This document shows, piece by piece, positions 1 to 64,000 of a stretch of DNA of 64,000 nt. Positions within the stretch are counted from its first letter, which is position 1, and the number at the start of each line of letters is the position of its first letter. The stretch is from IMG/VR virus record IMGVR_UViG_3300045012_000235, positions 32,001-96,000 of that record; one strand, 5' to 3'. Both the position numbers and the translations under genes were made by a program. The notes under the pieces were generated by a model. That model worked only from the letters and a program-made list of their open reading frames with translations. It made no database searches and had not been told where the DNA came from. Source of the stretch: a virus.

Positions 1-218
1 ATCGCCCGCATCGACCCGCATTTTCGGCACCAGAGAAACCGCGATGCTTCAAGGTTGCCGATGGATCCCGTCCGCGTGGCCGCTTCCACACTGCCCGCGG
101 GACGATGCCAACTCGTGACCCCGCACAAGCATGTGTCGGCAAGAGGGACATCGGGCATGGCGATCCCAACCTTAGAACCTCTTGACCTCCCGGGCGAGCA
201 CGGGGCACCCTCGCCGGC

Positions 219-932
219 ATGATAAAAACCGCCCTGCTACTCACACTCACAATTTGCCTCGCGGGTCTCATCGTGATGCCAAAAGTTCACGCCGACTCGC
301 CCAAGCCTGTCGTCCTGCCCGACATGACGATGGCCTCGACATTGCCCGAACCGGTTGCCCCCGCGCAAGAAGACGCACCCGCGTTCAACCAGGCGACCGT
401 GGACTATCTGCTCGGCGTGATGAGTGACTGGCCGCCGGCGCTGCAGACGCTGCCCTCGGTCCCGTACCGCGACGTCGCCGAGAGCATCGCGAGCGTGACG
501 AGCGACCCGAGCGACGCCGTGCTTCTTGCGGCTCTCGGGTACTTCGAAGGAGCTCGCTACGCCCAGTACGTCGATGACGGATCCTGCAACGACGCAAAGT
601 GGGTGAAGTCATCCGAGGGCGCGAGACTGACGCACTGGGGTACGTGCGACCATCGGGTTGCTCGCTCGATCTGGCAGATTCACCCACAAGACGATCGCGC
701 CTCGCTGACACACGGGCTCTGCTCGACCGAAGCCATCTCCACGCGCGTCGGTGCGGCTCGCTGCGCGCTCGACATCGCTCATCGCAGCCTCGCGGCGACC
801 GGCACCCTCTCGTACTACACGGGTGAGTGGGATGGACCGCACCCCAAGGCGGACGAGCGACTCTCGTTCGCAAAACGTGCGCTGAAAAAGCACCCCCCGC
901 CGAAGGTTGCGCCCGGCACGAACACGCCGTAA
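219..932 (+). CDS. secreted lysozyme-like / lytic transglycosylase-like protein (candidate endolysin or virion lysin)
   Basis: Hydrophobic signal peptide ending VHA-D; LLAALGYFE (candidate catalytic Glu at helix end), SIWQIH (GxxQ-like) and LSYYTG resemble SLT/lysozyme motifs. Confidence 0.55.
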   Translation: MIKTALLLTLTICLAGLIVMPKVHADSPKPVVLPDMTMASTLPEPVAPAQEDAPAFNQATVDYLLGVMSDWPPALQTLPSVPYRDVAESIASVTSDPSDAVLLAALGYFEGARYAQYVDDGSCNDAKWVKSSEGARLTHWGTCDHRVARSIWQIHPQDDRASLTHGLCSTEAISTRVGAARCALDIAHRSLAATGTLSYYTGEWDGPHPKADERLSFAKRALKKHPPPKVAPGTNTP

Positions 933-956
933 ATTTCAAATCTTCGCGTCATGGTG

Positions 957-989
957 CCCGCCCAGACAATGGTGTCTGGGCGGGTTTTT
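957..989 (+). terminator. Rho-independent terminator
   Basis: 12-bp perfect stem CCCGCCCAGACA/TGTCTGGGCGGG, 4-nt loop, followed by TTTTT. Confidence 0.85.
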
Positions 990-1000
990 CAGAAGAGCCG

Positions 1001-1096
1001 ATGAAACGCTTCCTCGTCAGCCTCCTCATTTTCGCCCTCGCTCCGCTCGTCGGGGCCGGTGTGGCGGTCTTGGTTATCTGGCTCGGGATCCGTTGA
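1001..1096 (+). CDS. small single-TM membrane peptide
   Basis: MKRFLVSLLIFALAPLVGAGVAVLVIWLGIR, preceded by a purine-rich stretch. Confidence 0.35.
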   Translation: MKRFLVSLLIFALAPLVGAGVAVLVIWLGIR

Positions 1097-1208
1097 CGGA
1101 CAGAAGATTCCTTCCGATCTCGTAAAGAGTCTTCTCCTTCCGAGCTCGTACCTACGCGACTTCTCACGGACCGTCCGCTGGCCTCGCTCTTGCGATGTTC
1201 GAGCGAAC

Positions 1209-1508
1209 ATGAAGCGACTGATCGACGATCATCCGTGGGCCTTCGAGGAGGCAGTTCGCCTCGCCGGCCGCAAAGGTGACGAGGCGGCGTTCGCGCGCGA
1301 GCTCGAAGACGCCATGTGGGCCGGAGATTGCGACCGGCTCCACGAGTTGGCTGGCTGCCGATGCTGCTGCTGGGAACACACGTTCGAGGGTTGCCCGGCC
1401 CGCGTGTGGGACGGATGCCGCGGATCGGGGATGACGACGCGCGCGGATCTGGAATCGTGGATGGCGCACTACGAACGGTTCCACGGCTTGCCGCGCGACC
1501 AGTTCTAG
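1209..1508 (+). CDS. hypothetical Cys-rich protein
   Basis: MKRLIDD... with CRCCCWEH..C...C cluster; GC3-biased codons. Confidence 0.6.
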   Translation: MKRLIDDHPWAFEEAVRLAGRKGDEAAFARELEDAMWAGDCDRLHELAGCRCCCWEHTFEGCPARVWDGCRGSGMTTRADLESWMAHYERFHGLPRDQF

Positions 1509-1524
1509 GTGGTAGGCTAACAGC

Positions 1525-1626
1525 ACTCCACCCGATGAGTGCTCGGCCCATCTTGTCGCGCCAACCGTCGTTTCCCTCCCCGCCGGTGAAGCAACCATCG
1601 AGCTTCGGGGCGCTTTCGGGTGGAGT
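1525..1626 (+). ncRNA. candidate structured RNA / 5' leader hairpin
   Basis: 11-bp perfect inverted repeat ACTCCACCCGA (1525-1535) / TCGGGTGGAGT (1616-1626), extended by G-U pairs; extended -10 TGGTAGGCT at 1510-1518. Confidence 0.4.
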
Positions 1627-1688
1627 TCTCCGGTGAATCCGATCCGGCTGTTCGTGTGGCTCTTCGTGGCCGTCATGGAGCACGGACG

Positions 1689-2096
1689 ATGAGCGACTAC
1701 GCGTACCTCCTTCGCGGTGGCCGACTCGCGCAAGGGAGCGCACCGTCACCCGATGCGCGCCTTCCATTCGACGTCATCGTGCTCGCAGCGCAGGAGTACC
1801 AGCCCAACCTGCCTGGCTACATCGTGCTGCACGTGCCGCTCGACGACGGACCGCCTCCCGACAAGGTAACGCGCTTTCGCATCCGGAACGCCGCCCAGAA
1901 GGTGGCGGACCACGTTCGACTCCAGAACCGAGTTCTCGTCACCTGCTGGCACGGCCGCAACCGTTCCGGCGTCATCGCGGGCCTGGCGCTCGTCAAGCTA
2001 GGAATACCGAGAGAACTCGCGGTGAGCCGCATCCAGCGGCTCAGAAACGGCCTGAGCAACCCCTACTTTTGCGCGATGGTTCAAGGTACGCTCTAG
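1689..2096 (+). CDS. dual-specificity / tyrosine protein phosphatase (CX5R)
   Basis: VLVTCWHGRNRSG = CxxGxxRS P-loop; upstream PLDDGP acid loop. Confidence 0.85.
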   Translation: MSDYAYLLRGGRLAQGSAPSPDARLPFDVIVLAAQEYQPNLPGYIVLHVPLDDGPPPDKVTRFRIRNAAQKVADHVRLQNRVLVTCWHGRNRSGVIAGLALVKLGIPRELAVSRIQRLRNGLSNPYFCAMVQGTL

Positions 2097-2157
2097 AAAC
2101 CGTGAGACCTGCACCGGAGAGGGGGTGGTGTCCTGTCGTCGGTGGAACCACCGTAAC

Positions 2158-3690
2158 ATGAAAAAGATCGCTCTACTCGTACTCACCCTGATCCTCTCCA
2201 CAGCCTGTAGGGGCGGAGCGGGACCAAACTTCCAACCAAGAGCCAGCCCGCCCGTGCCGCTTGGTGGCAACCTCTCGAACACATCGCAGACCGCATACGT
2301 CACCAAGCTCGGAAACCCACCAACTTCGAGCCCGGCCCTCTCAGGGCTCGTGTATCAGCAGATCACGATTACCGCCTCCACGTACACGGTCGATGCTGGG
2401 TCCAACTTTGATTACTTGATATTTACAGACTCCACGAACAACACCATCACGATCACGTTGCCGGCACCAACCGCTGGACGGTTTTTGCAGTTCAAAGACA
2501 AAACGGGACAAGCCGGTACAAACAACGTCACCATCCAACAGCACGCGTCCGAAACCATCGATGGGGCTACGAGCGTCGTCATCGCTCAGGCATACGGTTA
2601 CCTCTCGCTTTATTCGGACGGGACCAATTGGAGCGTCTCGGAGCGCTTCGCGGCATGCCCCGCAGGCAACTCTCCGATTGGAACATGGGTCAACATCACG
2701 CCGCCTTACGTGATCATTCACCCTACGTTCACCGGAGTACTGATCCCTCTCGTCAATCCCCAGAACCCCTCCGAAATTTACGTGACCACCGACAGCGATG
2801 GGGTCTTTCGATCGGAGGATTGCGGCAACACATGGGTTCAAGCCAATACCGGGGTCAACGCGGCTAGCCTCAACTCAGGACGGATCTGGAGCGCCGTCAT
2901 CGATCCGATCAACCCGCAAACAATCTACGCCCTGACCGGCTACGGGGATGGAGGTGTTTGGAAGACGACCAACAGCGGCACCGATTGGGCACAGACGTTT
3001 CCTCCTGGGAGCGACATCGCCGCACAAGCCGGCGGCTTCGTCCACGTCATTCGTATGGACCCAACCAACCATCTTCACATATTGGTCAACTTCCACGGAG
3101 ACTGCAGTCCGCCCTACACGCCTGTCTGTTTTGGAGAAAGCATGGACGGCGGCATCACTTGGAACGTGCTTGATTACCCAACGTCCATAGCCACTGATTG
3201 GTGCGAAGCGTGCAGCATTGATTTCTTGCACAGCAGCGTGTGGCTCAGTGCAGAAGGTATCGGCGGAATCTTCCTAACGACGGACAGCAGCAGTACGTGG
3301 TCCAACGTCACTCCTTCTGGAACGCAAAATTGGAATGTCGCGCTGCCCGTTTTCAAATTGCCCAGCGGCACGTTCTACGTCGGATCGCAGGTGGGCGTCC
3401 TCAGCGGAACCAACAACGGTGAAACGTGGACGCTTCTCCCCAATACGTACAGCTACATCAACCCGGTCATGGGCGACGGGGTTACGCTCTACGGAGCGTC
3501 CTACACCAACACAACCCTTTTTCTCACAGCCGCTTCGTACAGCACACCCACGGTGTGGAACACCATCGCTGCGCCCGGTCTGCCGACCAGTCCTGCGGTT
3601 GGACCCGTTGCGTTTGCCAACGATTTCGCGCACCATCGACTCTACCTGACGCTTCAGACCTCCGGCCTGTGGCAGACGACGACGCGGTAG
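2158..3690 (+). CDS. lipoprotein-signal protein with fibre-type beta domain and Asp-box (BNR) beta-propeller
   Basis: MKKIALLVLTLILSTAC lipobox-like; TITLPAPTAGR..KDKTG..TIDG..YSDGTNW fibre-type domain; Asp-box repeats SEDCGNTW, TTNSGTDW, SMDGGITW, TTDSSSTW, TNNGETW. Confidence 0.7.
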   Translation: MKKIALLVLTLILSTACRGGAGPNFQPRASPPVPLGGNLSNTSQTAYVTKLGNPPTSSPALSGLVYQQITITASTYTVDAGSNFDYLIFTDSTNNTITITLPAPTAGRFLQFKDKTGQAGTNNVTIQQHASETIDGATSVVIAQAYGYLSLYSDGTNWSVSERFAACPAGNSPIGTWVNITPPYVIIHPTFTGVLIPLVNPQNPSEIYVTTDSDGVFRSEDCGNTWVQANTGVNAASLNSGRIWSAVIDPINPQTIYALTGYGDGGVWKTTNSGTDWAQTFPPGSDIAAQAGGFVHVIRMDPTNHLHILVNFHGDCSPPYTPVCFGESMDGGITWNVLDYPTSIATDWCEACSIDFLHSSVWLSAEGIGGIFLTTDSSSTWSNVTPSGTQNWNVALPVFKLPSGTFYVGSQVGVLSGTNNGETWTLLPNTYSYINPVMGDGVTLYGASYTNTTLFLTAASYSTPTVWNTIAAPGLPTSPAVGPVAFANDFAHHRLYLTLQTSGLWQTTTR

Positions 3691-3746
3691 GGACGGGTCT
3701 TTCATGCGATGGTGCGCGGCACACCCTGACCGCGCGGACATACTCA

Positions 3747-5226
<1,480 letters not shown>

Positions 5227-5231
5227 CCTGC

Positions 5232-5984
5232 ATGACGCCCGAACTTTGGACGCCCCCGCGCAAACTCTGGACGCCTTCTCGGTCCAAACGACGGATCATC
5301 CGAGCCGGGTTCGTCCAAGGCGCTGTCGGTACCGGCTCCGCAGCACCCTCTTCTGTCTCCACCGCCAACTTCGCTGGAGCCAACACTCTCGGAAATTTTA
5401 TCGGCGTCGGCATCTGCTCCACCAACAACAGCGACACCGTCAATTCTGTATCTGACACCGCTGGCAACACCACCTGGACCTTGGCCGGGCATGTTGCCAT
5501 TGGGGGAAACCCAATTTGGCTCTACTACGCGTGGAACATCAAAGCTGCGGGCGCCAACACCAACAAGGTCACAGCCAACGTCACTGCGGGTGGTTTCAGC
5601 AGCTGGGGGATCTTTGCCATCGAAGAAAGTGGTGTGCAGAACACGAGTGACCCGAAGCGCGTGGCCAACACCGCCGGAAATAATTTCGGCTCTTCGACGG
5701 ACCCTACGTGCTCTCTTGCAGGAACCTCCGCAAGCGACACCATCATCGCCGTCGTGTACAACACGAGCACACCCACCGCGGGAAGCCCCCTTGTGCTTCG
5801 CGAACAGGTCGGCACCGTCGCGAGCTTGCCGGTTACCGCAATGATCGAGGACGGCACCCTTGCGGGCGGAACAGTCAACCCGTTCGCCGGACCCGCCACG
5901 ACCATCTGGAACATCGTGGCAGCAGCGTTCATCGCCGCGCCGGCGGCCCCCTCCGGCAACGCCATTTTCTACAATTCCGACTAG
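5232..5984 (+). CDS. Gly/Ser/Thr/Ala-rich beta protein, probable fibre-associated virion protein
   Basis: Follows the collagen gene by 5 nt; tail-fibre-like composition; N-terminal LWTP twice. Confidence 0.6.
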   Translation: MTPELWTPPRKLWTPSRSKRRIIRAGFVQGAVGTGSAAPSSVSTANFAGANTLGNFIGVGICSTNNSDTVNSVSDTAGNTTWTLAGHVAIGGNPIWLYYAWNIKAAGANTNKVTANVTAGGFSSWGIFAIEESGVQNTSDPKRVANTAGNNFGSSTDPTCSLAGTSASDTIIAVVYNTSTPTAGSPLVLREQVGTVASLPVTAMIEDGTLAGGTVNPFAGPATTIWNIVAAAFIAAPAAPSGNAIFYNSD

Positions 5985-6058
5985 AGGAGATCGCGAACGA
6001 GCCAGTCGGCGAGCACCCCGCACAGCACGCCGAGCAAGAGAAAATCCCCGAAGCTCAT

Positions 6059-6409
6059 ATGCACGCCCTCATCATCGACGACAACCCGGACGACCGGGAC
6101 ATGCTTCAGCGAGCGCTCGAAATGCGCGGCCACACGTCGTGCTGGGCGTCCAACGGGCGCGCGGGCCTGGACATGATGCGTCTCGAGCCGGTGGACATCG
6201 TCCTACTCGACCTCGACCTCGGGCCGGGTCTCAGCGGCTTCGATCTGCTCCACCGTCGAGGCGCCGATCCCTTGCTCCGGCGTATCCCCGTCGTCGTGAT
6301 GACCGGCATGCCCAGGGACCGCGTGCTCTCGCTCGTTCTCGAGGACGTCACCTTCATGACCAAGCCCGTTGACCTCGACACGCTGATGGAGAAGATCCAG
6401 AGGCGCTGA
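6059..6409 (+). CDS. single-domain response regulator (CheY-like receiver)
   Basis: LIIDD acidic pair, VLLD phospho-acceptor, VVVMTG, MTKP: all receiver motifs present. Confidence 0.9.
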   Translation: MHALIIDDNPDDRDMLQRALEMRGHTSCWASNGRAGLDMMRLEPVDIVLLDLDLGPGLSGFDLLHRRGADPLLRRIPVVVMTGMPRDRVLSLVLEDVTFMTKPVDLDTLMEKIQRR

Positions 6410-6532
6410 CTGCGGCCGGCGTTTCTCGTCCGCACGAAGCTGCTGTTCGCACCCCACGCAAGCGCGCGTCCCGTTGACGGGTCGAAGCCGATGGCACCGG
6501 CGGCAGATCGAGCGGGCTTTCATGGGCGCATC

Positions 6533-6862
6533 CTACACCACTTCCGGCACCACGCCGTCCGACCGCATCCGCGCCCAGCGGGTCGACGCCCAATCGGGCG
6601 CCGGAATCGACTGGCCGGCCTTGTCGTGCGTGCAGTCGGCGCAATAGTTCCAGACACCCTCGGTCAAGATGGAATGGCAGCGCGGGCTGCCCGGCGACTC
6701 GTGCGCGAGCATGCTGCCGTCGAACGACGGCGCTTCATGCGTGCCGCTCATCGTCCAGCGGCTATCAAACGTGTGCGGCTCGTCGCAGACAGGACACCAG
6801 ACGAGCCACGCGTAGTGACCCTTCTCGTCGAAAGTCAGGAGCTCAAACGTCTTGATACCCAT
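6533..6862 (-). CDS. small Cys/His protein, DUF6527-like
   Basis: WCPVC..H...W..SG...APSF..S......CHS....G.W..C.D.TH pattern. Confidence 0.6.
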   Translation of the reverse strand: MGIKTFELLTFDEKGHYAWLVWCPVCDEPHTFDSRWTMSGTHEAPSFDGSMLAHESPGSPRCHSILTEGVWNYCADCTHDKAGQSIPAPDWASTRWARMRSDGVVPEVV

Positions 6863-6918
6863 CCTGTCAGATTAGCGAGTCGCCAAGACCTCCGCGAGAA
6901 CCCCGTTTTCGGTCCCAG

Positions 6919-7263
6919 TCAAGGTGCCTCCGTAGTCCACCGCTCCCCCTCCGGCACCCCGACGATCACGGGCGTCTCGTGCCAGAGACCCGGCCCGACG
7001 TCGATCGACGGCGAGATGTGCCAGTCGGTCGCCGAGGCGCGGGTGAGCCCCCACGTGCGCCGGCCGCTCGGACCTGTTTCCAAAAAAGGGCCGTTGGGGT
7101 TGACCGGCACGCCCACGTAGAACGTTTCGCCGATCGCTTGACGGACGAGGGCCCATAGCTGCCACCACCGCGCGCCCTCGGGAGCGCGTGCGCTGCGGAT
7201 CGTGCACTCGTTGAGCGCGAGGTCGCCGATACATAAGACGGCGCGGTAGACAAGGATGCTCAC
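6919..7263 (-). CDS. hypothetical protein, distantly DUF6527-like C-terminus
   Basis: TWGL....WHISPSIDVGPGLWH; start uncertain (GTG 7263 or ATG 7329). Confidence 0.45.
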   Translation of the reverse strand: MSILVYRAVLCIGDLALNECTIRSARAPEGARWWQLWALVRQAIGETFYVGVPVNPNGPFLETGPSGRRTWGLTRASATDWHISPSIDVGPGLWHETPVIVGVPEGERWTTEAP

Positions 7264-7327
7264 GGGATAAGCTTGCCAGGCAGAGGTGAGCCGTGCGAGG
7301 ATGCTCCTCGACAAGATAGGAGTGTCC

Positions 7328-7723
7328 ATGACCGCTCGGAAACGAGTTGTCGAAGCCACGCGCAGGCGAACCGCACCGACGGTGCAGGAGATTCGTGTGC
7401 GCGTCATGCACGACGAAGAACCGGACACCTCGTACCTGGATCAGGACGAGTTCGCGGACCGGCGCGCAGAGTACGAGAACGGCGACTTCACGTTCGTCGG
7501 CGTGCGCGCGGAAGCGGAAGTCGTCATCGAAGGTGTTGTTCAAACGCTCACGAGCGGCGGCATGTGGGGCGTAGAGAGCGACTCGAAGGAGTACATCGAA
7601 GAAGTCGCAGTCGAGGAATACGCCGCTCTCAGGGAAATTCTGACGTCGATTGGGGTGTCGACGTCGCAGGTGCCGGTCGGCGACAAGAAAATGATTCAAC
7701 CGCTCATTTCATGGGAGGCGTGA
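7328..7723 (+). CDS. acidic hypothetical protein, gene 1 of coupled operon
   Basis: AGGAG RBS; N-terminal RKRVVEATRRR; GGMWGVESDS core. Confidence 0.75.
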   Translation: MTARKRVVEATRRRTAPTVQEIRVRVMHDEEPDTSYLDQDEFADRRAEYENGDFTFVGVRAEAEVVIEGVVQTLTSGGMWGVESDSKEYIEEVAVEEYAALREILTSIGVSTSQVPVGDKKMIQPLISWEA

Positions 7724-8142
7724 TGGGATTCTCAGCAGCAGAGGACGGGATTCGATCGTACGGGCCGGGCAAGTTCTACACGGTGCTCGACAGCTACACC
7801 TACGAGATGACGGGCAACGGCGGCGCCGACGAGGAAGCGACCTACGGCGAGGGCAATGGCTGGTACGGCCTCGTGTGGATCGACAAGGGCACGCAGGACG
7901 CCATCCGTGAGGTCGCAAAAGAGAACGAGGACGAACTCACCGAAGAGGAAGAGGATCTCCTCAAGAGCAGCAAGGCCGTCATCCTCTTCGAACGATCGGA
8001 CGGTATCGTCGAAGCCGACTGGTTCGACACCAAGAAGGAAGCCGAGAAAGCGTGGGCAAACGTCCTCGTCGATACCGAAGAGGGCGAAGAGGAAGAAGAC
8101 GAGGACGAGGACGAAGACGAGGAAGAAGAAGAGGCTGACTGA
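7723..8142 (+). CDS. highly acidic hypothetical protein with poly-Glu/Asp tail
   Basis: TGATG coupling; GPGKF..., ILFERSDGIV; acidic tail EEGEEEEDEDEDEDEEEEEAD. Confidence 0.75.
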   Translation: MGFSAAEDGIRSYGPGKFYTVLDSYTYEMTGNGGADEEATYGEGNGWYGLVWIDKGTQDAIREVAKENEDELTEEEEDLLKSSKAVILFERSDGIVEADWFDTKKEAEKAWANVLVDTEEGEEEEDEDEDEDEEEEEAD

Positions 8143-8849
8143 TGGCTCGACGACAAATGCGTGAGGCGGTCGACTTCGACGACGAGGACGCCGTGCTCGC
8201 CGACATGGGCGAAGCCCTCGACATCGACCCCGACGAGCTCAAAATCGAAGAAAGCCGTCTAAGCGACTTCGGCGGCGCCGGTACGGTCTACCGCATCTAC
8301 TTCAAAGGAAGCCGCACCGGCAGCAAGGAGTGGCACGTCGTCGCCGATGAAGACGCGGAGCGCGAACTGGCTCTCGCAATCGTCAAGCAAGACCTCGACG
8401 ACCAGCCCGAGATTTTCAACCAGGACTTCATCGAGTCGCACATCGATCTGGACCGCCTGCGCCGCGATCTCGAGAGCGACGTGCAGAACAGCAACGAGGA
8501 GCGGTTGCGTGACGAGCGGCCGAGCGACTTCTGGAAGGAGTACGAGCGTGCGGGGTTCGACGCGCCCGAAGAGGACGAGGACGGAGAACGTGAGGACCCG
8601 GACGACTCGCACATCGAGGAGCTCGCCCAGAGCCTGACCGAAGACGAACTCAAGGACCCCATGAGCTATCTCGAAGACATCTACGGCAAGGAAGACGCCG
8701 TCAAGCAGGCCATCGAGATCGCCGGGCTCGACATCGACGCCGCCGCGGAGGACGCCGTCGACACCGACGGTCCGGCGCACTTCCTGTCGTCGTACGACGG
8801 CAATTCGTACACGACCAAGAGTGGGTTGGTTTATTGGAGGACAAACTGA
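8142..8849 (+). CDS. very acidic protein, candidate ArdA/Ocr-like DNA mimic
   Basis: Very Asp/Glu-rich; C-terminal LDIDAAAEDAVDTDG.AHFLSSYDG...YWR loosely recalls ArdA-type C-termini; N-terminal MREA motif. Confidence 0.5.
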   Translation: MARRQMREAVDFDDEDAVLADMGEALDIDPDELKIEESRLSDFGGAGTVYRIYFKGSRTGSKEWHVVADEDAERELALAIVKQDLDDQPEIFNQDFIESHIDLDRLRRDLESDVQNSNEERLRDERPSDFWKEYERAGFDAPEEDEDGEREDPDDSHIEELAQSLTEDELKDPMSYLEDIYGKEDAVKQAIEIAGLDIDAAAEDAVDTDGPAHFLSSYDGNSYTTKSGLVYWRTN

Positions 8850-9115
8850 TGGCTCGGCACAAGGACGTCGAGTTCGCGGTCGACGACGCCAGCGGTGACG
8901 AGTGCGTCTTCAAGAGCTGGGACGAGGCCGCCGGGTTCGCGCTCAGCATCGCGGCATCCGGTCATGAGGCGCACATCGACGTCCTCATCTGGAGCAAGGC
9001 CGGCGCCCGAGCGTGGGGCGGAGACGACGCCGTCGAGCAGTACAACGAGGACCCCGAGGCGAGCGTATTTGAACGCTTCGAGGTCAATGTCAATGCGGTG
9101 GGAAGGATACCCTAA
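8849..9115 (+). CDS. acidic hypothetical protein
   Basis: TGATG and TAATG coupling to its neighbours; GGAGG upstream. Confidence 0.7.
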   Translation: MARHKDVEFAVDDASGDECVFKSWDEAAGFALSIAASGHEAHIDVLIWSKAGARAWGGDDAVEQYNEDPEASVFERFEVNVNAVGRIP

Positions 9116-10110
9116 TGCCTCGACGACAGCAGCATCTTCCCGGCATCAAGCCGGGGATCGGGCACATCGAAATCGCCATCCCCGTGATTCCCATGTGGGA
9201 GCAGGTTGGCGGGGACATGAGCCCCGGCGCGTACGGCGCCATTCTCGCAAAGAGCGACGGCAACGCCATCGAGCTCCTGGAGATTCAACCGGTGCGCGAG
9301 CACGTCGGAGATGAGGAAGCGAAGGAAATCGGCTTCCCCTTCTGGTCGAAGGAGGCGTACTTCGACCTCGACGACCTCGACCCAAAGAAGGACGACGTCC
9401 AGAGCGCCCTCAACAGCATCAGTATGTCGTTCGAAACGCTCGAGGACGACTACACGCCGGAGCAGCGAGCAATGGTCATCGCGGAGGCCTTGCTCGGCTG
9501 GGGGCGCGGCGACGAGGGGACCTCGGGCTGGTCCAAGGACGTCGTGCCGGATCAGGTGAAGTGGTGGGGCGGTGATGTCGCGGGGCCGGAGTACCTCGCG
9601 GACGAGGACGAGACGTTCAAGGACAACGTGCTCGGCTACAGCGAGATCCGCACATCAATCGAGGAGGTCGTCCAGCGGATGGCCGACGAGAGCAACGCGA
9701 TGGCGTGGAGTACGTTAGGCGACCAGGTACTCATTGACCTGGAGGACGCCGGATACGACCCGAACACCGTCGTCAACATCGCCGACTTCGGCGATTCGGT
9801 AGCCGTCAACGGCGACCTGACCGACGAGACGGTCGTCGCGATCATGGAGAAACTCGAAGCGAAGGGATACGAGGAGACCGACCAGGGCGGCCGAATCCCC
9901 TCCGAAGAGGCGGAGGTGTCCGCTGAGCACGTCGTGAGCGCGGTCGCCGAAGAGTTGGATCGCTCCGAAGAGGACGTCGAGAAGGCGGCCGAGTCGCTCG
10001 ACTGGTGGCAGGAGAACATCCCGTGGTCGTCGTCCGGCGATGGGTCGATATGGGCGAAACGAACGGGGACCGAGACCAAGGAAGCGCGCCGACGCGCGAG
10101 GAGACGCTGA
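9115..10110 (+). CDS. acidic hypothetical protein with basic tail TKEARRRARRR
   Basis: 331-aa ORF with strong GC3 bias, coupled to its neighbours. Confidence 0.8.
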   Translation: MPRRQQHLPGIKPGIGHIEIAIPVIPMWEQVGGDMSPGAYGAILAKSDGNAIELLEIQPVREHVGDEEAKEIGFPFWSKEAYFDLDDLDPKKDDVQSALNSISMSFETLEDDYTPEQRAMVIAEALLGWGRGDEGTSGWSKDVVPDQVKWWGGDVAGPEYLADEDETFKDNVLGYSEIRTSIEEVVQRMADESNAMAWSTLGDQVLIDLEDAGYDPNTVVNIADFGDSVAVNGDLTDETVVAIMEKLEAKGYEETDQGGRIPSEEAEVSAEHVVSAVAEELDRSEEDVEKAAESLDWWQENIPWSSSGDGSIWAKRTGTETKEARRRARRR

Positions 10111-10502
10111 TGCCGAACAAACCGCGAAAACCCATCGCCAAACTCATTGGCGAGCTGCAGTCCTGGCTCCCCAATTATGACCACGGTCCCAAGGACTACC
10201 CCACCCTCTTGTGGCGCATTCTAGCCTCCTTGCATGGCGGTGATCAGGCCGAGGACATGGGGTACGAACCGTTCAGCCTGGGGTGGCAGGAAATCGACCA
10301 ACTCGGGCGCGTGCTCATGGCCATCGAGAACCAGCGCGACGTCGAGGATCTCATCCAGGGGCTCCTCGGCGACGAGGAGGAAGAGGTCGAGGAGGCGCGT
10401 CGGCGCCCGCGCGTACGGCAGCCGGTGGGCCTGTCGTCGAGCGCTCATAAGGCGCCGCAGCGCGTCCAGCAATCGCGCCGACGTCCGGCAAGGAGACGAT
10501 GA
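10110..10502 (+). CDS. hypothetical protein with VEEARRR motif and Arg-rich tail
   Basis: MPNKPRKP... start coupled to upstream TGA; GGAGA upstream. Confidence 0.7.
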   Translation: MPNKPRKPIAKLIGELQSWLPNYDHGPKDYPTLLWRILASLHGGDQAEDMGYEPFSLGWQEIDQLGRVLMAIENQRDVEDLIQGLLGDEEEEVEEARRRPRVRQPVGLSSSAHKAPQRVQQSRRRPARRR

Positions 10503-11278
10503 TGGCCAAGCTCGACGCATTCACCCGCCAGTACATCGAGACCGCTCTCTGGAGCACGACCGACAACAGCGACGACAGCGGCGGCGAACCGCTCGACAAG
10601 AACTACTCAGCCAGCGACATCGCGCCCGAGACGATGGAGCTCATGATCGAGGACTGCGCCGACTTCCAGGAACGCTACATCGAGCTGCTCTCCAACAGCG
10701 GGATCGACGACGGACAGGCCGGCCATGATTTTTGGTTGAGCAGAGAAGGCCACGGAACAGGATTTTTCGACGAGAGCACCATCGACGAAGAGTTCCAAGA
10801 TCCGTTGCAGGAGGCAGCCGAGTCCTACGGCGGGTTCGATCTGTACCTCGGCGACCCTGATGCCGACGGGGAGGTTCTCATCTACGGACCCTCACCGGAC
10901 TACTACCGCAGCCACCGCAACAAGCTCCACCCATCGGCCAACGAAGCGCGTCGACCAATCCTCCGCCCACGACCCACCGTGCGCTCCGCACACCGAGCCG
11001 TTCGTCACCCGCCCCGCCCGCACTACGCCGGTGAGGTTCGCGACATGCCGAACATCTTCTGGCGCGACATCCCGCGCGGGTCGACAGTCAAACTTGTCGG
11101 CCACTCGTACATCGTGACGAAGCCCGACGGCACCCAGGCGAGCGCGTACTGGTCCGGTCAGGACGCGACCGTGGCGCAGCACACGCTCGACAGCATGGCG
11201 AAGGCCAGTGCCAAAGGGCAGCGATTGCCGCTGCCCAAACCGCGCGGGTTCAACGGCGCGCTGCGAAGGAAACGCTGA
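10499..11278 (+). CDS. two-domain hypothetical protein (GHDFWL-R-GHG-GF domain, basic linker, C-terminal domain)
   Basis: YIETALWS...AGHDFWLSREGHGTGFFD acidic domain; ANEARRP... linker. Confidence 0.75.
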   Translation: MMAKLDAFTRQYIETALWSTTDNSDDSGGEPLDKNYSASDIAPETMELMIEDCADFQERYIELLSNSGIDDGQAGHDFWLSREGHGTGFFDESTIDEEFQDPLQEAAESYGGFDLYLGDPDADGEVLIYGPSPDYYRSHRNKLHPSANEARRPILRPRPTVRSAHRAVRHPPRPHYAGEVRDMPNIFWRDIPRGSTVKLVGHSYIVTKPDGTQASAYWSGQDATVAQHTLDSMAKASAKGQRLPLPKPRGFNGALRRKR

Positions 11279-12906
11279 TGCCCCGATCCACGCGCAAGGG
11301 ACTGTACCGGGTCATCTACCTCGTCGGGGGACGACGCGCGACCGTCCCTGCAACACTCCAGTTCGACGCCGCGATGCGCGAGTTTGCGGCGCTCAAACGT
11401 CGCGGCTTCACAACGTGGATCGAAAGCGATTCAGGGGAGTTCGTTCCTGTGGAGGGAGCCATGCGCAAACCGAAGGAGATTGTCGACGAGCATCGCGTCG
11501 CCGACTTCAACTCGATCCCCGAGCTCATCGAGCACGCCAAGGGCGAAGGGGCCAGCGCCATTCTTGTCGCCGGACAGCAGGTCACCCTCTACTTCCCGCG
11601 CCGCGATGGTCGGTACGACGCAGCCACCATCTGGAATCAGAACGGGTACTGGCACGCGCCGTCCAAGTCCGCTCGCACGATCGTGACCCGCCTGCCCGCC
11701 GGCGCCGAATCCATCGGGTCGCACACCCAGCGGGTCGGGCGGCGGGCGAGCGAGGCCCCGCGACGACGACTCTCCAGACCCAACCTGAAGATGACCCCGG
11801 AATCCGCCCTGCAGCTCGCCGGCGAGCTCTCGCAGGCGGTTGGTGGATCCAAGCCGAGGACACTCCCCGGCGGCTACCGCTTCAGCGACAAGAACGAAGC
11901 CGCGCAGTTCACGACGTACAGCCCCGAGTACAGCCAGAAAGTCGTCTGCGTCGTCAGCGTCTTCGAGGACGGATCAACAGCCATCGGAATCTTCTCCGAC
12001 GAGGGGCTTTCGGGCACAGCCACGTACGAGAACATCACGCACTTCACCTACGACGGTGCCGACATCCCCGTGATGAAGAAGGATATCGAGTGGGTCTGGG
12101 AGACAGTCGACGGGTACGCGGCGAGCTGGCAGGAGGACGAAGACGGCGAGGTGGACGAGGCGTCTCGGCGGAACGTCCACGAAGCCAAGACCGCCACCAT
12201 GTACCAGGAGGCGCAAATCTTCATCAACGGGCAATTCCAGGTCGGCTTCACATTCACGCCGACTCGCGGACCGGCAGACGCCGCACGCGCCGTTCTTTCG
12301 CTCGCTCGCAACGGTGACGTCATTGAGGTCAAGCAGGACCGTGAGGTCTGGACCTACGACGTGACCCGCAAACCCGGACAGCCTGCAACGATCGTGGAAC
12401 GGCTCATCGGCCTCTACGGCGACAGCGAGATGCGAGAATCCGCCCTCACCACGAAGGAGAAAGTAGTCCTCCTGGCGATTGCCACTTCGGAGTACCGCAT
12501 GGGTCCGATCGAGGACAACGAGGCTGTCTGGTCGGGCGACCTCCAAGCAGCCGGCATCTCGCCGCGCTCGATGGGCGGCGTACTCGCTTCGCTCCAGAAG
12601 AAGGGGCTCATCGGCCTCTACGGCGACGGCAAAGAGGCAACCGTCGACTTCACGCCCGAAGGGATTGCGGCGGTGCAGGCGCTGCGTGGAGGCAGTACGG
12701 GACATCATGTCTCGGAACGGGAACCGTCGTTCAAACGCCCTGGCGCACGCGTCAAGTACAACTACACGGACGGCCCAATCCCTCCGGGCACAATGGGGAC
12801 GATCATCGGGTTCCTGCCTAAGAGCTACCAGGCCCAGATCCGGTGGGACAACGACAGCGTCAGCAACCACACGCCGGACGAGTACGATGTGATTCGGAGG
12901 AAATGA
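11278..12906 (+). CDS. multidomain polyprotein-like protein (about six small domains including wHTH-like and SH3-like)
   Basis: 542 aa; blocks separated by xxE motifs; LTTKEKVVLLAI...GVLASLQKKGLI is wHTH-like; PGARVKY..PGTMGTI..IRWDN is SH3-like. Confidence 0.75.
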   Translation: MPRSTRKGLYRVIYLVGGRRATVPATLQFDAAMREFAALKRRGFTTWIESDSGEFVPVEGAMRKPKEIVDEHRVADFNSIPELIEHAKGEGASAILVAGQQVTLYFPRRDGRYDAATIWNQNGYWHAPSKSARTIVTRLPAGAESIGSHTQRVGRRASEAPRRRLSRPNLKMTPESALQLAGELSQAVGGSKPRTLPGGYRFSDKNEAAQFTTYSPEYSQKVVCVVSVFEDGSTAIGIFSDEGLSGTATYENITHFTYDGADIPVMKKDIEWVWETVDGYAASWQEDEDGEVDEASRRNVHEAKTATMYQEAQIFINGQFQVGFTFTPTRGPADAARAVLSLARNGDVIEVKQDREVWTYDVTRKPGQPATIVERLIGLYGDSEMRESALTTKEKVVLLAIATSEYRMGPIEDNEAVWSGDLQAAGISPRSMGGVLASLQKKGLIGLYGDGKEATVDFTPEGIAAVQALRGGSTGHHVSEREPSFKRPGARVKYNYTDGPIPPGTMGTIIGFLPKSYQAQIRWDNDSVSNHTPDEYDVIRRK

Positions 12907-13949
12907 TGCCCCGCAAGAAAGCCACGCGCCGCGAACCCACCCCCAAAGAAGAGGGTCAAGAGATCCTCGAAGCCGCTTCGAAGGCCGGCGCCGACTACGC
13001 CAGCGATCAAATCAACGGCTCCTACTTCCGCGACTGGGTTTGGGAACAGATGGTCGAGGCCGAGGAGATGCGCAAATGCGACCCGTCAAGCGTCCTCCCG
13101 CTCGAGACGCCGAGCGACGCGAAGAAGCTCGCCCGCAACATGCTTCAGCAGCTCGAGTGGGACACGAAGCGCGACATGGAGCAGCCCACCGTCCTCGAGC
13201 TCTCCGGCGCGAAGGGCGTCTTCAACATCGGCAGCGCGGACTGGGTACGAGATCATTACGGCATCACCTACGAGGAGGTCAGCGACGCGTTCTTCAGCGC
13301 CTTCGACGAAGAGCTGAAGAGCCCGAGCATCCGGCAGTGGCTGAGCGACATGATCCTCGAGATGGACGAGGAGGTGCGCGGCGTCAGGAAGAGCAAGCTG
13401 GTCGAAGAAACGCGCGCAAATCGACGGAAGTCTACCGGCGAGACCTGGGCCGAAGCACCAAAAGGAGACCCGCCGTACTTCGGTGAGATGGGGCACTGGG
13501 GATACGCCATAAAGATCGACGGGATCGAGAACGACTTCCCACAGCTTCCGCCCGGGCGCCAAATAGACGCCCTCGCAGCGGTCAAGCAATTCAAGACGAC
13601 AGCCAAGAGCGAGTGGCTCAGCACGAAGCATCGAAAAGGTCAGCGACCACTTACGGAAATCAAACGGTGGATCAAAGCGGTCCAGCCGAGTCAGTTCTAC
13701 GCACGCTGGCCAACGGACGTCGACGACGACTCCGTGCAGATTTGGTACACGGGGGCAGAAACACATTTGCCCGTGAGTCCAGGCAGGATCGAGGAACGCC
13801 GCCCCGTCGTCCGCGACTACATCGCCGTCGACCCGAAAGGCCGCACCATCGCGGGTCCCTTCACCAGCTACAGCGACGCAAAGCGGGAGGCCACCCGCGC
13901 GCACGGGTACGTGCGGTTCGCTTCCGGCGCTCGAGACCGACGACGGTGA
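12903..13949 (+). CDS. multidomain hypothetical protein
   Basis: ATGA overlap, GGAGG RBS; linkers LVEETRANRRK and RIEERRPVVRD. Confidence 0.75.
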   Translation: MMPRKKATRREPTPKEEGQEILEAASKAGADYASDQINGSYFRDWVWEQMVEAEEMRKCDPSSVLPLETPSDAKKLARNMLQQLEWDTKRDMEQPTVLELSGAKGVFNIGSADWVRDHYGITYEEVSDAFFSAFDEELKSPSIRQWLSDMILEMDEEVRGVRKSKLVEETRANRRKSTGETWAEAPKGDPPYFGEMGHWGYAIKIDGIENDFPQLPPGRQIDALAAVKQFKTTAKSEWLSTKHRKGQRPLTEIKRWIKAVQPSQFYARWPTDVDDDSVQIWYTGAETHLPVSPGRIEERRPVVRDYIAVDPKGRTIAGPFTSYSDAKREATRAHGYVRFASGARDRRR

Positions 13950-14131
13950 AGAAGGGCGATCGGGTTCGGGTGACACGGCACATCACGGCCGGAGTTGGCG
14001 AGCCGCCAAAGCCTGGGGCGCTTGGCACAATCGACACGATCCTGGAAAACGGGACCGTCATCGTGAACCTCGATGATGGTCGGCGAGCTCAGCTCGCCTC
14101 CTGGGAAGTCGAACCCGCAAGCGAGAACTGA
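13946..14131 (+). CDS. small SH3/KOW-like beta-barrel protein
   Basis: VKKGDRVRV...PGALGTI...V.V.LDDG; GTGA overlap. Confidence 0.6.
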   Translation: MKKGDRVRVTRHITAGVGEPPKPGALGTIDTILENGTVIVNLDDGRRAQLASWEVEPASEN

Positions 14132-14353
14132 ATGAGACGTCTCACCGAAGAAGAACGAACGGCGCTCGTTGAGGTCGGCGAACCCGGAGAGGGGCCGATC
14201 TCCGACGCGACGTTCGCGGAGCTCGCGGCGCTCGGCTGGGGCTATTGGGCCGTCGGTCCGACGCTGTGGGACAAGCTCACCCGGCAGCGGTACTGGCACG
14301 TCACCGCCGCAGGCCGGGCCGCCCTCGCGTACGACACCATCGCTCGCCGCTAG
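14132..14353 (+). CDS. small wHTH-like hypothetical protein
   Basis: LTEEERTAL...L..LG.......VTAAGRAAL pattern. Confidence 0.55.
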   Translation: MRRLTEEERTALVEVGEPGEGPISDATFAELAALGWGYWAVGPTLWDKLTRQRYWHVTAAGRAALAYDTIARR

Positions 14354-14847
14354 TCGCCCGTCCGCACGGCCGTCGTCTGAACGGGCCGCTTTGCGGCCGC
14401 TGTCGTCGCGACCGGCGCCGCCGGCGCAGCGGCTGCCGGCGCCCCCGCGAGCTCCCCCATCGGGGGCAGGATCATGGTCGCCCTGGGCTTGGGGCGAGGC
14501 GCAGTGAGCTTCGGGACCTCGGCAGGCACGGGAGCCAGGGCCACCGCTTCCGCTTCCGGAGGAACCCATGCCGCCGGTGCGCTGCTCTGGGCGTCCCGAT
14601 CGGCAAGATCGACGACGTACACTGCCTGCGCGGCCGCAGACTCCGCCGGAGCGTTCTTGGCTTCGATGGTAATAGGTTCGCCGGTCCACTTGTGCACGAC
14701 GAGACCGATGCCCACGGCCGTGGTGACGGCGGCCGCATGCGTCAGAATCTCCTTGAACGGGGACTTCGCGTACCAAGGCTTGCCCTCGCCGCGCAGCTCC
14801 TTCCGAAGGTTCTGGATCTCTCGTTGCAGCTCGTCGACTTCGGGCAT
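14350..14847 (-). CDS. membrane-anchored Ala/Pro-rich hypothetical protein
   Basis: N-terminal coiled coil, one hydrophobic segment, low-complexity tail. Confidence 0.55.
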   Translation of the reverse strand: MPEVDELQREIQNLRKELRGEGKPWYAKSPFKEILTHAAAVTTAVGIGLVVHKWTGEPITIEAKNAPAESAAAQAVYVVDLADRDAQSSAPAAWVPPEAEAVALAPVPAEVPKLTAPRPKPRATMILPPMGELAGAPAAAAPAAPVATTAAAKRPVQTTAVRTGD

Positions 14848-14862
14848 GGTGCCGTCAGGGTA

Positions 14863-15027
14863 TCACAGCGGAGTCAGCCGGTGGACCCGGAGATGTGCCC
14901 GCTCCTCGTCACTCGCGGCGTCGTAGTCGGCGAGCGCCTTGAACACGAGGGCGTGACTCTCAAGCACGCGAGCAAACGCGCGTTCAAACTCCTCGCGCGT
15001 CATCTCACGGTCGTGCTCGCGATTCAT
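14863..15027 (-). CDS. small hypothetical protein
   Basis: MNREHDREMTREEFERAF...; ATGA overlap with the DUF2442-like gene. Confidence 0.5.
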   Translation of the reverse strand: MNREHDREMTREEFERAFARVLESHALVFKALADYDAASDEERAHLRVHRLTPL

Positions 15028-15260
15028 CCGCACTCCATACTGTAAACGCGACGACCCTTGCACGGAAGACGGAGCATACGTGCGCTCATGTCGCCCTTAC
15101 CATCGCCCGGGTCGATCCCGAGCCCGTCGTCAACGACGCGCGGCTTGGCGACCTTTACGCCAGGAAGCGCCCTCTCGATGACAGTCCCGTCGGAGAAAAA
15201 AAGGCGTACGTCGGGACCACCGAGAGGTTCGACCATTTGCACGAAGGCCATCTTCTTCAT
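15024..15260 (-). CDS. DUF2442-like putative antitoxin
   Basis: VEPLGGPDVRLFFSDGT..., VVDDGLGI...G.D; coupled downstream of the DUF4160 gene. Confidence 0.65.
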   Translation of the reverse strand: MKKMAFVQMVEPLGGPDVRLFFSDGTVIERALPGVKVAKPRVVDDGLGIDPGDGKGDMSARMLRLPCKGRRVYSMECG

Positions 15261-15526
15261 GTGAGGGGCTCAATCTTCTTGGGTGTCCTACCCGCTCGCG
15301 CATCGTTCCACGCCGCCTGTATCTCGTCATGGTGCAGACGCATCCAGCGCCGGACCATCCAGCGAGCGGTCGGTGGGAGCTTTCCTTCGAGGATGTCTCC
15401 GTCCAGGTCGACGGACGCCCACTCCCCCTGGCAGCGCACGTGAATGTGCGCCTGACGGTGCCGGCCAAACTCACCGCGAAAGAAGATGGCGATGACGACG
15501 CCGTAGAAGCGGGAAAGTTCAGCCAC
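15257..15526 (-). CDS. DUF4160 family putative toxin
   Basis: LSRFYGVVI..F...H..AHIHV...A..D..ILEGKLP....VRRW..LH.DEI..AW.......KIEPL signature. Confidence 0.85.
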   Translation of the reverse strand: MAELSRFYGVVIAIFFRGEFGRHRQAHIHVRCQGEWASVDLDGDILEGKLPPTARWMVRRWMRLHHDEIQAAWNDARAGRTPKKIEPLT

Positions 15527-15686
15527 GAGCGCGACCCCTTCTGGCCTTCTGCATGTCGGCCAGGGCGCGCTCGATACGCGCCTTTACCCTTGGGCGCATC
15601 TGATCTCGACGCGAACTGTAGTAAGTGGCTGCGGTTCGGATGTCGCAGTCCGCGAGGCGAGCCAGTTTGTCGAGGTCCACGTCCAT
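15519..15686 (-). CDS. 55-aa helix-turn-helix protein (not in the ORF track)
   Basis: Manual translation MDVDLDKLARLADCDIRTAATYYSSRRDQMRPRVKARIERALADMQKARRGRARG; overlaps the DUF4160 start. Confidence 0.6.
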   Translation of the reverse strand: MDVDLDKLARLADCDIRTAATYYSSRRDQMRPRVKARIERALADMQKARRGRARG

Positions 15687-15732
15687 GACGAGAAAACTTA
15701 CCTACATTTTGACAAATTGCAATTCAGAGTTT

Positions 15733-16140
15733 TCACGAGCAACACCCGCACGTGCAATCTCCATTGACGAACGCGTAGCACCCCTCGTCCTCGCGCCCGC
15801 AGTGCTTCCGGCTGGTGCGCACCGGCCCTGCAATCGGCCTGGGCATCGGCGGAGGCTTCTTCGGGAGGACCCGAAGGACCGGCGGGGTCGGGACCTCGCG
15901 CCCGCGCGGCACGAGCCCCCGGCTGAAAAGGTTGGCGTACTGCGGCACGATGCGCTCGCGGACCCCGATGGCCCACGAGCGCTGCTTCTCGGTGAGCTCT
16001 TGGTACTTAGATCCTTGGAATCCCGCCGTCAGGTCGAACCGCATGCCGGCGAACGCTTCGGTCTCGACGTTGGAGAGCTCGTCCGGGTGCTCCTTGAGCA
16101 GTTCATTCAAGAGCTGGAGGTCGTCGTCGCGCTGGGTCAT
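15733..16140 (-). CDS. hypothetical protein
   Basis: MTQRDDDLQLLNELL...LTEKQRSW; Cys-rich C-terminus. Confidence 0.6.
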   Translation of the reverse strand: MTQRDDDLQLLNELLKEHPDELSNVETEAFAGMRFDLTAGFQGSKYQELTEKQRSWAIGVRERIVPQYANLFSRGLVPRGREVPTPPVLRVLPKKPPPMPRPIAGPVRTSRKHCGREDEGCYAFVNGDCTCGCCS

Positions 16141-16439
16141 TGGACAGGCTCCGCTTGAACAATCGGCGGATGTTCCTGGCATCTCACGCACCACGCTCGG
16201 TGAGCAGGAGCCAGCGAGCAGCCGTCACGATGATGACCACCAGCCTCCTCTACTTCGCCGCACTCAAGGCACGCCGTCCAATCCGCGACGTAACCGTGTC
16301 TCGGTGTCCAGTGAGCGATCTCGACGACTGGGTATCCGGGCGGATCGTAACGATGGAGCACGTACTGCTGACGCGATCCGTCCGGATAGAATCGTTTCCA
16401 TCGAACAGGTACCGGTTGCTGACGCCGCGCGCAGTTCAT
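16137..16439 (-). CDS. hypothetical protein with CxxC motifs
   Basis: ATGA overlaps; CLEC and CVRC. Confidence 0.45.
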   Translation of the reverse strand: MNCARRQQPVPVRWKRFYPDGSRQQYVLHRYDPPGYPVVEIAHWTPRHGYVADWTACLECGEVEEAGGHHRDGCSLAPAHRAWCVRCQEHPPIVQAEPVQ

Positions 16440-16964
16440 CGGGGCTCCAGTTCCCAACAGCAACGCCCAGCGACCAGCGCGCTCAGCGCCGCGCCAATCG
16501 ATCGGTGCACTGGCCGTACATACCGAGCGAGCGGGATTCGATCGTCGGTCATGCAGTCGACGCAGCAAGGTAAGTGCACCCGCCAGCTCCGCAACACCAG
16601 GAGCGGCGCGTAGAGCGTGAACTTCCTGCATTCGACGCAGCGATAAATACTCATCGGTCCTCTAGCTTCCTCGCTGCACGAAATCCGACTCCACTCTTTT
16701 CATTTGTCCCGGTAGACGTAGTTGATGGTCTCAATGGCTACATACGCCGAAAACGCCGAAAGGCACCCGAACAGGACGATCATCACGAGACCGCTCCACG
16801 GCGGACCGAGGGTCTCGTCCAGCCAGACGATCACGACTTGATCTCGTGCACGGTGAACGTCTTCCCCGGCCAGTAGCCCCTCGCATCCTTCTCGGCGTCT
16901 TCCTTGCTCCTCGCGAGCAGTCGCCCCAGCTCGGAACCGTCGGGTGCGACCACGCGGTAGGGTT

Positions 16965-17150
16965 TCATGGTTTCTCCTCCACGGGCCGGTTCAACCGTTC
17001 GATCCGATGATCCTCCTTGCGAAGGAGCATCCGGAGCATCGCAGAAACATCGATGCCGTGATACTCGGCGAGCTTGTGCATCCGAGCGCGTTCCTCCTCA
17101 CTGAGGCGGATGTTGACGAGCCACGGCCGCTTGACCTTGATCTCGCTCAC
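16965..17150 (-). CDS. ribbon-helix-helix DNA-binding protein
   Basis: LVNIRLSEEERARMHKLAEYHGIDVSAMLRMLL. Confidence 0.75.
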   Translation of the reverse strand: MSEIKVKRPWLVNIRLSEEERARMHKLAEYHGIDVSAMLRMLLRKEDHRIERLNRPVEEKP

Positions 17151-17370
17151 GACGGCTCCTGAGGCGCCGTCCACAGCACCAACCCCATCGTCGTATGACA
17201 CTCCGTGCACGTCCGGAGCTCGATGTGCTCCACCTCGTCGTCCTGCCGACCGACGTAGGGGAGATCCTTCCACTCGGCGGCGGTGTAGCGCCGGCCACAA
17301 CTGCACGTCTTCATGGGTTCCTCTCTGTCCAGCTTGAGGATACGGCACGACGTGGCGTCCGGATAAGCCC

Positions 17371-17667
17371 TCACGCCCTTGCCTTGTTCGGGCCGCGACC
17401 GCGTGGCTTTGGGTCGGCGTATATCTCGTTCCAGATTGCCTCTTCCTCTTTGATCGTCCTGTCACGAATGGTTGTCGCCGCCTTCAGTTTGGAGGCCAGC
17501 GCAACCTTCACCGCCGGCGGCAACATCGACAGCGCCTCCTCAACAGCCTCTCGGGCGTCCGCCACGAACCGACGCTCGGCGTCGAAGGCGTACGGAGCGT
17601 GGCTGCCGATGATCTCGTCGGCGCCGCCGAAGATCTCGTCCAACGTTTTACTGATCGCGTTGCTCAT
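17371..17667 (-). CDS. hypothetical protein
   Basis: MSNAISKTLDEIFGG..., GGAGA RBS. Confidence 0.55.
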   Translation of the reverse strand: MSNAISKTLDEIFGGADEIIGSHAPYAFDAERRFVADAREAVEEALSMLPPAVKVALASKLKAATTIRDRTIKEEEAIWNEIYADPKPRGRGPNKARA

Positions 17668-17808
17668 GTCTCTCCTTCGCCGCCAGGTTGCGACGGGCGT
17701 AATGCGTGTACCTGACGTGACTGCCGCTCGCACCGAAGCACTTGATGCCCTCCTTTGCGCCACACTGCGGACACTTCACCGCGCGGGCCAGGCGGTTGTA
17801 GTCGCGCT

Positions 17809-18345
17809 TCATCGGAGCTCGTCCAGGATCTCGTCGAGCGACACGGGCGCGTAGCCGCGCACGTCGACCCCCACGTTGACCATCCGCCCGCGCGTCTTCC
17901 ACTGCGTGTGGATGTGCCCGTGCAGGAGCACGAGTCCCTCATCGACCGGCCGGTATGCGTGGTACTTCTCCCGGTCGTCGCCAGAGTACGGCATGTGGTG
18001 CACAAGCATCCCGTCGAGGATCAAGCACCTGACGACCTCCACAAATCCTGCGGCGAGGTAGCGCCCGAGCGCTGCCTTGTTGTCCTTCCGACACGGGTGG
18101 CAACAGTCGTGATTGCCGACGACGAGCGTATGCCGACCGTGGAGCTCGGGGAGTACCGCGGACAGAAGCAGCTCGTTCATGACGAAGTCGCCCACGTGAA
18201 TAACGTGATCGTTCGGACCGACGACGGCGTTGTGCCGCTCGATCAATCCGCGCGTCATGTGGTCGACGTCCGTGAACGGGCGCGAGCAGTAACGGATGAT
18301 GTTCGCGTGACCGTAGTGTTCGTCCGCGGTGAGGAAGGTGGTCAT
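17809..18345 (-). CDS. calcineurin-like metallophosphoesterase
   Basis: ADEHYGH, HVGDF, GNHD, HHMP, HGHIH, NVGVD motifs. Confidence 0.9.
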   Translation of the reverse strand: MTTFLTADEHYGHANIIRYCSRPFTDVDHMTRGLIERHNAVVGPNDHVIHVGDFVMNELLLSAVLPELHGRHTLVVGNHDCCHPCRKDNKAALGRYLAAGFVEVVRCLILDGMLVHHMPYSGDDREKYHAYRPVDEGLVLLHGHIHTQWKTRGRMVNVGVDVRGYAPVSLDEILDELR

Positions 18346-18806
18346 GTCTCTTTCACCCACAGGGCGATCGGCTCCCCCGACTGGACCGGGAAGCCAAGCG
18401 CGTGCAGCTCGACTCGGACGCACTCGAACGGTTCGTCGTCGATGACGACGAGACCGAGCAATCCGGAGAAGGCCCGATCGCGCTCCCGATCGCACTCGAC
18501 GACTGCGCAGAACCCGCGGCCCCGAATCCGGTACCACCGGAGAGCGCTGAATCGCGGCGTCTCGGCGGTCGGCGTCCTCGCCGCGCGCATCCTCCTAGCA
18601 ATTTCGCGGCACCGAGCGGCATCCGCCAGCCAGCCGTCGCGGTTGACGGTGCGCTCCTCCGACCGAGACCGGGTCCACATCGTTATTTTCTCCCGCATGC
18701 ACTCTCGAGCCATGCGGACGTGGCTGCGAGCGAGCGCGTAGAAGTGCGCTTCCGTCTCGGGCTTGATGCAGATACGATCGTGATCTCTCACCAAAGAGGA
18801 GCTCAT
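18342..18806 (-). CDS. hypothetical protein
   Basis: ATGA-type overlaps with neighbours. Confidence 0.45.
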   Translation of the reverse strand: MSSSLVRDHDRICIKPETEAHFYALARSHVRMARECMREKITMWTRSRSEERTVNRDGWLADAARCREIARRMRAARTPTAETPRFSALRWYRIRGRGFCAVVECDRERDRAFSGLLGLVVIDDEPFECVRVELHALGFPVQSGEPIALWVKET

Positions 18807-19300
18807 GTCAGGACCCTGTACTCGACCGGCCGCCCCCGTGACCTCGCGTCGTCGATCCCGCGCTGCATGCCGCCGCTGATCCCGTGATCCGTGTAGACCA
18901 CGGTGGCGTCGGCGAGCGCGCCCCAGGCAAACCCGCACGAGAGACCCGCCTCCCGTTCCCAGAGAATGTCGTCGTCCAAAAACTGCACGTAGAGGAGGTG
19001 CGAAGCGAACGGCGCTTCGCCGCGCATGACCGAGTCGCGCATGCAGCGGAGCAGGTACTCCCTGTTCAGGCGGAGCCCTTCGGGCGTGTCCGCGCGGAAC
19101 GGCGTCTCAACGTACACCCGTCGGCGAGTGGACCGTTTAGGGATTTGCAGCAGCTTGTAGACCGATACCGCGAACGTGAGGGTCGACACGACGATGACGT
19201 CCGGGTGCCACACGCCGTAGCGACTGAACGCCCACCCGTTGACCCCGTACAAGAGGATCGACATGTGCAAGAGAGCCCACCATAGCCAGCGGGGGATCAC
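18803..19300 (-). CDS. nucleoside 2-deoxyribosyltransferase-like protein with N-terminal TM segments
   Basis: VYVETPF...GEAPFASHLLY..FLDD...ER..G...G..W...AD..VVY.D.GIS.GM..GI..A...G.PVEYR; two hydrophobic N-terminal helices. Confidence 0.65.
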   Translation of the reverse strand: MIPRWLWWALLHMSILLYGVNGWAFSRYGVWHPDVIVVSTLTFAVSVYKLLQIPKRSTRRRVYVETPFRADTPEGLRLNREYLLRCMRDSVMRGEAPFASHLLYVQFLDDDILWEREAGLSCGFAWGALADATVVYTDHGISGGMQRGIDDARSRGRPVEYRVLT

Positions 19301-20019
19301 TTGATCCTCTTTTTTCCTGCCGGAGGCAAGAGCTTGAACACATCACCGGTACCAAGCCGCGCCAGCGAAGTGGGCGTCGCGGTGCGTACAAGCGTGTTGA
19401 GCCTGGCCTGTGTCTCGCGGAGCGCCTGCGAGATACGCTGAACGCCAGCCCATACTTCGGGCGAATAGGGCAGCTCGTGTTCCACGCTGTTGTTGTTCCA
19501 GTGCGAAAAATACGGCTCCTCGGTCCTCGACAAAGCAGCTCTGTCGTCGCGAAGCTTCTTCTCCGTCTCATCCGCCCGAATCTTCTTCGCAACTCCGAAC
19601 TCATAAGAGGCGACGCGTTTTCGTTCCTTAGCAACGCGCTCCTCAAACTCGTCGATGTGTTCGCGTTCGATCAGTTCTTTCGGCTTCAACGGGTGAACGG
19701 CGCGCTCACGACGTAGGTACGTGAAGCTGCACGAAGCAGTGAAGACACGCTTGTCGTTCTCACGGCCGACATCGTCTTCGTCTCTCTCCGACTCGTCTAT
19801 TCGAAGCAGAATGACGGGACGCCATTCGACGACAGTTATCTTTGCGAGCAAAGCGCGTACCTTCTCAATGGCGCCGCTCTTCGTCACGTCACTGACGCGC
19901 TCCCCACCTACATCAGCAAAGAACTTTCCGTCTCGCTTATCGAGAAACAGATCGACGCCGAGTTTATGATTCTTAGGCGAGACCACTCGCTCGATCTTGG
20001 ATAGGTCGGCTCGGCTCAT
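19297..20019 (-). CDS. hypothetical protein
   Basis: 240-aa coupled ORF. Confidence 0.65.
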   Translation of the reverse strand: MSRADLSKIERVVSPKNHKLGVDLFLDKRDGKFFADVGGERVSDVTKSGAIEKVRALLAKITVVEWRPVILLRIDESERDEDDVGRENDKRVFTASCSFTYLRRERAVHPLKPKELIEREHIDEFEERVAKERKRVASYEFGVAKKIRADETEKKLRDDRAALSRTEEPYFSHWNNNSVEHELPYSPEVWAGVQRISQALRETQARLNTLVRTATPTSLARLGTGDVFKLLPPAGKKRIK

Positions 20020-20462
20020 GCACCGCTCCCAAGACTGTCCCCGTAGAACTCGTCGAGCCCCTTCACGTCGCTCGTTGGATCGGTCAACTCGTCCGTTGCC
20101 TCAACGGGAAGGTGGGCCCGAAGCAGCATCACCACCCGAGAGAGCCGATCCGGATGACTCACAATGCGGCGAGTGTGATCGTCGCCTTCTCGCCCCGCGT
20201 TCTGGAGGATCATGACCGGCGCGCCTTCGAAATAAAGAGAGTACAGCCACCAAACGCGGCGCTCGTCGATACTGCGGCGAGCGTAGAACCGAATCTCGAA
20301 GATACCCTTCAACGAACCCTTGAGGATTGGCTCCACCCAGGTCATGTCCGCCGTATTCACCTCGGGGAGGTGATCGTATACGCCCGCATAGCCCTTGAGC
20401 GGACCCAGGTCGTCCCGCAGGATCTCCACTGGCTGGCGCAAATACAGTTCGTTGGGGGTCAC
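20016..20462 (-). CDS. hypothetical protein
   Basis: 148-aa coupled ORF with NAGREGDDH motif. Confidence 0.6.
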   Translation of the reverse strand: MTPNELYLRQPVEILRDDLGPLKGYAGVYDHLPEVNTADMTWVEPILKGSLKGIFEIRFYARRSIDERRVWWLYSLYFEGAPVMILQNAGREGDDHTRRIVSHPDRLSRVVMLLRAHLPVEATDELTDPTSDVKGLDEFYGDSLGSGA

Positions 20463-20962
20463 GAATCGTCTCCTCCGTAGTTGTATTCCCAGTCGCGGCG
20501 CTCCTGGTAAAATCGTTCCGCCACATCCGGCTCCAGTCCGTGCTTGACCGCAATGGCTGCGCGCTCGCGCGTCAAGGTTTCCTCCAGTTCTGCCCTCTCG
20601 GTCTCGATTCGCTTGTACCCAGCCTTGGCGATGAGCGCGGCTTCATCCGCTGCTGGCACCAAAAATTCTGGCAGACAGACCCCTCCGCTTCGATAGGACC
20701 CGCTACCGTAAACGACCCAGATAGCCAGGCGTCCCTCTTGACCTGGGTGGATGCTCAAAACATCGTTACGTACGATGGCGAGCTTTCCTCGCCAGCTCTG
20801 CGCCCACACGTCCGTGCAGTTGTCCGCGATCCGCACGACGTCGCCGATCCGAAACTGCGGACAGGTGCACCCGACCATCGCGCTACCGAACGACGGTTTG
20901 CCTTCGGCGTGCCACTTCATGATCTGGCAGTCCGGGTGCCTGTAGTGCACGCCGCTGGTCAC
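20459..20962 (-). CDS. hypothetical protein with SH3-like segment
   Basis: FRIGDVVRI...GKLAIV. Confidence 0.55.
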   Translation of the reverse strand: MTSGVHYRHPDCQIMKWHAEGKPSFGSAMVGCTCPQFRIGDVVRIADNCTDVWAQSWRGKLAIVRNDVLSIHPGQEGRLAIWVVYGSGSYRSGGVCLPEFLVPAADEAALIAKAGYKRIETERAELEETLTRERAAIAVKHGLEPDVAERFYQERRDWEYNYGGDDS

Positions 20963-21174
20963 GACAGGCTCCTCGCCGACTCAGCTACGCTGATCGTGTG
21001 GAGAATGGCGTAGCTCAGGTAATCCGGGTCGTTCTCCTGACCGAGCTTGCGGTTGATCTCCGCCATGTTGGGCGCAATAACCTCGTCGCGGATTCGTGCG
21101 CGGTTGGGGTAGAGCGCGAAGCAGCGGTCGATCTGCTCGCCCGTGAGAAACTCGCCTATCGTGACAGTCTTCAT
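20959..21174 (-). CDS. hypothetical protein
   Basis: 71-aa coupled ORF. Confidence 0.55.
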   Translation of the reverse strand: MKTVTIGEFLTGEQIDRCFALYPNRARIRDEVIAPNMAEINRKLGQENDPDYLSYAILHTISVAESARSLS

Positions 21175-21524
21175 GGTCCCAACCTTTCCGCGTAATCCAG
21201 CGCAGCCACCCCGATGAGGTAGATCGCCAGCGTGGCGAGAATGAACCAGAGAGCCGCCTCGGACATCTTCACTTGAAGAGTCCCCCGACGCCGTCGAGGT
21301 AGTCCTTGACCGCCTCGAGATACATCTCCGTCACGTTGTCGCCCTGCACGTGCCGGAGCATGGCGGGCATGTGCCGGAGGAGCTCCGCCCGCGCGAGCTC
21401 TTCGTCCGTGGGCGGCCGTTCGTCGGTTGGGCGCACGAGACGCAAACGGCTCATCTCCGACCCAGCCAAAGAATGGTGGAGACGATGGCCATGACTCCGA
21501 CAATGAAGAAAAACGCATCCATGA

Positions 21525-21875
21525 TTACTCCTTGTACTTCGCCTTCAATCGGGCGAGCTCCGCGCGTTCCCGCTGCTCCTCGTCGACAGCCAGCTCCGCG
21601 ACCGCGTGCTCCTGCAGCTTCATCGCAACCACCACCGTGCGCAGGCGCTGCTCCAGTTCCGTCCTCTCTTCCTCCTCGACCATGATCGCGAACGTATCCA
21701 CCCGCTCCAGTGGACCTTCGAACCGCTCCTTGTAGAACCCGTTCAGATCGTAGTGCGCGATGAATCCGAACGTGTGACGGAGCGTTTGATACAGCTCCTT
21801 CGTGAAAAGGGATCTTGGGTACCCTGCCGCTGCGAACCGGCCGAACGCCTTCACGATGTCTGCATCGGACTTCAC
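21525..21875 (-). CDS. hypothetical protein
   Basis: FTKELYQTL..TFGFIAHYDLNGFY; C-terminal ERAELARLKAKY coiled coil. Confidence 0.6.
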   Translation of the reverse strand: MKSDADIVKAFGRFAAAGYPRSLFTKELYQTLRHTFGFIAHYDLNGFYKERFEGPLERVDTFAIMVEEEERTELEQRLRTVVVAMKLQEHAVAELAVDEEQRERAELARLKAKYKE

Positions 21876-22116
21876 GACGGCTCCGGCGGCTTCATGCCGA
21901 GCGTTCGCGACATGGCGTCGAAGTGCCGCAGTCCGTGCAAGCCGATGCGGGCCACCACCGATTTGCCGTCCAGGTAGTCCTTGACGACATCGGTCCATCC
22001 CGGAAAGCCATTGAGTCCCATAGCGGACGACAGAATGGTCAGCAGCGCTGCGAGGAGCTCTCGATCCCGAGAAGGTGGAAACCACGGCTCCTTCGGTCTC
22101 TGGATAGTAGAACGGC

Positions 22117-22515
22117 TCATCGCTTCTTACCCTCCGCTTCGATCTGATCGAGCCCGCGATGAACCACCATTTGCAGCAGGTCCGCCCGCGTCAAGCGCAT
22201 CTTCTCCGCGAGCTTGTCCGTGCGCTCCAGCAGAGACTTTTCCAGACGAATGGGCGCCTGCACCGTCTCCGAGTCGGGTTTGTGTTCACGCACTTCACCC
22301 TGAATGAAAGCCAAAAGATCGCTCCCGGGCCTGAACCAGTCACCGCTCACCCGAAGGTGCGCGAACCGGGCATGAAGAGCCACCTCGGTCGAACAATCCC
22401 CGGCAACCACGCCAAGCATTTTCGCCTTTACGGATTGCGAACGATCCGGAACGCCGCGACTCCACCCGATCTTGATGAGACCTTGCTGCCGACGCTGGGC
22501 GAAGTAGACGCTCAT
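22117..22515 (-). CDS. GIY-YIG/T5orf172-like nuclease domain fused to C-terminal RHH
   Basis: VYF......IKIGWS...R......E..LH.RF...RV.G.WF; C-terminal IRLEKSLLERTDKLAEKMRLTRADLL. Confidence 0.75.
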   Translation of the reverse strand: MSVYFAQRRQQGLIKIGWSRGVPDRSQSVKAKMLGVVAGDCSTEVALHARFAHLRVSGDWFRPGSDLLAFIQGEVREHKPDSETVQAPIRLEKSLLERTDKLAEKMRLTRADLLQMVVHRGLDQIEAEGKKR

Positions 22516-22697
22516 CGCTTCTTGCTTTCCACTTCGAGCTGGTCGAGACCTTGGTGGACGGCCAGTCGCAAGAGGTCCGCCCGCGTCAAGCGCAACCCTG
22601 GTCGCGACATCTTCTCCGCGAGCTTGTCCGCACGCTCCAACACAGACTCGCCCAACCGAAGCGCCGTCTGAACCTGTTGCTCTTGCTTGTCTGTCAC
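22512..22697 (-). CDS. ribbon-helix-helix regulator
   Basis: QTALRLGESVLERADKLAEKM...LTRADLLRLAV; GGAGG RBS. Confidence 0.75.
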   Translation of the reverse strand: MTDKQEQQVQTALRLGESVLERADKLAEKMSRPGLRLTRADLLRLAVHQGLDQLEVESKKR

Positions 22698-22716
22698 GGT
22701 TCCTCCAGTTCTACCT

Positions 22717-22744
22717 ATTGTACATCGTTGCATACCATTGTCAA
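22717..22744 (-). promoter_or_regulatory. sigma70-type promoter
   Basis: TTGACA-N16-TACAAT on the minus strand upstream of the RHH gene. Confidence 0.7.
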
Positions 22745-22962
22745 TCACGAGCCTCGCCACGCACCGCGTTTCCTCGTCTTCGACTTCGCCACGGAATGAG
22801 CGAGTGAATCCACGGTCCGGAGACAGGTGCCGCAGAGCCGCACCTCGCGAGCGTCGCGCCCGGTCGCGGCGGCGAACACCAGGCACGCGAGCGTGCTGTC
22901 GATCTTCCCCTGCACCGCGTTGCGCTTCGGGCAGCGCTGGCAGGGCATGCTGTACTCGCCGC

Positions 22963-23583
22963 TCATCTCTTGCCTCCCTGCTCTTCAAACCGGATGACCA
23001 CGTCCTTGCCGTCCGCGAAGAGCACTGCGATGGCGTGTCCGTGCTTCGGGTTCGGCGGGCGCACGAGGTCGACGCCCAGCGCACCGTTCGGCGGCCGGTT
23101 GCTACTCAGCAGGTCGTAGACGCGCTTTGCGAGTCGGTCGGCGTTCGATTCAACTTCGACTTTGATCGCGACATTTGCAACCTCATCGCACTCAACGACA
23201 ATCTGTTCATCCGCACCAACCGGTACACCTCCAAGCACATCGACGGTGACCCACTGATCGCCATCCTGATACTCGAGCCAGCACGTCCAACTCTTCCCTT
23301 TCCGAGCACCCACAATCCGGCACCGGATACCAACGGCCAGACACATCGTCGCAGCAACAAGCACCGCGTCGTCCGCATCAAACTGCGGTCCGTGCGCCCG
23401 CGGGTCGTTATGCCCTTTGACGCTCCAGTCTACGATGTGGTCCACAATAGCCTTCACTTTGTCGATGATGATCGGTCGATCCTTGGTCAACCCCCTCGCC
23501 GTCTTATGTACGTCTGGCGTCAACCGCTCGCTCCAGGCGCGGCTGGCGATCTGTTTCAAGCTCATCTCAATACCGGTATTCAT
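22963..23583 (-). CDS. transglutaminase-like protein, probably inactive
   Basis: FDADDAVLVAATMCLAVGIRCRIVG...W..D fits the GDCDD...GIP.R.V...H...W..D pattern without the Cys and His. Confidence 0.5.
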   Translation of the reverse strand: MNTGIEMSLKQIASRAWSERLTPDVHKTARGLTKDRPIIIDKVKAIVDHIVDWSVKGHNDPRAHGPQFDADDAVLVAATMCLAVGIRCRIVGARKGKSWTCWLEYQDGDQWVTVDVLGGVPVGADEQIVVECDEVANVAIKVEVESNADRLAKRVYDLLSSNRPPNGALGVDLVRPPNPKHGHAIAVLFADGKDVVIRFEEQGGKR

Positions 23584-23790
23584 AATCTCCTCCCCATCGC
23601 ATCGACGATGACCCGCAGGCACTCGACGACCGCAGCATCTTCGAGCACTCCGCCGTCGCCGTCGGTTCCGAGCTCGCCGATGTGGTCGGCAATGCGGCCG
23701 ACCGACTCGGCGTCGAAGTCGAGCATGAGCACCTCGACCGCCTGCACGAACTTGTCCTTTGCTTTCCGCTCTCCAGCGGTCAATTTCCTG

Positions 23791-24297
23791 TCACCCATAA
23801 CGAACCTCCCCAAGCAGCGCGAGCTGCACCACGACGTCCTCTCGAGTGGCGTCCGTATGCTCGTACCAATCGACGCCCCACCGCTTGACGCCCTCCTCCC
23901 AGGCGCGCAGCGCGGCCGCGCGGTCCAGACGGTACCAACCCTTGGGGAGCGGCTGCCCGAGCGCCCATGCCCGGATTGCCTCCTCGCGATCGGGCTCCTC
24001 GCCACGCCGGCACCGTCCACCATGAGGGCCTGCAAATTCCCAGCAAAGCCACCCGCGCTCGGGATGTCTGTCGACGCCGCACATCCAGTAGCCGACGTAC
24101 TGCGAACCGAAGATGTCCGTGTACCCAGTGAGGTAGTCAACCCAGAATGAATCGATCTCGACGGTGAGCGTGAATGTGTGTTTCAGCGGCGCCGGCCGCT
24201 CGGTCGCCGCGTTCATTCGAAACGCGTGATCGATGGCCGTATCTGCGTGTTCGGTTCGGTACAGCCCACAATCTGCGCACTTATCCATTGGACACAT
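23791..24297 (-). CDS. hypothetical protein
   Basis: 168-aa ORF; C-terminal DVVVQLALLGEVRYG. Confidence 0.6.
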   Translation of the reverse strand: MCPMDKCADCGLYRTEHADTAIDHAFRMNAATERPAPLKHTFTLTVEIDSFWVDYLTGYTDIFGSQYVGYWMCGVDRHPERGWLCWEFAGPHGGRCRRGEEPDREEAIRAWALGQPLPKGWYRLDRAAALRAWEEGVKRWGVDWYEHTDATREDVVVQLALLGEVRYG

Positions 24298-24670
24298 TCC
24301 CTCCTCCGTTTCGATGACTGTTGCATGCGGCGTACGCCTCCCGCGCTCGCTCGATCATCCGGTCGAGCACGGCCTCGACGCTCCCGGTGCGGTGCACCCG
24401 CGTGGCCTTGAAGATGGGGATGACCTTCGCCGGGTAGTGAAATCGATTGTCCGTGAACAGCGCCACGACCCGGATTGCGTCCTCACCGCACTCGCGGACC
24501 TCACCGGCTCCGCGCGTGATCGAACTGTAGACCTTGACGACGTACCTGGGGTCGCGGTCGTGCACGCGCTGGTAGACCTCCTCGCCGTGCGAAGCAACGA
24601 TGAACAGGAACCCCGCCGCCGCCAACCGTTCTCGGATGGCGGAGGCGGGAACCGGAACGAAGCCCCTCAT
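24281..24670 (-). CDS. hypothetical protein
   Basis: VKVYSSI......R.CG.DAIRV...R.HR motif; ATGA overlap with the helicase gene. Confidence 0.6.
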   Translation of the reverse strand: MRGFVPVPASAIRERLAAAGFLFIVASHGEEVYQRVHDRDPRYVVKVYSSITRGAGEVRECGEDAIRVVALFTDNRFHYPAKVIPIFKATRVHRTGSVEAVLDRMIERAREAYAACNSHRNGGGNVSNG

Positions 24671-27087
24671 CGGAGCCCCTCGACAAGGACGAGGGTCTTT
24701 CTGGCGCGTGTGACCGCTACGTAGTAGAGCGCGTCCTCTTCGATGCCGGGGCGTCGACGGTAGGTCGCGGCGAGCAGCCAGACACGGTCCCATTCAAGAC
24801 CCTTGGCTTTGTGCGTCGTCGAGAGCGTGATGCGGTTCTTGTCGGTGTTGTCCGCAAATAACGATTCAATCTCACTCACCACGTCGGCAACCGTCACCGC
24901 GTTCTCGCTAAGCGCCAGGATGCAGGCGACCCTATCTTCCACCGCCTGCGTGTCCCGGCGCTTCTTGGCAAGCCGATCACACTCCTTGGTTCCCCAGGCT
25001 TCGACGTACTCGCGGAGCTGGCTGACCGTCTTGGCCTTACTCTTCTTGACGAAGGCAGCGAGTTGCGCGCCGATATCGCGACCGGCGATGGCCGCACGCC
25101 GACCTTCCGACAGGAACCACATACAGAGCGAGATAAGCGGCGCGTTGGTGCGGCTGATGATGACGTCGCCGGACTGCGCGTCCCGCTTCATCTCCTTGAA
25201 CGTGGCGTCACCAACCTCGCCCTCCTCGGCGTCCGGCGCCCACTCGATTGCCGGGACGATAGTCTGCGCCTCGCGGATGACCGACTTCGGGCAGCGGTAG
25301 CAGACGGAGAGAGGTAGCTCGGTAGCAGACAGGTGCGTCTTGACGTTATTGAACGCATTCTCATCGGCTCCACGAAACCTGTAGATGCAGTTGTGCACCA
25401 CGACGCCGTTGACAACGAAGTTGCCGAGCCCGTCTACCTCCAGGTCGTAACAATCGTCGACCGGAACCTCTCGCCGACCGAGCACTGGGACCGACCGTAC
25501 TTTCCCGTCTTCGCCGACGATTGGTACCATCATACCGATGTTCACCGACGCCGCCGGAACCGCGAACGTGCGGCGGTTCGCGCTGGTGCAGGCCAGACTC
25601 TCAACAACGTACCCGCCGAATCGCTCGGCGAGCGCGTCGGCGGTGTTGCGAGCCTCCCGCAGCGATGGGAAGCACTTGCGAAATCGCATCGTACCGCGTT
25701 TGGTTGACGACATCCCGACACTCACCGCGTCGTTGCGATTGATGATCGAGCTCTCGATCTCAACCTTGTGACCATCCTTGGTCGCCAAAAGCAGATTCAC
25801 CGCGACCCGACCACGCGCCGTTGCCTTCGCCATGTAATTAGGCCGGTTGAAATCGAGACCAGCGACGTCGAGCAATTGCCGGCCGTTCTGACCGAACTTA
25901 CCGAACAGGCGAGCGGTCGCTGCACCGTCGCCCCAAGAGTCCGGGCGCGGCTTGAACGGCTCGCGGGGGATGCCAAAAGCGTACGCCCACTCGGCCTCCA
26001 ACTCGGCCGCTTCGTCGTAGGTCGCGAACCATCGCAGCACCCAGAGACGCTCCGCACATTCCTGCTGCGTCCGAACATGGAAGTTCTGTCCGCGCTTGCC
26101 GACCGTGCGCGACACTCCGATTCGGAACCCCAAGTCTGGCCGGTACATCAGGTACACGAACGACCCGCGCGGATCGTCGATCGCCGCGAACAGGACGTGC
26201 TCGGCGGTCGCCTGCATCGTCCCGTACTCGCCAAGGTCAAACTCAAACGCCTTTTGCTTCCGCGTGCACGTCTTCTTGACGATCCGGCGAGGCTCAACCT
26301 CACCTGCCTTGACGGCAAGCACCTCGTCGCCCTCGCGAAGATGCTCGATCGGGACGGGCCCGCGCGGCGTAGAAACCATCTGCCCGGCCGGAATGCACTG
26401 CATCGGATCGCCGACCGCCAGGATCCGACCGTCCGGCTTGACCGCGCGCAAGACCATTTGGATCTGCGCAGGGGTCAAGTCCTGAACCTCATCAACGCAC
26501 ACGCGGTCAAACTTGCGCTGCGGCAAGTCAAGCACGAGCGGTAGCCAGATCATGTCATCGAAGTCGATACGACCATCCTCGATGCTGGCGCACTGCTCCA
26601 GCAGCTTGAACACATTGGTGATGAAGGCGCCCCTGTTACCGTTCTCCGCGCTGTCGATCCCGAACGCGTCGATGAGCGAGTCGATCTGCTCCTCGGTACC
26701 TGCCAACGCACCCTTGGCGAGCGAGACGCACTTAGCGAGGTCGCGACGCAGCTCGAAGTTATTCTCCTCACCGACCAGTGCTCGAACGAAGTCATCAACG
26801 CGGTGCCCGTCAATCCGAAGCCGACCGAGCGACGCCGTAATACACTTCAAGCCGTAGGAGTGTAGCGTCGAGGTCTCAACCCCGCGCGGCGCTCGGCGTC
26901 CAAGTTCCTCAGCGATCGACTTATTGAAGGCGACGAACAAAGTTCTGCACCCGTCTGGTACGTGCTTGAGAGCCTCGACTGTCGAGGTCGTTTTTCCCGA
27001 TCCTGCAACTGCATTGACGACCGTGTGACCGGTTCCGGTGGCGACGTTGGCGAAGATGGCGAGTTGGTACGAGCTCCAGGTGCGCAT
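24667..27087 (-). CDS. UvrD/Rep-family SF1A helicase containing an intein
   Basis: AVAGSGKT, FVAFNK, TLHSYG, VDEVQD, VGDPMQ/CIYRFRGA, YRCP, STTHKAKGLEW, YVAVTRAR. Confidence 0.93.
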   Translation of the reverse strand: MRTWSSYQLAIFANVATGTGHTVVNAVAGSGKTTSTVEALKHVPDGCRTLFVAFNKSIAEELGRRAPRGVETSTLHSYGLKCITASLGRLRIDGHRVDDFVRALVGEENNFELRRDLAKCVSLAKGALAGTEEQIDSLIDAFGIDSAENGNRGAFITNVFKLLEQCASIEDGRIDFDDMIWLPLVLDLPQRKFDRVCVDEVQDLTPAQIQMVLRAVKPDGRILAVGDPMQCIPAGQMVSTPRGPVPIEHLREGDEVLAVKAGEVEPRRIVKKTCTRKQKAFEFDLGEYGTMQATAEHVLFAAIDDPRGSFVYLMYRPDLGFRIGVSRTVGKRGQNFHVRTQQECAERLWVLRWFATYDEAAELEAEWAYAFGIPREPFKPRPDSWGDGAATARLFGKFGQNGRQLLDVAGLDFNRPNYMAKATARGRVAVNLLLATKDGHKVEIESSIINRNDAVSVGMSSTKRGTMRFRKCFPSLREARNTADALAERFGGYVVESLACTSANRRTFAVPAASVNIGMMVPIVGEDGKVRSVPVLGRREVPVDDCYDLEVDGLGNFVVNGVVVHNCIYRFRGADENAFNNVKTHLSATELPLSVCYRCPKSVIREAQTIVPAIEWAPDAEEGEVGDATFKEMKRDAQSGDVIISRTNAPLISLCMWFLSEGRRAAIAGRDIGAQLAAFVKKSKAKTVSQLREYVEAWGTKECDRLAKKRRDTQAVEDRVACILALSENAVTVADVVSEIESLFADNTDKNRITLSTTHKAKGLEWDRVWLLAATYRRRPGIEEDALYYVAVTRARKTLVLVEGLR
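25390..26397 (-). mobile_element. intein (336 aa) in helicase motif III
   Basis: Block A CIPAGQMV, block B ATAEH, block F CYDLEV..NFVVNG, end VHN followed by Cys+1; removal restores GDPMQCIYRFRGA. Confidence 0.92.
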
Positions 27088-27119
27088 GATTGGGATCTCC
27101 TTTTCCCGAGGTTGAGTAA

Positions 27120-27194
27120 ACAGTACCTCTTGGAGGATTCACTGTCAACCAGAAAGATTTAGTAGTTGACACCGTGCACCGAAGCCACTACGTT
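27120..27194. promoter_or_regulatory. back-to-back divergent sigma70-type promoters
   Basis: Minus: TTGACA(27148-43)-N17-TACTGT; plus: TTGACA(27166-71)-N17-TACGTT; located at the strand switch. Confidence 0.8.
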
Positions 27195-27203
27195 GAGTCC
27201 CAG

Positions 27204-27392
27204 ATGAACAAGGGATCGCGAACGATCAACGGCCGGGTGTACGACCTCGTATCCCGGTGGCCCGGCATCGATGCAGCTGAGAGAGCAGCCGAGCACGCCT
27301 CCAAAATTCGCGCGTCCGGGGGCATGGCCCGCTGCATCAAACACAACCGATTCGACGTCGCCGTCTACGCACTCGGCGGCGAAGGAAAGTAA
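27204..27392 (+). CDS. small hypothetical protein
   Basis: First ORF after the plus-strand promoter. Confidence 0.5.
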   Translation: MNKGSRTINGRVYDLVSRWPGIDAAERAAEHASKIRASGGMARCIKHNRFDVAVYALGGEGK

Positions 27393-27393
27393 A

Positions 27394-27891
27394 ATGAACC
27401 TCACCACACAGCAGCGAATTGACGTCGTCATTGGCCTGCACCGCGCCTTCACGAAGTTCCGCCACCATACGCAGTTCACCCGCCGCGTAGAGCCCTTCAT
27501 CAAGGCCGAGCTCCCCGGCTACACGGTCAGCGTGGACCCGGACCACTACGGCCTCCGGACCATCCGCGTCTGGGGCAACGGCCTGCCCTACGACAACGGC
27601 GTCTACCTCTGCTGGAACTCCAGCAAGCCGTGGGCGGAGGGCATGGCCGAGGCGCTCGAGATCGCCGACTCCAGCGACTACGCCGAGCGCAGCGAGGCCG
27701 AGGAGGACCTCAAGGGCAAGCTGGACACGCTGCACGCCGAGGTCGAGCGATGCCGTGCGGCGGCGAAGATCCTCATCGAGCAGCTTCCCATCCCTAAGTC
27801 GGCGACCATCCGGGCCGAGCGCCACTTCTGGGACGGTCCCAGCAGCGAGCTAGGCAAGGCGTACCCTCTGCTCTTCGGGAGCGTCCGATGA
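27394..27891 (+). CDS. hypothetical protein
   Basis: Very strong GC3 bias; GAAGGA RBS. Confidence 0.7.
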   Translation: MNLTTQQRIDVVIGLHRAFTKFRHHTQFTRRVEPFIKAELPGYTVSVDPDHYGLRTIRVWGNGLPYDNGVYLCWNSSKPWAEGMAEALEIADSSDYAERSEAEEDLKGKLDTLHAEVERCRAAAKILIEQLPIPKSATIRAERHFWDGPSSELGKAYPLLFGSVR

Positions 27892-28043
27892 AACCCAGAG
27901 CAACTCTCATCTGTCCGGAGTGCAGAGGGGCCGGGCGGGTTCTTGGTGGGACACGCCGCGGAACCCTTCAATGCCGAAGATGTCGCGGTATTGGGATCAT
28001 CTCAAACATCCGACGGAAGCACAAACCTGTGAGGATCTCATGA
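27888..28043 (+). CDS. DnaJ-type CxxCxGxG zinc-finger miniprotein (not in the ORF track)
   Basis: MKPRATLICPECRGAG...CRRCRGIG...; ATGA overlaps at both ends. Confidence 0.55.
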   Translation: MKPRATLICPECRGAGRVLGGTRRGTLQCRRCRGIGIISNIRRKHKPVRIS

Positions 28044-28387
28044 AAACCGCCACCGTCCGTCTCTACGTCGCCCTGGTCTCTCTCCTCGCCGCCGTCCTCG
28101 AGCTAGGCGCCTCCCTGGTGCGTCTCGTGACGGCCCTGACCCAACGGGCCACCGTGGCCGTCCAGCCGCGCGCTGCGAGCCTCCCGGCCTCGCCGCAGGC
28201 CCGCCTGCGGATCGTCCCCCGGCCCATCGACACGGGGGAGAAACGCACGCGCCTCATCATCGCGCTGAACAGCCTGGGCTGGTCCATGCCGGCCGTCCGC
28301 CGGTTCGTCGACGGCCTCGGCGACCGCGTCGAGCGCGAACCGATCGAGGCGCTCATCAAGGAGGGGATCGCCAAGCTGGCGGCCTGA
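28040..28387 (+). CDS. hypothetical protein with RuvA-C-like three-helix C-terminus
   Basis: IALNSLGW....V........EALIKEGIAKL. Confidence 0.5.
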   Translation: MKTATVRLYVALVSLLAAVLELGASLVRLVTALTQRATVAVQPRAASLPASPQARLRIVPRPIDTGEKRTRLIIALNSLGWSMPAVRRFVDGLGDRVEREPIEALIKEGIAKLAA

Positions 28388-28569
28388 ACACGCATGAAAA
28401 CCGTCCTCCTCTTCGCCTACGACCCTCGAAATCACTGGATGATCCGTGAATGGGTCCCGGTCGAGGAGCTCCAGATCCGCGAATCTCAGCTCCGTTTCGA
28501 GGGCTGGGAAGTCAGCCACATGCCGCCCGAGCCCCCGTCGTCCGGCACCTCGCTCGGGGGACCTTCCAC

Positions 28570-29088
28570 ATGACCATCCTCATCCTTCCCCGCTCCGCCT
28601 GGCCCGCCGACCTCCAGCATCCCGAGGTCAAGGGGATCGCCATCGGTGGTTGCCGCGTCTCCGGCAAACGGCTCGGCGGTCGCCTGCACGCGCACGCGCA
28701 CATCCGCGGCGAGTCGCGCGGCTGGATCTGCTTTCGCAGTCCCGCGACGTTCGAGGAGAAAACCACGCGCCTGCACGAACTCGCGCACGTCGTCACCCGC
28801 GAAGGACACACGAAGCGCTGGCGCGAGTTCCTGCTCCAGATCGGCGGGACGCTCGACGCCGTCGCCGGCTGCCGCGACCACCATCCGCGCAAGCGCCCGC
28901 GCGTTGTGTCCACTGTCGTCAAGCCGGACGGCAGCGTCTTCGTCACCTACGACAGCGGCAGCGTGACCGGCTACCCGCCGGGGAGCCCCGGAGCCCTCAA
29001 GCGAGGCGCCCCATCGGTGGGTCCTCCCACGACCGCCGAGTTCTTGGCGTGGAATGATCGTCTCAACAAGGCAGGTGGTTCCCAATGA
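28570..29088 (+). CDS. HExxH zincin-like (SprT-like) metalloprotein
   Basis: LHELAH......GH...W motif. Confidence 0.65.
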   Translation: MTILILPRSAWPADLQHPEVKGIAIGGCRVSGKRLGGRLHAHAHIRGESRGWICFRSPATFEEKTTRLHELAHVVTREGHTKRWREFLLQIGGTLDAVAGCRDHHPRKRPRVVSTVVKPDGSVFVTYDSGSVTGYPPGSPGALKRGAPSVGPPTTAEFLAWNDRLNKAGGSQ

Positions 29089-29327
29089 AAACTTCAAAGT
29101 GCGCGGTGTTCACGGACAAAAACAAAAACGGCGTCTGCATCTGCGTCGTCAATTTCGAAGATCAAAAAGAGGTCAGCCAAGGATCCATCGTCCTCACGCC
29201 GGCGATTGCGCGGCAGATCGCACACGACATCCTCGTCGAGGCCGACAAGATCGACGCGCTCGGCGGTCCGACGGAAGCACTCAAAAACATCTGCGTCCCC
29301 GAGAACCGAAACGCGAGTGCGTCGTGA
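29085..29327 (+). CDS. hypothetical protein
   Basis: Coupled ORF. Confidence 0.5.
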   Translation: MKTSKCAVFTDKNKNGVCICVVNFEDQKEVSQGSIVLTPAIARQIAHDILVEADKIDALGGPTEALKNICVPENRNASAS

Positions 29328-29797
29328 TGCCGAACACCCTCCTCACCAAAACCCAGCTCCGGGCGCTCGTCGCGCTCGCCGACGGGAAAGAGCGATCGAT
29401 GCGCGCGTGCGGCGCCGTGAGCACGATGGAATCGCTGCGCGCTCGTGGGCTCATTGACTGCCGGCCCAATGAGAGTCTTGGTGACTCGCTCGCCGTGAAG
29501 ATCAACGACGCGGGGCGGGCGTACCTGCCTACGGCTCGCCCCATTACCGAGGTCGACCGGATGCTCGCCCACGGCGACCGCATCGCGGGCAAGCCGTCCG
29601 CTCGCCGCCGCACGCACCTTCGGTTCGGCAAGCTCGAGATCGTCCTCGTCGAGGAGACGGCCGAACCGACCCTCGTCTACTTGACCAACGGCGAGGGCGT
29701 CATCGTCGAGGCGACAGCGGGCGAAATGATTCGAGCAGCGTCTGCCGTTCAGGAGCTGCTGGCAAACCCACCTCCCATGAAAAGGAACCCTCGATGA
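29327..29797 (+). CDS. wHTH-like hypothetical protein
   Basis: LTKTQLRAL..L......L.ARGLI........INDAGRAYL. Confidence 0.55.
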   Translation: MPNTLLTKTQLRALVALADGKERSMRACGAVSTMESLRARGLIDCRPNESLGDSLAVKINDAGRAYLPTARPITEVDRMLAHGDRIAGKPSARRRTHLRFGKLEIVLVEETAEPTLVYLTNGEGVIVEATAGEMIRAASAVQELLANPPPMKRNPR

Positions 29798-30183
29798 AAA
29801 CTACACTGCCTCTTCTCGCCGCCTTCGCGGCCGTCTTCTTCGCGCACCACGTGCAAGCCGACACGCCGGAGCTCCCGACGTACTCCTACGCCATCCAGAG
29901 CAAGGGTTACAAGGACGCGGGCCTGTTCATGTCGGCCATTCACCTCCGCGTGCCGTCCACGCTCTGGATCTGCGACGTCACCTACTCGGGCCGCGCCGGC
30001 ATGATGGTTCGGTGCTCGACCCCGCGACTGCCCGGCGGCGAGCTCCCCGAGGTCATCACGCACGTCAACTGCACGTCCGCCGACACGGACGCGGAAACCA
30101 TCCACTTGTCCACGCTGGATCAGGGGGTCTACGCTTCCATCTCGGTCATGTGCAAGCGCAACCTCTACGACGACGGGTTCTAG
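29794..30183 (+). CDS. secreted hypothetical protein
   Basis: Signal peptide MKTTLPLLAAFAAVFFAHHVQA-D; four Cys. Confidence 0.6.
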   Translation: MKTTLPLLAAFAAVFFAHHVQADTPELPTYSYAIQSKGYKDAGLFMSAIHLRVPSTLWICDVTYSGRAGMMVRCSTPRLPGGELPEVITHVNCTSADTDAETIHLSTLDQGVYASISVMCKRNLYDDGF

Positions 30184-30716
30184 GCAAAATGAAAACCCTC
30201 CTCGCCTACGCGCTGCCTTTCGCGCTCTTCATGGCCTGGGTCTGGTACGGCACCCACGGCGGACAGTAAACCCACTCAATCTAGGGGAATTGAAAATGAC
30301 AGTCGAACACCTTCAAATCATGGCCAGGCGCCTGCACGCGCGCGACATCCGGATCAGCTTTCGGCGCAACTGGTCCGTCGCTGTCGTGACCGAGGATGCC
30401 AACATCATCATTGGTCATTCGTCCGACGAGCTCGAGACCGCCGTTCGCAACACCCTTCAAGAGCTCGAAAGGATCTCTTGAGCACGGACCTCATAGCGGT
30501 ATGCGACGAGTGCCGAGAGGAGATCCACCTGGGGCAGAGGATGGGCTGTGAATTTTCATTCGGGTATGGGCGAAACGACGCCGTGGGACAGTCGCAGGTC
30601 GCAGAGTGGTGCCATGACCATTCAACCCACGGAAACGGCGTACGCGTCTTGATGGCCCAGAGCGAGCTGCACCAAAAGCTCGACGCAGAGAACTACACAA
30701 GACCCGCGTGGGACGA

Positions 30717-31280
30717 ATGAACCCCCACATCCGCTCTGCCTACCGCGAATTTGACGTCGCCGTCGCGCGCCTCGTCCGGAAGGCACGCACCGAGGTCAGC
30801 GTCCCGTGCGCGCCCGGCTGCAGCCACTGCTGCTCCGATGTCGCCTGGGCGATCCAGCCCGAGGTCGACGAGCTGGCCGAGCGCGTCCGCAGCATGCCGA
30901 CCGCGAAGCGCAACCGAGTCCTCGCGCGCACACGCGCCTGGCTCACTGGCATGCGCACGGCAGGCCTGGACCCGGACCACGTCTTCCCGGATCTCCGCAC
31001 CTACCACCGCGCCCGCCTCGCCTGCCCGCTGCTCGAAGACGGTCAGTGCACGGCCTACGACCTGCGGCCGCTCTCATGCCGGGCGCACTACGTCGTCGCA
31101 CCGGACGCGCGAGGCTGCGCAAACCGCGCGGAGGAGCCGACCATCACGACGCTGGAGATGCCGGACCTGATTGCCGGGACGGTTGTGCGAATGCTCGACG
31201 GTAAGCCCACTGAGCTTCGGGATCACCTCTTGCCCAGGCTGCTCGGGGCTGTACTTGATGTCGAACCGCTACCGGACTGA
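30717..31280 (+). CDS. YkgJ/FliB-family Cys-cluster protein
   Basis: CAPGCSHCC ... CPLL...C..Y..RP..CR. Confidence 0.85.
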   Translation: MNPHIRSAYREFDVAVARLVRKARTEVSVPCAPGCSHCCSDVAWAIQPEVDELAERVRSMPTAKRNRVLARTRAWLTGMRTAGLDPDHVFPDLRTYHRARLACPLLEDGQCTAYDLRPLSCRAHYVVAPDARGCANRAEEPTITTLEMPDLIAGTVVRMLDGKPTELRDHLLPRLLGAVLDVEPLPD

Positions 31281-31328
31281 TGCGAATCAGGAGCCGCGCC
31301 TAGCACTCGGTCGGGTTACACTTTCCGC

Positions 31329-31556
31329 ATGGACCAAGTCGTCTGGCTGTTCATCTCCATCCTGGTCGCGTGCCTCGTCTTCGCGATCCTGTTTTGGCTG
31401 GCAGGACTTACCGCGTCACTGTTCCCTCCAGCTCTTCAGCCAAAGGTCCGGACGTTCCTCTACATCCTGCTCGGCCTATTCGCGATCCTCTTCTTGCTCG
31501 GCGACATCGGGGTGTGGGGCACGTGGGGGTGGGGCGGTCATCACTACCACCGATAG
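31329..31556 (+). CDS. small two-TM membrane protein
   Basis: Two long hydrophobic helices. Confidence 0.6.
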   Translation: MDQVVWLFISILVACLVFAILFWLAGLTASLFPPALQPKVRTFLYILLGLFAILFLLGDIGVWGTWGWGGHHYHR

Positions 31557-31835
31557 CTAGCCCACCCGGATCGCGAACCCGATCGCGATCCCGCACCCGA
31601 CGGCCAACACCACAAAGAGCGCGATCCACTTCTGCCGGCTGGCCCGGCGGATGAGGCTCGGCGGCTCGCTCGCGAACCGTGAGGCTTCACGGAGCAGCTT
31701 GCGCCGATCGTCCGGGCCGAGTCGCTCGGTCCGCCTGGATTCTTCGCGGATGAAGATCTCCGCCACCGTTTCTGTGACCTGGCCCGACCCGCGGCAGAGA
31801 TCGCAGCCGCCTTTGCATTTTGGGCACGCCCTCAC
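31557..31835 (-). CDS. CxxC/CxxCxGxG zinc-finger protein with C-terminal TM
   Basis: CPKCKGGCDLCRGSG; hydrophobic C-terminus. Confidence 0.5.
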   Translation of the reverse strand: MRACPKCKGGCDLCRGSGQVTETVAEIFIREESRRTERLGPDDRRKLLREASRFASEPPSLIRRASRQKWIALFVVLAVGCGIAIGFAIRVG

Positions 31836-31927
31836 AGAGACCTATCGTACCGTCAATTCTTGACTCCGCTACGTGGTCGTGGTCTCTAGGGGAGCGAGTC
31901 TGCACGGCGTAGCAACCGGGTAAACTC

Positions 31928-32028
31928 CGCCACCCTGCGAGGGGTCGCGCGATGGTGCTCGTCGGGCGGGACCTCCCACCCGCGATTGCTACCGCGCGGG
32001 CCTGCGCGCGGTCTCTCGCAGGGTGGCG
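31928..32028 (+). ncRNA. candidate structured leader/antisense RNA upstream of primase
   Basis: 14-bp perfect inverted repeat CGCCACCCTGCGAG/CTCGCAGGGTGGCG, extended to 24 bp by G-U pairs, plus an inner hairpin. Confidence 0.5.
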
Positions 32029-32107
32029 TCAGCCAAGAAAGGGAGATTCCAGTGGCGACCGATCATCCGGCCGTAGAGAGCTTTCGCGTTAGTTTCTACG
32101 GTAAACG

Positions 32108-34801
32108 ATGATGTCGGACCCGCAGCCCGTTGGGCTTGTTCTACCGGACTCGCTTTGCATCGTTGAGTCGGTCGAACAAGCCATCGAGGTCTGCTGCACC
32201 GCGGGACTCCGTCCCATCCTCATCCACGCCCCCGTCGAGGGAGGCGGTTGCACTTGCGGTCAGACCCACAAGGCCGCCGGCAAACACCCCATCGCGAAAA
32301 ACTGGCATGCACACGTTTACAGCCGCGATGAGCTCCTCGACGCAAGAGCGCGGCTCAAGTTTGTGCCGAACATTGGCATCGTACTCGGCGAGCAGCCGGG
32401 CGGCGAGTACCTCATCGCAGTCGATGTCGATGACGCCAACCGTTTCACGGTGCTCGAACTGCAGCTCGGCGCCTTGCCGGCGACACCGCGTTGCGATTCG
32501 GGGCGCGGCTATCGGCTCATCTTTGAGGCGCCGCCCGAGGTCGACGTCAAACAGCTCGTCAATGTCACTGGGGTCGGCGGCGAGTCGGGCGTGGACGTCA
32601 AAATCAAGGGCGGCCAGATTGTCGTCGCGCCCAGCGTGCACGCGAGCGGTCGGCGGTACGTCTGGACGAAAGTCGGCCCGATCGCCCGACTGCCCATTGC
32701 GTGGGCGTTGGAGCTCGTCAAGACGACCCCGCCACCGTGGGTGAAGAGCTTCACCCCACAAACGATGCAGGCCGACACGCGCGCCAAAAAGCGGGCGCAT
32801 CGGTACCTGGAAGTTGCCGTCATGCGTGACGCCGCCGCGCTTGCGGGATGCGGCGAAGGGATGCGCAACGACACGCTCTACAAGCGCGCGTTTGCGCTTT
32901 TCTCGCTCTGCGCGGGGCTCTACCTCTCCCACGAGTGGGCGTACGTCCACGAACAGCTCTTTCAAGCCGGGCGATCGGCGGGTCTACCCGAGCCCGAGGT
33001 TCGTCGGACGCTCTCCAGCGCCGAGAAGGGCGTGCGGGAGAGCGGCGCCGTACGGATGCCCGTCATGCTCGCCGAGCCAGAGCCGAGCCGGCCACCGTCA
33101 CCGCCAGGGACTTCGCGACCTCCTCCCTTCCAGGAAGAACCCGAGTTTAGACCGCAACATCCCTCGCGACCCGTCATCCGTGTGTCGACGGAGTTGTTAG
33201 AAAATGTAAATGCGGCCATCGCCGCACTCCGGACCGACAACAACATCTATCAGCGCGACGGTCTCTTGGTGCACACAACCCGCGTCACGCGCGAAGAGAG
33301 CGATGTCTCTCCGCACGTCGAGACCGACGACGGACGGCTCCACAAGCAGCTCGTCGAGGGCAGTCCGCAGATCCGAGAGACTCGGCTGTCCACCGTTCGT
33401 GAACGACTCTCGGCCGTCGCTGTCTTTCAGAAGTACGTCGAGAGCGCGGATCGGTGGAAGCCCATTCTACCGACCGACGCCATCGTGTCTGCGGTCCACG
33501 ACCGGGGGCAGTGGTCCGGTATTCCTCCCATCGTCGGTGTGGTGGAAACGCCGATGTTCTGTCCTGGTGGGGTGATCGTACAAACCACGGGCTACGACAA
33601 GCGAACTGGCTACCTTTACATGCCGAGCGAGCCGTTCCCGGTGGTCAGCGACGAGAACGCGACACAGGAATACGCCCGCTGGGCCTTCGACTTCTTGAGG
33701 GACGTTTTCATCGACTTCCCATACGTGTCGCCCGCTCATCAATCAGTGGCCATTTCCGCCATCATGACGTTGGTCGCCAGGCCCGCGATTCAGGGTTCGA
33801 TCCCAGCGCATCTCTTCGACGCCTCGACTCGTGGCAGCGGTAAGACGCTCCAGACCGACGCCATCGCGACCGCAGTCACCGGGCGTGGTGCCCCACGCAT
33901 GAACTACACCTCCGATGAAGTGGAGTTGGAAAAGATCCTCGGCGGCTACGCGCTCAAGGGATCGTCATTCATCTGCCTGGACAACGTGCCGACAATGCGG
34001 CCGTTCGGTGGCGGTCCGCTCGATCGGGTACTTACGGCGCGCGATAAGGTGGACCTCCGGGTGCTCGGCCGAACTGAGGTACTCACACTCACCTGGCGGG
34101 CGCTCATCATGGCGACGGGCAACAACATCACGCTTTTTGGCGAGACCGCTCGGCGAGTTCTCATGGCTCGACTGGAACCGATCGAGGAAAACCCAGAACG
34201 GCGGACGAAATTCACGCACAACGATCTACTTGAGTACGTGCGGGCGCAGCGGCCGCGCCTCGTGTCGGCAGCGCTACTCATCCTGCGCGCGTATCATCGG
34301 GCGGGATGCCCCAACATGGGATGCGCGCGGTGGGGCTCGTTCGAGGAGTGGTCACGACTCATCCCGCACGCGATCGTGTTCGCGGGTGGCGCAGACCCCA
34401 TGCTCGCGCGGCCGGAGCAGGATGAGGATGTCGACGTCGAGACGCAGGCGCTGGCGTGTATGCTCGATCAGTTACCGGTGCTGCACGAGAAGCTCCATAC
34501 CCTGGCTCCCGAAAGCGTGAACGGTGTCGGGATTGCGGCGCGCACCATTGTGTCGGCGCTCTACGAGCAGAACCCCGAGTGGCCTGAGTTTGAGCCACTC
34601 CGAGATGCCGTCGAGATCCTATGTAAGCCAAAGTACGGAAAGGCTCCTAGCAAACCGGATGCCGCAACGCTTGGCTACAAGCTCCGGTCGATGCGATCGA
34701 GGGTCCTGGGCGGTAGGAAGCTCATCGGTAAGCCTGGTGAGGCCCACGTCACGATGTGGCGGGTCGAGAAGACCGACACGAAAATTGACGTAAGTAATTG
34801 A
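32108..34801 (+). CDS. bifunctional primase-polymerase fused to a P-loop helicase-like domain
   Basis: CTCG..H..GKHP, NIGI, DVD, SGRG, VVAPSVH.SG.Y.W, GMRNDTL; RGSGKT, CLDNV, ATGNN, ARR. Confidence 0.9.
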   Translation: MMSDPQPVGLVLPDSLCIVESVEQAIEVCCTAGLRPILIHAPVEGGGCTCGQTHKAAGKHPIAKNWHAHVYSRDELLDARARLKFVPNIGIVLGEQPGGEYLIAVDVDDANRFTVLELQLGALPATPRCDSGRGYRLIFEAPPEVDVKQLVNVTGVGGESGVDVKIKGGQIVVAPSVHASGRRYVWTKVGPIARLPIAWALELVKTTPPPWVKSFTPQTMQADTRAKKRAHRYLEVAVMRDAAALAGCGEGMRNDTLYKRAFALFSLCAGLYLSHEWAYVHEQLFQAGRSAGLPEPEVRRTLSSAEKGVRESGAVRMPVMLAEPEPSRPPSPPGTSRPPPFQEEPEFRPQHPSRPVIRVSTELLENVNAAIAALRTDNNIYQRDGLLVHTTRVTREESDVSPHVETDDGRLHKQLVEGSPQIRETRLSTVRERLSAVAVFQKYVESADRWKPILPTDAIVSAVHDRGQWSGIPPIVGVVETPMFCPGGVIVQTTGYDKRTGYLYMPSEPFPVVSDENATQEYARWAFDFLRDVFIDFPYVSPAHQSVAISAIMTLVARPAIQGSIPAHLFDASTRGSGKTLQTDAIATAVTGRGAPRMNYTSDEVELEKILGGYALKGSSFICLDNVPTMRPFGGGPLDRVLTARDKVDLRVLGRTEVLTLTWRALIMATGNNITLFGETARRVLMARLEPIEENPERRTKFTHNDLLEYVRAQRPRLVSAALLILRAYHRAGCPNMGCARWGSFEEWSRLIPHAIVFAGGADPMLARPEQDEDVDVETQALACMLDQLPVLHEKLHTLAPESVNGVGIAARTIVSALYEQNPEWPEFEPLRDAVEILCKPKYGKAPSKPDAATLGYKLRSMRSRVLGGRKLIGKPGEAHVTMWRVEKTDTKIDVSN

Positions 34802-34818
34802 TCTCTCGTTCAACTTTT

Positions 34819-34963
34819 AGGGAGATGAGGCGATGAGGGGGATAGTACAAGCGCATTTTTCAAAATCATGAACTTGGGCACTGCGTGTGCTACAACAGCT
34901 CGCTCCATACTGCATTTTTCGACAGTCACAAGTGCAGCATCCCCCTGATCTCCCTATCTCCCT
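34819..34963. promoter_or_regulatory. putative replication origin (inverted iterons around an AT-richer core)
   Basis: AGGGAGAT, AGGCGAT, AGGGGGAT (34819-34843) and inverted ATCCCCCT, ATCTCCCT, ATCTCCCT (34939-34963) directly after the primase stop. Confidence 0.65.
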
Positions 34964-35560
34964 GTGATGGACCTGTTCTTCTGCCCTGTCTGTGGACGCC
35001 GGCATTGTAAAGCGATCGGGACAGTATGCTCCGATTGTCGCATCCAATCGATAGCGCAACGATCGAACCGTTCCGGCGACTTGATACCTGGAAGATGCTT
35101 CTACTGTGATCGGGAAACTTTCGTCGGTAACGAGCATGTTGTCCCGCTCGCTCGAGGTGGGCCACATGAGTCGTGGAACATTGAGAAAGCCTGTCTTCTC
35201 TGCAACGGAGATAAGAGCGATCAGCTTCCGAGCGAGTGGTGCCCAACCCATGAAGAGGCGCTCACCATCGAACGGCGGGTGCCGACCATTTTTCCACGGA
35301 TGCGGCACGGACGAATTATTGGCGATCACGCTGATGGGTACGCTCGTATCCGTTCGTTGTGTGCCAACTTTATCTACACACTCCATACTGAAATAAGAGG
35401 GTTACCGAAGAGGAAATTGAACCAGGCGGTCACCGCGTGGCGTGCTGTTGAAAAGCTCCAGAGACACGTCAATGACGTGATTGTGAACGCGGAAGCTAAA
35501 GGAGAGAATGTGGAGAGGAAAGTAGAGTTCCGCCACCAAGTGGTCAGCAATCCGCCTTGA
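34964..35560 (+). CDS. HNH endonuclease
   Basis: CFYC....EHVVP..RGG....N...AC..CN..K. Confidence 0.85.
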   Translation: MMDLFFCPVCGRRHCKAIGTVCSDCRIQSIAQRSNRSGDLIPGRCFYCDRETFVGNEHVVPLARGGPHESWNIEKACLLCNGDKSDQLPSEWCPTHEEALTIERRVPTIFPRMRHGRIIGDHADGYARIRSLCANFIYTLHTEIRGLPKRKLNQAVTAWRAVEKLQRHVNDVIVNAEAKGENVERKVEFRHQVVSNPP

Positions 35561-35903
35561 CCATTGCCGCCAGCTCCGCACACCACCTCGCAACCGTCTG
35601 CTCCACCGACTCCCCGGCGAGTGGCCAAAGCACTACGTGAGGCACGCCCCAGGAGCGGCAGAACTCGGCCCAAACCCTCTGCTCGGCGGAGAGTCGACCG
35701 CTTCTAGACTTCAATTCGATTTCGACAACACGCCCACCACGAACGTACCCAACGAGGTCGCACTGCCCCTTGATGCCGTACCGAACGACCTGGCCCCCAT
35801 GCAGCGCGCGAGCGGCGCCGACGTTGCGGCGGAAAAGACGTATCTCAGGACAGAGACGAGGGGCGGCGAGAAGGAGCGCGTCTTGGGTGGTTAGCTCGCC
35901 CAT
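35544..35903 (-). CDS. VRR-NUC domain nuclease
   Basis: FRRNVG...G..G..DL.G......IELK...GRLS.EQ..W. Confidence 0.85.
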   Translation of the reverse strand: MGELTTQDALLLAAPRLCPEIRLFRRNVGAARALHGGQVVRYGIKGQCDLVGYVRGGRVVEIELKSRSGRLSAEQRVWAEFCRSWGVPHVVLWPLAGESVEQTVARWCAELAAMVKADC

Positions 35904-35910
35904 CGGAACA

Positions 35911-36144
35911 TCATAGGAGCCGACCACTACTGTCGATGATGCAGTAGCCGTTCTCCATGCAGACAGCTCGCATACGCTCCTTCGATCGAAACGGATTCTC
36001 TCTCGATCCATCACCCGTCTCGTCGGACCCGTTCTCTAGGTCGACGTAGAAAGAGAAGATATTTCGAGCGCATAAGCTTGAAGGGGCCTGAATCAATCTC
36101 GGGAGCGCCTCGATGAGGTCTCGCACACTCTGACGACTCACCAT
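35911..36144 (-). CDS. small protein with DUF1565-like YVD..GSD..GDGS...PF motif
   Basis: FYVDLENGSDETGDGSRENPFRS. Confidence 0.45.
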   Translation of the reverse strand: MVSRQSVRDLIEALPRLIQAPSSLCARNIFSFYVDLENGSDETGDGSRENPFRSKERMRAVCMENGYCIIDSSGRLL

Positions 36145-36953
36145 ATGAGGAGCTCCCCCACCGCACCGCGTTTTCCGCCATTGCTGTTGATGTTCCTTCG
36201 AGCTTGTACCGCGCGCATCTCGAACCCCCTGTAGAGCTCCCGCACAGCGGGGAGGTCTGCGTTCGAAAGTAGAACGTGAACGCCCGACGCCTTGAGTCGT
36301 CCGGCGAAATCGACCAAGCGTTCTTGATCGGCGATCCCGAATCCGGCCGCCGTGAAGCTAGTGAAATCACTGGTCCCACCCACCGGAACGTAGGGCGGGT
36401 CGAAGTACACGAAGTCGCCCGACCGGGCCGGCTCCGCCACAAAGGTGAAATCGGCCTGGACTAAATCCACCCCCTGAAGCGCTCGCGCGCAGGCGCGCAG
36501 ATTTGCCTCGTCGCAGACGGTGGGGTTCTTGTAGCTGCCGATCGGGACATTGAAACCGCCGGAACGGTTGACGCGGTAGAGGCCATTGAAGCCAGTCTTG
36601 TTGAGGTAGATCATCCGCGCAGCAAGAGCGGGGCCGGTCAAATCACTCCCCAGCCCGCGCACGTGATAGTAGTGCTTTGCAGAGTGCAGCCGAGCGTGGG
36701 CGTGTAGCGTTTTGATGACCTCCTCGACGTCGTCTCGAACAGCTCTGTAGGTGCCTACCAACTCGCCGTTGGCGTCGCCGAGTCGCGTACCGCCAACCGG
36801 AGAGAGGTCGAAGAAGACGGCTCCACCACCGAGGAACGGTTCGACGTAGCGGCCAAACTTCTCGGGCACATGCTTTCGGATCTCGGGTAGGAGCTGCCGC
36901 TTGCCGCCGACCCATTTCAGAAATGGTGTTGCCGGAGACGGTAGTGCGGTCAT
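36138..36953 (-). CDS. dam: Dam-like DNA adenine methyltransferase
   Basis: FLKWVGGK, EPFLGGGAVF, YLNKTGFNGLYRVN..G.FNVP.G, FDPPY. Confidence 0.92.
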   Translation of the reverse strand: MTALPSPATPFLKWVGGKRQLLPEIRKHVPEKFGRYVEPFLGGGAVFFDLSPVGGTRLGDANGELVGTYRAVRDDVEEVIKTLHAHARLHSAKHYYHVRGLGSDLTGPALAARMIYLNKTGFNGLYRVNRSGGFNVPIGSYKNPTVCDEANLRACARALQGVDLVQADFTFVAEPARSGDFVYFDPPYVPVGGTSDFTSFTAAGFGIADQERLVDFAGRLKASGVHVLLSNADLPAVRELYRGFEMRAVQARRNINSNGGKRGAVGELLIW

Positions 36954-37122
36954 CGGGTCTCCTTGCATCCGGTTTCGTTGCCGTTCGGCTTGTAGAATTT
37001 GCACTCACCACCCTCTGTCGGGATGACGCCGCACGTGTGGCAGTACGGACCTTCGGCGTCGGGGCCGTGGTCACAGTCGTCGACACCAACCTCCGCACCG
37101 CACGCGACGCAGTACAGCGCGC

Positions 37123-38829
37123 TCACTCGATTCCTTGTTCGCGCAGCCAATCGCCGAAGGGCGATTCACCCTCTTCTTGCTGTATCGTTGGGTCGTCTTC
37201 CCTCACCATCTGTTCCTCGAACACGACAGCCTCTTCGGTCGCCGTTTTCTTCTCCGCCTGCTCCTTCTTCTCCTTGCGGGTTAGGTTTCGTTCGTACGCC
37301 GCTTGCCAGTCCGAGTCGCTGGCGAACGACGCCTTGATGGCCTCACTCCATGCCCAGGGAGGCCAGGCGCCGTAGTGGTCCTTGTACTTGGCTGACGCGA
37401 AGCCTGGTTTGTAGCCCTTCCTGCGGGCGACCTGCACCATGTCGTCGAAGAACGATCGCCGCATCACCTCGGGTGTGGAGTTGCGTCGCACGAGCTGCTC
37501 GTGGGTCTCCTCGGGCGTCTTCGGTTGATCTTCCGGTCGGAACTCGTAGCCGCAGTAGGGGCAGAGTACACGACCAATCGGAACGTACGCGTAGCAACGC
37601 TTGCAGAGTTTGATTGGCTCCCGGTGCGCCATCCGGAACGCGCGATCTTTCAGCGACCAGTGCAAGTCCTCGTGCGGGAATCCATGCCGGGCGATGTTGT
37701 TGGCATGGTCAATGAGAAGCGGCGAAACGCTCGGGTGCTTTACGCAACCGCGCGGACAGCCTGGGTGCCAAGGTCGCAGGATTCGACCCACGGACTGGCG
37801 GTAGAGAACAAGCGACTGGGTCGGGCGGGCATGCACGACACACTTGGCGCTCGGAACGTCAATCCCTTCGAGCAGGACGTTGACGTTGGACACCGCCTCG
37901 AGCTCTCCGTCTCCGAGCGCCTTGACGATTCGTCGTCGTTCAGTCTCGGGCGTTGTACCGTCCAGGTGCGCGATTCGAACGCCTGAAGTCTGAAACCTCA
38001 GGCAGATGTCGAGAGAGTGCGCAATGCTGCTGGCGAAGATGAACGTTCGTCGGCGCGGCCCCTCGACGAAGCCAATGCCGCCGTCCGGCCTCGGATACAG
38101 GTGAGCGAGCTTCAGCCAGTGATCGAGCAGGTTACCAACGAGCGTTTGCTTGCGCATGATTTCGCTAAGCGCACCCTCGTCGTAGTCGCCCCCAATGATG
38201 CGGACGTTCGAGAGATCCGGCTGCTCGGGCGCCGTGTAGCAGTCGGGGGCTACAATGAAGTTGTCGTGGATGAGTTCTTCGTAGGTGCAGACGACCTCCA
38301 AACTCTCGAAGAGGCTGCCGAGTGGTCGGCCGTCGTAGCGGGTGGGAGTCGCGGTGAAGCCGAGGATGATCGATTGCCGGTACTCGTCGGCGTCGAAAAT
38401 GTTGTCGATCATCGAATCGCTGACCGCGCGATGCGCCTCGTCGATGAGCACGATGCCCGCCGGCGGCTTCTTTCGACGAGCGAGCGTTTGAATGGAGGCA
38501 ACCTGCACCGAGCAAGACGCGTCGGTGCGCTCGTCGTCGCCACGAATGACGCCGACGTTTGTGATCCCGAGCAGCGCGAGCTGGTCCACGCACTGATCGA
38601 TCAACTCCATCCGGTGTGCGACGAAAAGTACCGGAACGGTCGACGTGCGAATGATGCTCGCGATAAGGACCATCTTGCCGGCTGCCGTGGGGGCTACGAG
38701 CAAGATCTTTCGCTTGCCGTCGCGGATGCGGTCACGAAGCGTCTGGAGCGCGCGCGCCTGGTAGGGACGCAACTCGGGCGGCTTGACGTCGATGAGTGTG
38801 GGGCGGTCGAAGAGGGGAAGGGTGTTCAC
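37123..38829 (-). CDS. SF2 DEAH helicase with C-terminal Zn finger
   Basis: LRPYQ, APTAAGKM, IDEAH, FTATP.R, LLEGIDVP, QSVGRILR, CKRC..CPYC. Confidence 0.9.
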   Translation of the reverse strand: MNTLPLFDRPTLIDVKPPELRPYQARALQTLRDRIRDGKRKILLVAPTAAGKMVLIASIIRTSTVPVLFVAHRMELIDQCVDQLALLGITNVGVIRGDDERTDASCSVQVASIQTLARRKKPPAGIVLIDEAHRAVSDSMIDNIFDADEYRQSIILGFTATPTRYDGRPLGSLFESLEVVCTYEELIHDNFIVAPDCYTAPEQPDLSNVRIIGGDYDEGALSEIMRKQTLVGNLLDHWLKLAHLYPRPDGGIGFVEGPRRRTFIFASSIAHSLDICLRFQTSGVRIAHLDGTTPETERRRIVKALGDGELEAVSNVNVLLEGIDVPSAKCVVHARPTQSLVLYRQSVGRILRPWHPGCPRGCVKHPSVSPLLIDHANNIARHGFPHEDLHWSLKDRAFRMAHREPIKLCKRCYAYVPIGRVLCPYCGYEFRPEDQPKTPEETHEQLVRRNSTPEVMRRSFFDDMVQVARRKGYKPGFASAKYKDHYGAWPPWAWSEAIKASFASDSDWQAAYERNLTRKEKKEQAEKKTATEEAVVFEEQMVREDDPTIQQEEGESPFGDWLREQGIE

Positions 38830-38986
38830 GATTCTTTTTCCACATCCAAAGGACCACCAGGAATGACACCACCAGGACCGTAGAGCTTACGGAGGCACTG
38901 AGGATTGACGCATTCGCCGCGCGCACATGCGGCAGAACAGGCGGTGCGCCGTGCTTGTCCACGTCGTCTGCGGAGGCGCTTTTTCT

Positions 38987-39241
38987 TCACGTGAAGAGTC
39001 CTCGCTGCCCCTTCGGCCAGAGCAGCTTGCAGACCTTGTCGAGCACACGCTGGCAAGTCTCTGGCTTGCTGCGGAGTTGACGAACACGCGCGAGCGTGTC
39101 GGGAAGTTCGTCGAGCTTACGAGCCACCTCTCCCCAAGAGAGTGATCCCTTGCCACCGCAGAGGTGGCAGCGGTCGGCCAGAACCAAAGGAGCGCGCGGA
39201 TTCGCAAGCCAACCGCGACCCAGGCAGATTTCGCAGACCAT
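38987..39241 (-). CDS. CxxCxGxG zinc finger plus HTH-like protein
   Basis: CEICLGRG...CHLCGGKG, then SWGEVARKL. Confidence 0.55.
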   Translation of the reverse strand: MVCEICLGRGWLANPRAPLVLADRCHLCGGKGSLSWGEVARKLDELPDTLARVRQLRSKPETCQRVLDKVCKLLWPKGQRGLFT

Positions 39242-39399
39242 CAGCGTTTACCGAGGCCGCGCTCCAGGAGGAGCCGAATCACATCGCTGATGCTCGGTTC
39301 GATGCCGGTCAGCTTCTTGGCCTCTTTCTGCCGTTGGACGATGCGCTCGTAGAGCGGTTTGCTCACGCGCGCAGCGATCTGGATGTCGTGACCGTTCAT
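39241..39399 (-). CDS. ribbon-helix-helix regulator (not in the ORF track)
   Basis: Manual translation MNGHDIQIAARVSKPLYERIVQRQKEAKKLTGIEPSISDVIRLLLERGLGKR. Confidence 0.7.
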   Translation of the reverse strand: MNGHDIQIAARVSKPLYERIVQRQKEAKKLTGIEPSISDVIRLLLERGLGKR

Positions 39400-39429
39400 C
39401 CACATCGTTTTAGCAGGACGGTTTCACCA

Positions 39430-39458
39430 TTGACAACGAAAACACGAGGCCGTAGGGT
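39430..39458 (+). promoter_or_regulatory. sigma70-type promoter of the recombination operon
   Basis: TTGACA-N17-TAGGGT; AGGAGG RBS before 39496. Confidence 0.7.
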
Positions 39459-39495
39459 CCGCGATAGAGAGAGTTAGAGAGGTAGGAGGTGCAGG

Positions 39496-40197
39496 ATGAC
39501 GGTGAGCGAAATCGCTCGAACCGAGATTCGGCAGATTGCCATTCTCGACACAGAAACCACATCGTTGGAGCCACCCCCGGTCGGCAAGATCATCGAGGTG
39601 GCGGTCATGCTCTACGATGTGAAGTTCGCGCAGCCTGTCGCTAGCTTCGCTAGCCTGATTCAGGCCGACTCGAACGAGGCGGAGCCCATCAACGGCATCC
39701 CGGCGGGAATGCTCGGTGCTGCGCGCACGGCAGACTTCGTGTGGCGCGCGGTCCAGTGGCTCATCGAGCCGGCGACCGTCATCATCGCGCATCGCGCTGA
39801 GTTCGATCGGCAGTTTTGTCCAGACCTCGGGAAGCCTTGGATCTGTTCCAAAACCGATATTCGTTGGGGTGATCGGGTACGTGGCGACCATCTTGTTCAG
39901 CTCGCGCTAGGGCTTGGACTCGGGGTCGCGAGCGCACACCGCGCGATGGCCGACGTCGACACGCTCGCGCGTATCCTGACGCGCGTCGCCGAGAAGGGTG
40001 GCGATCTTGAAGCGATGATCGTGCGCGCGATGCGACCAAAGAAGCTCTTCTACGCGCAGGTTTCGTACGAGAGACGACAGATTGCTAAGGATCACGGGTT
40101 TCTTTGGGATGAGGCCAAGCACGGCAAGAACTGGTACCGGTACATGCCGCCCGAGGACACGGGGGAGTTGCCGTTTCCGGTGAGGTTGGTGTCGTGA
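39496..40197 (+). CDS. DEDDh 3'-5' exonuclease (DnaQ-like)
   Basis: LDTETT, AHRAEFD, AHRAMAD; extra C-terminal VSYE..AK..GF.WD domain. Confidence 0.9.
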   Translation: MTVSEIARTEIRQIAILDTETTSLEPPPVGKIIEVAVMLYDVKFAQPVASFASLIQADSNEAEPINGIPAGMLGAARTADFVWRAVQWLIEPATVIIAHRAEFDRQFCPDLGKPWICSKTDIRWGDRVRGDHLVQLALGLGLGVASAHRAMADVDTLARILTRVAEKGGDLEAMIVRAMRPKKLFYAQVSYERRQIAKDHGFLWDEAKHGKNWYRYMPPEDTGELPFPVRLVS

Positions 40198-40568
40198 GCA
40201 ACGACCCTGACTTGATGAGACACGGCGGTAATCCAGAATCGATTGAGGCTCACGAATCAATCAAGGATTACAAGCAAAGGGTCAGGCTAGCCATCTATGC
40301 CGTCGCCAGAAGACGGGGGAGTACTGGAATCACTGCGGATGAAGTATCGGCTGAATGGGGATCGAGTCACAATCATGTAGCTCCAAGGATGACGGAGCTG
40401 AAAGCAGCCGGGTTGTTGGTTCCGACTCAAATTCGCAGGAAAACAAGAGCTGGTCGCTGGGCTCGTGTGTTGGTTATCAAGGGCGTGGAGACTTCGGAAG
40501 CCGGTCAGCCGGAGGACGATGGTGATGTACAGCGACTCGTCGCAGAGCATGTGAGTAACCATCGATGA
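40194..40568 (+). CDS. winged-helix DNA-binding protein
   Basis: GITADEV........PRMTELK..GLL....RKTR.GR.A.V; visibly lower GC than neighbours. Confidence 0.65.
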   Translation: MSNDPDLMRHGGNPESIEAHESIKDYKQRVRLAIYAVARRRGSTGITADEVSAEWGSSHNHVAPRMTELKAAGLLVPTQIRRKTRAGRWARVLVIKGVETSEAGQPEDDGDVQRLVAEHVSNHR

Positions 40569-41611
40569 AGGTCTTCGTCTGGGAAACCAAGACAACGAGC
40601 GAAGACATTGGTCCCGGCTCCACCTTCTGGAAGCGAACCACGCTCGATCCGCAGCTCTCGCTCTACATCCCTGCGATTCGAGCGATGGGGTACGACCCCC
40701 ACGGCTGCATTTACGATGCGCTCCGTAAGCCGGCGCAGTCTCCCGGGACCGTTCCGGTGCTCGACGACGACAGGCTCAAGATTGTGGTCGACGCAGCCGG
40801 TCAGCGTGTGCGTACCAAGGACGGCAAGAAATGGCGACAGACCGGCGACACCGAGGCCGGCTACGTACTTCAAACGCGACCCGAAACTCCAGAGGAGTAC
40901 GGCCAGCGCTGCCTAGAAGCCATCGCCGAGAACCCGGACAGGTACTACGCGCGGGGAGTGGTCGTGCGGCTGGAGGCCGACGAGCGAGAGGCGGCGGCCG
41001 ACAACTGGAACACGGCGGGGCAGATGCGGGAAGCGAAGCGACTCAACATCTACCCCAGGAATCCGGATTCGTGTATCTCGTGGTCGCGCGAGTGCGACTA
41101 CTTGAACGTGTGCGCCGGCATGGCGGCGATCGATGATCCTGTACTGTTCCAACACGAGGCGGCGCACGTCGAGCTGGATAACCTGTCGGACGACCTGAGT
41201 CTGCTCACGCAGTCCTCGATGCGGTCGTACCGATCCTGTCCGCGCAAGTTCTACTACCGGTACGTGCTGCGTCAGCGGCCGCTCAAGAAGGCCGAGACAC
41301 TGTCGACCGGCACAAGCATTCACAAAGCGCTCGACGTGTTCCGTCAAACAGGGGGCGATCTCGAGGCCGCCAAGAAAGCGCTCGTGACCGAGGATCTGTT
41401 CGTGCGCGCCAAGGAAGTAGCAATACTGACCGGCTACGCCGCGCGATGGAGCAAACCCACCGGGGTCGTCGCGATCGAGCATCAGTTCGATATCCCGCTC
41501 ATCAACCCCGAGACGGGGGCCGCCAGCCGAACATACAAGCTAGGCGGTAAGGTGGACGCGATCGTGGCCGCAGAGTCGGCTCAGGAACTGTTGAACCCAG
41601 CGACAGGATGA
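40565..41611 (+). CDS. Cas4/AddB-like PD-(D/E)XK nuclease, circularly permuted
   Basis: E7-x-K9 and Q30xxxY34 at the N-terminus; Cys170/177/183 mid-protein; canonical N-terminal S..RSCPRKFYY (Cys225), GTSIH, E305 and GKVD331 in the C-terminal third. Confidence 0.85.
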   Translation: MKVFVWETKTTSEDIGPGSTFWKRTTLDPQLSLYIPAIRAMGYDPHGCIYDALRKPAQSPGTVPVLDDDRLKIVVDAAGQRVRTKDGKKWRQTGDTEAGYVLQTRPETPEEYGQRCLEAIAENPDRYYARGVVVRLEADEREAAADNWNTAGQMREAKRLNIYPRNPDSCISWSRECDYLNVCAGMAAIDDPVLFQHEAAHVELDNLSDDLSLLTQSSMRSYRSCPRKFYYRYVLRQRPLKKAETLSTGTSIHKALDVFRQTGGDLEAAKKALVTEDLFVRAKEVAILTGYAARWSKPTGVVAIEHQFDIPLINPETGAASRTYKLGGKVDAIVAAESAQELLNPATG

Positions 41612-42537
41612 AAACAATGACCATTGATCTGAAACGAATCACCGAAGGCAAGGTTGCGCGCGAGCCGCGTGTTCTCATCTACTCGGCGGACGGCGTAGGC
41701 AAGACCCGGTTCGCTGCCGGCGCTCCAGACCCGTTCTTCATCGACGTCAACCGTGGCAGCCTCCAGTACGACGTGAAGCGGGTCATTCCGGAGACCTGGA
41801 GCGAAGTGATCGAATGGGTGGGTGCCGTAGAGCAGGGTCTCGTCAAATGCAAGACGCTGGTTATCGACTCCATCACCGATCTCGAGTACATGGGAAACGC
41901 TGAGTTCTTCCCCAACACGACCATCGACAAATGGGACGGGGGTTACGGGCGCGGAGAGGGTTACGCGCTCACGCGTTGGCGAGAGCTGCTCGCAGCGCTG
42001 GAGCGCACATGGGCCGCAGGCAAAGCGATCGTTCTTGTCGGGCACATGACCGTGAAACGGTTCGAGGACCCGACGGGCCCAGGGTTCGAGCGCTACGAAG
42101 TTGCCGCCAAACAGAAGCTCGCCGGATCGCTCAGGCAGTGGGTGGACTATGTGCTCTTCGCCAACATCGAGACGGTGCAGCAGAAGGTCGCCGGGGGAGA
42201 CGTCAAGATGGTCACCAACGGCGTGCGCTGGCTGCACACGCAACGCTCTCCCGCGTTCGACGCCAAGAGTCGAGGGACAACGCTCTTTCCCGAGAGGGTG
42301 CTCCTCTCGTGGGAGGAGTTCGCCAAGGCGAGGGCTGCCGATACAGCCAGACTCGCGGAGCTGCAGACCGAGATCGACGCCATGCTCAAGGAGATCGGTG
42401 ACGACAAGCTTGTGGCCGGCGTCAAGGAGTACATGCGTTCGTACCCCAACATGATCGTCGAGGCCCGCAACCGGGTGTCGGCGAGGCTTGAAGAGTTCCG
42501 GGCGACGGCGAAGCCGCCCGTGCAGAAGAGTGCGTAA
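41608..42537 (+). CDS. AAA_24 / Sak4-like ssDNA-annealing ATPase
   Basis: LIYSADGVGKT, LVIDSI, GYGRG, VLVGH, AKSR. Confidence 0.85.
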   Translation: MKTMTIDLKRITEGKVAREPRVLIYSADGVGKTRFAAGAPDPFFIDVNRGSLQYDVKRVIPETWSEVIEWVGAVEQGLVKCKTLVIDSITDLEYMGNAEFFPNTTIDKWDGGYGRGEGYALTRWRELLAALERTWAAGKAIVLVGHMTVKRFEDPTGPGFERYEVAAKQKLAGSLRQWVDYVLFANIETVQQKVAGGDVKMVTNGVRWLHTQRSPAFDAKSRGTTLFPERVLLSWEEFAKARAADTARLAELQTEIDAMLKEIGDDKLVAGVKEYMRSYPNMIVEARNRVSARLEEFRATAKPPVQKSA

Positions 42538-42561
42538 AAAAGGAAAAAGGAGAAAGAGAAG

Positions 42562-43041
42562 ATGGTTACCCCCGGAAATTACAAGGCACGCGGCATCAAG
42601 AGCAGCGTGCAGCTCGGCGAGACCGAGCGCGGCAACCTCCAGATCGGAATCGATCTGGACATCAAGAACGGATCGGAGTCGCTCGGGCAGATGACGACGT
42701 TCCTCTACTTCACGCCCGAGGCGGCACCCTACAGCTACGAGCGGCTGCGCGCGCTCGGTTGGAAGGGTCAGGGGCCCGACGACATCGACAACATGGACGG
42801 TATCGACGCCAACGAGGTCGATGTTCGTGTCACGGTGCCAGAGCAGTACAAGGACTCGAGCGGTGCGATCAAGATGGGTCAGAGCAAGGTCGAGATTCAG
42901 ACCGGTGGGGTAGGGAAGGTCACCCTCGCCAAGACGGTTGATGGGGCCACCTTCAAGGCGCGACTCAAGGCGATTGGTGGTGCTAGCGGCGGTGGTGCTC
43001 CGGCGGGTGGTGGTGGTTCTGGGCCGAAGCCGCCCTTCTGA
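42562..43041 (+). CDS. phage single-stranded DNA-binding protein (DUF669-like)
   Basis: PGNYKA start, beta-rich core, Gly-rich tail ending PPF; follows the Sak4-like gene. Confidence 0.65.
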   Translation: MVTPGNYKARGIKSSVQLGETERGNLQIGIDLDIKNGSESLGQMTTFLYFTPEAAPYSYERLRALGWKGQGPDDIDNMDGIDANEVDVRVTVPEQYKDSSGAIKMGQSKVEIQTGGVGKVTLAKTVDGATFKARLKAIGGASGGGAPAGGGGSGPKPPF

Positions 43042-44381
43042 TGAAGATCGATCTGTCGTCCGACCAGCGCGAGGTCTACACCGCGATCTCGCGCTGGTCG
43101 CTGGGCAAGAGCGGGGGCGGCGTACTTGGGTCGACGCTGACGTGTGGGGGCCTCGCGGGATCTGGCAAGAGCACGCTCATTGGCGTGTTCGCCGCAGAGA
43201 CGAAATTGCTCGTCGCGTACGTCTGCTTTACCGGTCGCGCCGCTTCAAACTTGCGTCGCAAGCTCGAGGCGGCTGACGTTGAGACGACGCGCAAGATGCT
43301 GACCGACGACGAGCGGTCATTGACGGGTCGCTGGGCCCATCTCTTCTACGGTCGGCACGATCCAGAGGAGACGATGCCGTTCTGCGACACGATTCATCGC
43401 CTGCTTTATCGGCCCATCATCGACAGTCGGACCGAGGAGCTTCGTGGCTGGGAACGACGTAGCCAGCTTGATCGCTCGTACGACCTCATCGTGGTGGACG
43501 AGGCGTCCATGATTAGCGACACGGTCCTCGAAGATCTTCGCGCGCACGGCGTGCGGGTTCTTGCGGTCGGCGACCACGGTCAGCTTCCGCCCGTTCGGGG
43601 CAGTAGTTCGCTGATGGTCGCCCCCGATCTGCGGCTCGAGAAGATTCATCGGCAGGCCGAGTCGAGTCCCATCATCCGGATGGCGCATGCGCTGCGCACA
43701 ACGGGTCGGTTCGATCCGGCGCTTGCCGATGGTAACGCGGTGCAGGTGCTGTCGAAGTACGAGTACACGAGGGTGCTGAAAGAGTCGGTGGCTACGGCCT
43801 CGAGCGAGGAGTCGTTGAACGCGCACGGACCGACTGCGCCACTCGACGTCGCGGTCGTCTGTTGGAAGCACGTCACCCGCGTCTCGATCAACCGCACCGT
43901 CCGCGAGATGCTTGGCCACCAGGGCAAGCTGCCGCAGGTAGGGGAGCCGGTCATGGCGCTCCGAAACTACCCGCCGGTCTACAACGGGATGCGAGGCTTG
44001 CTTCAGCGAGACGCGGAACAGTTCTCGGACTCCTGGTGGTTGCTCAACGTGGACATCGACTTCCCAGACGAAGGGGTCAACGTCGAGAATCGAAACGTCT
44101 GCCGCGATCAATTTCATCGGCTGCCGCGCCGGCGCGGTGAGCAGTCGACGTTCGGTTCGGTCGACGAGTTGAAGGAGGCTGGCATCAAGGTTGATTCGAT
44201 GGGTGAGGCGGGCCACCTCTACGACTTCGGCTATGCGATGACCGTCCACAAGTCGCAGGGATCGCAATTCGAGCACGTCGTCGTGTGCGTGGATTGGAAC
44301 GAGGGCGATACCGACGACGCGCGGCGGCTTGCGTACACGGCGGTCACGCGCGCCAGCGGTCGGTTGACGGTGCTGCGTTGA
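43041..44381 (+). CDS. RecD/Dda-like SF1B helicase
   Basis: GLAGSGKS, FTGRAA, TIHRLLY, VDEASM, VGDHGQLPPV, IHRQ, YAMTVHKSQGSQF, YTAVTRA. Confidence 0.93.
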   Translation: MKIDLSSDQREVYTAISRWSLGKSGGGVLGSTLTCGGLAGSGKSTLIGVFAAETKLLVAYVCFTGRAASNLRRKLEAADVETTRKMLTDDERSLTGRWAHLFYGRHDPEETMPFCDTIHRLLYRPIIDSRTEELRGWERRSQLDRSYDLIVVDEASMISDTVLEDLRAHGVRVLAVGDHGQLPPVRGSSSLMVAPDLRLEKIHRQAESSPIIRMAHALRTTGRFDPALADGNAVQVLSKYEYTRVLKESVATASSEESLNAHGPTAPLDVAVVCWKHVTRVSINRTVREMLGHQGKLPQVGEPVMALRNYPPVYNGMRGLLQRDAEQFSDSWWLLNVDIDFPDEGVNVENRNVCRDQFHRLPRRRGEQSTFGSVDELKEAGIKVDSMGEAGHLYDFGYAMTVHKSQGSQFEHVVVCVDWNEGDTDDARRLAYTAVTRASGRLTVLR

Positions 44382-44640
44382 CGTTCGTTCTCCGGCTGGG
44401 CAGTTACTGGCTGCAGGGAGAGAATGGGTGGGGCGAACGAGGCTGCGCTCGCGAGTTCACGGCCTCTGAGCTCAAACGGTTCCTGCAGGCGTTCAATCGG
44501 ATTGCCGAGCCGCCCCCGGCAAGGCCGGACAGTGTCGTGATCGAGGAGACAGATGGCCTGCAACGCGAAACATAAAGGCCGGCTCCTGCAGCGGGTGGAG
44601 AAGTCGGCTCTGCGAGGCAAGCCGCTGACGGTGAAGCCTG

Positions 44641-44994
44641 TCAGGGAGTAGACGTGCAGAACACATCGTCAGCCGCACACCCGCAAGCGCATGCCAACGG
44701 GTCTCCGTCGGGCGATGGTCCACACGGCTTGACGTGCGGGAAATCCTTACGGCAAGGTACGTCGCGGCCGGGCGTGGTCATCTCATTTTGAGCCGACACG
44801 AACCGATAGACAGGCGGCACGTAGTAGTCGTCTTCCCAGGCACCGCCGCCCTGCATGTGGCCTTCGCGTACCAACTCATAGCGACCTTCACCACGAGCCT
44901 CCCTCGGGTGCGTTAGGTCGCCATCATCCGTCTGGACGTGAGTGCTTCGAGGCTCGTGGCATATTCCGCACACCGGATTACGATCTTCGTTCAC
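44641..44994 (-). CDS. Cys/His-rich hypothetical protein
   Basis: CGICHEP..H start; convergent with the helicase gene. Confidence 0.5.
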   Translation of the reverse strand: MNEDRNPVCGICHEPRSTHVQTDDGDLTHPREARGEGRYELVREGHMQGGGAWEDDYYVPPVYRFVSAQNEMTTPGRDVPCRKDFPHVKPCGPSPDGDPLACACGCAADDVFCTSTP

Positions 44995-46512
44995 CCTGTC
45001 CTCCTCAGCGCGTACATTACGCGCCTAAGATACTCTTTCGTATCCACTCTGTCTCACGTGTCCACCGTCCGCCGGACGCGTCATACACGGCCTCGCGACG
45101 TCGAAACTGGTCGCCATAGACCTGTCCCACGAGACCCTCGCCCTGCTCCCCACCGATGACTCTGCGGATGACGTCTGTCACCGTGCGTACGGTCGGGACA
45201 GGAGAGAGGAGCTGCGCCAGTAGTTCAGGTCTCATGCGGTCTCCGGTTCATTGCGCGCAGGATTATCTCGGGGAGGCGGTCGCCTTCTCCGCACCTTTCG
45301 GCATGCTCCAAGGTCCGCGCAGTGTGCCTCGAGCTGCCATCATCAGACCTTCGAATAGCTGTTCGTCACTTGGCCAGCCGGCAGGCATCGGAGTCATCTC
45401 CCAAGCCCAATGATTGGAAGCCTGGACCCCGCACGACTTGCTAATCAGGTGGATGACCATGCGAGTGGCGATGCGCCTCTGGTCGAGCGTGAGGCCGTTG
45501 GCCTCATCTGGCTTCTTTTTCACCGCTTCGTCCTCCTTCGCGCGCAGGATGGCGCGACGGTTGCTGACTACCTATCATTCCATCCGACGCCTAGCGCGCC
45601 ATCCGACCCCACAACGACCCTACGACCGTTCGCGAAGATGACCTCGTGTGGAGCTTCCGCCGTATCGGCTACGTAGTTGCCCGACTGCGCCTTGGCTGCG
45701 GCCCAAGACATCTCCATCATGTCTTTCAGCTTGTCGACCAACGCTACCCCAGGATCGGTGTCCATGTAACGGCCACGGCGAATCCACCACTCATCGAAGT
45801 CCATCACCTTCGCCTCCTGGCCGCGCGCTTCCCTAGCCATCGCCTTGTATTGCTCGGTCGTGAAAGGACCGAAGCTGCTCGCATCATCCGTCCCGCTGCC
45901 CATCTCGTCCTCCTTCGCGCGCATCACGTCGTCTTCCGAGTGGGACCGGTGCGGACCTGAAACCCGCCAATCCGTACGACCCATCCCCACTGCGCAAGCT
46001 CTGCAATCGCTGCCTCTCTCGTGGACCATCGTGCGGCGCTGGATGGACGAGTGTTCCCATCAACAGGTCGCAAGATAGGAGCGCCCTTGCCGATAGGATG
46101 CGCCACCCACTCGTTCACTTGCTGTTGCAGTGTGCATTCGGGATAGTCCATCCTCGCCTCCTGTTGCTCCACGCGCAGGATGGCGCGCCGATCTTGTTTA
46201 CCGTTCAGCACGGCGGCCTACGGTGCGGCGAGCCCCACTTGGGTCTCCGGTAGAAGCCGCCATATCCGTCAGGCACCGACTCGGGATGCTCGCCTCGCAT
46301 GATGGCTCTCGTCTCGTCGGTGTGCGAAGCCTCCGACCACCCGCATGTCGAGCAGACGTTGCCGTACTTCGGATCGGGGACACACACGAGGTAGCGGTTA
46401 CCGCTGTCAGCAAAGGTCTCGCAAGGGCACTTCATCTTCACGTCTCCTTCGTCTTCAGTTGCTTTGCGCGCATTAGATTGAATCCGTTGGCGGTTCAAAA
46501 CGCCTTGCACGT

Positions 46513-47256
46513 TCAACGCTCATACAATTTCGCGAACATCTCCCGGTAGAACTCCCGGAACGGTGACTCGGCCAAAAACTCCTCGCGCGTCATCCACCTC
46601 ACCGGGCAGCCTGCCTCGGTTTCGCGCGGCTCCCCGGAGGTCACGACGCTGAAGACGGTGACGTGTCGGCCGCGGTCAGCCGCACTCATTGCGGTGGGGG
46701 CGCTGTAGATGACCGACGCACCGATCGTGGTGAGGCCCGTCTCTTCTTCAAGCTCACGCGCTTGCGCTGCAAAGATCGTCTCCCCGTCCTCGACTTTGCC
46801 GCCGGGCATGGACCATCCGTTGTAGCGGCGGTTCCAGACGGCGAGCAGGCGACCGTCGGATCGTTCGACGTAAGACACAGCGGCGCGGGCGGTGCCGACT
46901 TCGTCCGGCTCCAGCAGCTTCATGTCGTCGGCGACCGACTGCAGCGTTTCGAGGGCGGCCACATTCCCCGCCGCAACCTTCTCCACCCACTGCGCGCGTG
47001 AATCGAAGAGTTGGTTGGCTGCTCGCCGGATGACGCGCAAGAGTTTGTCGCGCTCCTTCCGGAGGTAGTCCTCGTTCGAGGCATGCTGCGCGGCCGCGAT
47101 GATCCAGGCGCGAGCGAACCACTTGCCTTCCTCGATCGAGGTGATGTGCTGTCCGGCCACGATTTCGGACGCCATCGCTTCACGGTCGGTGCCAATCCGA
47201 CGTTGCTCGGCGGAGAGTCGCTCGACGAGTTGATCCACGTCCTCGTTCGTGTTCAT
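46513..47256 (-). CDS. Nudix hydrolase with N-terminal helical extension
   Basis: Nudix box GGKVEDGETIFAAQARELEEETGL. Confidence 0.9.
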   Translation of the reverse strand: MNTNEDVDQLVERLSAEQRRIGTDREAMASEIVAGQHITSIEEGKWFARAWIIAAAQHASNEDYLRKERDKLLRVIRRAANQLFDSRAQWVEKVAAGNVAALETLQSVADDMKLLEPDEVGTARAAVSYVERSDGRLLAVWNRRYNGWSMPGGKVEDGETIFAAQARELEEETGLTTIGASVIYSAPTAMSAADRGRHVTVFSVVTSGEPRETEAGCPVRWMTREEFLAESPFREFYREMFAKLYER

Positions 47257-47469
47257 CAGAATCCGCCTTTCTTTACGCGTTCGGTTTCTTGCTCGGCGAG
47301 CATCCATTCCACGATCTCGATGAGCTCCTGGATCGCTTTCGCCAGCGATTCGTTGCTCGGTGGGTTGTAGAACCCTGTCGCGCCGGGTGTGTCTGCGGGT
47401 ACGGAGCCATCGTCCGTATGAATCCGACCCACGAGCTTTGGTTTGATCACGTCCAGCAAGGACTTGGCT

Positions 47470-47874
47470 TCACGCGGCGTCATGAATTACCACCTTCTTT
47501 GCCACCATTTCTCCGTACCGGAACCACTCCAGGTCGTCGTACATGCGTCCGTGATCGTCGAACCCGTGGACGAATGAATCGAGCTCGTCGCCCGTGAGTC
47601 CGAGCACACGCAGGATCGTCGCACGCGGCGAGGTTTCGTGCGGTTCGGCGACGGCTCCCCTGATGACGAGCAGCGCGCCGAGGGCGCAGCAGCAGTCTCC
47701 TGTGAGTATCCACTTGCGTTTCGGGCCGATGCCGACGCCCCAGCATCCACGCACAATGCGTGCGGAGAACACCATCGACTGAGCGGCATGCAGGATGTCG
47801 GCGACGGCCGGCGGGACGCCGGATGGGACTTCGGTGGAGAAGGAGAGCGGGGTGGAGAAGGAGAGTTGTTTCAT
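47470..47874 (-). CDS. hypothetical protein
   Basis: CCALGALL...F..GFD motif. Confidence 0.55.
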   Translation of the reverse strand: MKQLSFSTPLSFSTEVPSGVPPAVADILHAAQSMVFSARIVRGCWGVGIGPKRKWILTGDCCCALGALLVIRGAVAEPHETSPRATILRVLGLTGDELDSFVHGFDDHGRMYDDLEWFRYGEMVAKKVVIHDAA

Positions 47875-48176
47875 GGTTTGCTCCCGCGCACTTCCATGCA
47901 CTTCTCGTAGGAGATGTTGAACGTGTCGATAAATTTCTCGTCGCTGGGGTTTGGGCTGATGAGTGTGTAGGCCGTCCGCGAGAGCTCGCGGCACTCCTTC
48001 TCGTCTTTGCTCTGCTTGCGCGCCTTCTCGCCGTCCACGGCGCGTTGTTCACATGCTTGGGTCATCTCCGTCTGAAGAAGATCACTGTCGCGATACGCGT
48101 GGATGACCACGACGAGGATGGCTAGGATGATTGGCGAGACAATCGCCCATGACACCAACGCATCATTCGCTCGCAT
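47871..48176 (-). CDS. membrane-anchored hypothetical protein
   Basis: N-terminal TM helix followed by a helical Cys-containing domain. Confidence 0.55.
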   Translation of the reverse strand: MRANDALVSWAIVSPIILAILVVVIHAYRDSDLLQTEMTQACEQRAVDGEKARKQSKDEKECRELSRTAYTLISPNPSDEKFIDTFNISYEKCMEVRGSKP

Positions 48177-48684
48177 GCGCCTTCTCCCCCAGGTACGCGA
48201 ATCGCCGTACCCGTTTGCCTTCCCACTCCACCCAGTCGGCCCACCCGTCCGGGTCGCCGAGCACGGGGTTGAGCGGGCGGAACTTGACCTTGCCCGTCGT
48301 GTGGCTGACGTAGAGCACGTACGGCAGGTGCGTCTCGTGGTGTTCTACGATGCCTAGCGCTGTGTACGAGGGGCCTTTGTAGTGCTGATAGAGACCCGGG
48401 CGAAAGGTCGGTTCCTCGGTTTTGTTTGGTCCACGCCATGTTTCGTCAGTCACGTGCTGCCTCCATTCTTCCCATGTCCGTTGCTCGCCACCCGAACTCC
48501 TCGCGTGACGGCGCCGACCTTTCGCGCGTAGCCGGTTGAGGACGTTACCCGCCGGTCGCGCGAACGCCCACGTGGGTCGTCGGGTCTCCGGCCAGAGGCA
48601 GGACCCGAAGTAGCCAGGCCCCACCAGGCGATTCTTGGTCTGCTCCACGAGCAGCTTCAAGGCGCGGAGCTCGAAGTCGGTCAC
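48163..48684 (-). CDS. DUF1653-domain protein
   Basis: C-terminal PGLYQHYKG..Y....A/V.H.ET....VLY.......RP; start uncertain. Confidence 0.7.
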   Translation of the reverse strand: MTDFELRALKLLVEQTKNRLVGPGYFGSCLWPETRRPTWAFARPAGNVLNRLRAKGRRRHARSSGGEQRTWEEWRQHVTDETWRGPNKTEEPTFRPGLYQHYKGPSYTALGIVEHHETHLPYVLYVSHTTGKVKFRPLNPVLGDPDGWADWVEWEGKRVRRFAYLGEKAHASE

Positions 48685-49244
48685 GACGGCTTCTCGTATT
48701 CGAACGGTTCATCCTCGTCTTGCCAGACGTGGTCGCACCCGATGGGCACATCGGCCGTGAGACGACCGTCGTGTTCCATAAACACGGTGTTGCATGGATC
48801 ACACAGCACGATCCATTTCGCCGAGCCGTGCGTGCCGTCGGGACGCCGGAACGGCAATCCATTTGGGTTCGGAACGAGAAAGATGTGCGCGCTGTAGAGA
48901 TTCGGCTTGTGCACGCAGCCGAGCAGCACGTCGCCAGGCTTGGGGCTCGGTCGATCGCTCACGAGAGGTGCCTGTTCATTGTGGGCACACGGATGCCTTT
49001 GTTTTGGATCGCCAGCAGGGCGGTGCGCATCACAGGGTGGATCTCGTCGTAGGTCATGATCGTGATCTCACGAACTGGTTCAACCGATCGATCGCGCGGT
49101 AAAGCACGCGGTCGATCGCGTACTGCAGTGCGGACCGGATCGGGTTGGCGACGCGCGCCCGCCAGGTCGGCGCATAGGCGTGCTTCCACGGCAGTAGCCG
49201 ACCACACTCCGTGCACCAGATCGGGTCGTTCTCTGTCGAGATCG

Positions 49245-49784
49245 TCACGCGGTCTCCTTGATCTGACACGCCGTGCACCACTTGAATCCGTACACGCCGG
49301 GCGGCACGCAGCTTCCTTCGCCGAAACCACCAGGCAGTTCGACGGTGCACGGTTTGTCCGGCACGCAGCCGCACGCGTTGCAGCGGCGACCGTCCGGCCA
49401 TGCCGAGCTCGGGACTTCGGCCGGCACATCTTTCCAGGTGACGTGCAGGCGGTCCTTCGGCTTGTGCGCCACTGCCCATGCGCAGCGGGCGGCGAGATCG
49501 ACGGCAGCCAAGTGGGCACGCAATCGGTAGAGGTGCACGAGTCGCCCCTCCTTACCGCGCCGGTGTCGGCCGTGCAGCGTCGTGTACTCGAGCTCGCGGG
49601 TGCCGCGTTCGGTGCCAAGAGAGGCAAGCGCGGTGGGCGTAAGCTGTGCGGCAGCCTTCTGCCAGGAGCCCCAGACGGCGACGCAGTCGGCTGGACTGAG
49701 TTGGCCGGCGACGGGCGGGTGCGCCTCGTGAGCCTCGTAGACCATCGCCAGGAGGGCGATCTGGATGGGGGTGAGGTTCAGCAT
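49245..49784 (-). CDS. hypothetical protein with C-terminal Cys cluster
   Basis: CNACGC....PC......C......CTAC. Confidence 0.55.
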   Translation of the reverse strand: MLNLTPIQIALLAMVYEAHEAHPPVAGQLSPADCVAVWGSWQKAAAQLTPTALASLGTERGTRELEYTTLHGRHRRGKEGRLVHLYRLRAHLAAVDLAARCAWAVAHKPKDRLHVTWKDVPAEVPSSAWPDGRRCNACGCVPDKPCTVELPGGFGEGSCVPPGVYGFKWCTACQIKETA

Positions 49785-50315
49785 TCAGGCACGATTCCGA
49801 GAGAGGGACGATGCCGATGCGAGACTGAGGCACCGGTCGCACGGTGTGAAGCCAGCCTCTTGTTTTTCCATGTCCGCGATGGACACCCAGGCACCGCAGC
49901 CGGCCATGAAGCCGCAGAGCGCGCGACCCTCGAAGAGGACGTGCACCGTGGGAGGGTCCGTGGAAGTCAGCCGTCCATGATGCAGTGAACAAACGTGGTA
50001 CGCGGCGATCGGCACACGTCCCGCCTTGCGCGCAGCGACGGGGCATTCGACGTGCCCAACCGGTTCTCCAGCGACGCCGCACTGGGTGCATTCCGCGAGC
50101 TCCGCACCGCATTCGCATCGAACCGACATGGGCCTCTTCAACCACTCCAAGATTGCCTCCAGGCACGAAACGCAGACGTGGTGTTTCACGACGAGGTCCC
50201 CTTCGAGACCGTTGAAGAGGATCGTCTCGGGAGAGCTGCGAACAGGGTCCGTCAGCAGGACTCCGCCTTTCTTGTTCAGCTCGTGGCCGCAACGGCAGCA
50301 CGTGGCGGCGATCAC
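49785..50315 (-). CDS. multi-CxxC zinc-ribbon protein
   Basis: Many Cys/His pairs across 176 aa. Confidence 0.5.
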   Translation of the reverse strand: MIAATCCRCGHELNKKGGVLLTDPVRSSPETILFNGLEGDLVVKHHVCVSCLEAILEWLKRPMSVRCECGAELAECTQCGVAGEPVGHVECPVAARKAGRVPIAAYHVCSLHHGRLTSTDPPTVHVLFEGRALCGFMAGCGAWVSIADMEKQEAGFTPCDRCLSLASASSLSRNRA

Positions 50316-50520
50316 GGCTTCTCCGGCGGCAGCGTGGGCGCGAGCTGCCCTTTGATAAACGCGCGGGCGCGTTCACGTTCCTCGCGGGTGTAAAATCCTC
50401 GTTCGGAGAGCGCGAGATCCATCGCGCATTCGATCTGGTGCGTGCCGGCGTTGCCGCAGACGGGGCACGCGCTGGGCGGGCAGGCCCACTCGGCGAGCAG
50501 GAGAGATTTGTCGGTGTAGG

Positions 50521-50700
50521 TCATCGGCGTTTGCCGTTTGTTTGCAGACCGCGCTCCAGGAGCATCCGCACGACCTCGTTGATGCTCGGTTTGATGCCGT
50601 TGCTTTTGGCAATGCGCTGCTGTTCGGCGAGAATCTTGGCGTGGAGTCGCTTGGAAACTCGCCCGCTTATGACGACGTCTTGTGTTTCCGTTCGTTCCAT
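50521..50700 (-). CDS. ribbon-helix-helix regulator
   Basis: VVISGRVSKRLHAKI......GIKPSINEVVRMLLERGL. Confidence 0.75.
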   Translation of the reverse strand: MERTETQDVVISGRVSKRLHAKILAEQQRIAKSNGIKPSINEVVRMLLERGLQTNGKRR

Positions 50701-50724
50701 CGGTGACAACCGTAGTAAATGTCG

Positions 50725-50753
50725 TTGACGTCTGCAAGAGCTAGTTGTAGGGT
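50725..50753 (+). promoter_or_regulatory. sigma70-type promoter
   Basis: TTGACG-N17-TAGGGT at the strand switch; overlapping minus-strand TTGCAG-N17-TACGGT. Confidence 0.65.
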
Positions 50754-50763
50754 CCTCCGCACG

Positions 50764-51114
50764 ATGAGCGTACGGATCTGGTCCGACATCCTGCGCGAGC
50801 GTTTCCGAGTGGAGCAGCAAGTTCGGGAGGGCGAGCACGCGTTCTCGTGCGCCGACTCGGATATCTCCTACGCGGACAAACTCGCGGTCCTGACCGAGGA
50901 GCTAGGCGAAGTCGCGCGCGAAGTGAACGAGCATACGGACTCGACTCTGCAGTATGCGCGGGATCCTAAACTCCTGCGGATGCCGCTGCATTGTGAGCGG
51001 TACTTCCGGCAGCGATTGCGTGCGGAGCTCGTCCAGGTGGCGCAGGTCGCTGTCGCTTGGATCGAGGCGATTGATACGGTCGAAGAATCGGTGGAGGTGC
51101 TCCGTGCCGGATGA
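50764..51114 (+). CDS. MazG-like NTP pyrophosphohydrolase
   Basis: VLTEELGEVARE ... LRAELVQVA..AVAWIE. Confidence 0.8.
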   Translation: MSVRIWSDILRERFRVEQQVREGEHAFSCADSDISYADKLAVLTEELGEVAREVNEHTDSTLQYARDPKLLRMPLHCERYFRQRLRAELVQVAQVAVAWIEAIDTVEESVEVLRAG

Positions 51115-51443
51115 TTTATCCGTCGGCTGCCCTCGTCATCCTGGCGGCAATCGCGAGTGCCAGGACTTCCGCTGCATGCGGACCTGGGAGCCGTCCGGGG
51201 CAGCGACGCCTGAAGAGCAGCTCCGTTGGTGGGCAATGGGCAACTCCGTGTGCCCGAACACCCGGCACGAGTGCTGCCCGGACTTCTCGTGTTGCAAGCC
51301 GCACCTCGCGTGGCCGCTCAAAAAGAGGGCCGAGTTCGTCGCTGCCGATCAGGGGACGCGCGAGAAGATGCTTCTGGGCTCGCTCAACGTACTGGTCGCG
51401 GAGACCATCGACGGCAACGTCACGCGCGGGGAGCCTACGGACC

Positions 51444-51839
51444 ATGAGTAGCGACGCCATGATGCGCGCTGTCCTGCGGGCGATGGGGAAACTCATCGAG
51501 AGCGAGATCGGACCCGGTGTCGCGTTCGCGCTCTTTGTGGACTGGCGTGACGGGCGGCCGATTTCGTACCTGTCCAACGGCACCCGGATCGACATCGTTG
51601 CGGCTCTTGACGAGTGGTTGGGGAGGATCGGACGGACGCCCGCGGTTGAACGGGATGAGGCTCCAGCGCTCGAAGTGAAGTGCGTCGAACTAGGCAGCTC
51701 GATGGTCGAGGAAGATATCGACGTGGTCCTCTTCCTCTTCACGAACGGAGAAGAAGGAGAGACGGCATGGTTCTCGTCGCTCGCGAACGGACCGGAGGTT
51801 GTCGCATCGTGGGTTGCTACCGAGAGAGGGTTGTCGTGA
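51444..51839 (+). CDS. hypothetical protein with internal tandem duplication
   Basis: FALFV......SYLSN...V.A..EW echoed by VVLFLF.....AWFSS....V..W. Confidence 0.55.
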   Translation: MSSDAMMRAVLRAMGKLIESEIGPGVAFALFVDWRDGRPISYLSNGTRIDIVAALDEWLGRIGRTPAVERDEAPALEVKCVELGSSMVEEDIDVVLFLFTNGEEGETAWFSSLANGPEVVASWVATERGLS

Positions 51840-51862
51840 AGTTCAAGATATGGAGGAGATAA

Positions 51863-52792
51863 ATGCCGAAAGCATCGCGAGACGCCCTGAACGCAAAGGG
51901 CAAGACGGACGTCTACTACTTCGACCCGGCCGACGTCGTCCTGGTCACCAGCAAGGAGTCGGTGCTCTACGACGAGCGGGTGGACAACGACTACAAGGAG
52001 TCGCTCGTCCTCAACATGATGTACGCCCCGGATCCGGACGGTCCGCCGCAGGGCGTGCTCAAGGTGCTGCTCGGCCGGCGCAACCCCGAGACCGGCAAGG
52101 TCGAGATCATCGACGGCCGGCAGCGCACCAAGGCGGCGCGCGAAGCGAACAAGCGGCTGAAGAAGCAGGGGGGCGAGCCGATCCGGCTCCCGGTGCTGCT
52201 CCGGCGAGCGTCCAGCGATCAGCGCGTGATGGCGATGCTCATCAGCTCGAACGAGCACGCCACCGAGGACTCGCCGCTCGCCAAGGCGAGAAAGGCCCAG
52301 CGCTACATCGACCTCGGGCGCGACGAGAAGGAAGTGGCTGCCCTCTTCGGCATCAGCCCGGCGACCGTGAAGAACCTTCTCGCCCTGCTCGAGGCGCCCG
52401 CGGCGGTCCGGAATGCGGTGGAGAGCGGGAAGATTTCGGTCAGCGACGGCTACCGACTCGCGCGGCTCGAACCGGCGGAGGCCAAGGGGAAGGTCGCGGA
52501 GCTCGTCGAGAAGGCCCCACGGGCGGCGGGCAAGAAGCGGAGCCCAAATGCCAAGAAGGCCCGGGAGATCGTTCAGGGAGCCGACAACACCGCTCGGGCA
52601 AGGGCGGTGATAGAGGCGACAGCCAACATTCTCGACCGATCGGAGAAGACCGAGAACTTGGTGGCGTACGCTATCGCCGATTGGATCGAACGCAACTGGA
52701 ACGAGGTGAACTGGGGCGGGGACCCCAAAACCATTCCGGATCGGATTCGAGCAGGCGATTGGCGTGAGAAGGAGAAGGGAGACGCGGCGTGA
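51863..52792 (+). CDS. ParB/Srx-like N-terminal domain plus HTH protein
   Basis: IIDGRQRTKAA, SSNEH, EVAALFGISPATVKNLL.LL; GGAGG RBS. Confidence 0.85.
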   Translation: MPKASRDALNAKGKTDVYYFDPADVVLVTSKESVLYDERVDNDYKESLVLNMMYAPDPDGPPQGVLKVLLGRRNPETGKVEIIDGRQRTKAAREANKRLKKQGGEPIRLPVLLRRASSDQRVMAMLISSNEHATEDSPLAKARKAQRYIDLGRDEKEVAALFGISPATVKNLLALLEAPAAVRNAVESGKISVSDGYRLARLEPAEAKGKVAELVEKAPRAAGKKRSPNAKKAREIVQGADNTARARAVIEATANILDRSEKTENLVAYAIADWIERNWNEVNWGGDPKTIPDRIRAGDWREKEKGDAA

Positions 52793-53031
52793 AGACGAAA
52801 GGGAAGAGGGGATTCGCCTCGATGGATTCGAACAAGCAGCGAGAGATCGCCAGCAAGGGCGGCAAGGCCGCTCACGCGCAGGGACGCGCGCACGAGTTCG
52901 ACTCGTCCAACGCGAAGGAGGCCGGCCGCAAGGGTGGTCTCATCCTGAGCGCGGATCGCGAGCACATGGCCGTGATCGGACGGGCCGGGGGTCGCAAGCG
53001 CGCGGAGAACATGCGGAAGAAGGCGAAGTGA
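52789..53031 (+). CDS. KGG-repeat stress-induced protein (YciG/Con-10-like)
   Basis: GFASMD..KQREIASKGG, AKEAGRKGG, HMAVIGRAGG. Confidence 0.9.
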   Translation: MKTKGKRGFASMDSNKQREIASKGGKAAHAQGRAHEFDSSNAKEAGRKGGLILSADREHMAVIGRAGGRKRAENMRKKAK

Positions 53032-53049
53032 TCGCAATGGGGCACGGCG

Positions 53050-53559
53050 ATGAAGGCTGGGCAGTTTGTTTCGCGAAAATCACTAGAGGAACGTTTTTGG
53101 GAGAAGGTGAACAAAAACGGACCAACGCCGCGACCAGACCTTGGTCCATGCTGGGTATGGACAGCGGCAACCAATCAGCGAGGTTACGGACAGTTCGTCA
53201 TTGCGAAAGGCCACCAAGAGGCCGCATCGCGTGTCGCTCTCTTCCTTGTCGACGGCGTATGGCCGATGTGTGCGCTACATCGCTGCGACAATCCGCCATG
53301 CGTCAAGAACGTGGACGATACGCTTGGGCCATCGCACCTGTTTGGCGGAACGACACTGGACAATTCTAACGACAAGGTTGCGAAGAATCGACAGGCAAAG
53401 GGGGTGAACCACGGGCTAGCCAAACTGACGCCTGAGTTGGCAGAAGCGATCAAACTAGATAGGTCGAACGGCATGGGTCAGGTGGCGCTTTCTATAAAGT
53501 ACGGCGTGAGCCGAACATCAGTCAGAAACGTTCTATCCGGGAAAACGTGGAGATCATGA
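53050..53559 (+). CDS. HNH homing endonuclease with C-terminal HTH
   Basis: RFWEKV..CWVWT...GYG...LHRCDNPPCV....HL..GT..DN..D. Confidence 0.9.
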   Translation: MKAGQFVSRKSLEERFWEKVNKNGPTPRPDLGPCWVWTAATNQRGYGQFVIAKGHQEAASRVALFLVDGVWPMCALHRCDNPPCVKNVDDTLGPSHLFGGTTLDNSNDKVAKNRQAKGVNHGLAKLTPELAEAIKLDRSNGMGQVALSIKYGVSRTSVRNVLSGKTWRS

Positions 53560-54152
53560 ACGATCGACAATTCGTGCTGGCGCACCTCAAGGCGTACTCG
53601 ATGAAAGTCGCAGCCCCCGGCGAGTGGTTCAAGCTCGCGTCTGGCGGCAAGTCGAAGCTTTACGTGGACGCGAAACGAACGGTTCTTAGCCGTCAGATTC
53701 ATCAGCCGCTCGCGGCACTTCTGTACGAGGAGATTCGCGCATTCGGGCACGTGGATGCTGTGGCCGGTGTCGTGCTCGGGGGCTGCCATCTGGCGAGCGT
53801 CGTCGCCACCTACGCCGCCGCGCGCAACGGCGAGCTCTCCTACAACGTCATCTTCGTGAGGAAGACCCCGAAGGATCACGGGACCGGGCACGTGGTCGAG
53901 CAAGCGTGGGCTCGGTACGGGGAGTGGGTCGTTCTCCTGGAGGACGTCCTTTCGACCGGCGCGACCGCAAAGCACGCGGTGGGCGCTCTTCGGGAGGCGG
54001 GGTTCGATGTTCGAGGGATCGTCGCGCTGCTCGATCGGCGCCCGCCGGACGCGCGCACGGATCATCTGGAGGGTGTGACACTTCGATCGGTGTACCGGCT
54101 CGAAGATCTTGAGCTGTCGAAGGACGACCTCGCGCAAGTTCAGGAGAGCTGA
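53556..54152 (+). CDS. pyrE: orotate phosphoribosyltransferase
   Basis: FKLASGGKS.LYVD, FVRK.PK.HG, PRPP motif VVLLEDVLSTGAT, LLDR. Confidence 0.85.
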   Translation: MNDRQFVLAHLKAYSMKVAAPGEWFKLASGGKSKLYVDAKRTVLSRQIHQPLAALLYEEIRAFGHVDAVAGVVLGGCHLASVVATYAAARNGELSYNVIFVRKTPKDHGTGHVVEQAWARYGEWVVLLEDVLSTGATAKHAVGALREAGFDVRGIVALLDRRPPDARTDHLEGVTLRSVYRLEDLELSKDDLAQVQES

Positions 54153-54485
54153 ATGGACGATCACAAATGCGCCGTGTGTGGCAAGGGGATTCCCCGGCGT
54201 CCCTATCAGTCCAAGTCCGTGCGCGCCTGTTCGCCCGGCTGCGCCAAGTTGCTTGCCGTGAGCGAGCACCCCGACATCGAGACACGTTCCTCGCACTGGA
54301 AACACAAACTCACCGATGGAGGCAATCATGAAGAATGAACCGATCCCGTACGCCGTCACCGACTTGCCCGTCCCGTACCGCGTGCGCGTTCTGACCGCGA
54401 GCGCCGAACTGCGTGCGTACGTCGTACCCAGGTCCAGTGTTGCCACCGCTGAGGAGCCGAAGTCGGAGACGCGGCTGAAGGTCGC

Positions 54486-54680
54486 GTGACCGAGGTCACC
54501 AACGCAGAAATCGCTCGCACGATCGCAGAGGCTGCCCGCTGCGACGTGCGGACGGCGCACAAGGCGCTGGAGCATGGGTACATGACGATCCGAAAGACCG
54601 AAGTGCGCGACCGGGTGGCGTTCGCGATTCGCAGACACCAAGGTCTCGTGGCCAAGTACAGCAAGGAGCATTATCCATGA
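54486..54680 (+). CDS. small HTH protein
   Basis: IAEAARCDVRTA...VRDRV; resembles 15519-15686. Confidence 0.55.
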   Translation: MTEVTNAEIARTIAEAARCDVRTAHKALEHGYMTIRKTEVRDRVAFAIRRHQGLVAKYSKEHYP

Positions 54681-54973
54681 GCATCAAGCCAGGGAACCTC
54701 GTCTTCAAGTCTGGGGCCGGCGGGACGCCGAAAGGAGCCTCCATACCCGACGCAGCCGGAGACATCATCTTCATGCACGCCGACAAGGAGTGGATGCGGA
54801 TCAAGGAGAACGGTTCGGTGATTATCCGCGACGCGGTCTTGTTCAATGATGCCGATGCGTACAAGCGTTTCAAGGCATGGCTCCTGGAGGCTACCGTTTG
54901 CTTCGAGGAGAAGACGGAAAATAAGGCGATTGACGCGGTCATCAGCGCGCAGGCGGGAAAGAATTTGTCGTGA
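54677..54973 (+). CDS. hypothetical protein
   Basis: ATGA/GTGA coupling. Confidence 0.55.
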   Translation: MSIKPGNLVFKSGAGGTPKGASIPDAAGDIIFMHADKEWMRIKENGSVIIRDAVLFNDADAYKRFKAWLLEATVCFEEKTENKAIDAVISAQAGKNLS

Positions 54974-56742
54974 AGCTGCGACTTTCTCCCGACGTCACGC
55001 TCCCGACGGATGCCGTCACGCAAACGTTCGCCGTGCTCGGCAAGCGTGGCTCGGGCAAAACGAACACCGCCAGCGTGCTCGCCGAGCAGCTCATCGAGGC
55101 AGGGCTCCCCGTCGTGTACGTGGATCCCATCGGAGTGACGTGGGGGCTCCGGCACTCGCGCGACGGCAAGTCGCCGGGGCTGCCTGTCATCATCCTTGGT
55201 GGTGAGCACGCAGACGTACCGCTCGAGGAGACGGGCGGCGCGGTCATCGCCGACTTTGTGATTGAGCACCGGCAACCGGTGGTGCTCGACCTCGGTCTCT
55301 TCTCGAAGGGCGCGCAGCGGCGGTTCATGGTGGATTTCGCAGAGCGGCTCTACTTGAAGAACCGCGATGCGCTGCACGTCATGCTCGACGAATGCGACAC
55401 TTTTGTGCCCCAGCGCATCGACCACGGTGGAGAGCGACTCGTGGGCGCCATCAACGATCTCGTGAGAAAGGGTCGCGCGCGTGGGCTCGGCGTCACGCTC
55501 ATTAGTCAGCGGCCGGCACTCGTCTCGAAGGATGTTCTCACGCAGGTTGAGACACTCATTGCACATCGGATGACCGGACCGCAGGATCGCGACGCCATCG
55601 AGCGGTGGATCGAGCACAACGCCGATCGAGACGGTACCGATGTGTTGGCATCGCTTCAGACGCTTGGTGACGGGGACGCGTGGGTCTGGAGCCCGAGCTG
55701 GCTCAAGAAGATGGTCCGCACGCACATCAACCTGCGAGAGACGTTCGACTCGTCGGCGACGCCGAAGGCGGGTGCTCGAGTGACCGCGCCAAAGCACGCG
55801 GCCGAGGTGGACCTGGGCGAGCTCCGTGACAAGCTCGCGGCGACCATCGAGAAGGCGAAGGCCGACGATCCGAGGGTGCTACGGGGACGTGTTCAGGAAT
55901 TGGAGAAGCAGTTGAAGCGCGCGTTCGCCGCTAGCGAGGCGCCAGCCTTCTCCAAGACCGTGGAGGTCCCGATACTGTCGAAAGAGCAGGTGAGGCTGCT
56001 AGAAGACCTGCGCGGTGAAGTGGTAGGAATCCGCGCAGGTGCCATCGTCAAGCTCGACGATCGAGTCAGCGAGATGGTTCGGTTCTACGGAGACCTCAAG
56101 ACCGGTATGCTGGAGATGGCCGATCGGGTGGAAAAGCTGGTCGCGAAGCTCAGCGTCGAGGGGCACGTCGTCAACGCCTACGACCTCCGGTGGAGCAAGA
56201 AGAATCGGAAGGATCTCAAACCGCCACCGGCAGTAACTAACGGTGCAGCACATCGCCCGGTTGCCGCCGGGTCCGGCGAGCCGATGTCCGGAGGTCGCCG
56301 CCGCATTCTGCTCGCGCTTGCGCGCCACGGGGCATGCAGCAAGGGCAAGCTCGCCGTCCTGACGCGCTACGCCTCCAATGGCGGAGGGTTCAACAACAAC
56401 CTGAGTGCGCTCCGGACGGCGGGTCATATCGCTGGCAACGACCCGCTCGAGATCACCGACGACGGTTTCCGTGTGCTCGGTCGCTTTGATCCGTTGCCCG
56501 AGGATGCCGACGCTCTTTTCACGGAATGGATGCAGCACCCCGAACTGAATAGGTCGCACCGTGAAATCATGCGGACGCTCAAGGGATCGCTTGCGCCCAT
56601 GACAAAGGAAGAAATCGCCAGGCTCTGCGATCCGCCGTACGAGCCGGGAGGCGGCGGTTTCAACAACGCGCTCTCGCGCCTCCGCACGCTCGGCGTCATC
56701 GAGGGCAAGGGCGACATTCGGCTTGCGGAGCAGCTCCGATGA
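54970..56742 (+). CDS. HerA/DUF87-like P-loop ATPase with coiled coil and tandem C-terminal wHTH-like repeats
   Basis: LGKRGSGKT, VDPIG, MLDECD, GRARG, SQRPA; two GGGFNNxLSxLRT repeats. Confidence 0.85.
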   Translation: MKLRLSPDVTLPTDAVTQTFAVLGKRGSGKTNTASVLAEQLIEAGLPVVYVDPIGVTWGLRHSRDGKSPGLPVIILGGEHADVPLEETGGAVIADFVIEHRQPVVLDLGLFSKGAQRRFMVDFAERLYLKNRDALHVMLDECDTFVPQRIDHGGERLVGAINDLVRKGRARGLGVTLISQRPALVSKDVLTQVETLIAHRMTGPQDRDAIERWIEHNADRDGTDVLASLQTLGDGDAWVWSPSWLKKMVRTHINLRETFDSSATPKAGARVTAPKHAAEVDLGELRDKLAATIEKAKADDPRVLRGRVQELEKQLKRAFAASEAPAFSKTVEVPILSKEQVRLLEDLRGEVVGIRAGAIVKLDDRVSEMVRFYGDLKTGMLEMADRVEKLVAKLSVEGHVVNAYDLRWSKKNRKDLKPPPAVTNGAAHRPVAAGSGEPMSGGRRRILLALARHGACSKGKLAVLTRYASNGGGFNNNLSALRTAGHIAGNDPLEITDDGFRVLGRFDPLPEDADALFTEWMQHPELNRSHREIMRTLKGSLAPMTKEEIARLCDPPYEPGGGGFNNALSRLRTLGVIEGKGDIRLAEQLR

Positions 56743-57076
56743 CAGCGGAGAAGATCTGTTCTCGGTGTGGACGCGCCTGGACTCTGCATCGTGAGGACGA
56801 GGTTGTGGTGTCTTGCCAGCTCGCTCGGCTCCGGGCCGATCTCCTGGCTGCCACCCAGTTTCAGTTCTTCGGAGCTGGAGGTCGTCGCGGAGACTACGTC
56901 CTCGTCTGCTTCAACGACGAAGAGGAGGATCGCCCCTGGGAGATCCAGGTCTTCACGTGCGAGAAGTCGAGCCCGTTCGGGAGCGATTTGAAGACTTTCA
57001 GGACTCAGAGCGAGGCGACCAACGAAGCGTTGCTGTTGGCCGCGAGGCTGACGAAGCCTCGCGACGGGGGCCGGCG

Positions 57077-57844
57077 ATGACGGAGAACATTTTCAATATC
57101 GGGATGATCGAAGTCGTTCGTCCGGAGGGACTCTTCGGGGGTGAGCGATGGGTTCAGCTTCGGTGCCACTACGCCGGTGATGGTAGTCCGCTTCTTGTGC
57201 AGATGCCGGAGAGGGCGTGGATGGGGGTGCTTGAGGCAGAACCGAGGACCCACTGCACGCTCGAAAACTGCGGACACATGCGGCAGCTCGACGCGATCGT
57301 CGACCTGCTCGGGATACACCGAGGCGGGATCTCGGTGCTCGATGAGCTCCGCAAGCGGTTGGAGTTTTGGGAGAAGCTCGAGACTGAGTGGACCGACGTC
57401 GGAGATGAATGGACCTACGCCATCAGGGAGGCGTTCCCGACACGCAGCGAATCGCACGACGAGTACGGTGTCGCGATGCAGATGGTGGGTCACAGGCACT
57501 CGAAGGGTAAGCTGGTCGCGCTCGTGAACTGGCTGCTCGTGCGGCTCAAGGACGAGGCGAGTCTTCGCGTTCAGGTGGACGAGCTGACGGCGCAGCGGGA
57601 TGCGTTCGGGCAGAAGGCACACCAGCTTCAGGAACGCGCGAAGGAACTGGAGGCGGTTGTCGGACCCGCGCAAGGGATTGCACGTAACGCGGCCGGTTCG
57701 GTGGTCTTATCGGCCACGGTGTACGCGCGCCTCCTGCGCCGGTTCAAGGGGGAGTGGAGCTACGACGAAAAAGAAACGCTGGACAGTCTGGCGGACAATG
57801 GGTGGTGCGCAGAGCGTGAGAGAGAACAGCTGGAGGAGGACTAA
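57077..57844 (+). CDS. hypothetical protein with coiled coil
   Basis: ATGA overlap; 255 aa. Confidence 0.6.
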   Translation: MTENIFNIGMIEVVRPEGLFGGERWVQLRCHYAGDGSPLLVQMPERAWMGVLEAEPRTHCTLENCGHMRQLDAIVDLLGIHRGGISVLDELRKRLEFWEKLETEWTDVGDEWTYAIREAFPTRSESHDEYGVAMQMVGHRHSKGKLVALVNWLLVRLKDEASLRVQVDELTAQRDAFGQKAHQLQERAKELEAVVGPAQGIARNAAGSVVLSATVYARLLRRFKGEWSYDEKETLDSLADNGWCAEREREQLEED

Positions 57845-58732
57845 ATGGCGTACGAAGCGAAGATCATCCTGGACAGCGTGGGGCCGAACGGTGCACGGCT
57901 GACGACGTTCGAGCTCGAGTACCCACGCATCGTACATTCCGAGTTACTCACGCACCGAATGTTTTCGCGCAATAGCGCCTCCTCCCGCGCGATCCCGACC
58001 GAGAAGCTCCTCGGCCGGATCGAAGAGGATCCGATGCTGCCGGTTTGGTGGGGGAAAAATCAGGCAGGGATGGCTGCTCGCGAAAGCTTGGAAGGAGATG
58101 CGCTCGACAAAGCGAAGCGGCTCTGGCTCGAGGCCACCATGAGCGGCGTTCGATACGCGCGCGAGCTGGGTGCGGTCGGGCTGCACAAGCAGGTCGCCAA
58201 CCGACCTGCCGAACTCGGCATGTTCATCACCGTCGTTTGCACCGCGACAGAATGGGGCAATTTCTTTGGGCTTCGTGACCACGCGGCCGCGCAGCCGGAG
58301 CTGGCTTACGTCGCTCATCAAGCGCATCGTCTCTATCGGGAGAGCCAACCAAGAGAGCTCAAATCGAGACAGTGGCACTTGCCGTACGTGACCGGATTCG
58401 ACGAAGAAGCTCTGCTCGCGTCGGATCACGGCGAGGACGCAATGTGCTGCATCAGCATCGGTCGATGTGCTGCCGTCAGCTACCTGAACCAGGACAAGCG
58501 TGATCCGCCGGCGGACCTGGCGCGTGCCGACAAGCTCGCGGCGGCAGGCCACATGAGCCCCTTCGAGCACGTGGCGCAGGCGATTACCGAAGAGGAGTGG
58601 GTGCTTTACGGCACCGAACTCGGCGCACGTTGGGTGGATTGCGCAGTCCCGGTGGGCAACCTGTGGGGCTGGCGCCAATACCGCAAAGAGCTCAAGAACG
58701 AGCACAACTTCTCGAAGATTGGAGCCGCGTAA
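57845..58732 (+). CDS. thyX: FAD-dependent thymidylate synthase (phage type)
   Basis: HSELLTHRMFSRNSASSRAIP, HKQVANR, NFFGLR...AQPE, GHMSPFEH. Confidence 0.9.
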   Translation: MAYEAKIILDSVGPNGARLTTFELEYPRIVHSELLTHRMFSRNSASSRAIPTEKLLGRIEEDPMLPVWWGKNQAGMAARESLEGDALDKAKRLWLEATMSGVRYARELGAVGLHKQVANRPAELGMFITVVCTATEWGNFFGLRDHAAAQPELAYVAHQAHRLYRESQPRELKSRQWHLPYVTGFDEEALLASDHGEDAMCCISIGRCAAVSYLNQDKRDPPADLARADKLAAAGHMSPFEHVAQAITEEEWVLYGTELGARWVDCAVPVGNLWGWRQYRKELKNEHNFSKIGAA

Positions 58733-59061
58733 TGGGCGCTCATCTCATCGACGACATGTTCCAGTCCGACAAGTACCCGACGACCCCGCGGGGGAAGGTA
58801 CCGCTCAGCACCGAGGATCCGATGGCGCAGGACTTGTTGTGGGAATACGCGCAGCGTCGGCGAATGGTCGACGCGGAGTTCTCGGACGATCTGGAGGCTG
58901 CGTTGGTCGCGTCCGGATTCCCTCGTAAAGAAACCGTGTGCTTCGACTGCCAACCGAAAGCTATTGGTGCATTCCAAGCCGTCGTTGAAACCGTGCCGCT
59001 CTGCGCACGATGCCGTAAGCCGTGCATTCGTGGGCACTGGGTACAGGACGGCTCAACGTGA
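58732..59061 (+). CDS. hypothetical protein
   Basis: FQSDKYP...L...DP.AQ.LL.EYA; TAATG coupling. Confidence 0.55.
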   Translation: MGAHLIDDMFQSDKYPTTPRGKVPLSTEDPMAQDLLWEYAQRRRMVDAEFSDDLEAALVASGFPRKETVCFDCQPKAIGAFQAVVETVPLCARCRKPCIRGHWVQDGST

Positions 59062-59314
59062 TCGATACCGGATGCGAGCATCCCTTCTCCGAGATCGTCG
59101 TCATCGGCGCGGACCTGACGCTCGTGCACTGGTGCACGCTCTGCGGGTCCATCCGTGACAACAACGGCGACCACGGGGCCCCGGCCGGCACATGGCGCGC
59201 ACCGGGTGGAGTCGTGCTACCGGGGTGGACGTGCTCGGCGTGCGGAGGAATGAACGGCTCTGCAAAGGAACTTTTGAAAGAGTGTCGAGGATGTGACGCT
59301 CCAAGGAGTCGATA

Positions 59315-59908
59315 ATGCCGCCGCCATGTGAGATTGTATGTCAACTATGCGGAGTAAAATTTGTAGACTACCTCAGCAATAATCGAAAATTCTGTTCGCG
59401 TCGTTGTCAGTGGAAATCTCAACCCCAGAAACACGGGCACGCAACGAGAGATGCGACGTCTTCCGAGTATTCTTCATGGGAAAACATGATTGCTCGCTGC
59501 TTTCAGAAGAATAGTCCGTGGTACGCGTACTACGGTGAGCAAGGCATCACGGTGTGCGAGAGATGGCTGTCTGCCGAAAACTTCCTCGCGGATATGGGAC
59601 CAAAGCCGACTCCAAAGCACACACTTGATCGTTTTCCGAATCGTCACGGAAATTACGAACCGGGCAACGTTCGGTGGGCGACGCGAGCTGAGCAGGCCGA
59701 GAACAGAGACGAGACGCGCATGTTTACGCATAACGGGATCACCGACACGTTACACGGGTGGGCCAAACGCCTTAGCCTCAAGCCAAGCGCTCTCGATGCG
59801 CGCATCCGCAGAGGTTGGTCTATGGAACGTGCGTTTACATCTGCAAGTGTACCCAGTGAGACACACCCGTTGACAGGTGGTAGTGTATGTGAAAAGAAAT
59901 CTCTCTGA
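59315..59908 (+). CDS. HNH-family homing endonuclease
   Basis: W.NM..RC...YG..GI.VCERW...F..DMG....TLDR..N..GNYEPGNVRWAT...Q..N. Confidence 0.85.
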   Translation: MPPPCEIVCQLCGVKFVDYLSNNRKFCSRRCQWKSQPQKHGHATRDATSSEYSSWENMIARCFQKNSPWYAYYGEQGITVCERWLSAENFLADMGPKPTPKHTLDRFPNRHGNYEPGNVRWATRAEQAENRDETRMFTHNGITDTLHGWAKRLSLKPSALDARIRRGWSMERAFTSASVPSETHPLTGGSVCEKKSL

Positions 59909-59917
59909 GGAGGATCC

Positions 59918-60172
59918 ATGAACGAGAAAGAGATGTGGCTGAATCTCGTGTGTGCGGGCGCGGCCGGCTACGAGGTGCCCGCCGACTTCGACGGCGACTA
60001 CGACGACCTCATCAACGACATTGCCGACGTCGCCGAGGGGTTCGCCGACGAGATGCTTGATCGGTTCGAGGAGAAGTTCGGTCCCATCCAGGCAAACGGT
60101 GAACGCGAGCGCCCCAAGCGCGAGCGCAGCAGAGGCAAAGGGCGACGAGCAAAGCCGACGGCGGAGGACTGA
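59918..60172 (+). CDS. hypothetical protein
   Basis: GAGGAGG RBS; acidic core, basic tail. Confidence 0.65.
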   Translation: MNEKEMWLNLVCAGAAGYEVPADFDGDYDDLINDIADVAEGFADEMLDRFEEKFGPIQANGERERPKRERSRGKGRRAKPTAED

Positions 60173-61165
60173 TGAGCACGCGACTCACCGATGCTGAGCT
60201 CGCGGCGTTTGTCTCGAGCGTTCGCGTCGCCAGCGACTACCCTCACCAGGACTTTGGAGATGTGGGATTTGTCTTCGAGGACCTTGAGGAACACCTCGTT
60301 CTCGAAGAGCTGATTTCCGCGCGCAAGGTCATCTCAGTGGCGCGACGCCATCGCGATCTTCCTTCCATAGGGGATGCCTTGCGCGGGTACGATGCGCTGT
60401 TTTCGGGATCGGCCGATGAGTAACCCCGTTCCAGACTGGCTTGTGGTCGGGGCTCTTGTCACGCTGCCCGATCTCGACAATCGCACGTCCAAGCACGGGA
60501 ACCGCTACCGCGTCGTCCACGTCAAGCCGTCGGAGCTCGTGGCGACCGGCATCGAGGTAGGTGTGCAGCCGGTCGACGCGCCGGAGTACAAGCAGCCCAA
60601 GTGCGTCAGCATGAACCATTGCGAGCGGTTGGAATCAGTCAGCGCTTCCGATCGGCCTCTTCCGAGGTTCTTGGCATGAGTGAGGAGATCGTCGCCCAAG
60701 GCAAGGCGTTCCTGGTGGGTGTGCAGTTCGTCAAACGCGATCCGTCGTCCGCTAACATCGCGCAGGCGTATCTCAAGCTCCAGGACGACGCGGACGGCCA
60801 TCCGTTCAAGGTGGCTGTGTCCGCCGAGGACGCGCACAAGTTCTCAAAGTACCTAGAACGGTTCGAGGGTGAGGACTACGCGGACGTCGAGATCACATTC
60901 ACGATCCGGAAGGATGAGACATGAGTATTCAGTTTGAGTGTCCAACGTGCGGCGCCAGGCACGCACGCGGTTTTGTCAACGGAGTGGATGTTTTCCGGTG
61001 TCTTCGGTGTGGCTACTCTGGTTACGGCCACCACACCGACCCAGAGATTGATGCTGCCGTGCAGGCGGAGCATGTCGAGATCAATGCGCTTCATCGAGCA
61101 CTTGGCATTCCCGAAGTTCCTCAAGGCGTCGACCCGCTCAACGGGCCAGGGTAAGAGGATCGATC

Positions 61166-61492
61166 ATGGACGTAGTTCAAAAAGTGAAAGACCTGTCGAA
61201 CCTCGCGTACGACGAGAACACGTCGAAGCACGAGCGGCTTCAGGCTGCCATCGCGGCGCTTCGGCTCGTCGATCGGTTCGTGCTCGGCAAAAGCAAAAAG
61301 AAGATCGACGTGGCGACCGACATCGTCAACACCGTCGTCGGCAAGATCATGAACCCCGACTTCATGGAGGGGGTCGCGAGCGGTGTCGACAAGTTCGCGG
61401 ACAGCGTCGATCGGATCTTCGGAAGCGCAAAGAGAGTGTCCGATCGCCTCTCGCAGGGCGGTCGAAAGAGCAGCAAGCGGAAGTACAAATGA
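61166..61492 (+). CDS. hypothetical protein
   Basis: GAGG RBS; 108 aa. Confidence 0.6.
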   Translation: MDVVQKVKDLSNLAYDENTSKHERLQAAIAALRLVDRFVLGKSKKKIDVATDIVNTVVGKIMNPDFMEGVASGVDKFADSVDRIFGSAKRVSDRLSQGGRKSSKRKYK

Positions 61493-61740
61493 CCATCTGG
61501 GACGACGCCCGGGTCGAGCTCGCGCAGAAGACGCGCGCCCAGATCGAGGAGGAGACCGCGACCAAGTGGGCTGCGCGGGCGGCCGCCGCGCACGAGCGCT
61601 ATCAGCAGACCGGCAACGTGCAGTGGCTCCGCGATTTCGAGGACTACCTCCACGAGGCGATCGAGCATGCTGCGTTCGCCGACGATACGGGAGCGGTGCT
61701 GCAGTCCTTGCGGGCGTGGGCGCGTAATTCATACGGCTAG
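61489..61740 (+). CDS. hypothetical protein
   Basis: ATGA overlap; last gene before the strand switch. Confidence 0.55.
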   Translation: MTIWDDARVELAQKTRAQIEEETATKWAARAAAAHERYQQTGNVQWLRDFEDYLHEAIEHAAFADDTGAVLQSLRAWARNSYG

Positions 61741-61921
61741 TCGGCTTCTCCGTCTTCTCCAGACGCACCGCCAAAGAAGTGGTTGGATCGCTCCAGCTCG
61801 GCTAGCGCGGTTAGCTCGGCCAGCGCTGCATCTAGGCGTTTCACCAGATCGACGATGCGCGTCTCGAGCACAGAGCGGCTGATGCCGTGGAAGTCGAGGT
61901 ACTCGGTACGTTCGGCGGGAG

Positions 61922-62410
61922 TCATTCTCGGTGCTCCTTCCTCCACGCTTCCATCGCGTCGGCGATGCCGCGCGCCTCGGCGGCCTTCTCAGGCTTCTCG
62001 CCCCCGTGCTTCGCGGCCCACGCGCGAACGAACGCCGGGGCGGTCGGGTCACGCGCGAGGAGCGTGAACATCGGTTCGTCGGCTTCGGCTTTGTCGTAGC
62101 AGGAGAACTGGCTCGGGTTGTTCTTGGTACCCACGGCCCACGGCCGGTCAATAGGCTCGAAGCCGACGATGCCGGTGCCGGTTGTTGACTGGGCCTTCTG
62201 GTCCATGAGCCGCGCGCAATCGGCGCACGCGGGGGTCCGGGTCCGGTCCGGCCAGACGATCCGGCCAGTGGCGGTGGCGCCGCACGCCTCGCCCGTGGCC
62301 GGTATGATGATACGGCACGCAACGGCTCCCGCCGGCGCCTGGGGGTGGACGGTGGGTGCAGCCGTAGTTTCCTGCGTCTGCTCGGCGTTCGTGAGTCCGA
62401 CGGGGTTCAT
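61922..62410 (-). CDS. hypothetical protein with EPMFTLLARD C-terminal domain
   Basis: GTKNNP..F.CY..A..DEPMFTLLARDP.AP..V..WA...EA...A..M..WR. Confidence 0.6.
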   Translation of the reverse strand: MNPVGLTNAEQTQETTAAPTVHPQAPAGAVACRIIIPATGEACGATATGRIVWPDRTRTPACADCARLMDQKAQSTTGTGIVGFEPIDRPWAVGTKNNPSQFSCYDKAEADEPMFTLLARDPTAPAFVRAWAAKHGGEKPEKAAEARGIADAMEAWRKEHRE

Positions 62411-63108
62411 TGCACGGTTCCTTTTTTGCTGTTGCAGTCGGCGCAGAGTTCGTGCTCGTGCACGTAGGTGTCGAGCAAGTCCGCTACAGCCAGGAGCACG
62501 TTGGCTTCGACGCGAGCCGCTTCCTCTTCGTCGACCGGCGGTTTGCTCAGATCCAACCGGGTGTTGATGTGGAAGTCGCCGCCCCCGGAGAGCACCACGG
62601 TGACGACGGCCTCGACGGATTTTCCGCCAGTCGTGAGCTTCTTCATCAGATCTTCGGCGGACGCATTCATGATCGCGTTCTCTTCGTCGGGTGTCATTTC
62701 GTCTCCGTGGGGATGGCGCGAACAAGTTCAGTAACGAGATGCGGCTGTGCCCACGGCAAGCTCCGCGTGCGCATCGCCCCGCAGTGTGGGCAGCGTTTCA
62801 CACCCTCGGCGTACGCGATGGCGGAATTGTGGAAGCAGTCGCGGAGCGCGGTGGCGGCTTTCTCGAGCGCGAGCATCACTGCGACCCCTCGATGGCAACC
62901 GACTCGATGTCGCCGGCATCGTTGAACCCGACACTCTCGATGCGGAGCGCGGCGTCGAAGACGGGGTTGTGGAGCCCCTGATCCTTATCGAGCGGGCGCT
63001 CGCCGTTGAGTTGTTCGATGAAGCTCTGGAGTTGCGCGCACTCGGTGGTGTTCTCGCCGGTGAGGTTGAGAAAGACGAAGCCGTCTACGTTTCGGATCTC
63101 GATCTTCA

Positions 63109-63420
63109 TCACATCCTCGGAGGTGGGAAACCAAACGATACGAGTTCGATCGATTCGATGAGTTTGAGTGTCTTGCCCTCGACGCGCGCCACGTACCCGA
63201 TCGCGGCGTCGGCGGCGCGGTGCCACTCTTTGCTGGGGTGCTTGTCGTCGCACTGCCCTGGGCGGTACGCGGTCCACACGGCGCGCTGGATGATGCGTGG
63301 GACGAGTCTCCAGTGGCGAAGGCACATCAAGAGCTCCGGTTTGACGGGTTTGCCGCAGTCGCGCGCGTGGCATGTGTGCGGCAGCGGCTCGTCGAAGAGC
63401 TTGGTCTGCTTCGCGGTCAT
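63109..63420 (-). CDS. Cys/His zinc-binding hypothetical protein
   Basis: CHARDC......LMC..HW..VP...Q..VW..Y.PGQ. Confidence 0.65.
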   Translation of the reverse strand: MTAKQTKLFDEPLPHTCHARDCGKPVKPELLMCLRHWRLVPRIIQRAVWTAYRPGQCDDKHPSKEWHRAADAAIGYVARVEGKTLKLIESIELVSFGFPPPRM

Positions 63421-63914
63421 TGCTTGCTCTTGGGCGCCTTGGTGCGTATCAGCTTCTTCACGGTCGCCTTGGCCGCGCGCGAGACAGGTCGCGCCCGTTT
63501 TGGTATCGTCGACCTCGGCACCGGCTGGCTTCGAGCCTTCACGACGAGCGTCCCGAGTTCACGCCACTCCCCCTTGCTTAGTGATTTGCTGCACCCTCTG
63601 CAGGCGTGCATGCGGTCGAAGGCGGCTGACAACTCCAGATCGAGCGCGTCGGCAATCTTCCTTGGATCCTTCCAGTTCCCAAGCCACTCACGATCCATTC
63701 GCATCCGGGCGAGAGCTCGGATCACTGGAGCGAGTCCGGGGCCGCCCAGGATGTCGGTGCCGTGCGCGGCGAGGACGAACCGCGCGTGGGCACGAGCCTC
63801 GTAGTAGAGGCTATCGTCTCCCTTGTTGGCGACCGCCTGGATGCTCTTCATCATCTTGGCGACCATGTCGCCGGCATCGTCGTTGTCGAACGGCCCGGTT
63901 CCCCATACGCCCAT
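63417..63914 (-). CDS. DUF4259-like protein
   Basis: MGVWGTGPFDNDDAGD N-terminal signature; GGAG RBS. Confidence 0.7.
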   Translation of the reverse strand: MGVWGTGPFDNDDAGDMVAKMMKSIQAVANKGDDSLYYEARAHARFVLAAHGTDILGGPGLAPVIRALARMRMDREWLGNWKDPRKIADALDLELSAAFDRMHACRGCSKSLSKGEWRELGTLVVKARSQPVPRSTIPKRARPVSRAAKATVKKLIRTKAPKSKQ

Positions 63915-64000
63915 TAGCTCTCCTTCTTGTTGTTCATGCTCGGCATTCACCGTCCCCTACATCCATCGGTTTGATGTTGACCTCCACGACGCATAGCGAT

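Follow-up and report, generated by a model that had tools for sequence, protein, structure and literature searches.

The locus

The window, the whole 64,000-nucleotide stretch of viral DNA analysed here, contains an uninterrupted open reading frame at 40565-41611 on the plus strand, translated into 348 amino acids with no internal stop. The gene comes from a soil phage, represented by a metagenome-derived virus record, and its start falls at position 72565 of 124,600 bases, mid-genome. The gene and its neighbours are:

39496..40197, plus strand: DnaQ-like 3'-5' exonuclease domain protein (phrog_192, E 2.6e-23), found upstream in loci of the cab type (module order defined below)
40194..40568, plus strand: gene of 124 aa (phrog_1123, function unknown), whose stop overlaps the nuclease start codon (ATGA)
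40565..41611, plus strand: nuclease gene, 348 aa, a probable circularly permuted PDDEXK_1/Cas4-like Fe-S nuclease, module order c-a-b as assigned with HMMs
41608..42537, plus strand: Sak4-like ssDNA annealing protein (AAA_24; phrog_124, E 4.9e-38; PF13479, E 9e-34), whose start overlaps the nuclease stop codon (ATGA)
42562..43041, plus strand: gene of 159 aa following Sak4, conserved in position in many related loci, with no PHROG or Pfam family
43041..44381, plus strand: Dda-like (RecD-type) helicase (phrog_325, E 2.1e-65)

The nuclease gene overlaps a neighbour at each end through an ATGA tetranucleotide: catcgATGAagg at the start (40565), and acaggATGAaaa at the end (41608). The original prediction, made from the sequence, had described an uninterrupted frame coupled in this way to a Sak4-like/SSB-like/helicase module. 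The stop-free frame, the ATGA at both ends, the phrog_124 and AAA_24 gene, and the Dda-like helicase beyond it bear this out. The SSB-like gene, placed at 42562-43041, found no support: PHROGs, Pfam, and BLAST against the Tunturi_2 SSB were all negative. One related phage contig departs from the window exactly upstream of 40565.

Two CRISPR readings were considered and rejected. The locus is not a CRISPR-cas adaptation module: the nuclease gene sits among phage genes for replication and recombination (Sak4-like annealase, Dda-like helicase, DnaQ-like exonuclease), none of them a cas gene. The protein is not the CRISPR Cas4 equivalog: TIGR00372 scores 20.5 bits against a cut-off of 65, aligning only aa 216-271 with model positions 3-58. 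In phage Phi47, the accessible text of PMC13687109 describes a module of helicase, Cas4-domain exonuclease, DUF669, and Sak4-like genes.

A swapped module order

Proteins of this family can be divided into three modules: a, the Cys/His helices; b, the core helix and the strands with the motif I Glu and motif II Asp; and c, the ExK strand, the QxxxY helix, and the three-Cys cluster. In AddB, AdnB, Cas4, and ACE1, one N-terminal Cys and three C-terminal ones bind a 4Fe-4S cluster. The canonical collinear order is N-terminal Cys, His, E, D, ExK, QxxxY, three Cys. The window protein (P0001) departs from this order, and reads ExK, QxxxY, three Cys, Cys, His, E, D. Its features are:

40565..41164, plus strand: module c (the C-terminal part of canonical relatives: motif III strand, QxxxY helix, three Cys), aa 1-200; 56% identity to aa 139-333 of P0111
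40583..40591, plus strand: motif III, E7-T-K9, in the opening strand (aa 2-11), its catalytic Glu preceded by 6 residues from the new N-terminus; in cab proteins this N-terminal head has a median of 6 residues (IQR 6-7, n=131)
40646..40666, plus strand: D28-P-Q30-L-S-L-Y34, the QxxxY helix motif of RecB/Cas4-type nucleases; invariant in the same-order alignment
40751..40873, plus strand: beta-rich insert in module c, aa ~63-103; short strands at aa 62-106 in the AF2 model
41072..41113, plus strand: Cys cluster C170-x6-C177-x5-C183, three of four presumed 4Fe-4S ligands; invariant
41174..41200, plus strand: joint of the old C-terminal tail (..HVEL) to the old N-terminus (LTQSS..), aa ~204-212, DNLSDDLSL
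41189..41380, plus strand: module a (the N-terminal part of canonical relatives), aa 209-272; Pfam profile positions 2-~60
41237-41239, plus strand: C225, the fourth Cys, in module a; invariant
41321-41323, plus strand: H253, conserved His, in module a; invariant
41381..41584, plus strand: module b (core helix, E305 strand, motif II D331 strand), aa 273-340
41477-41479, plus strand: E305, in module b
41555-41557, plus strand: D331, motif II, in module b; the new C-terminus lies 17 residues beyond it

Each residue named in the original prediction (E7, K9, Q30, Y34, C170, C177, C183, C225, H253, E305, D331) lies where it had been placed.

The protein is unquestionably a PDDEXK_1 homolog. It scores 51.9 bits (E 1.3e-13) against Pfam PF12705, whose gathering cut-off is 22, and the PHROG match is phrog_1218, 'exonuclease' (E 7.7e-22). 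Pfam detects the protein only in part: the best PDDEXK_1 stretch sets aa 214-334 on profile positions 2-132 of 247, so that the N-terminal half of the profile lies in the C-terminal half of the protein. The canonical relative P0111 gives a single collinear stretch, 7-320 on 3-246. By themselves, aa 1-200 drew only chance-level rows from Pfam and PHROGs, with no nuclease family. They are assigned as the C-terminal nuclease half because of their 56% identity to aa 139-333 of canonical relatives (BLAST, aa 2-196 against P0111 139-333, E 5e-81). The second BLAST segment sets aa 211-334 against P0111 3-132 (45% identity, E 7e-31), and the full swapped alignment runs from aa 2-204 to P0111 139-342 and from aa 211-334 to P0111 3-132. 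A separate profile check of the two halves had been proposed; the C-terminal half did match the profile's N-terminal half, but the counterpart match of aa 1-200 to PDDEXK_1 did not appear in Pfam.

This swapped mapping supports the central claim of a natural circular permutation in a Cas4/AddB-type Fe-S PD-(D/E)XK nuclease, with the old termini joined and the chain opened between motif II (D331) and motif III (E7-x-K9). One detail changes. What had been taken for an acidic linker of about 30 residues is mostly the conserved old C-terminal tail; the true joint spans ~8-10 residues.

Canonical-order phage exonucleases (PF12705, PHROG 1218; P0111, P0106, P0121) have 52-53% overall identity to the window protein, and 56-63% over the ExK-to-Cys part. 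They share its catalytic residues, four Cys, beta-rich insert, predicted secondary structure, and downstream Sak4-like gene. Yet they are ordered a-b-c and are collinear with Pfam, whereas the window protein is ordered c-a-b and has its termini in the motif II/III hairpin. The gene very probably encodes a functional phage PDDEXK_1 (Cas4/AddB/RecB-like) exonuclease that is a natural circular permutant, with Fe-S binding and catalysis predicted from the conserved residues.

Conservation of the permuted form

Classification with module HMMs identified the cab order in 131 of 272 family proteins, answering the suggestion to look for homologs of the same order. The family as a whole numbers roughly 2,857 members. 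The cab order is also that of 110 of the 120 top database matches (from JGI, ENA, Logan, and NCBI sources) and of 21 of the 150 best representatives of 50%-identity clusters, and it occurs in 16 further viral contigs plus two MAG contigs.

These counts bear on whether the order is real. Although the window comes from a metagenome and its support consists of contigs, not raw reads, a misassembled or chimeric frame (from a wrongly joined tandem repeat, for instance, or from contig ends) is in practice refuted, with negligible probability: contig X5 comes from another study, neither its sample nor that study being marked as a possible source, and matches the window without a single difference over 40373-41761; the diverged contig X8 (16,113 bases) shows 53 differences over 40565-41900, without any indel or joint; the best matches and other viral contigs repeat the order; and the gene lies mid-genome. 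The check for misassembly that had been recommended, at 41150-41210 and at both gene ends, was made with these two contigs, which cross the whole frame without a joint.

The residues expected of a working enzyme are retained, as had been claimed. In an alignment of 107 same-order homologs the named residues are invariant, except for E7 and K9 at 90% or above. Among non-gap residues in the cab group, the E7 column holds 124 E and one D, and the K9 column holds K in 125 of 125. D331, E305, H253, and the four Cys are kept in 130-131 of 131 cab proteins; Q30, Y34, and K9 are kept in all that have a residue at those columns. The catalytic motifs (E305, D331, E7-x-K9, and Q30-x3-Y34) are conserved across 131 cab, 118 abc, and 14 bca proteins, the Q and Y of QxxxY in all three orders. 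The Cys-cluster columns are C in 130-131 of 131 cab, 118/118 abc, and 14/14 bca proteins. Cab proteins with the conserved catalytic and Cys residues reach down to ~45-50% identity. A close variant (P0002) differs at six amino acids in 348, and 31 of the 36 listed nucleotide differences in the reading frame fall at codon position 3.

Predicted structures

The AF2 model of the permuted protein has pLDDT 91.8 and pTM 0.83; that of the canonical relative has 96.7 and 0.91. Realignment with the halves swapped, as had been suggested, gives 98% agreement in DSSP state over 327 aligned residues, against only 13 and 7 residues aligned in the collinear controls. Module c alone is 100% identical to its canonical counterpart in DSSP state over 203 aligned residues.

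A cut inside the catalytic hairpin could harm the active site, and the permuted protein might then have decayed and lost catalysis, perhaps serving Sak4 as a structural or DNA-binding partner. This is very unlikely. The catalytic and Cys residues persist through 131 cab proteins that range down to ~45-50% identity, the differences from the close variant are concentrated at third codon positions, and the model is confident, with the secondary structure of the canonical form. The window protein is read as a working recombination exonuclease, as its conserved residues suggest.

The same cut raises another question. The new termini lie on two adjacent catalytic strands, so the permutant might be active only as a strand-swapped oligomer, in which the site is completed in trans by pairing between one chain's ExK strand and its partner's Asp strand. 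RecE and some Cas4 proteins, which are relatives, are oligomeric. There is also a precedent in the PD-(D/E)XK superfamily: domain swapping of core elements in T7 endonuclease I, noted in the available text of PMC3424549. However, the monomer AF2 model packs the whole chain, and DSSP places strands 2-11 and 320-335 as in the canonical model. Obligate strand swapping is judged improbable, and a permutant with its site completed within one chain is preferred.

Order-dependent searches see little of this similarity. Against the PDB, Foldseek returns 22 matches at E<=0.001 for the canonical model (AdnAB, AddB, ACE1, RecE, and Cas4 SSO0001; E 8e-8 to 1e-3) and none for the permuted model, whose best row is AddB (4cej_B, E 0.34); the disparity exposes an annotation blind spot. 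VIA-align in wide mode finds nothing at Z>=5 for the permuted model, and a profile of 107 permuted proteins finds no relevant relative among PDB sequences, its sole row being 3no3_A (E 0.87). The nuclease domains of AddB, AdnA, AdnB, Cas4 (SSO0001, and Cas4-Cas1-Cas2 complexes), ACE1, and RecE share the PD-(D/E)XK core and QxxxY helix with the window protein. They are collinear a-b-c, whereas the permuted model matches by halves, swapped, at noise level (Foldseek E of at least 0.34). The VIA half-domain matches (ACE1, AdnB, 3l0a, Cas4, and 3k93; Z 2.7-3.6) are interleaved with cytochrome P450 rows of equal Z; they are consistent with the swap, but no proof of it.

A proposed model for the permuted nuclease

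In the model proposed here, the old C- and N-termini, both of which would contribute presumed 4Fe-4S ligands, have been fused by a short joint, and the new chain ends lie in the beta-hairpin linking the Asp and ExK strands. The protein would keep the fold and active site of canonical relatives, built from D331, E305, E7, K9, Q30, Y34, and H253. C225, together with C170, C177, and C183, would hold the presumed 4Fe-4S cluster. In the canonical model the N-terminal strand (4-6) and the C-terminal strand (332-334) are both beside the Cys sites, a predicted geometry that fits the idea of old termini lying together. The enzyme presumably performs metal-dependent resection of DNA ends, providing ssDNA for the translationally coupled Sak4-like annealase during phage recombination, replication, or repair.

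Three module orders and their origin

Three orders were found in the family: abc (canonical), cab (the window gene), and bca. Of 75 related loci, 71 carry a Sak4-like homolog downstream of the nuclease gene in the same orientation; by order, this holds for 16/16 cab, 19/20 abc, and 35/36 bca loci. Sorting a set of 31 loci gave 14 cab, 13 bca, three abc, and one fragment. The beta-rich insert is variably present or absent within each of the three orders (the module c HMM matches in two stretches in 41 of 272 proteins).

The bca permutants (P0120; and gp56, 'exonuclease', of Tunturiibacter phage Tunturi_2, PP885685.1) belong to the same family and have the same residues, the same joining of termini, and a Sak4-like neighbour. 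They are cut between modules a and b, leaving the catalytic hairpin intact and the four Cys contiguous near the C-terminus, whereas the window protein is cut within the hairpin.

The closest pairs across orders have 59-65% identity. An AU test rejects bca as one clade (p-AU 2.4e-39). The test does not reject cab as one clade (p 0.145); the ML tree places cab in up to five groups, and multiple origins of cab are not claimed.

How might such an order arise? The permutants could have originated when a gene was duplicated in tandem and in frame, and both ends were then lost. The alternative, gene fission and re-fusion in a new order, concerns origin only and is unlikely, though it retains more weight than the readings dismissed above. 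Five of 272 family proteins have modules b-c without module a, and one fragment-like protein of 142 aa lies on a 95,881-base contig. Tandem a-b-c-a-b-c intermediates are absent among longer proteins (three matches, all canonical with an intein), and module remnants flank the gene at 0 of 91 loci (domain E<=0.05, filters off). These findings would suit fission. Against it, the search for split genes among shorter proteins gave 12 matches, of which 11, probably truncated, come from contigs shorter than 3 kb, and all 91 loci keep the modules in a single frame segment. Moreover, the c-to-a linker (median 13 residues in cab, 9 in bca) is near the combined head and tail of abc proteins (median 17.5), as expected from head-to-tail fusion of two copies. 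Tandem duplication with truncation is the proposed origin.

A broader hypothesis is offered tentatively, at somewhat less than even confidence: the Fe-S cluster, by stapling both termini, makes this family a hot spot for permutation. All three rotations would be conserved and under selection; changes of order would have been repeated (bca in any case, cab possibly); and one rotation would place the chain ends on catalytic strands while keeping the active site.

Permutation in the wider superfamily

The original prediction knew of no described case. Within the wider PD-(D/E)XK superfamily this does not stand: natural circular permutation is described for the Hef/XPF-type nuclease (pdb 1j22; Steczkiewicz et al. 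2012, PMC3424549). According to the accessible text of that survey, the Hef/XPF-type permutant shares the superfamily fold with the window protein but comes from a different family, lacks an Fe-S staple, and has its cut elsewhere than between catalytic strands. For the Cas4-like family, or for a cut between motifs II and III, the claim holds in the accessible text of the sources, whose supplementary alignments (PMC3424549, PMC5704561) could show permuted members.

The cab permutant is abundant and conserved, and stands beside canonical sisters and a second rotation. It therefore offers matched natural sets for relating topology to folding, 4Fe-4S loading, and exonuclease mechanism. To our knowledge, few natural permutants have their chain opened between two catalytic strands of an enzyme core. 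Permutation may be made possible by a cofactor that holds the two termini together; if the hot-spot hypothesis is correct, the family is a natural series on chain topology in relation to folding, Fe-S insertion, and catalysis. Modules of the Sak4 type also attract interest as tools for recombineering, and for how phages repair breaks inflicted by defence systems, as the available portion of PMC13687109 indicates.

The same hypothesis would imply that order-dependent profile and structure searches systematically under-annotate permuted proteins. Among cultured phages, two of 50,697 records match the family at E<=1e-5; both are of the bca type, and the records name this form merely 'exonuclease'.

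Swapped halves

The nuclease is encoded in one uninterrupted stretch:

40565-41611, + strand, permuted nuclease gene, one open frame, 348 aa

The original prediction was that the two halves of a Cas4/AddB-like nuclease lie here in exchanged order, and both profile and pairwise alignments bear this out. Pfam PDDEXK_1 matches the protein (E 1.3e-13, 51.9 bits, cut-off 22), and the best stretch, aa 214-334, falls on profile positions 2-132 of 247; the match to PHROG 1218 ('exonuclease') shows the same displaced pattern. P0111, a relative of canonical order, aligns with PDDEXK_1 as a single collinear stretch (7-320 on 3-246). By BLAST, aa 2-196 correspond to P0111 139-333 at 56% identity (E 5e-81); the counterpart of aa 211-334 is P0111 3-132, at 45% identity (E 7e-31). 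In P0111 these blocks are separated by six residues, the loop of the hairpin in which the motif II Asp strand meets the ExK strand of motif III. The chain thus is opened between motifs II and III, as proposed: it now starts 6 residues ahead of E7 and ends 17 residues past D331. The suggested check of each half against the profile came out in part: the C-terminal half (aa 214-334) hits N-terminal profile positions, and aa 1-200 alone are not recognized by Pfam. The mapping of the swapped halves rests on canonical relatives.

Predicted structures agree. AF2 models were made for the permuted protein with A1, an alignment of 107 same-order homologs (pLDDT 91.8, pTM 0.83), and for P0111 with A2, 113 canonical sequences (pLDDT 96.7, pTM 0.91). 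Their helix and strand lists are cyclic rotations of one another, and the DSSP state is identical at 98% of 327 residues in the swapped-order alignment; collinear control alignments place only 13 and 7 residues. In the canonical model, residues 4-6 form a short N-terminal strand and residues 332-334 a C-terminal one; the equivalent elements of the permuted model, 213-214 and 195-197, lie on either side of the joint. With the canonical model as query, Foldseek against the PDB returns 22 matches at E<=0.001, to AdnA/AdnB, AddB, ACE1, RecE, Cas4 SSO0001, and RecB; with the permuted model it returns none at that threshold. VIA-align gives the permuted model Z of only 2.7-3.6, in rows interspersed with unrelated rows of equal Z; at this noise level, 203-340 fall on N-terminal parts of ACE1, AdnB, and 3l0a, and 1-193 on C-terminal parts of Cas4 and 3k93. 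The active-site geometry of the permuted protein is presumed to match that of canonical relatives.

DNA support and conservation

The virus record (124,600 bases) has direct terminal repeats and is rated complete. The window is its 32001-96000, so the nuclease gene lies mid-genome, away from assembly ends. Logan contigs from four sequencing runs, including X1, a possible source sample, were compared over 40300-41900. A contig from X5 (separate sample and study) shows 0 differences over 40373-41761. A 16,113-base contig from X8 (third study) shows 53 differences over 40565-41900 and neither indel nor joint; 31 of the 36 listed differences within the ORF are at codon position 3. P0002, a near variant (98% identical), differs at 6 of 348 residues; the longest contig that carries it likewise has 16,113 bases. 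The nuclease ORF is real DNA, under selection. The X8 match begins at 40565, with unrelated sequence directly upstream of the start codon: the mosaic boundary between this related phage contig and the window is the start of the nuclease gene.

Conservation within A1 is complete or at least 90% for twelve motif and Cys residues: E7, K9, D28, Q30, Y34, C170, C177, C183, C225, H253, E305, and D331. A module alignment of 263 proteins retains them in all three orders described below (cab, abc, bca): D331 in 131/131, 118/118, and 14/14, and the four Cys in 130-131/131, 117-118/118, and 14/14, respectively. The catalytic and Cys residues are intact, as originally claimed. The permutation is genuine and conserved, and the permuted nuclease is very probably functional.

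Module c also carries an insert that is variable within all three orders, being absent from 21/131 cab, 17/118 abc, and 3/14 bca proteins:

40751-40873 (aa ~63-103), beta-rich insert, ~40 aa, ..KIVVDAAGQRVRTKDGKKWRQTGD..

Three module orders

Module HMMs were built from A1: a, aa 209-272 (Cys/His helices); b, aa 273-340 (E strand to D strand); and c, aa 1-200 (ExK through QxxxY to CCC). A word-indexed protein search gave 699 hits; cluster representatives at 50% identity, searched exhaustively, gave 2,857 at E<=0.001. All three classes are populated, so the family holds the canonical order (abc) and both other rotations.

Module orders among classified proteins
Set; cab; abc; bca; other
All 272 proteins; 131; 118; 14; bc only 5, fragments 4
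Best 120 of 699 hits; 110; 8; 1; 1 truncated
Best 150 of 2,857 representatives; 21; 108; 13; bc only 5, c only 3

Viral contigs add 16 cab, 36 bca, and 20 abc loci, counts that include several near-copies of one another; MAG contigs hold 10 abc loci, 2 cab loci from Gemmatimonadales and Myxococcales bins, and 1 bca locus from an Anaeromyxobacter bin. Only two of 50,697 deposited phage genomes match, those of the Tunturiibacter phages Tunturi_1 and Tunturi_2:

L077 (PP885685.1) 3749-4786, gp56 of Tunturi_2, annotated 'exonuclease' only, b-c-a permutant

Tunturi_2 is a cultured phage, and offers a culturable system for experiments. Downstream of gp56 lie a Sak4-like annealase and an SSB; the host belongs to the Acidobacteriota.

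The window protein is a variant of an already known type of enzyme; the pattern of three rotations within one family is the most interesting part. We found no description of a permuted Cas4/PDDEXK_1 nuclease in full-text literature on circular permutation of XK, Cas4, RecB/iron-sulfur, and PDDEXK nucleases. In the accessible sections of Steczkiewicz et al. 2012 (PMC3424549), the only permutation mentioned concerns the first helix of Hef, and 'permut' is absent from the main text of 'Phylogenomics of Cas4 family nucleases'.

Origin of the permutants

We take a-b-c as ancestral, because the Pfam profile and all solved relatives have this order. On a FastTree of concatenated modules (263 three-module proteins thinned to 168 rows, <72% identity), the order labels need 17 changes. 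A quick IQ-TREE (LG+C20) of 88 hand-picked rows needs 15, 5 for cab and 10 for bca; its starred branches force at least 2 and at least 5, respectively. By AU test, a single bca clade is rejected (delta lnL 247, p 2.4e-39), and a single cab clade is not (delta lnL 48, p 0.145). The closest cross-order pairs share 59-65% identity, evenly across the three modules (P0161_bca and P0159_abc, 64/68/64 by module; P0109_cab and P0106_abc, 66/64/64), which argues against mosaics.

Each permutant could have arisen from two copies fused head-to-tail in frame, both ends then being lost. The c-to-a linker (median 13 residues in cab, 9 in bca) fits this scheme, given a median of 17.5 for canonical head plus tail. 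Direct traces of such a duplication are missing: the longer relatives found are only intein carriers, the short ones have the appearance of contig-end fragments, and 91 loci hold no module remnants outside the nuclease gene. Gene fission followed by re-fusion is a possible alternative route; five proteins have modules b and c only, and a separate module-a gene is possible. In these five (P0143, P0168, P0210, P0219, and P0265) the module HMMs detect no module a, and neither the fourth Cys nor the conserved His would be present.

The intein carriers P0122, P0123, and P0124 (also P0234 and P0235) are of canonical order and ~700 aa (Pfam Intein_splicing and LAGLIDADG_3). In P0122 and P0124, whose sequences were read, the intein follows directly after the motif III catalytic Lys (..EHK|C...HN|T..), a site different from the permutation cut.

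Neighbourhood and function

The stop of an upstream 124-aa gene overlaps the nuclease ATG (catcgATGAagg), and the nuclease stop overlaps the ATG of the gene downstream (acaggATGAaaa). The neighbours are:

upstream of the nuclease, DnaQ-like exonuclease and phrog_1123 protein
next gene downstream, Sak4-like annealase (phrog_124 E 4.9e-38; AAA_24 E 9e-34)
42562-43041, after the Sak4-like gene, 159-aa ORF with Gly-rich tail, ends ..PKPPF
downstream, after the 159-aa ORF, Dda-like helicase

The originally noted coupling to a Sak4-like gene, with a helicase gene beyond it, is found. The 159-aa ORF matches no PHROG or Pfam family and has no BLAST similarity to the Tunturi_2 SSB; many related loci nevertheless have a homolog of it after the Sak4-like gene, and it may be an ssDNA-binding or DUF669-like partner of the module.

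Of 75 related loci, 71 carry a Sak4-like gene downstream of the nuclease and in the same orientation (16/16 cab, 19/20 abc, and 35/36 bca); the loci without one are at contig ends or fragments. For phage Phi47, an interacting set of helicase, Cas4-domain exonuclease, DUF669, and Sak4-like proteins is described (PMC13687109). From these associations we read the window protein as the probable nuclease that resects DNA ends for a Sak4-type recombination module, with chemistry presumed from knowledge of the family.

A divergent block also lies nearby, and blocks of this type recur beside cab-type loci:

35544-38829, - strand, VRR-NUC/Holliday-resolvase-like nuclease, Dam-type DNA methyltransferase, and phrog_16 helicase
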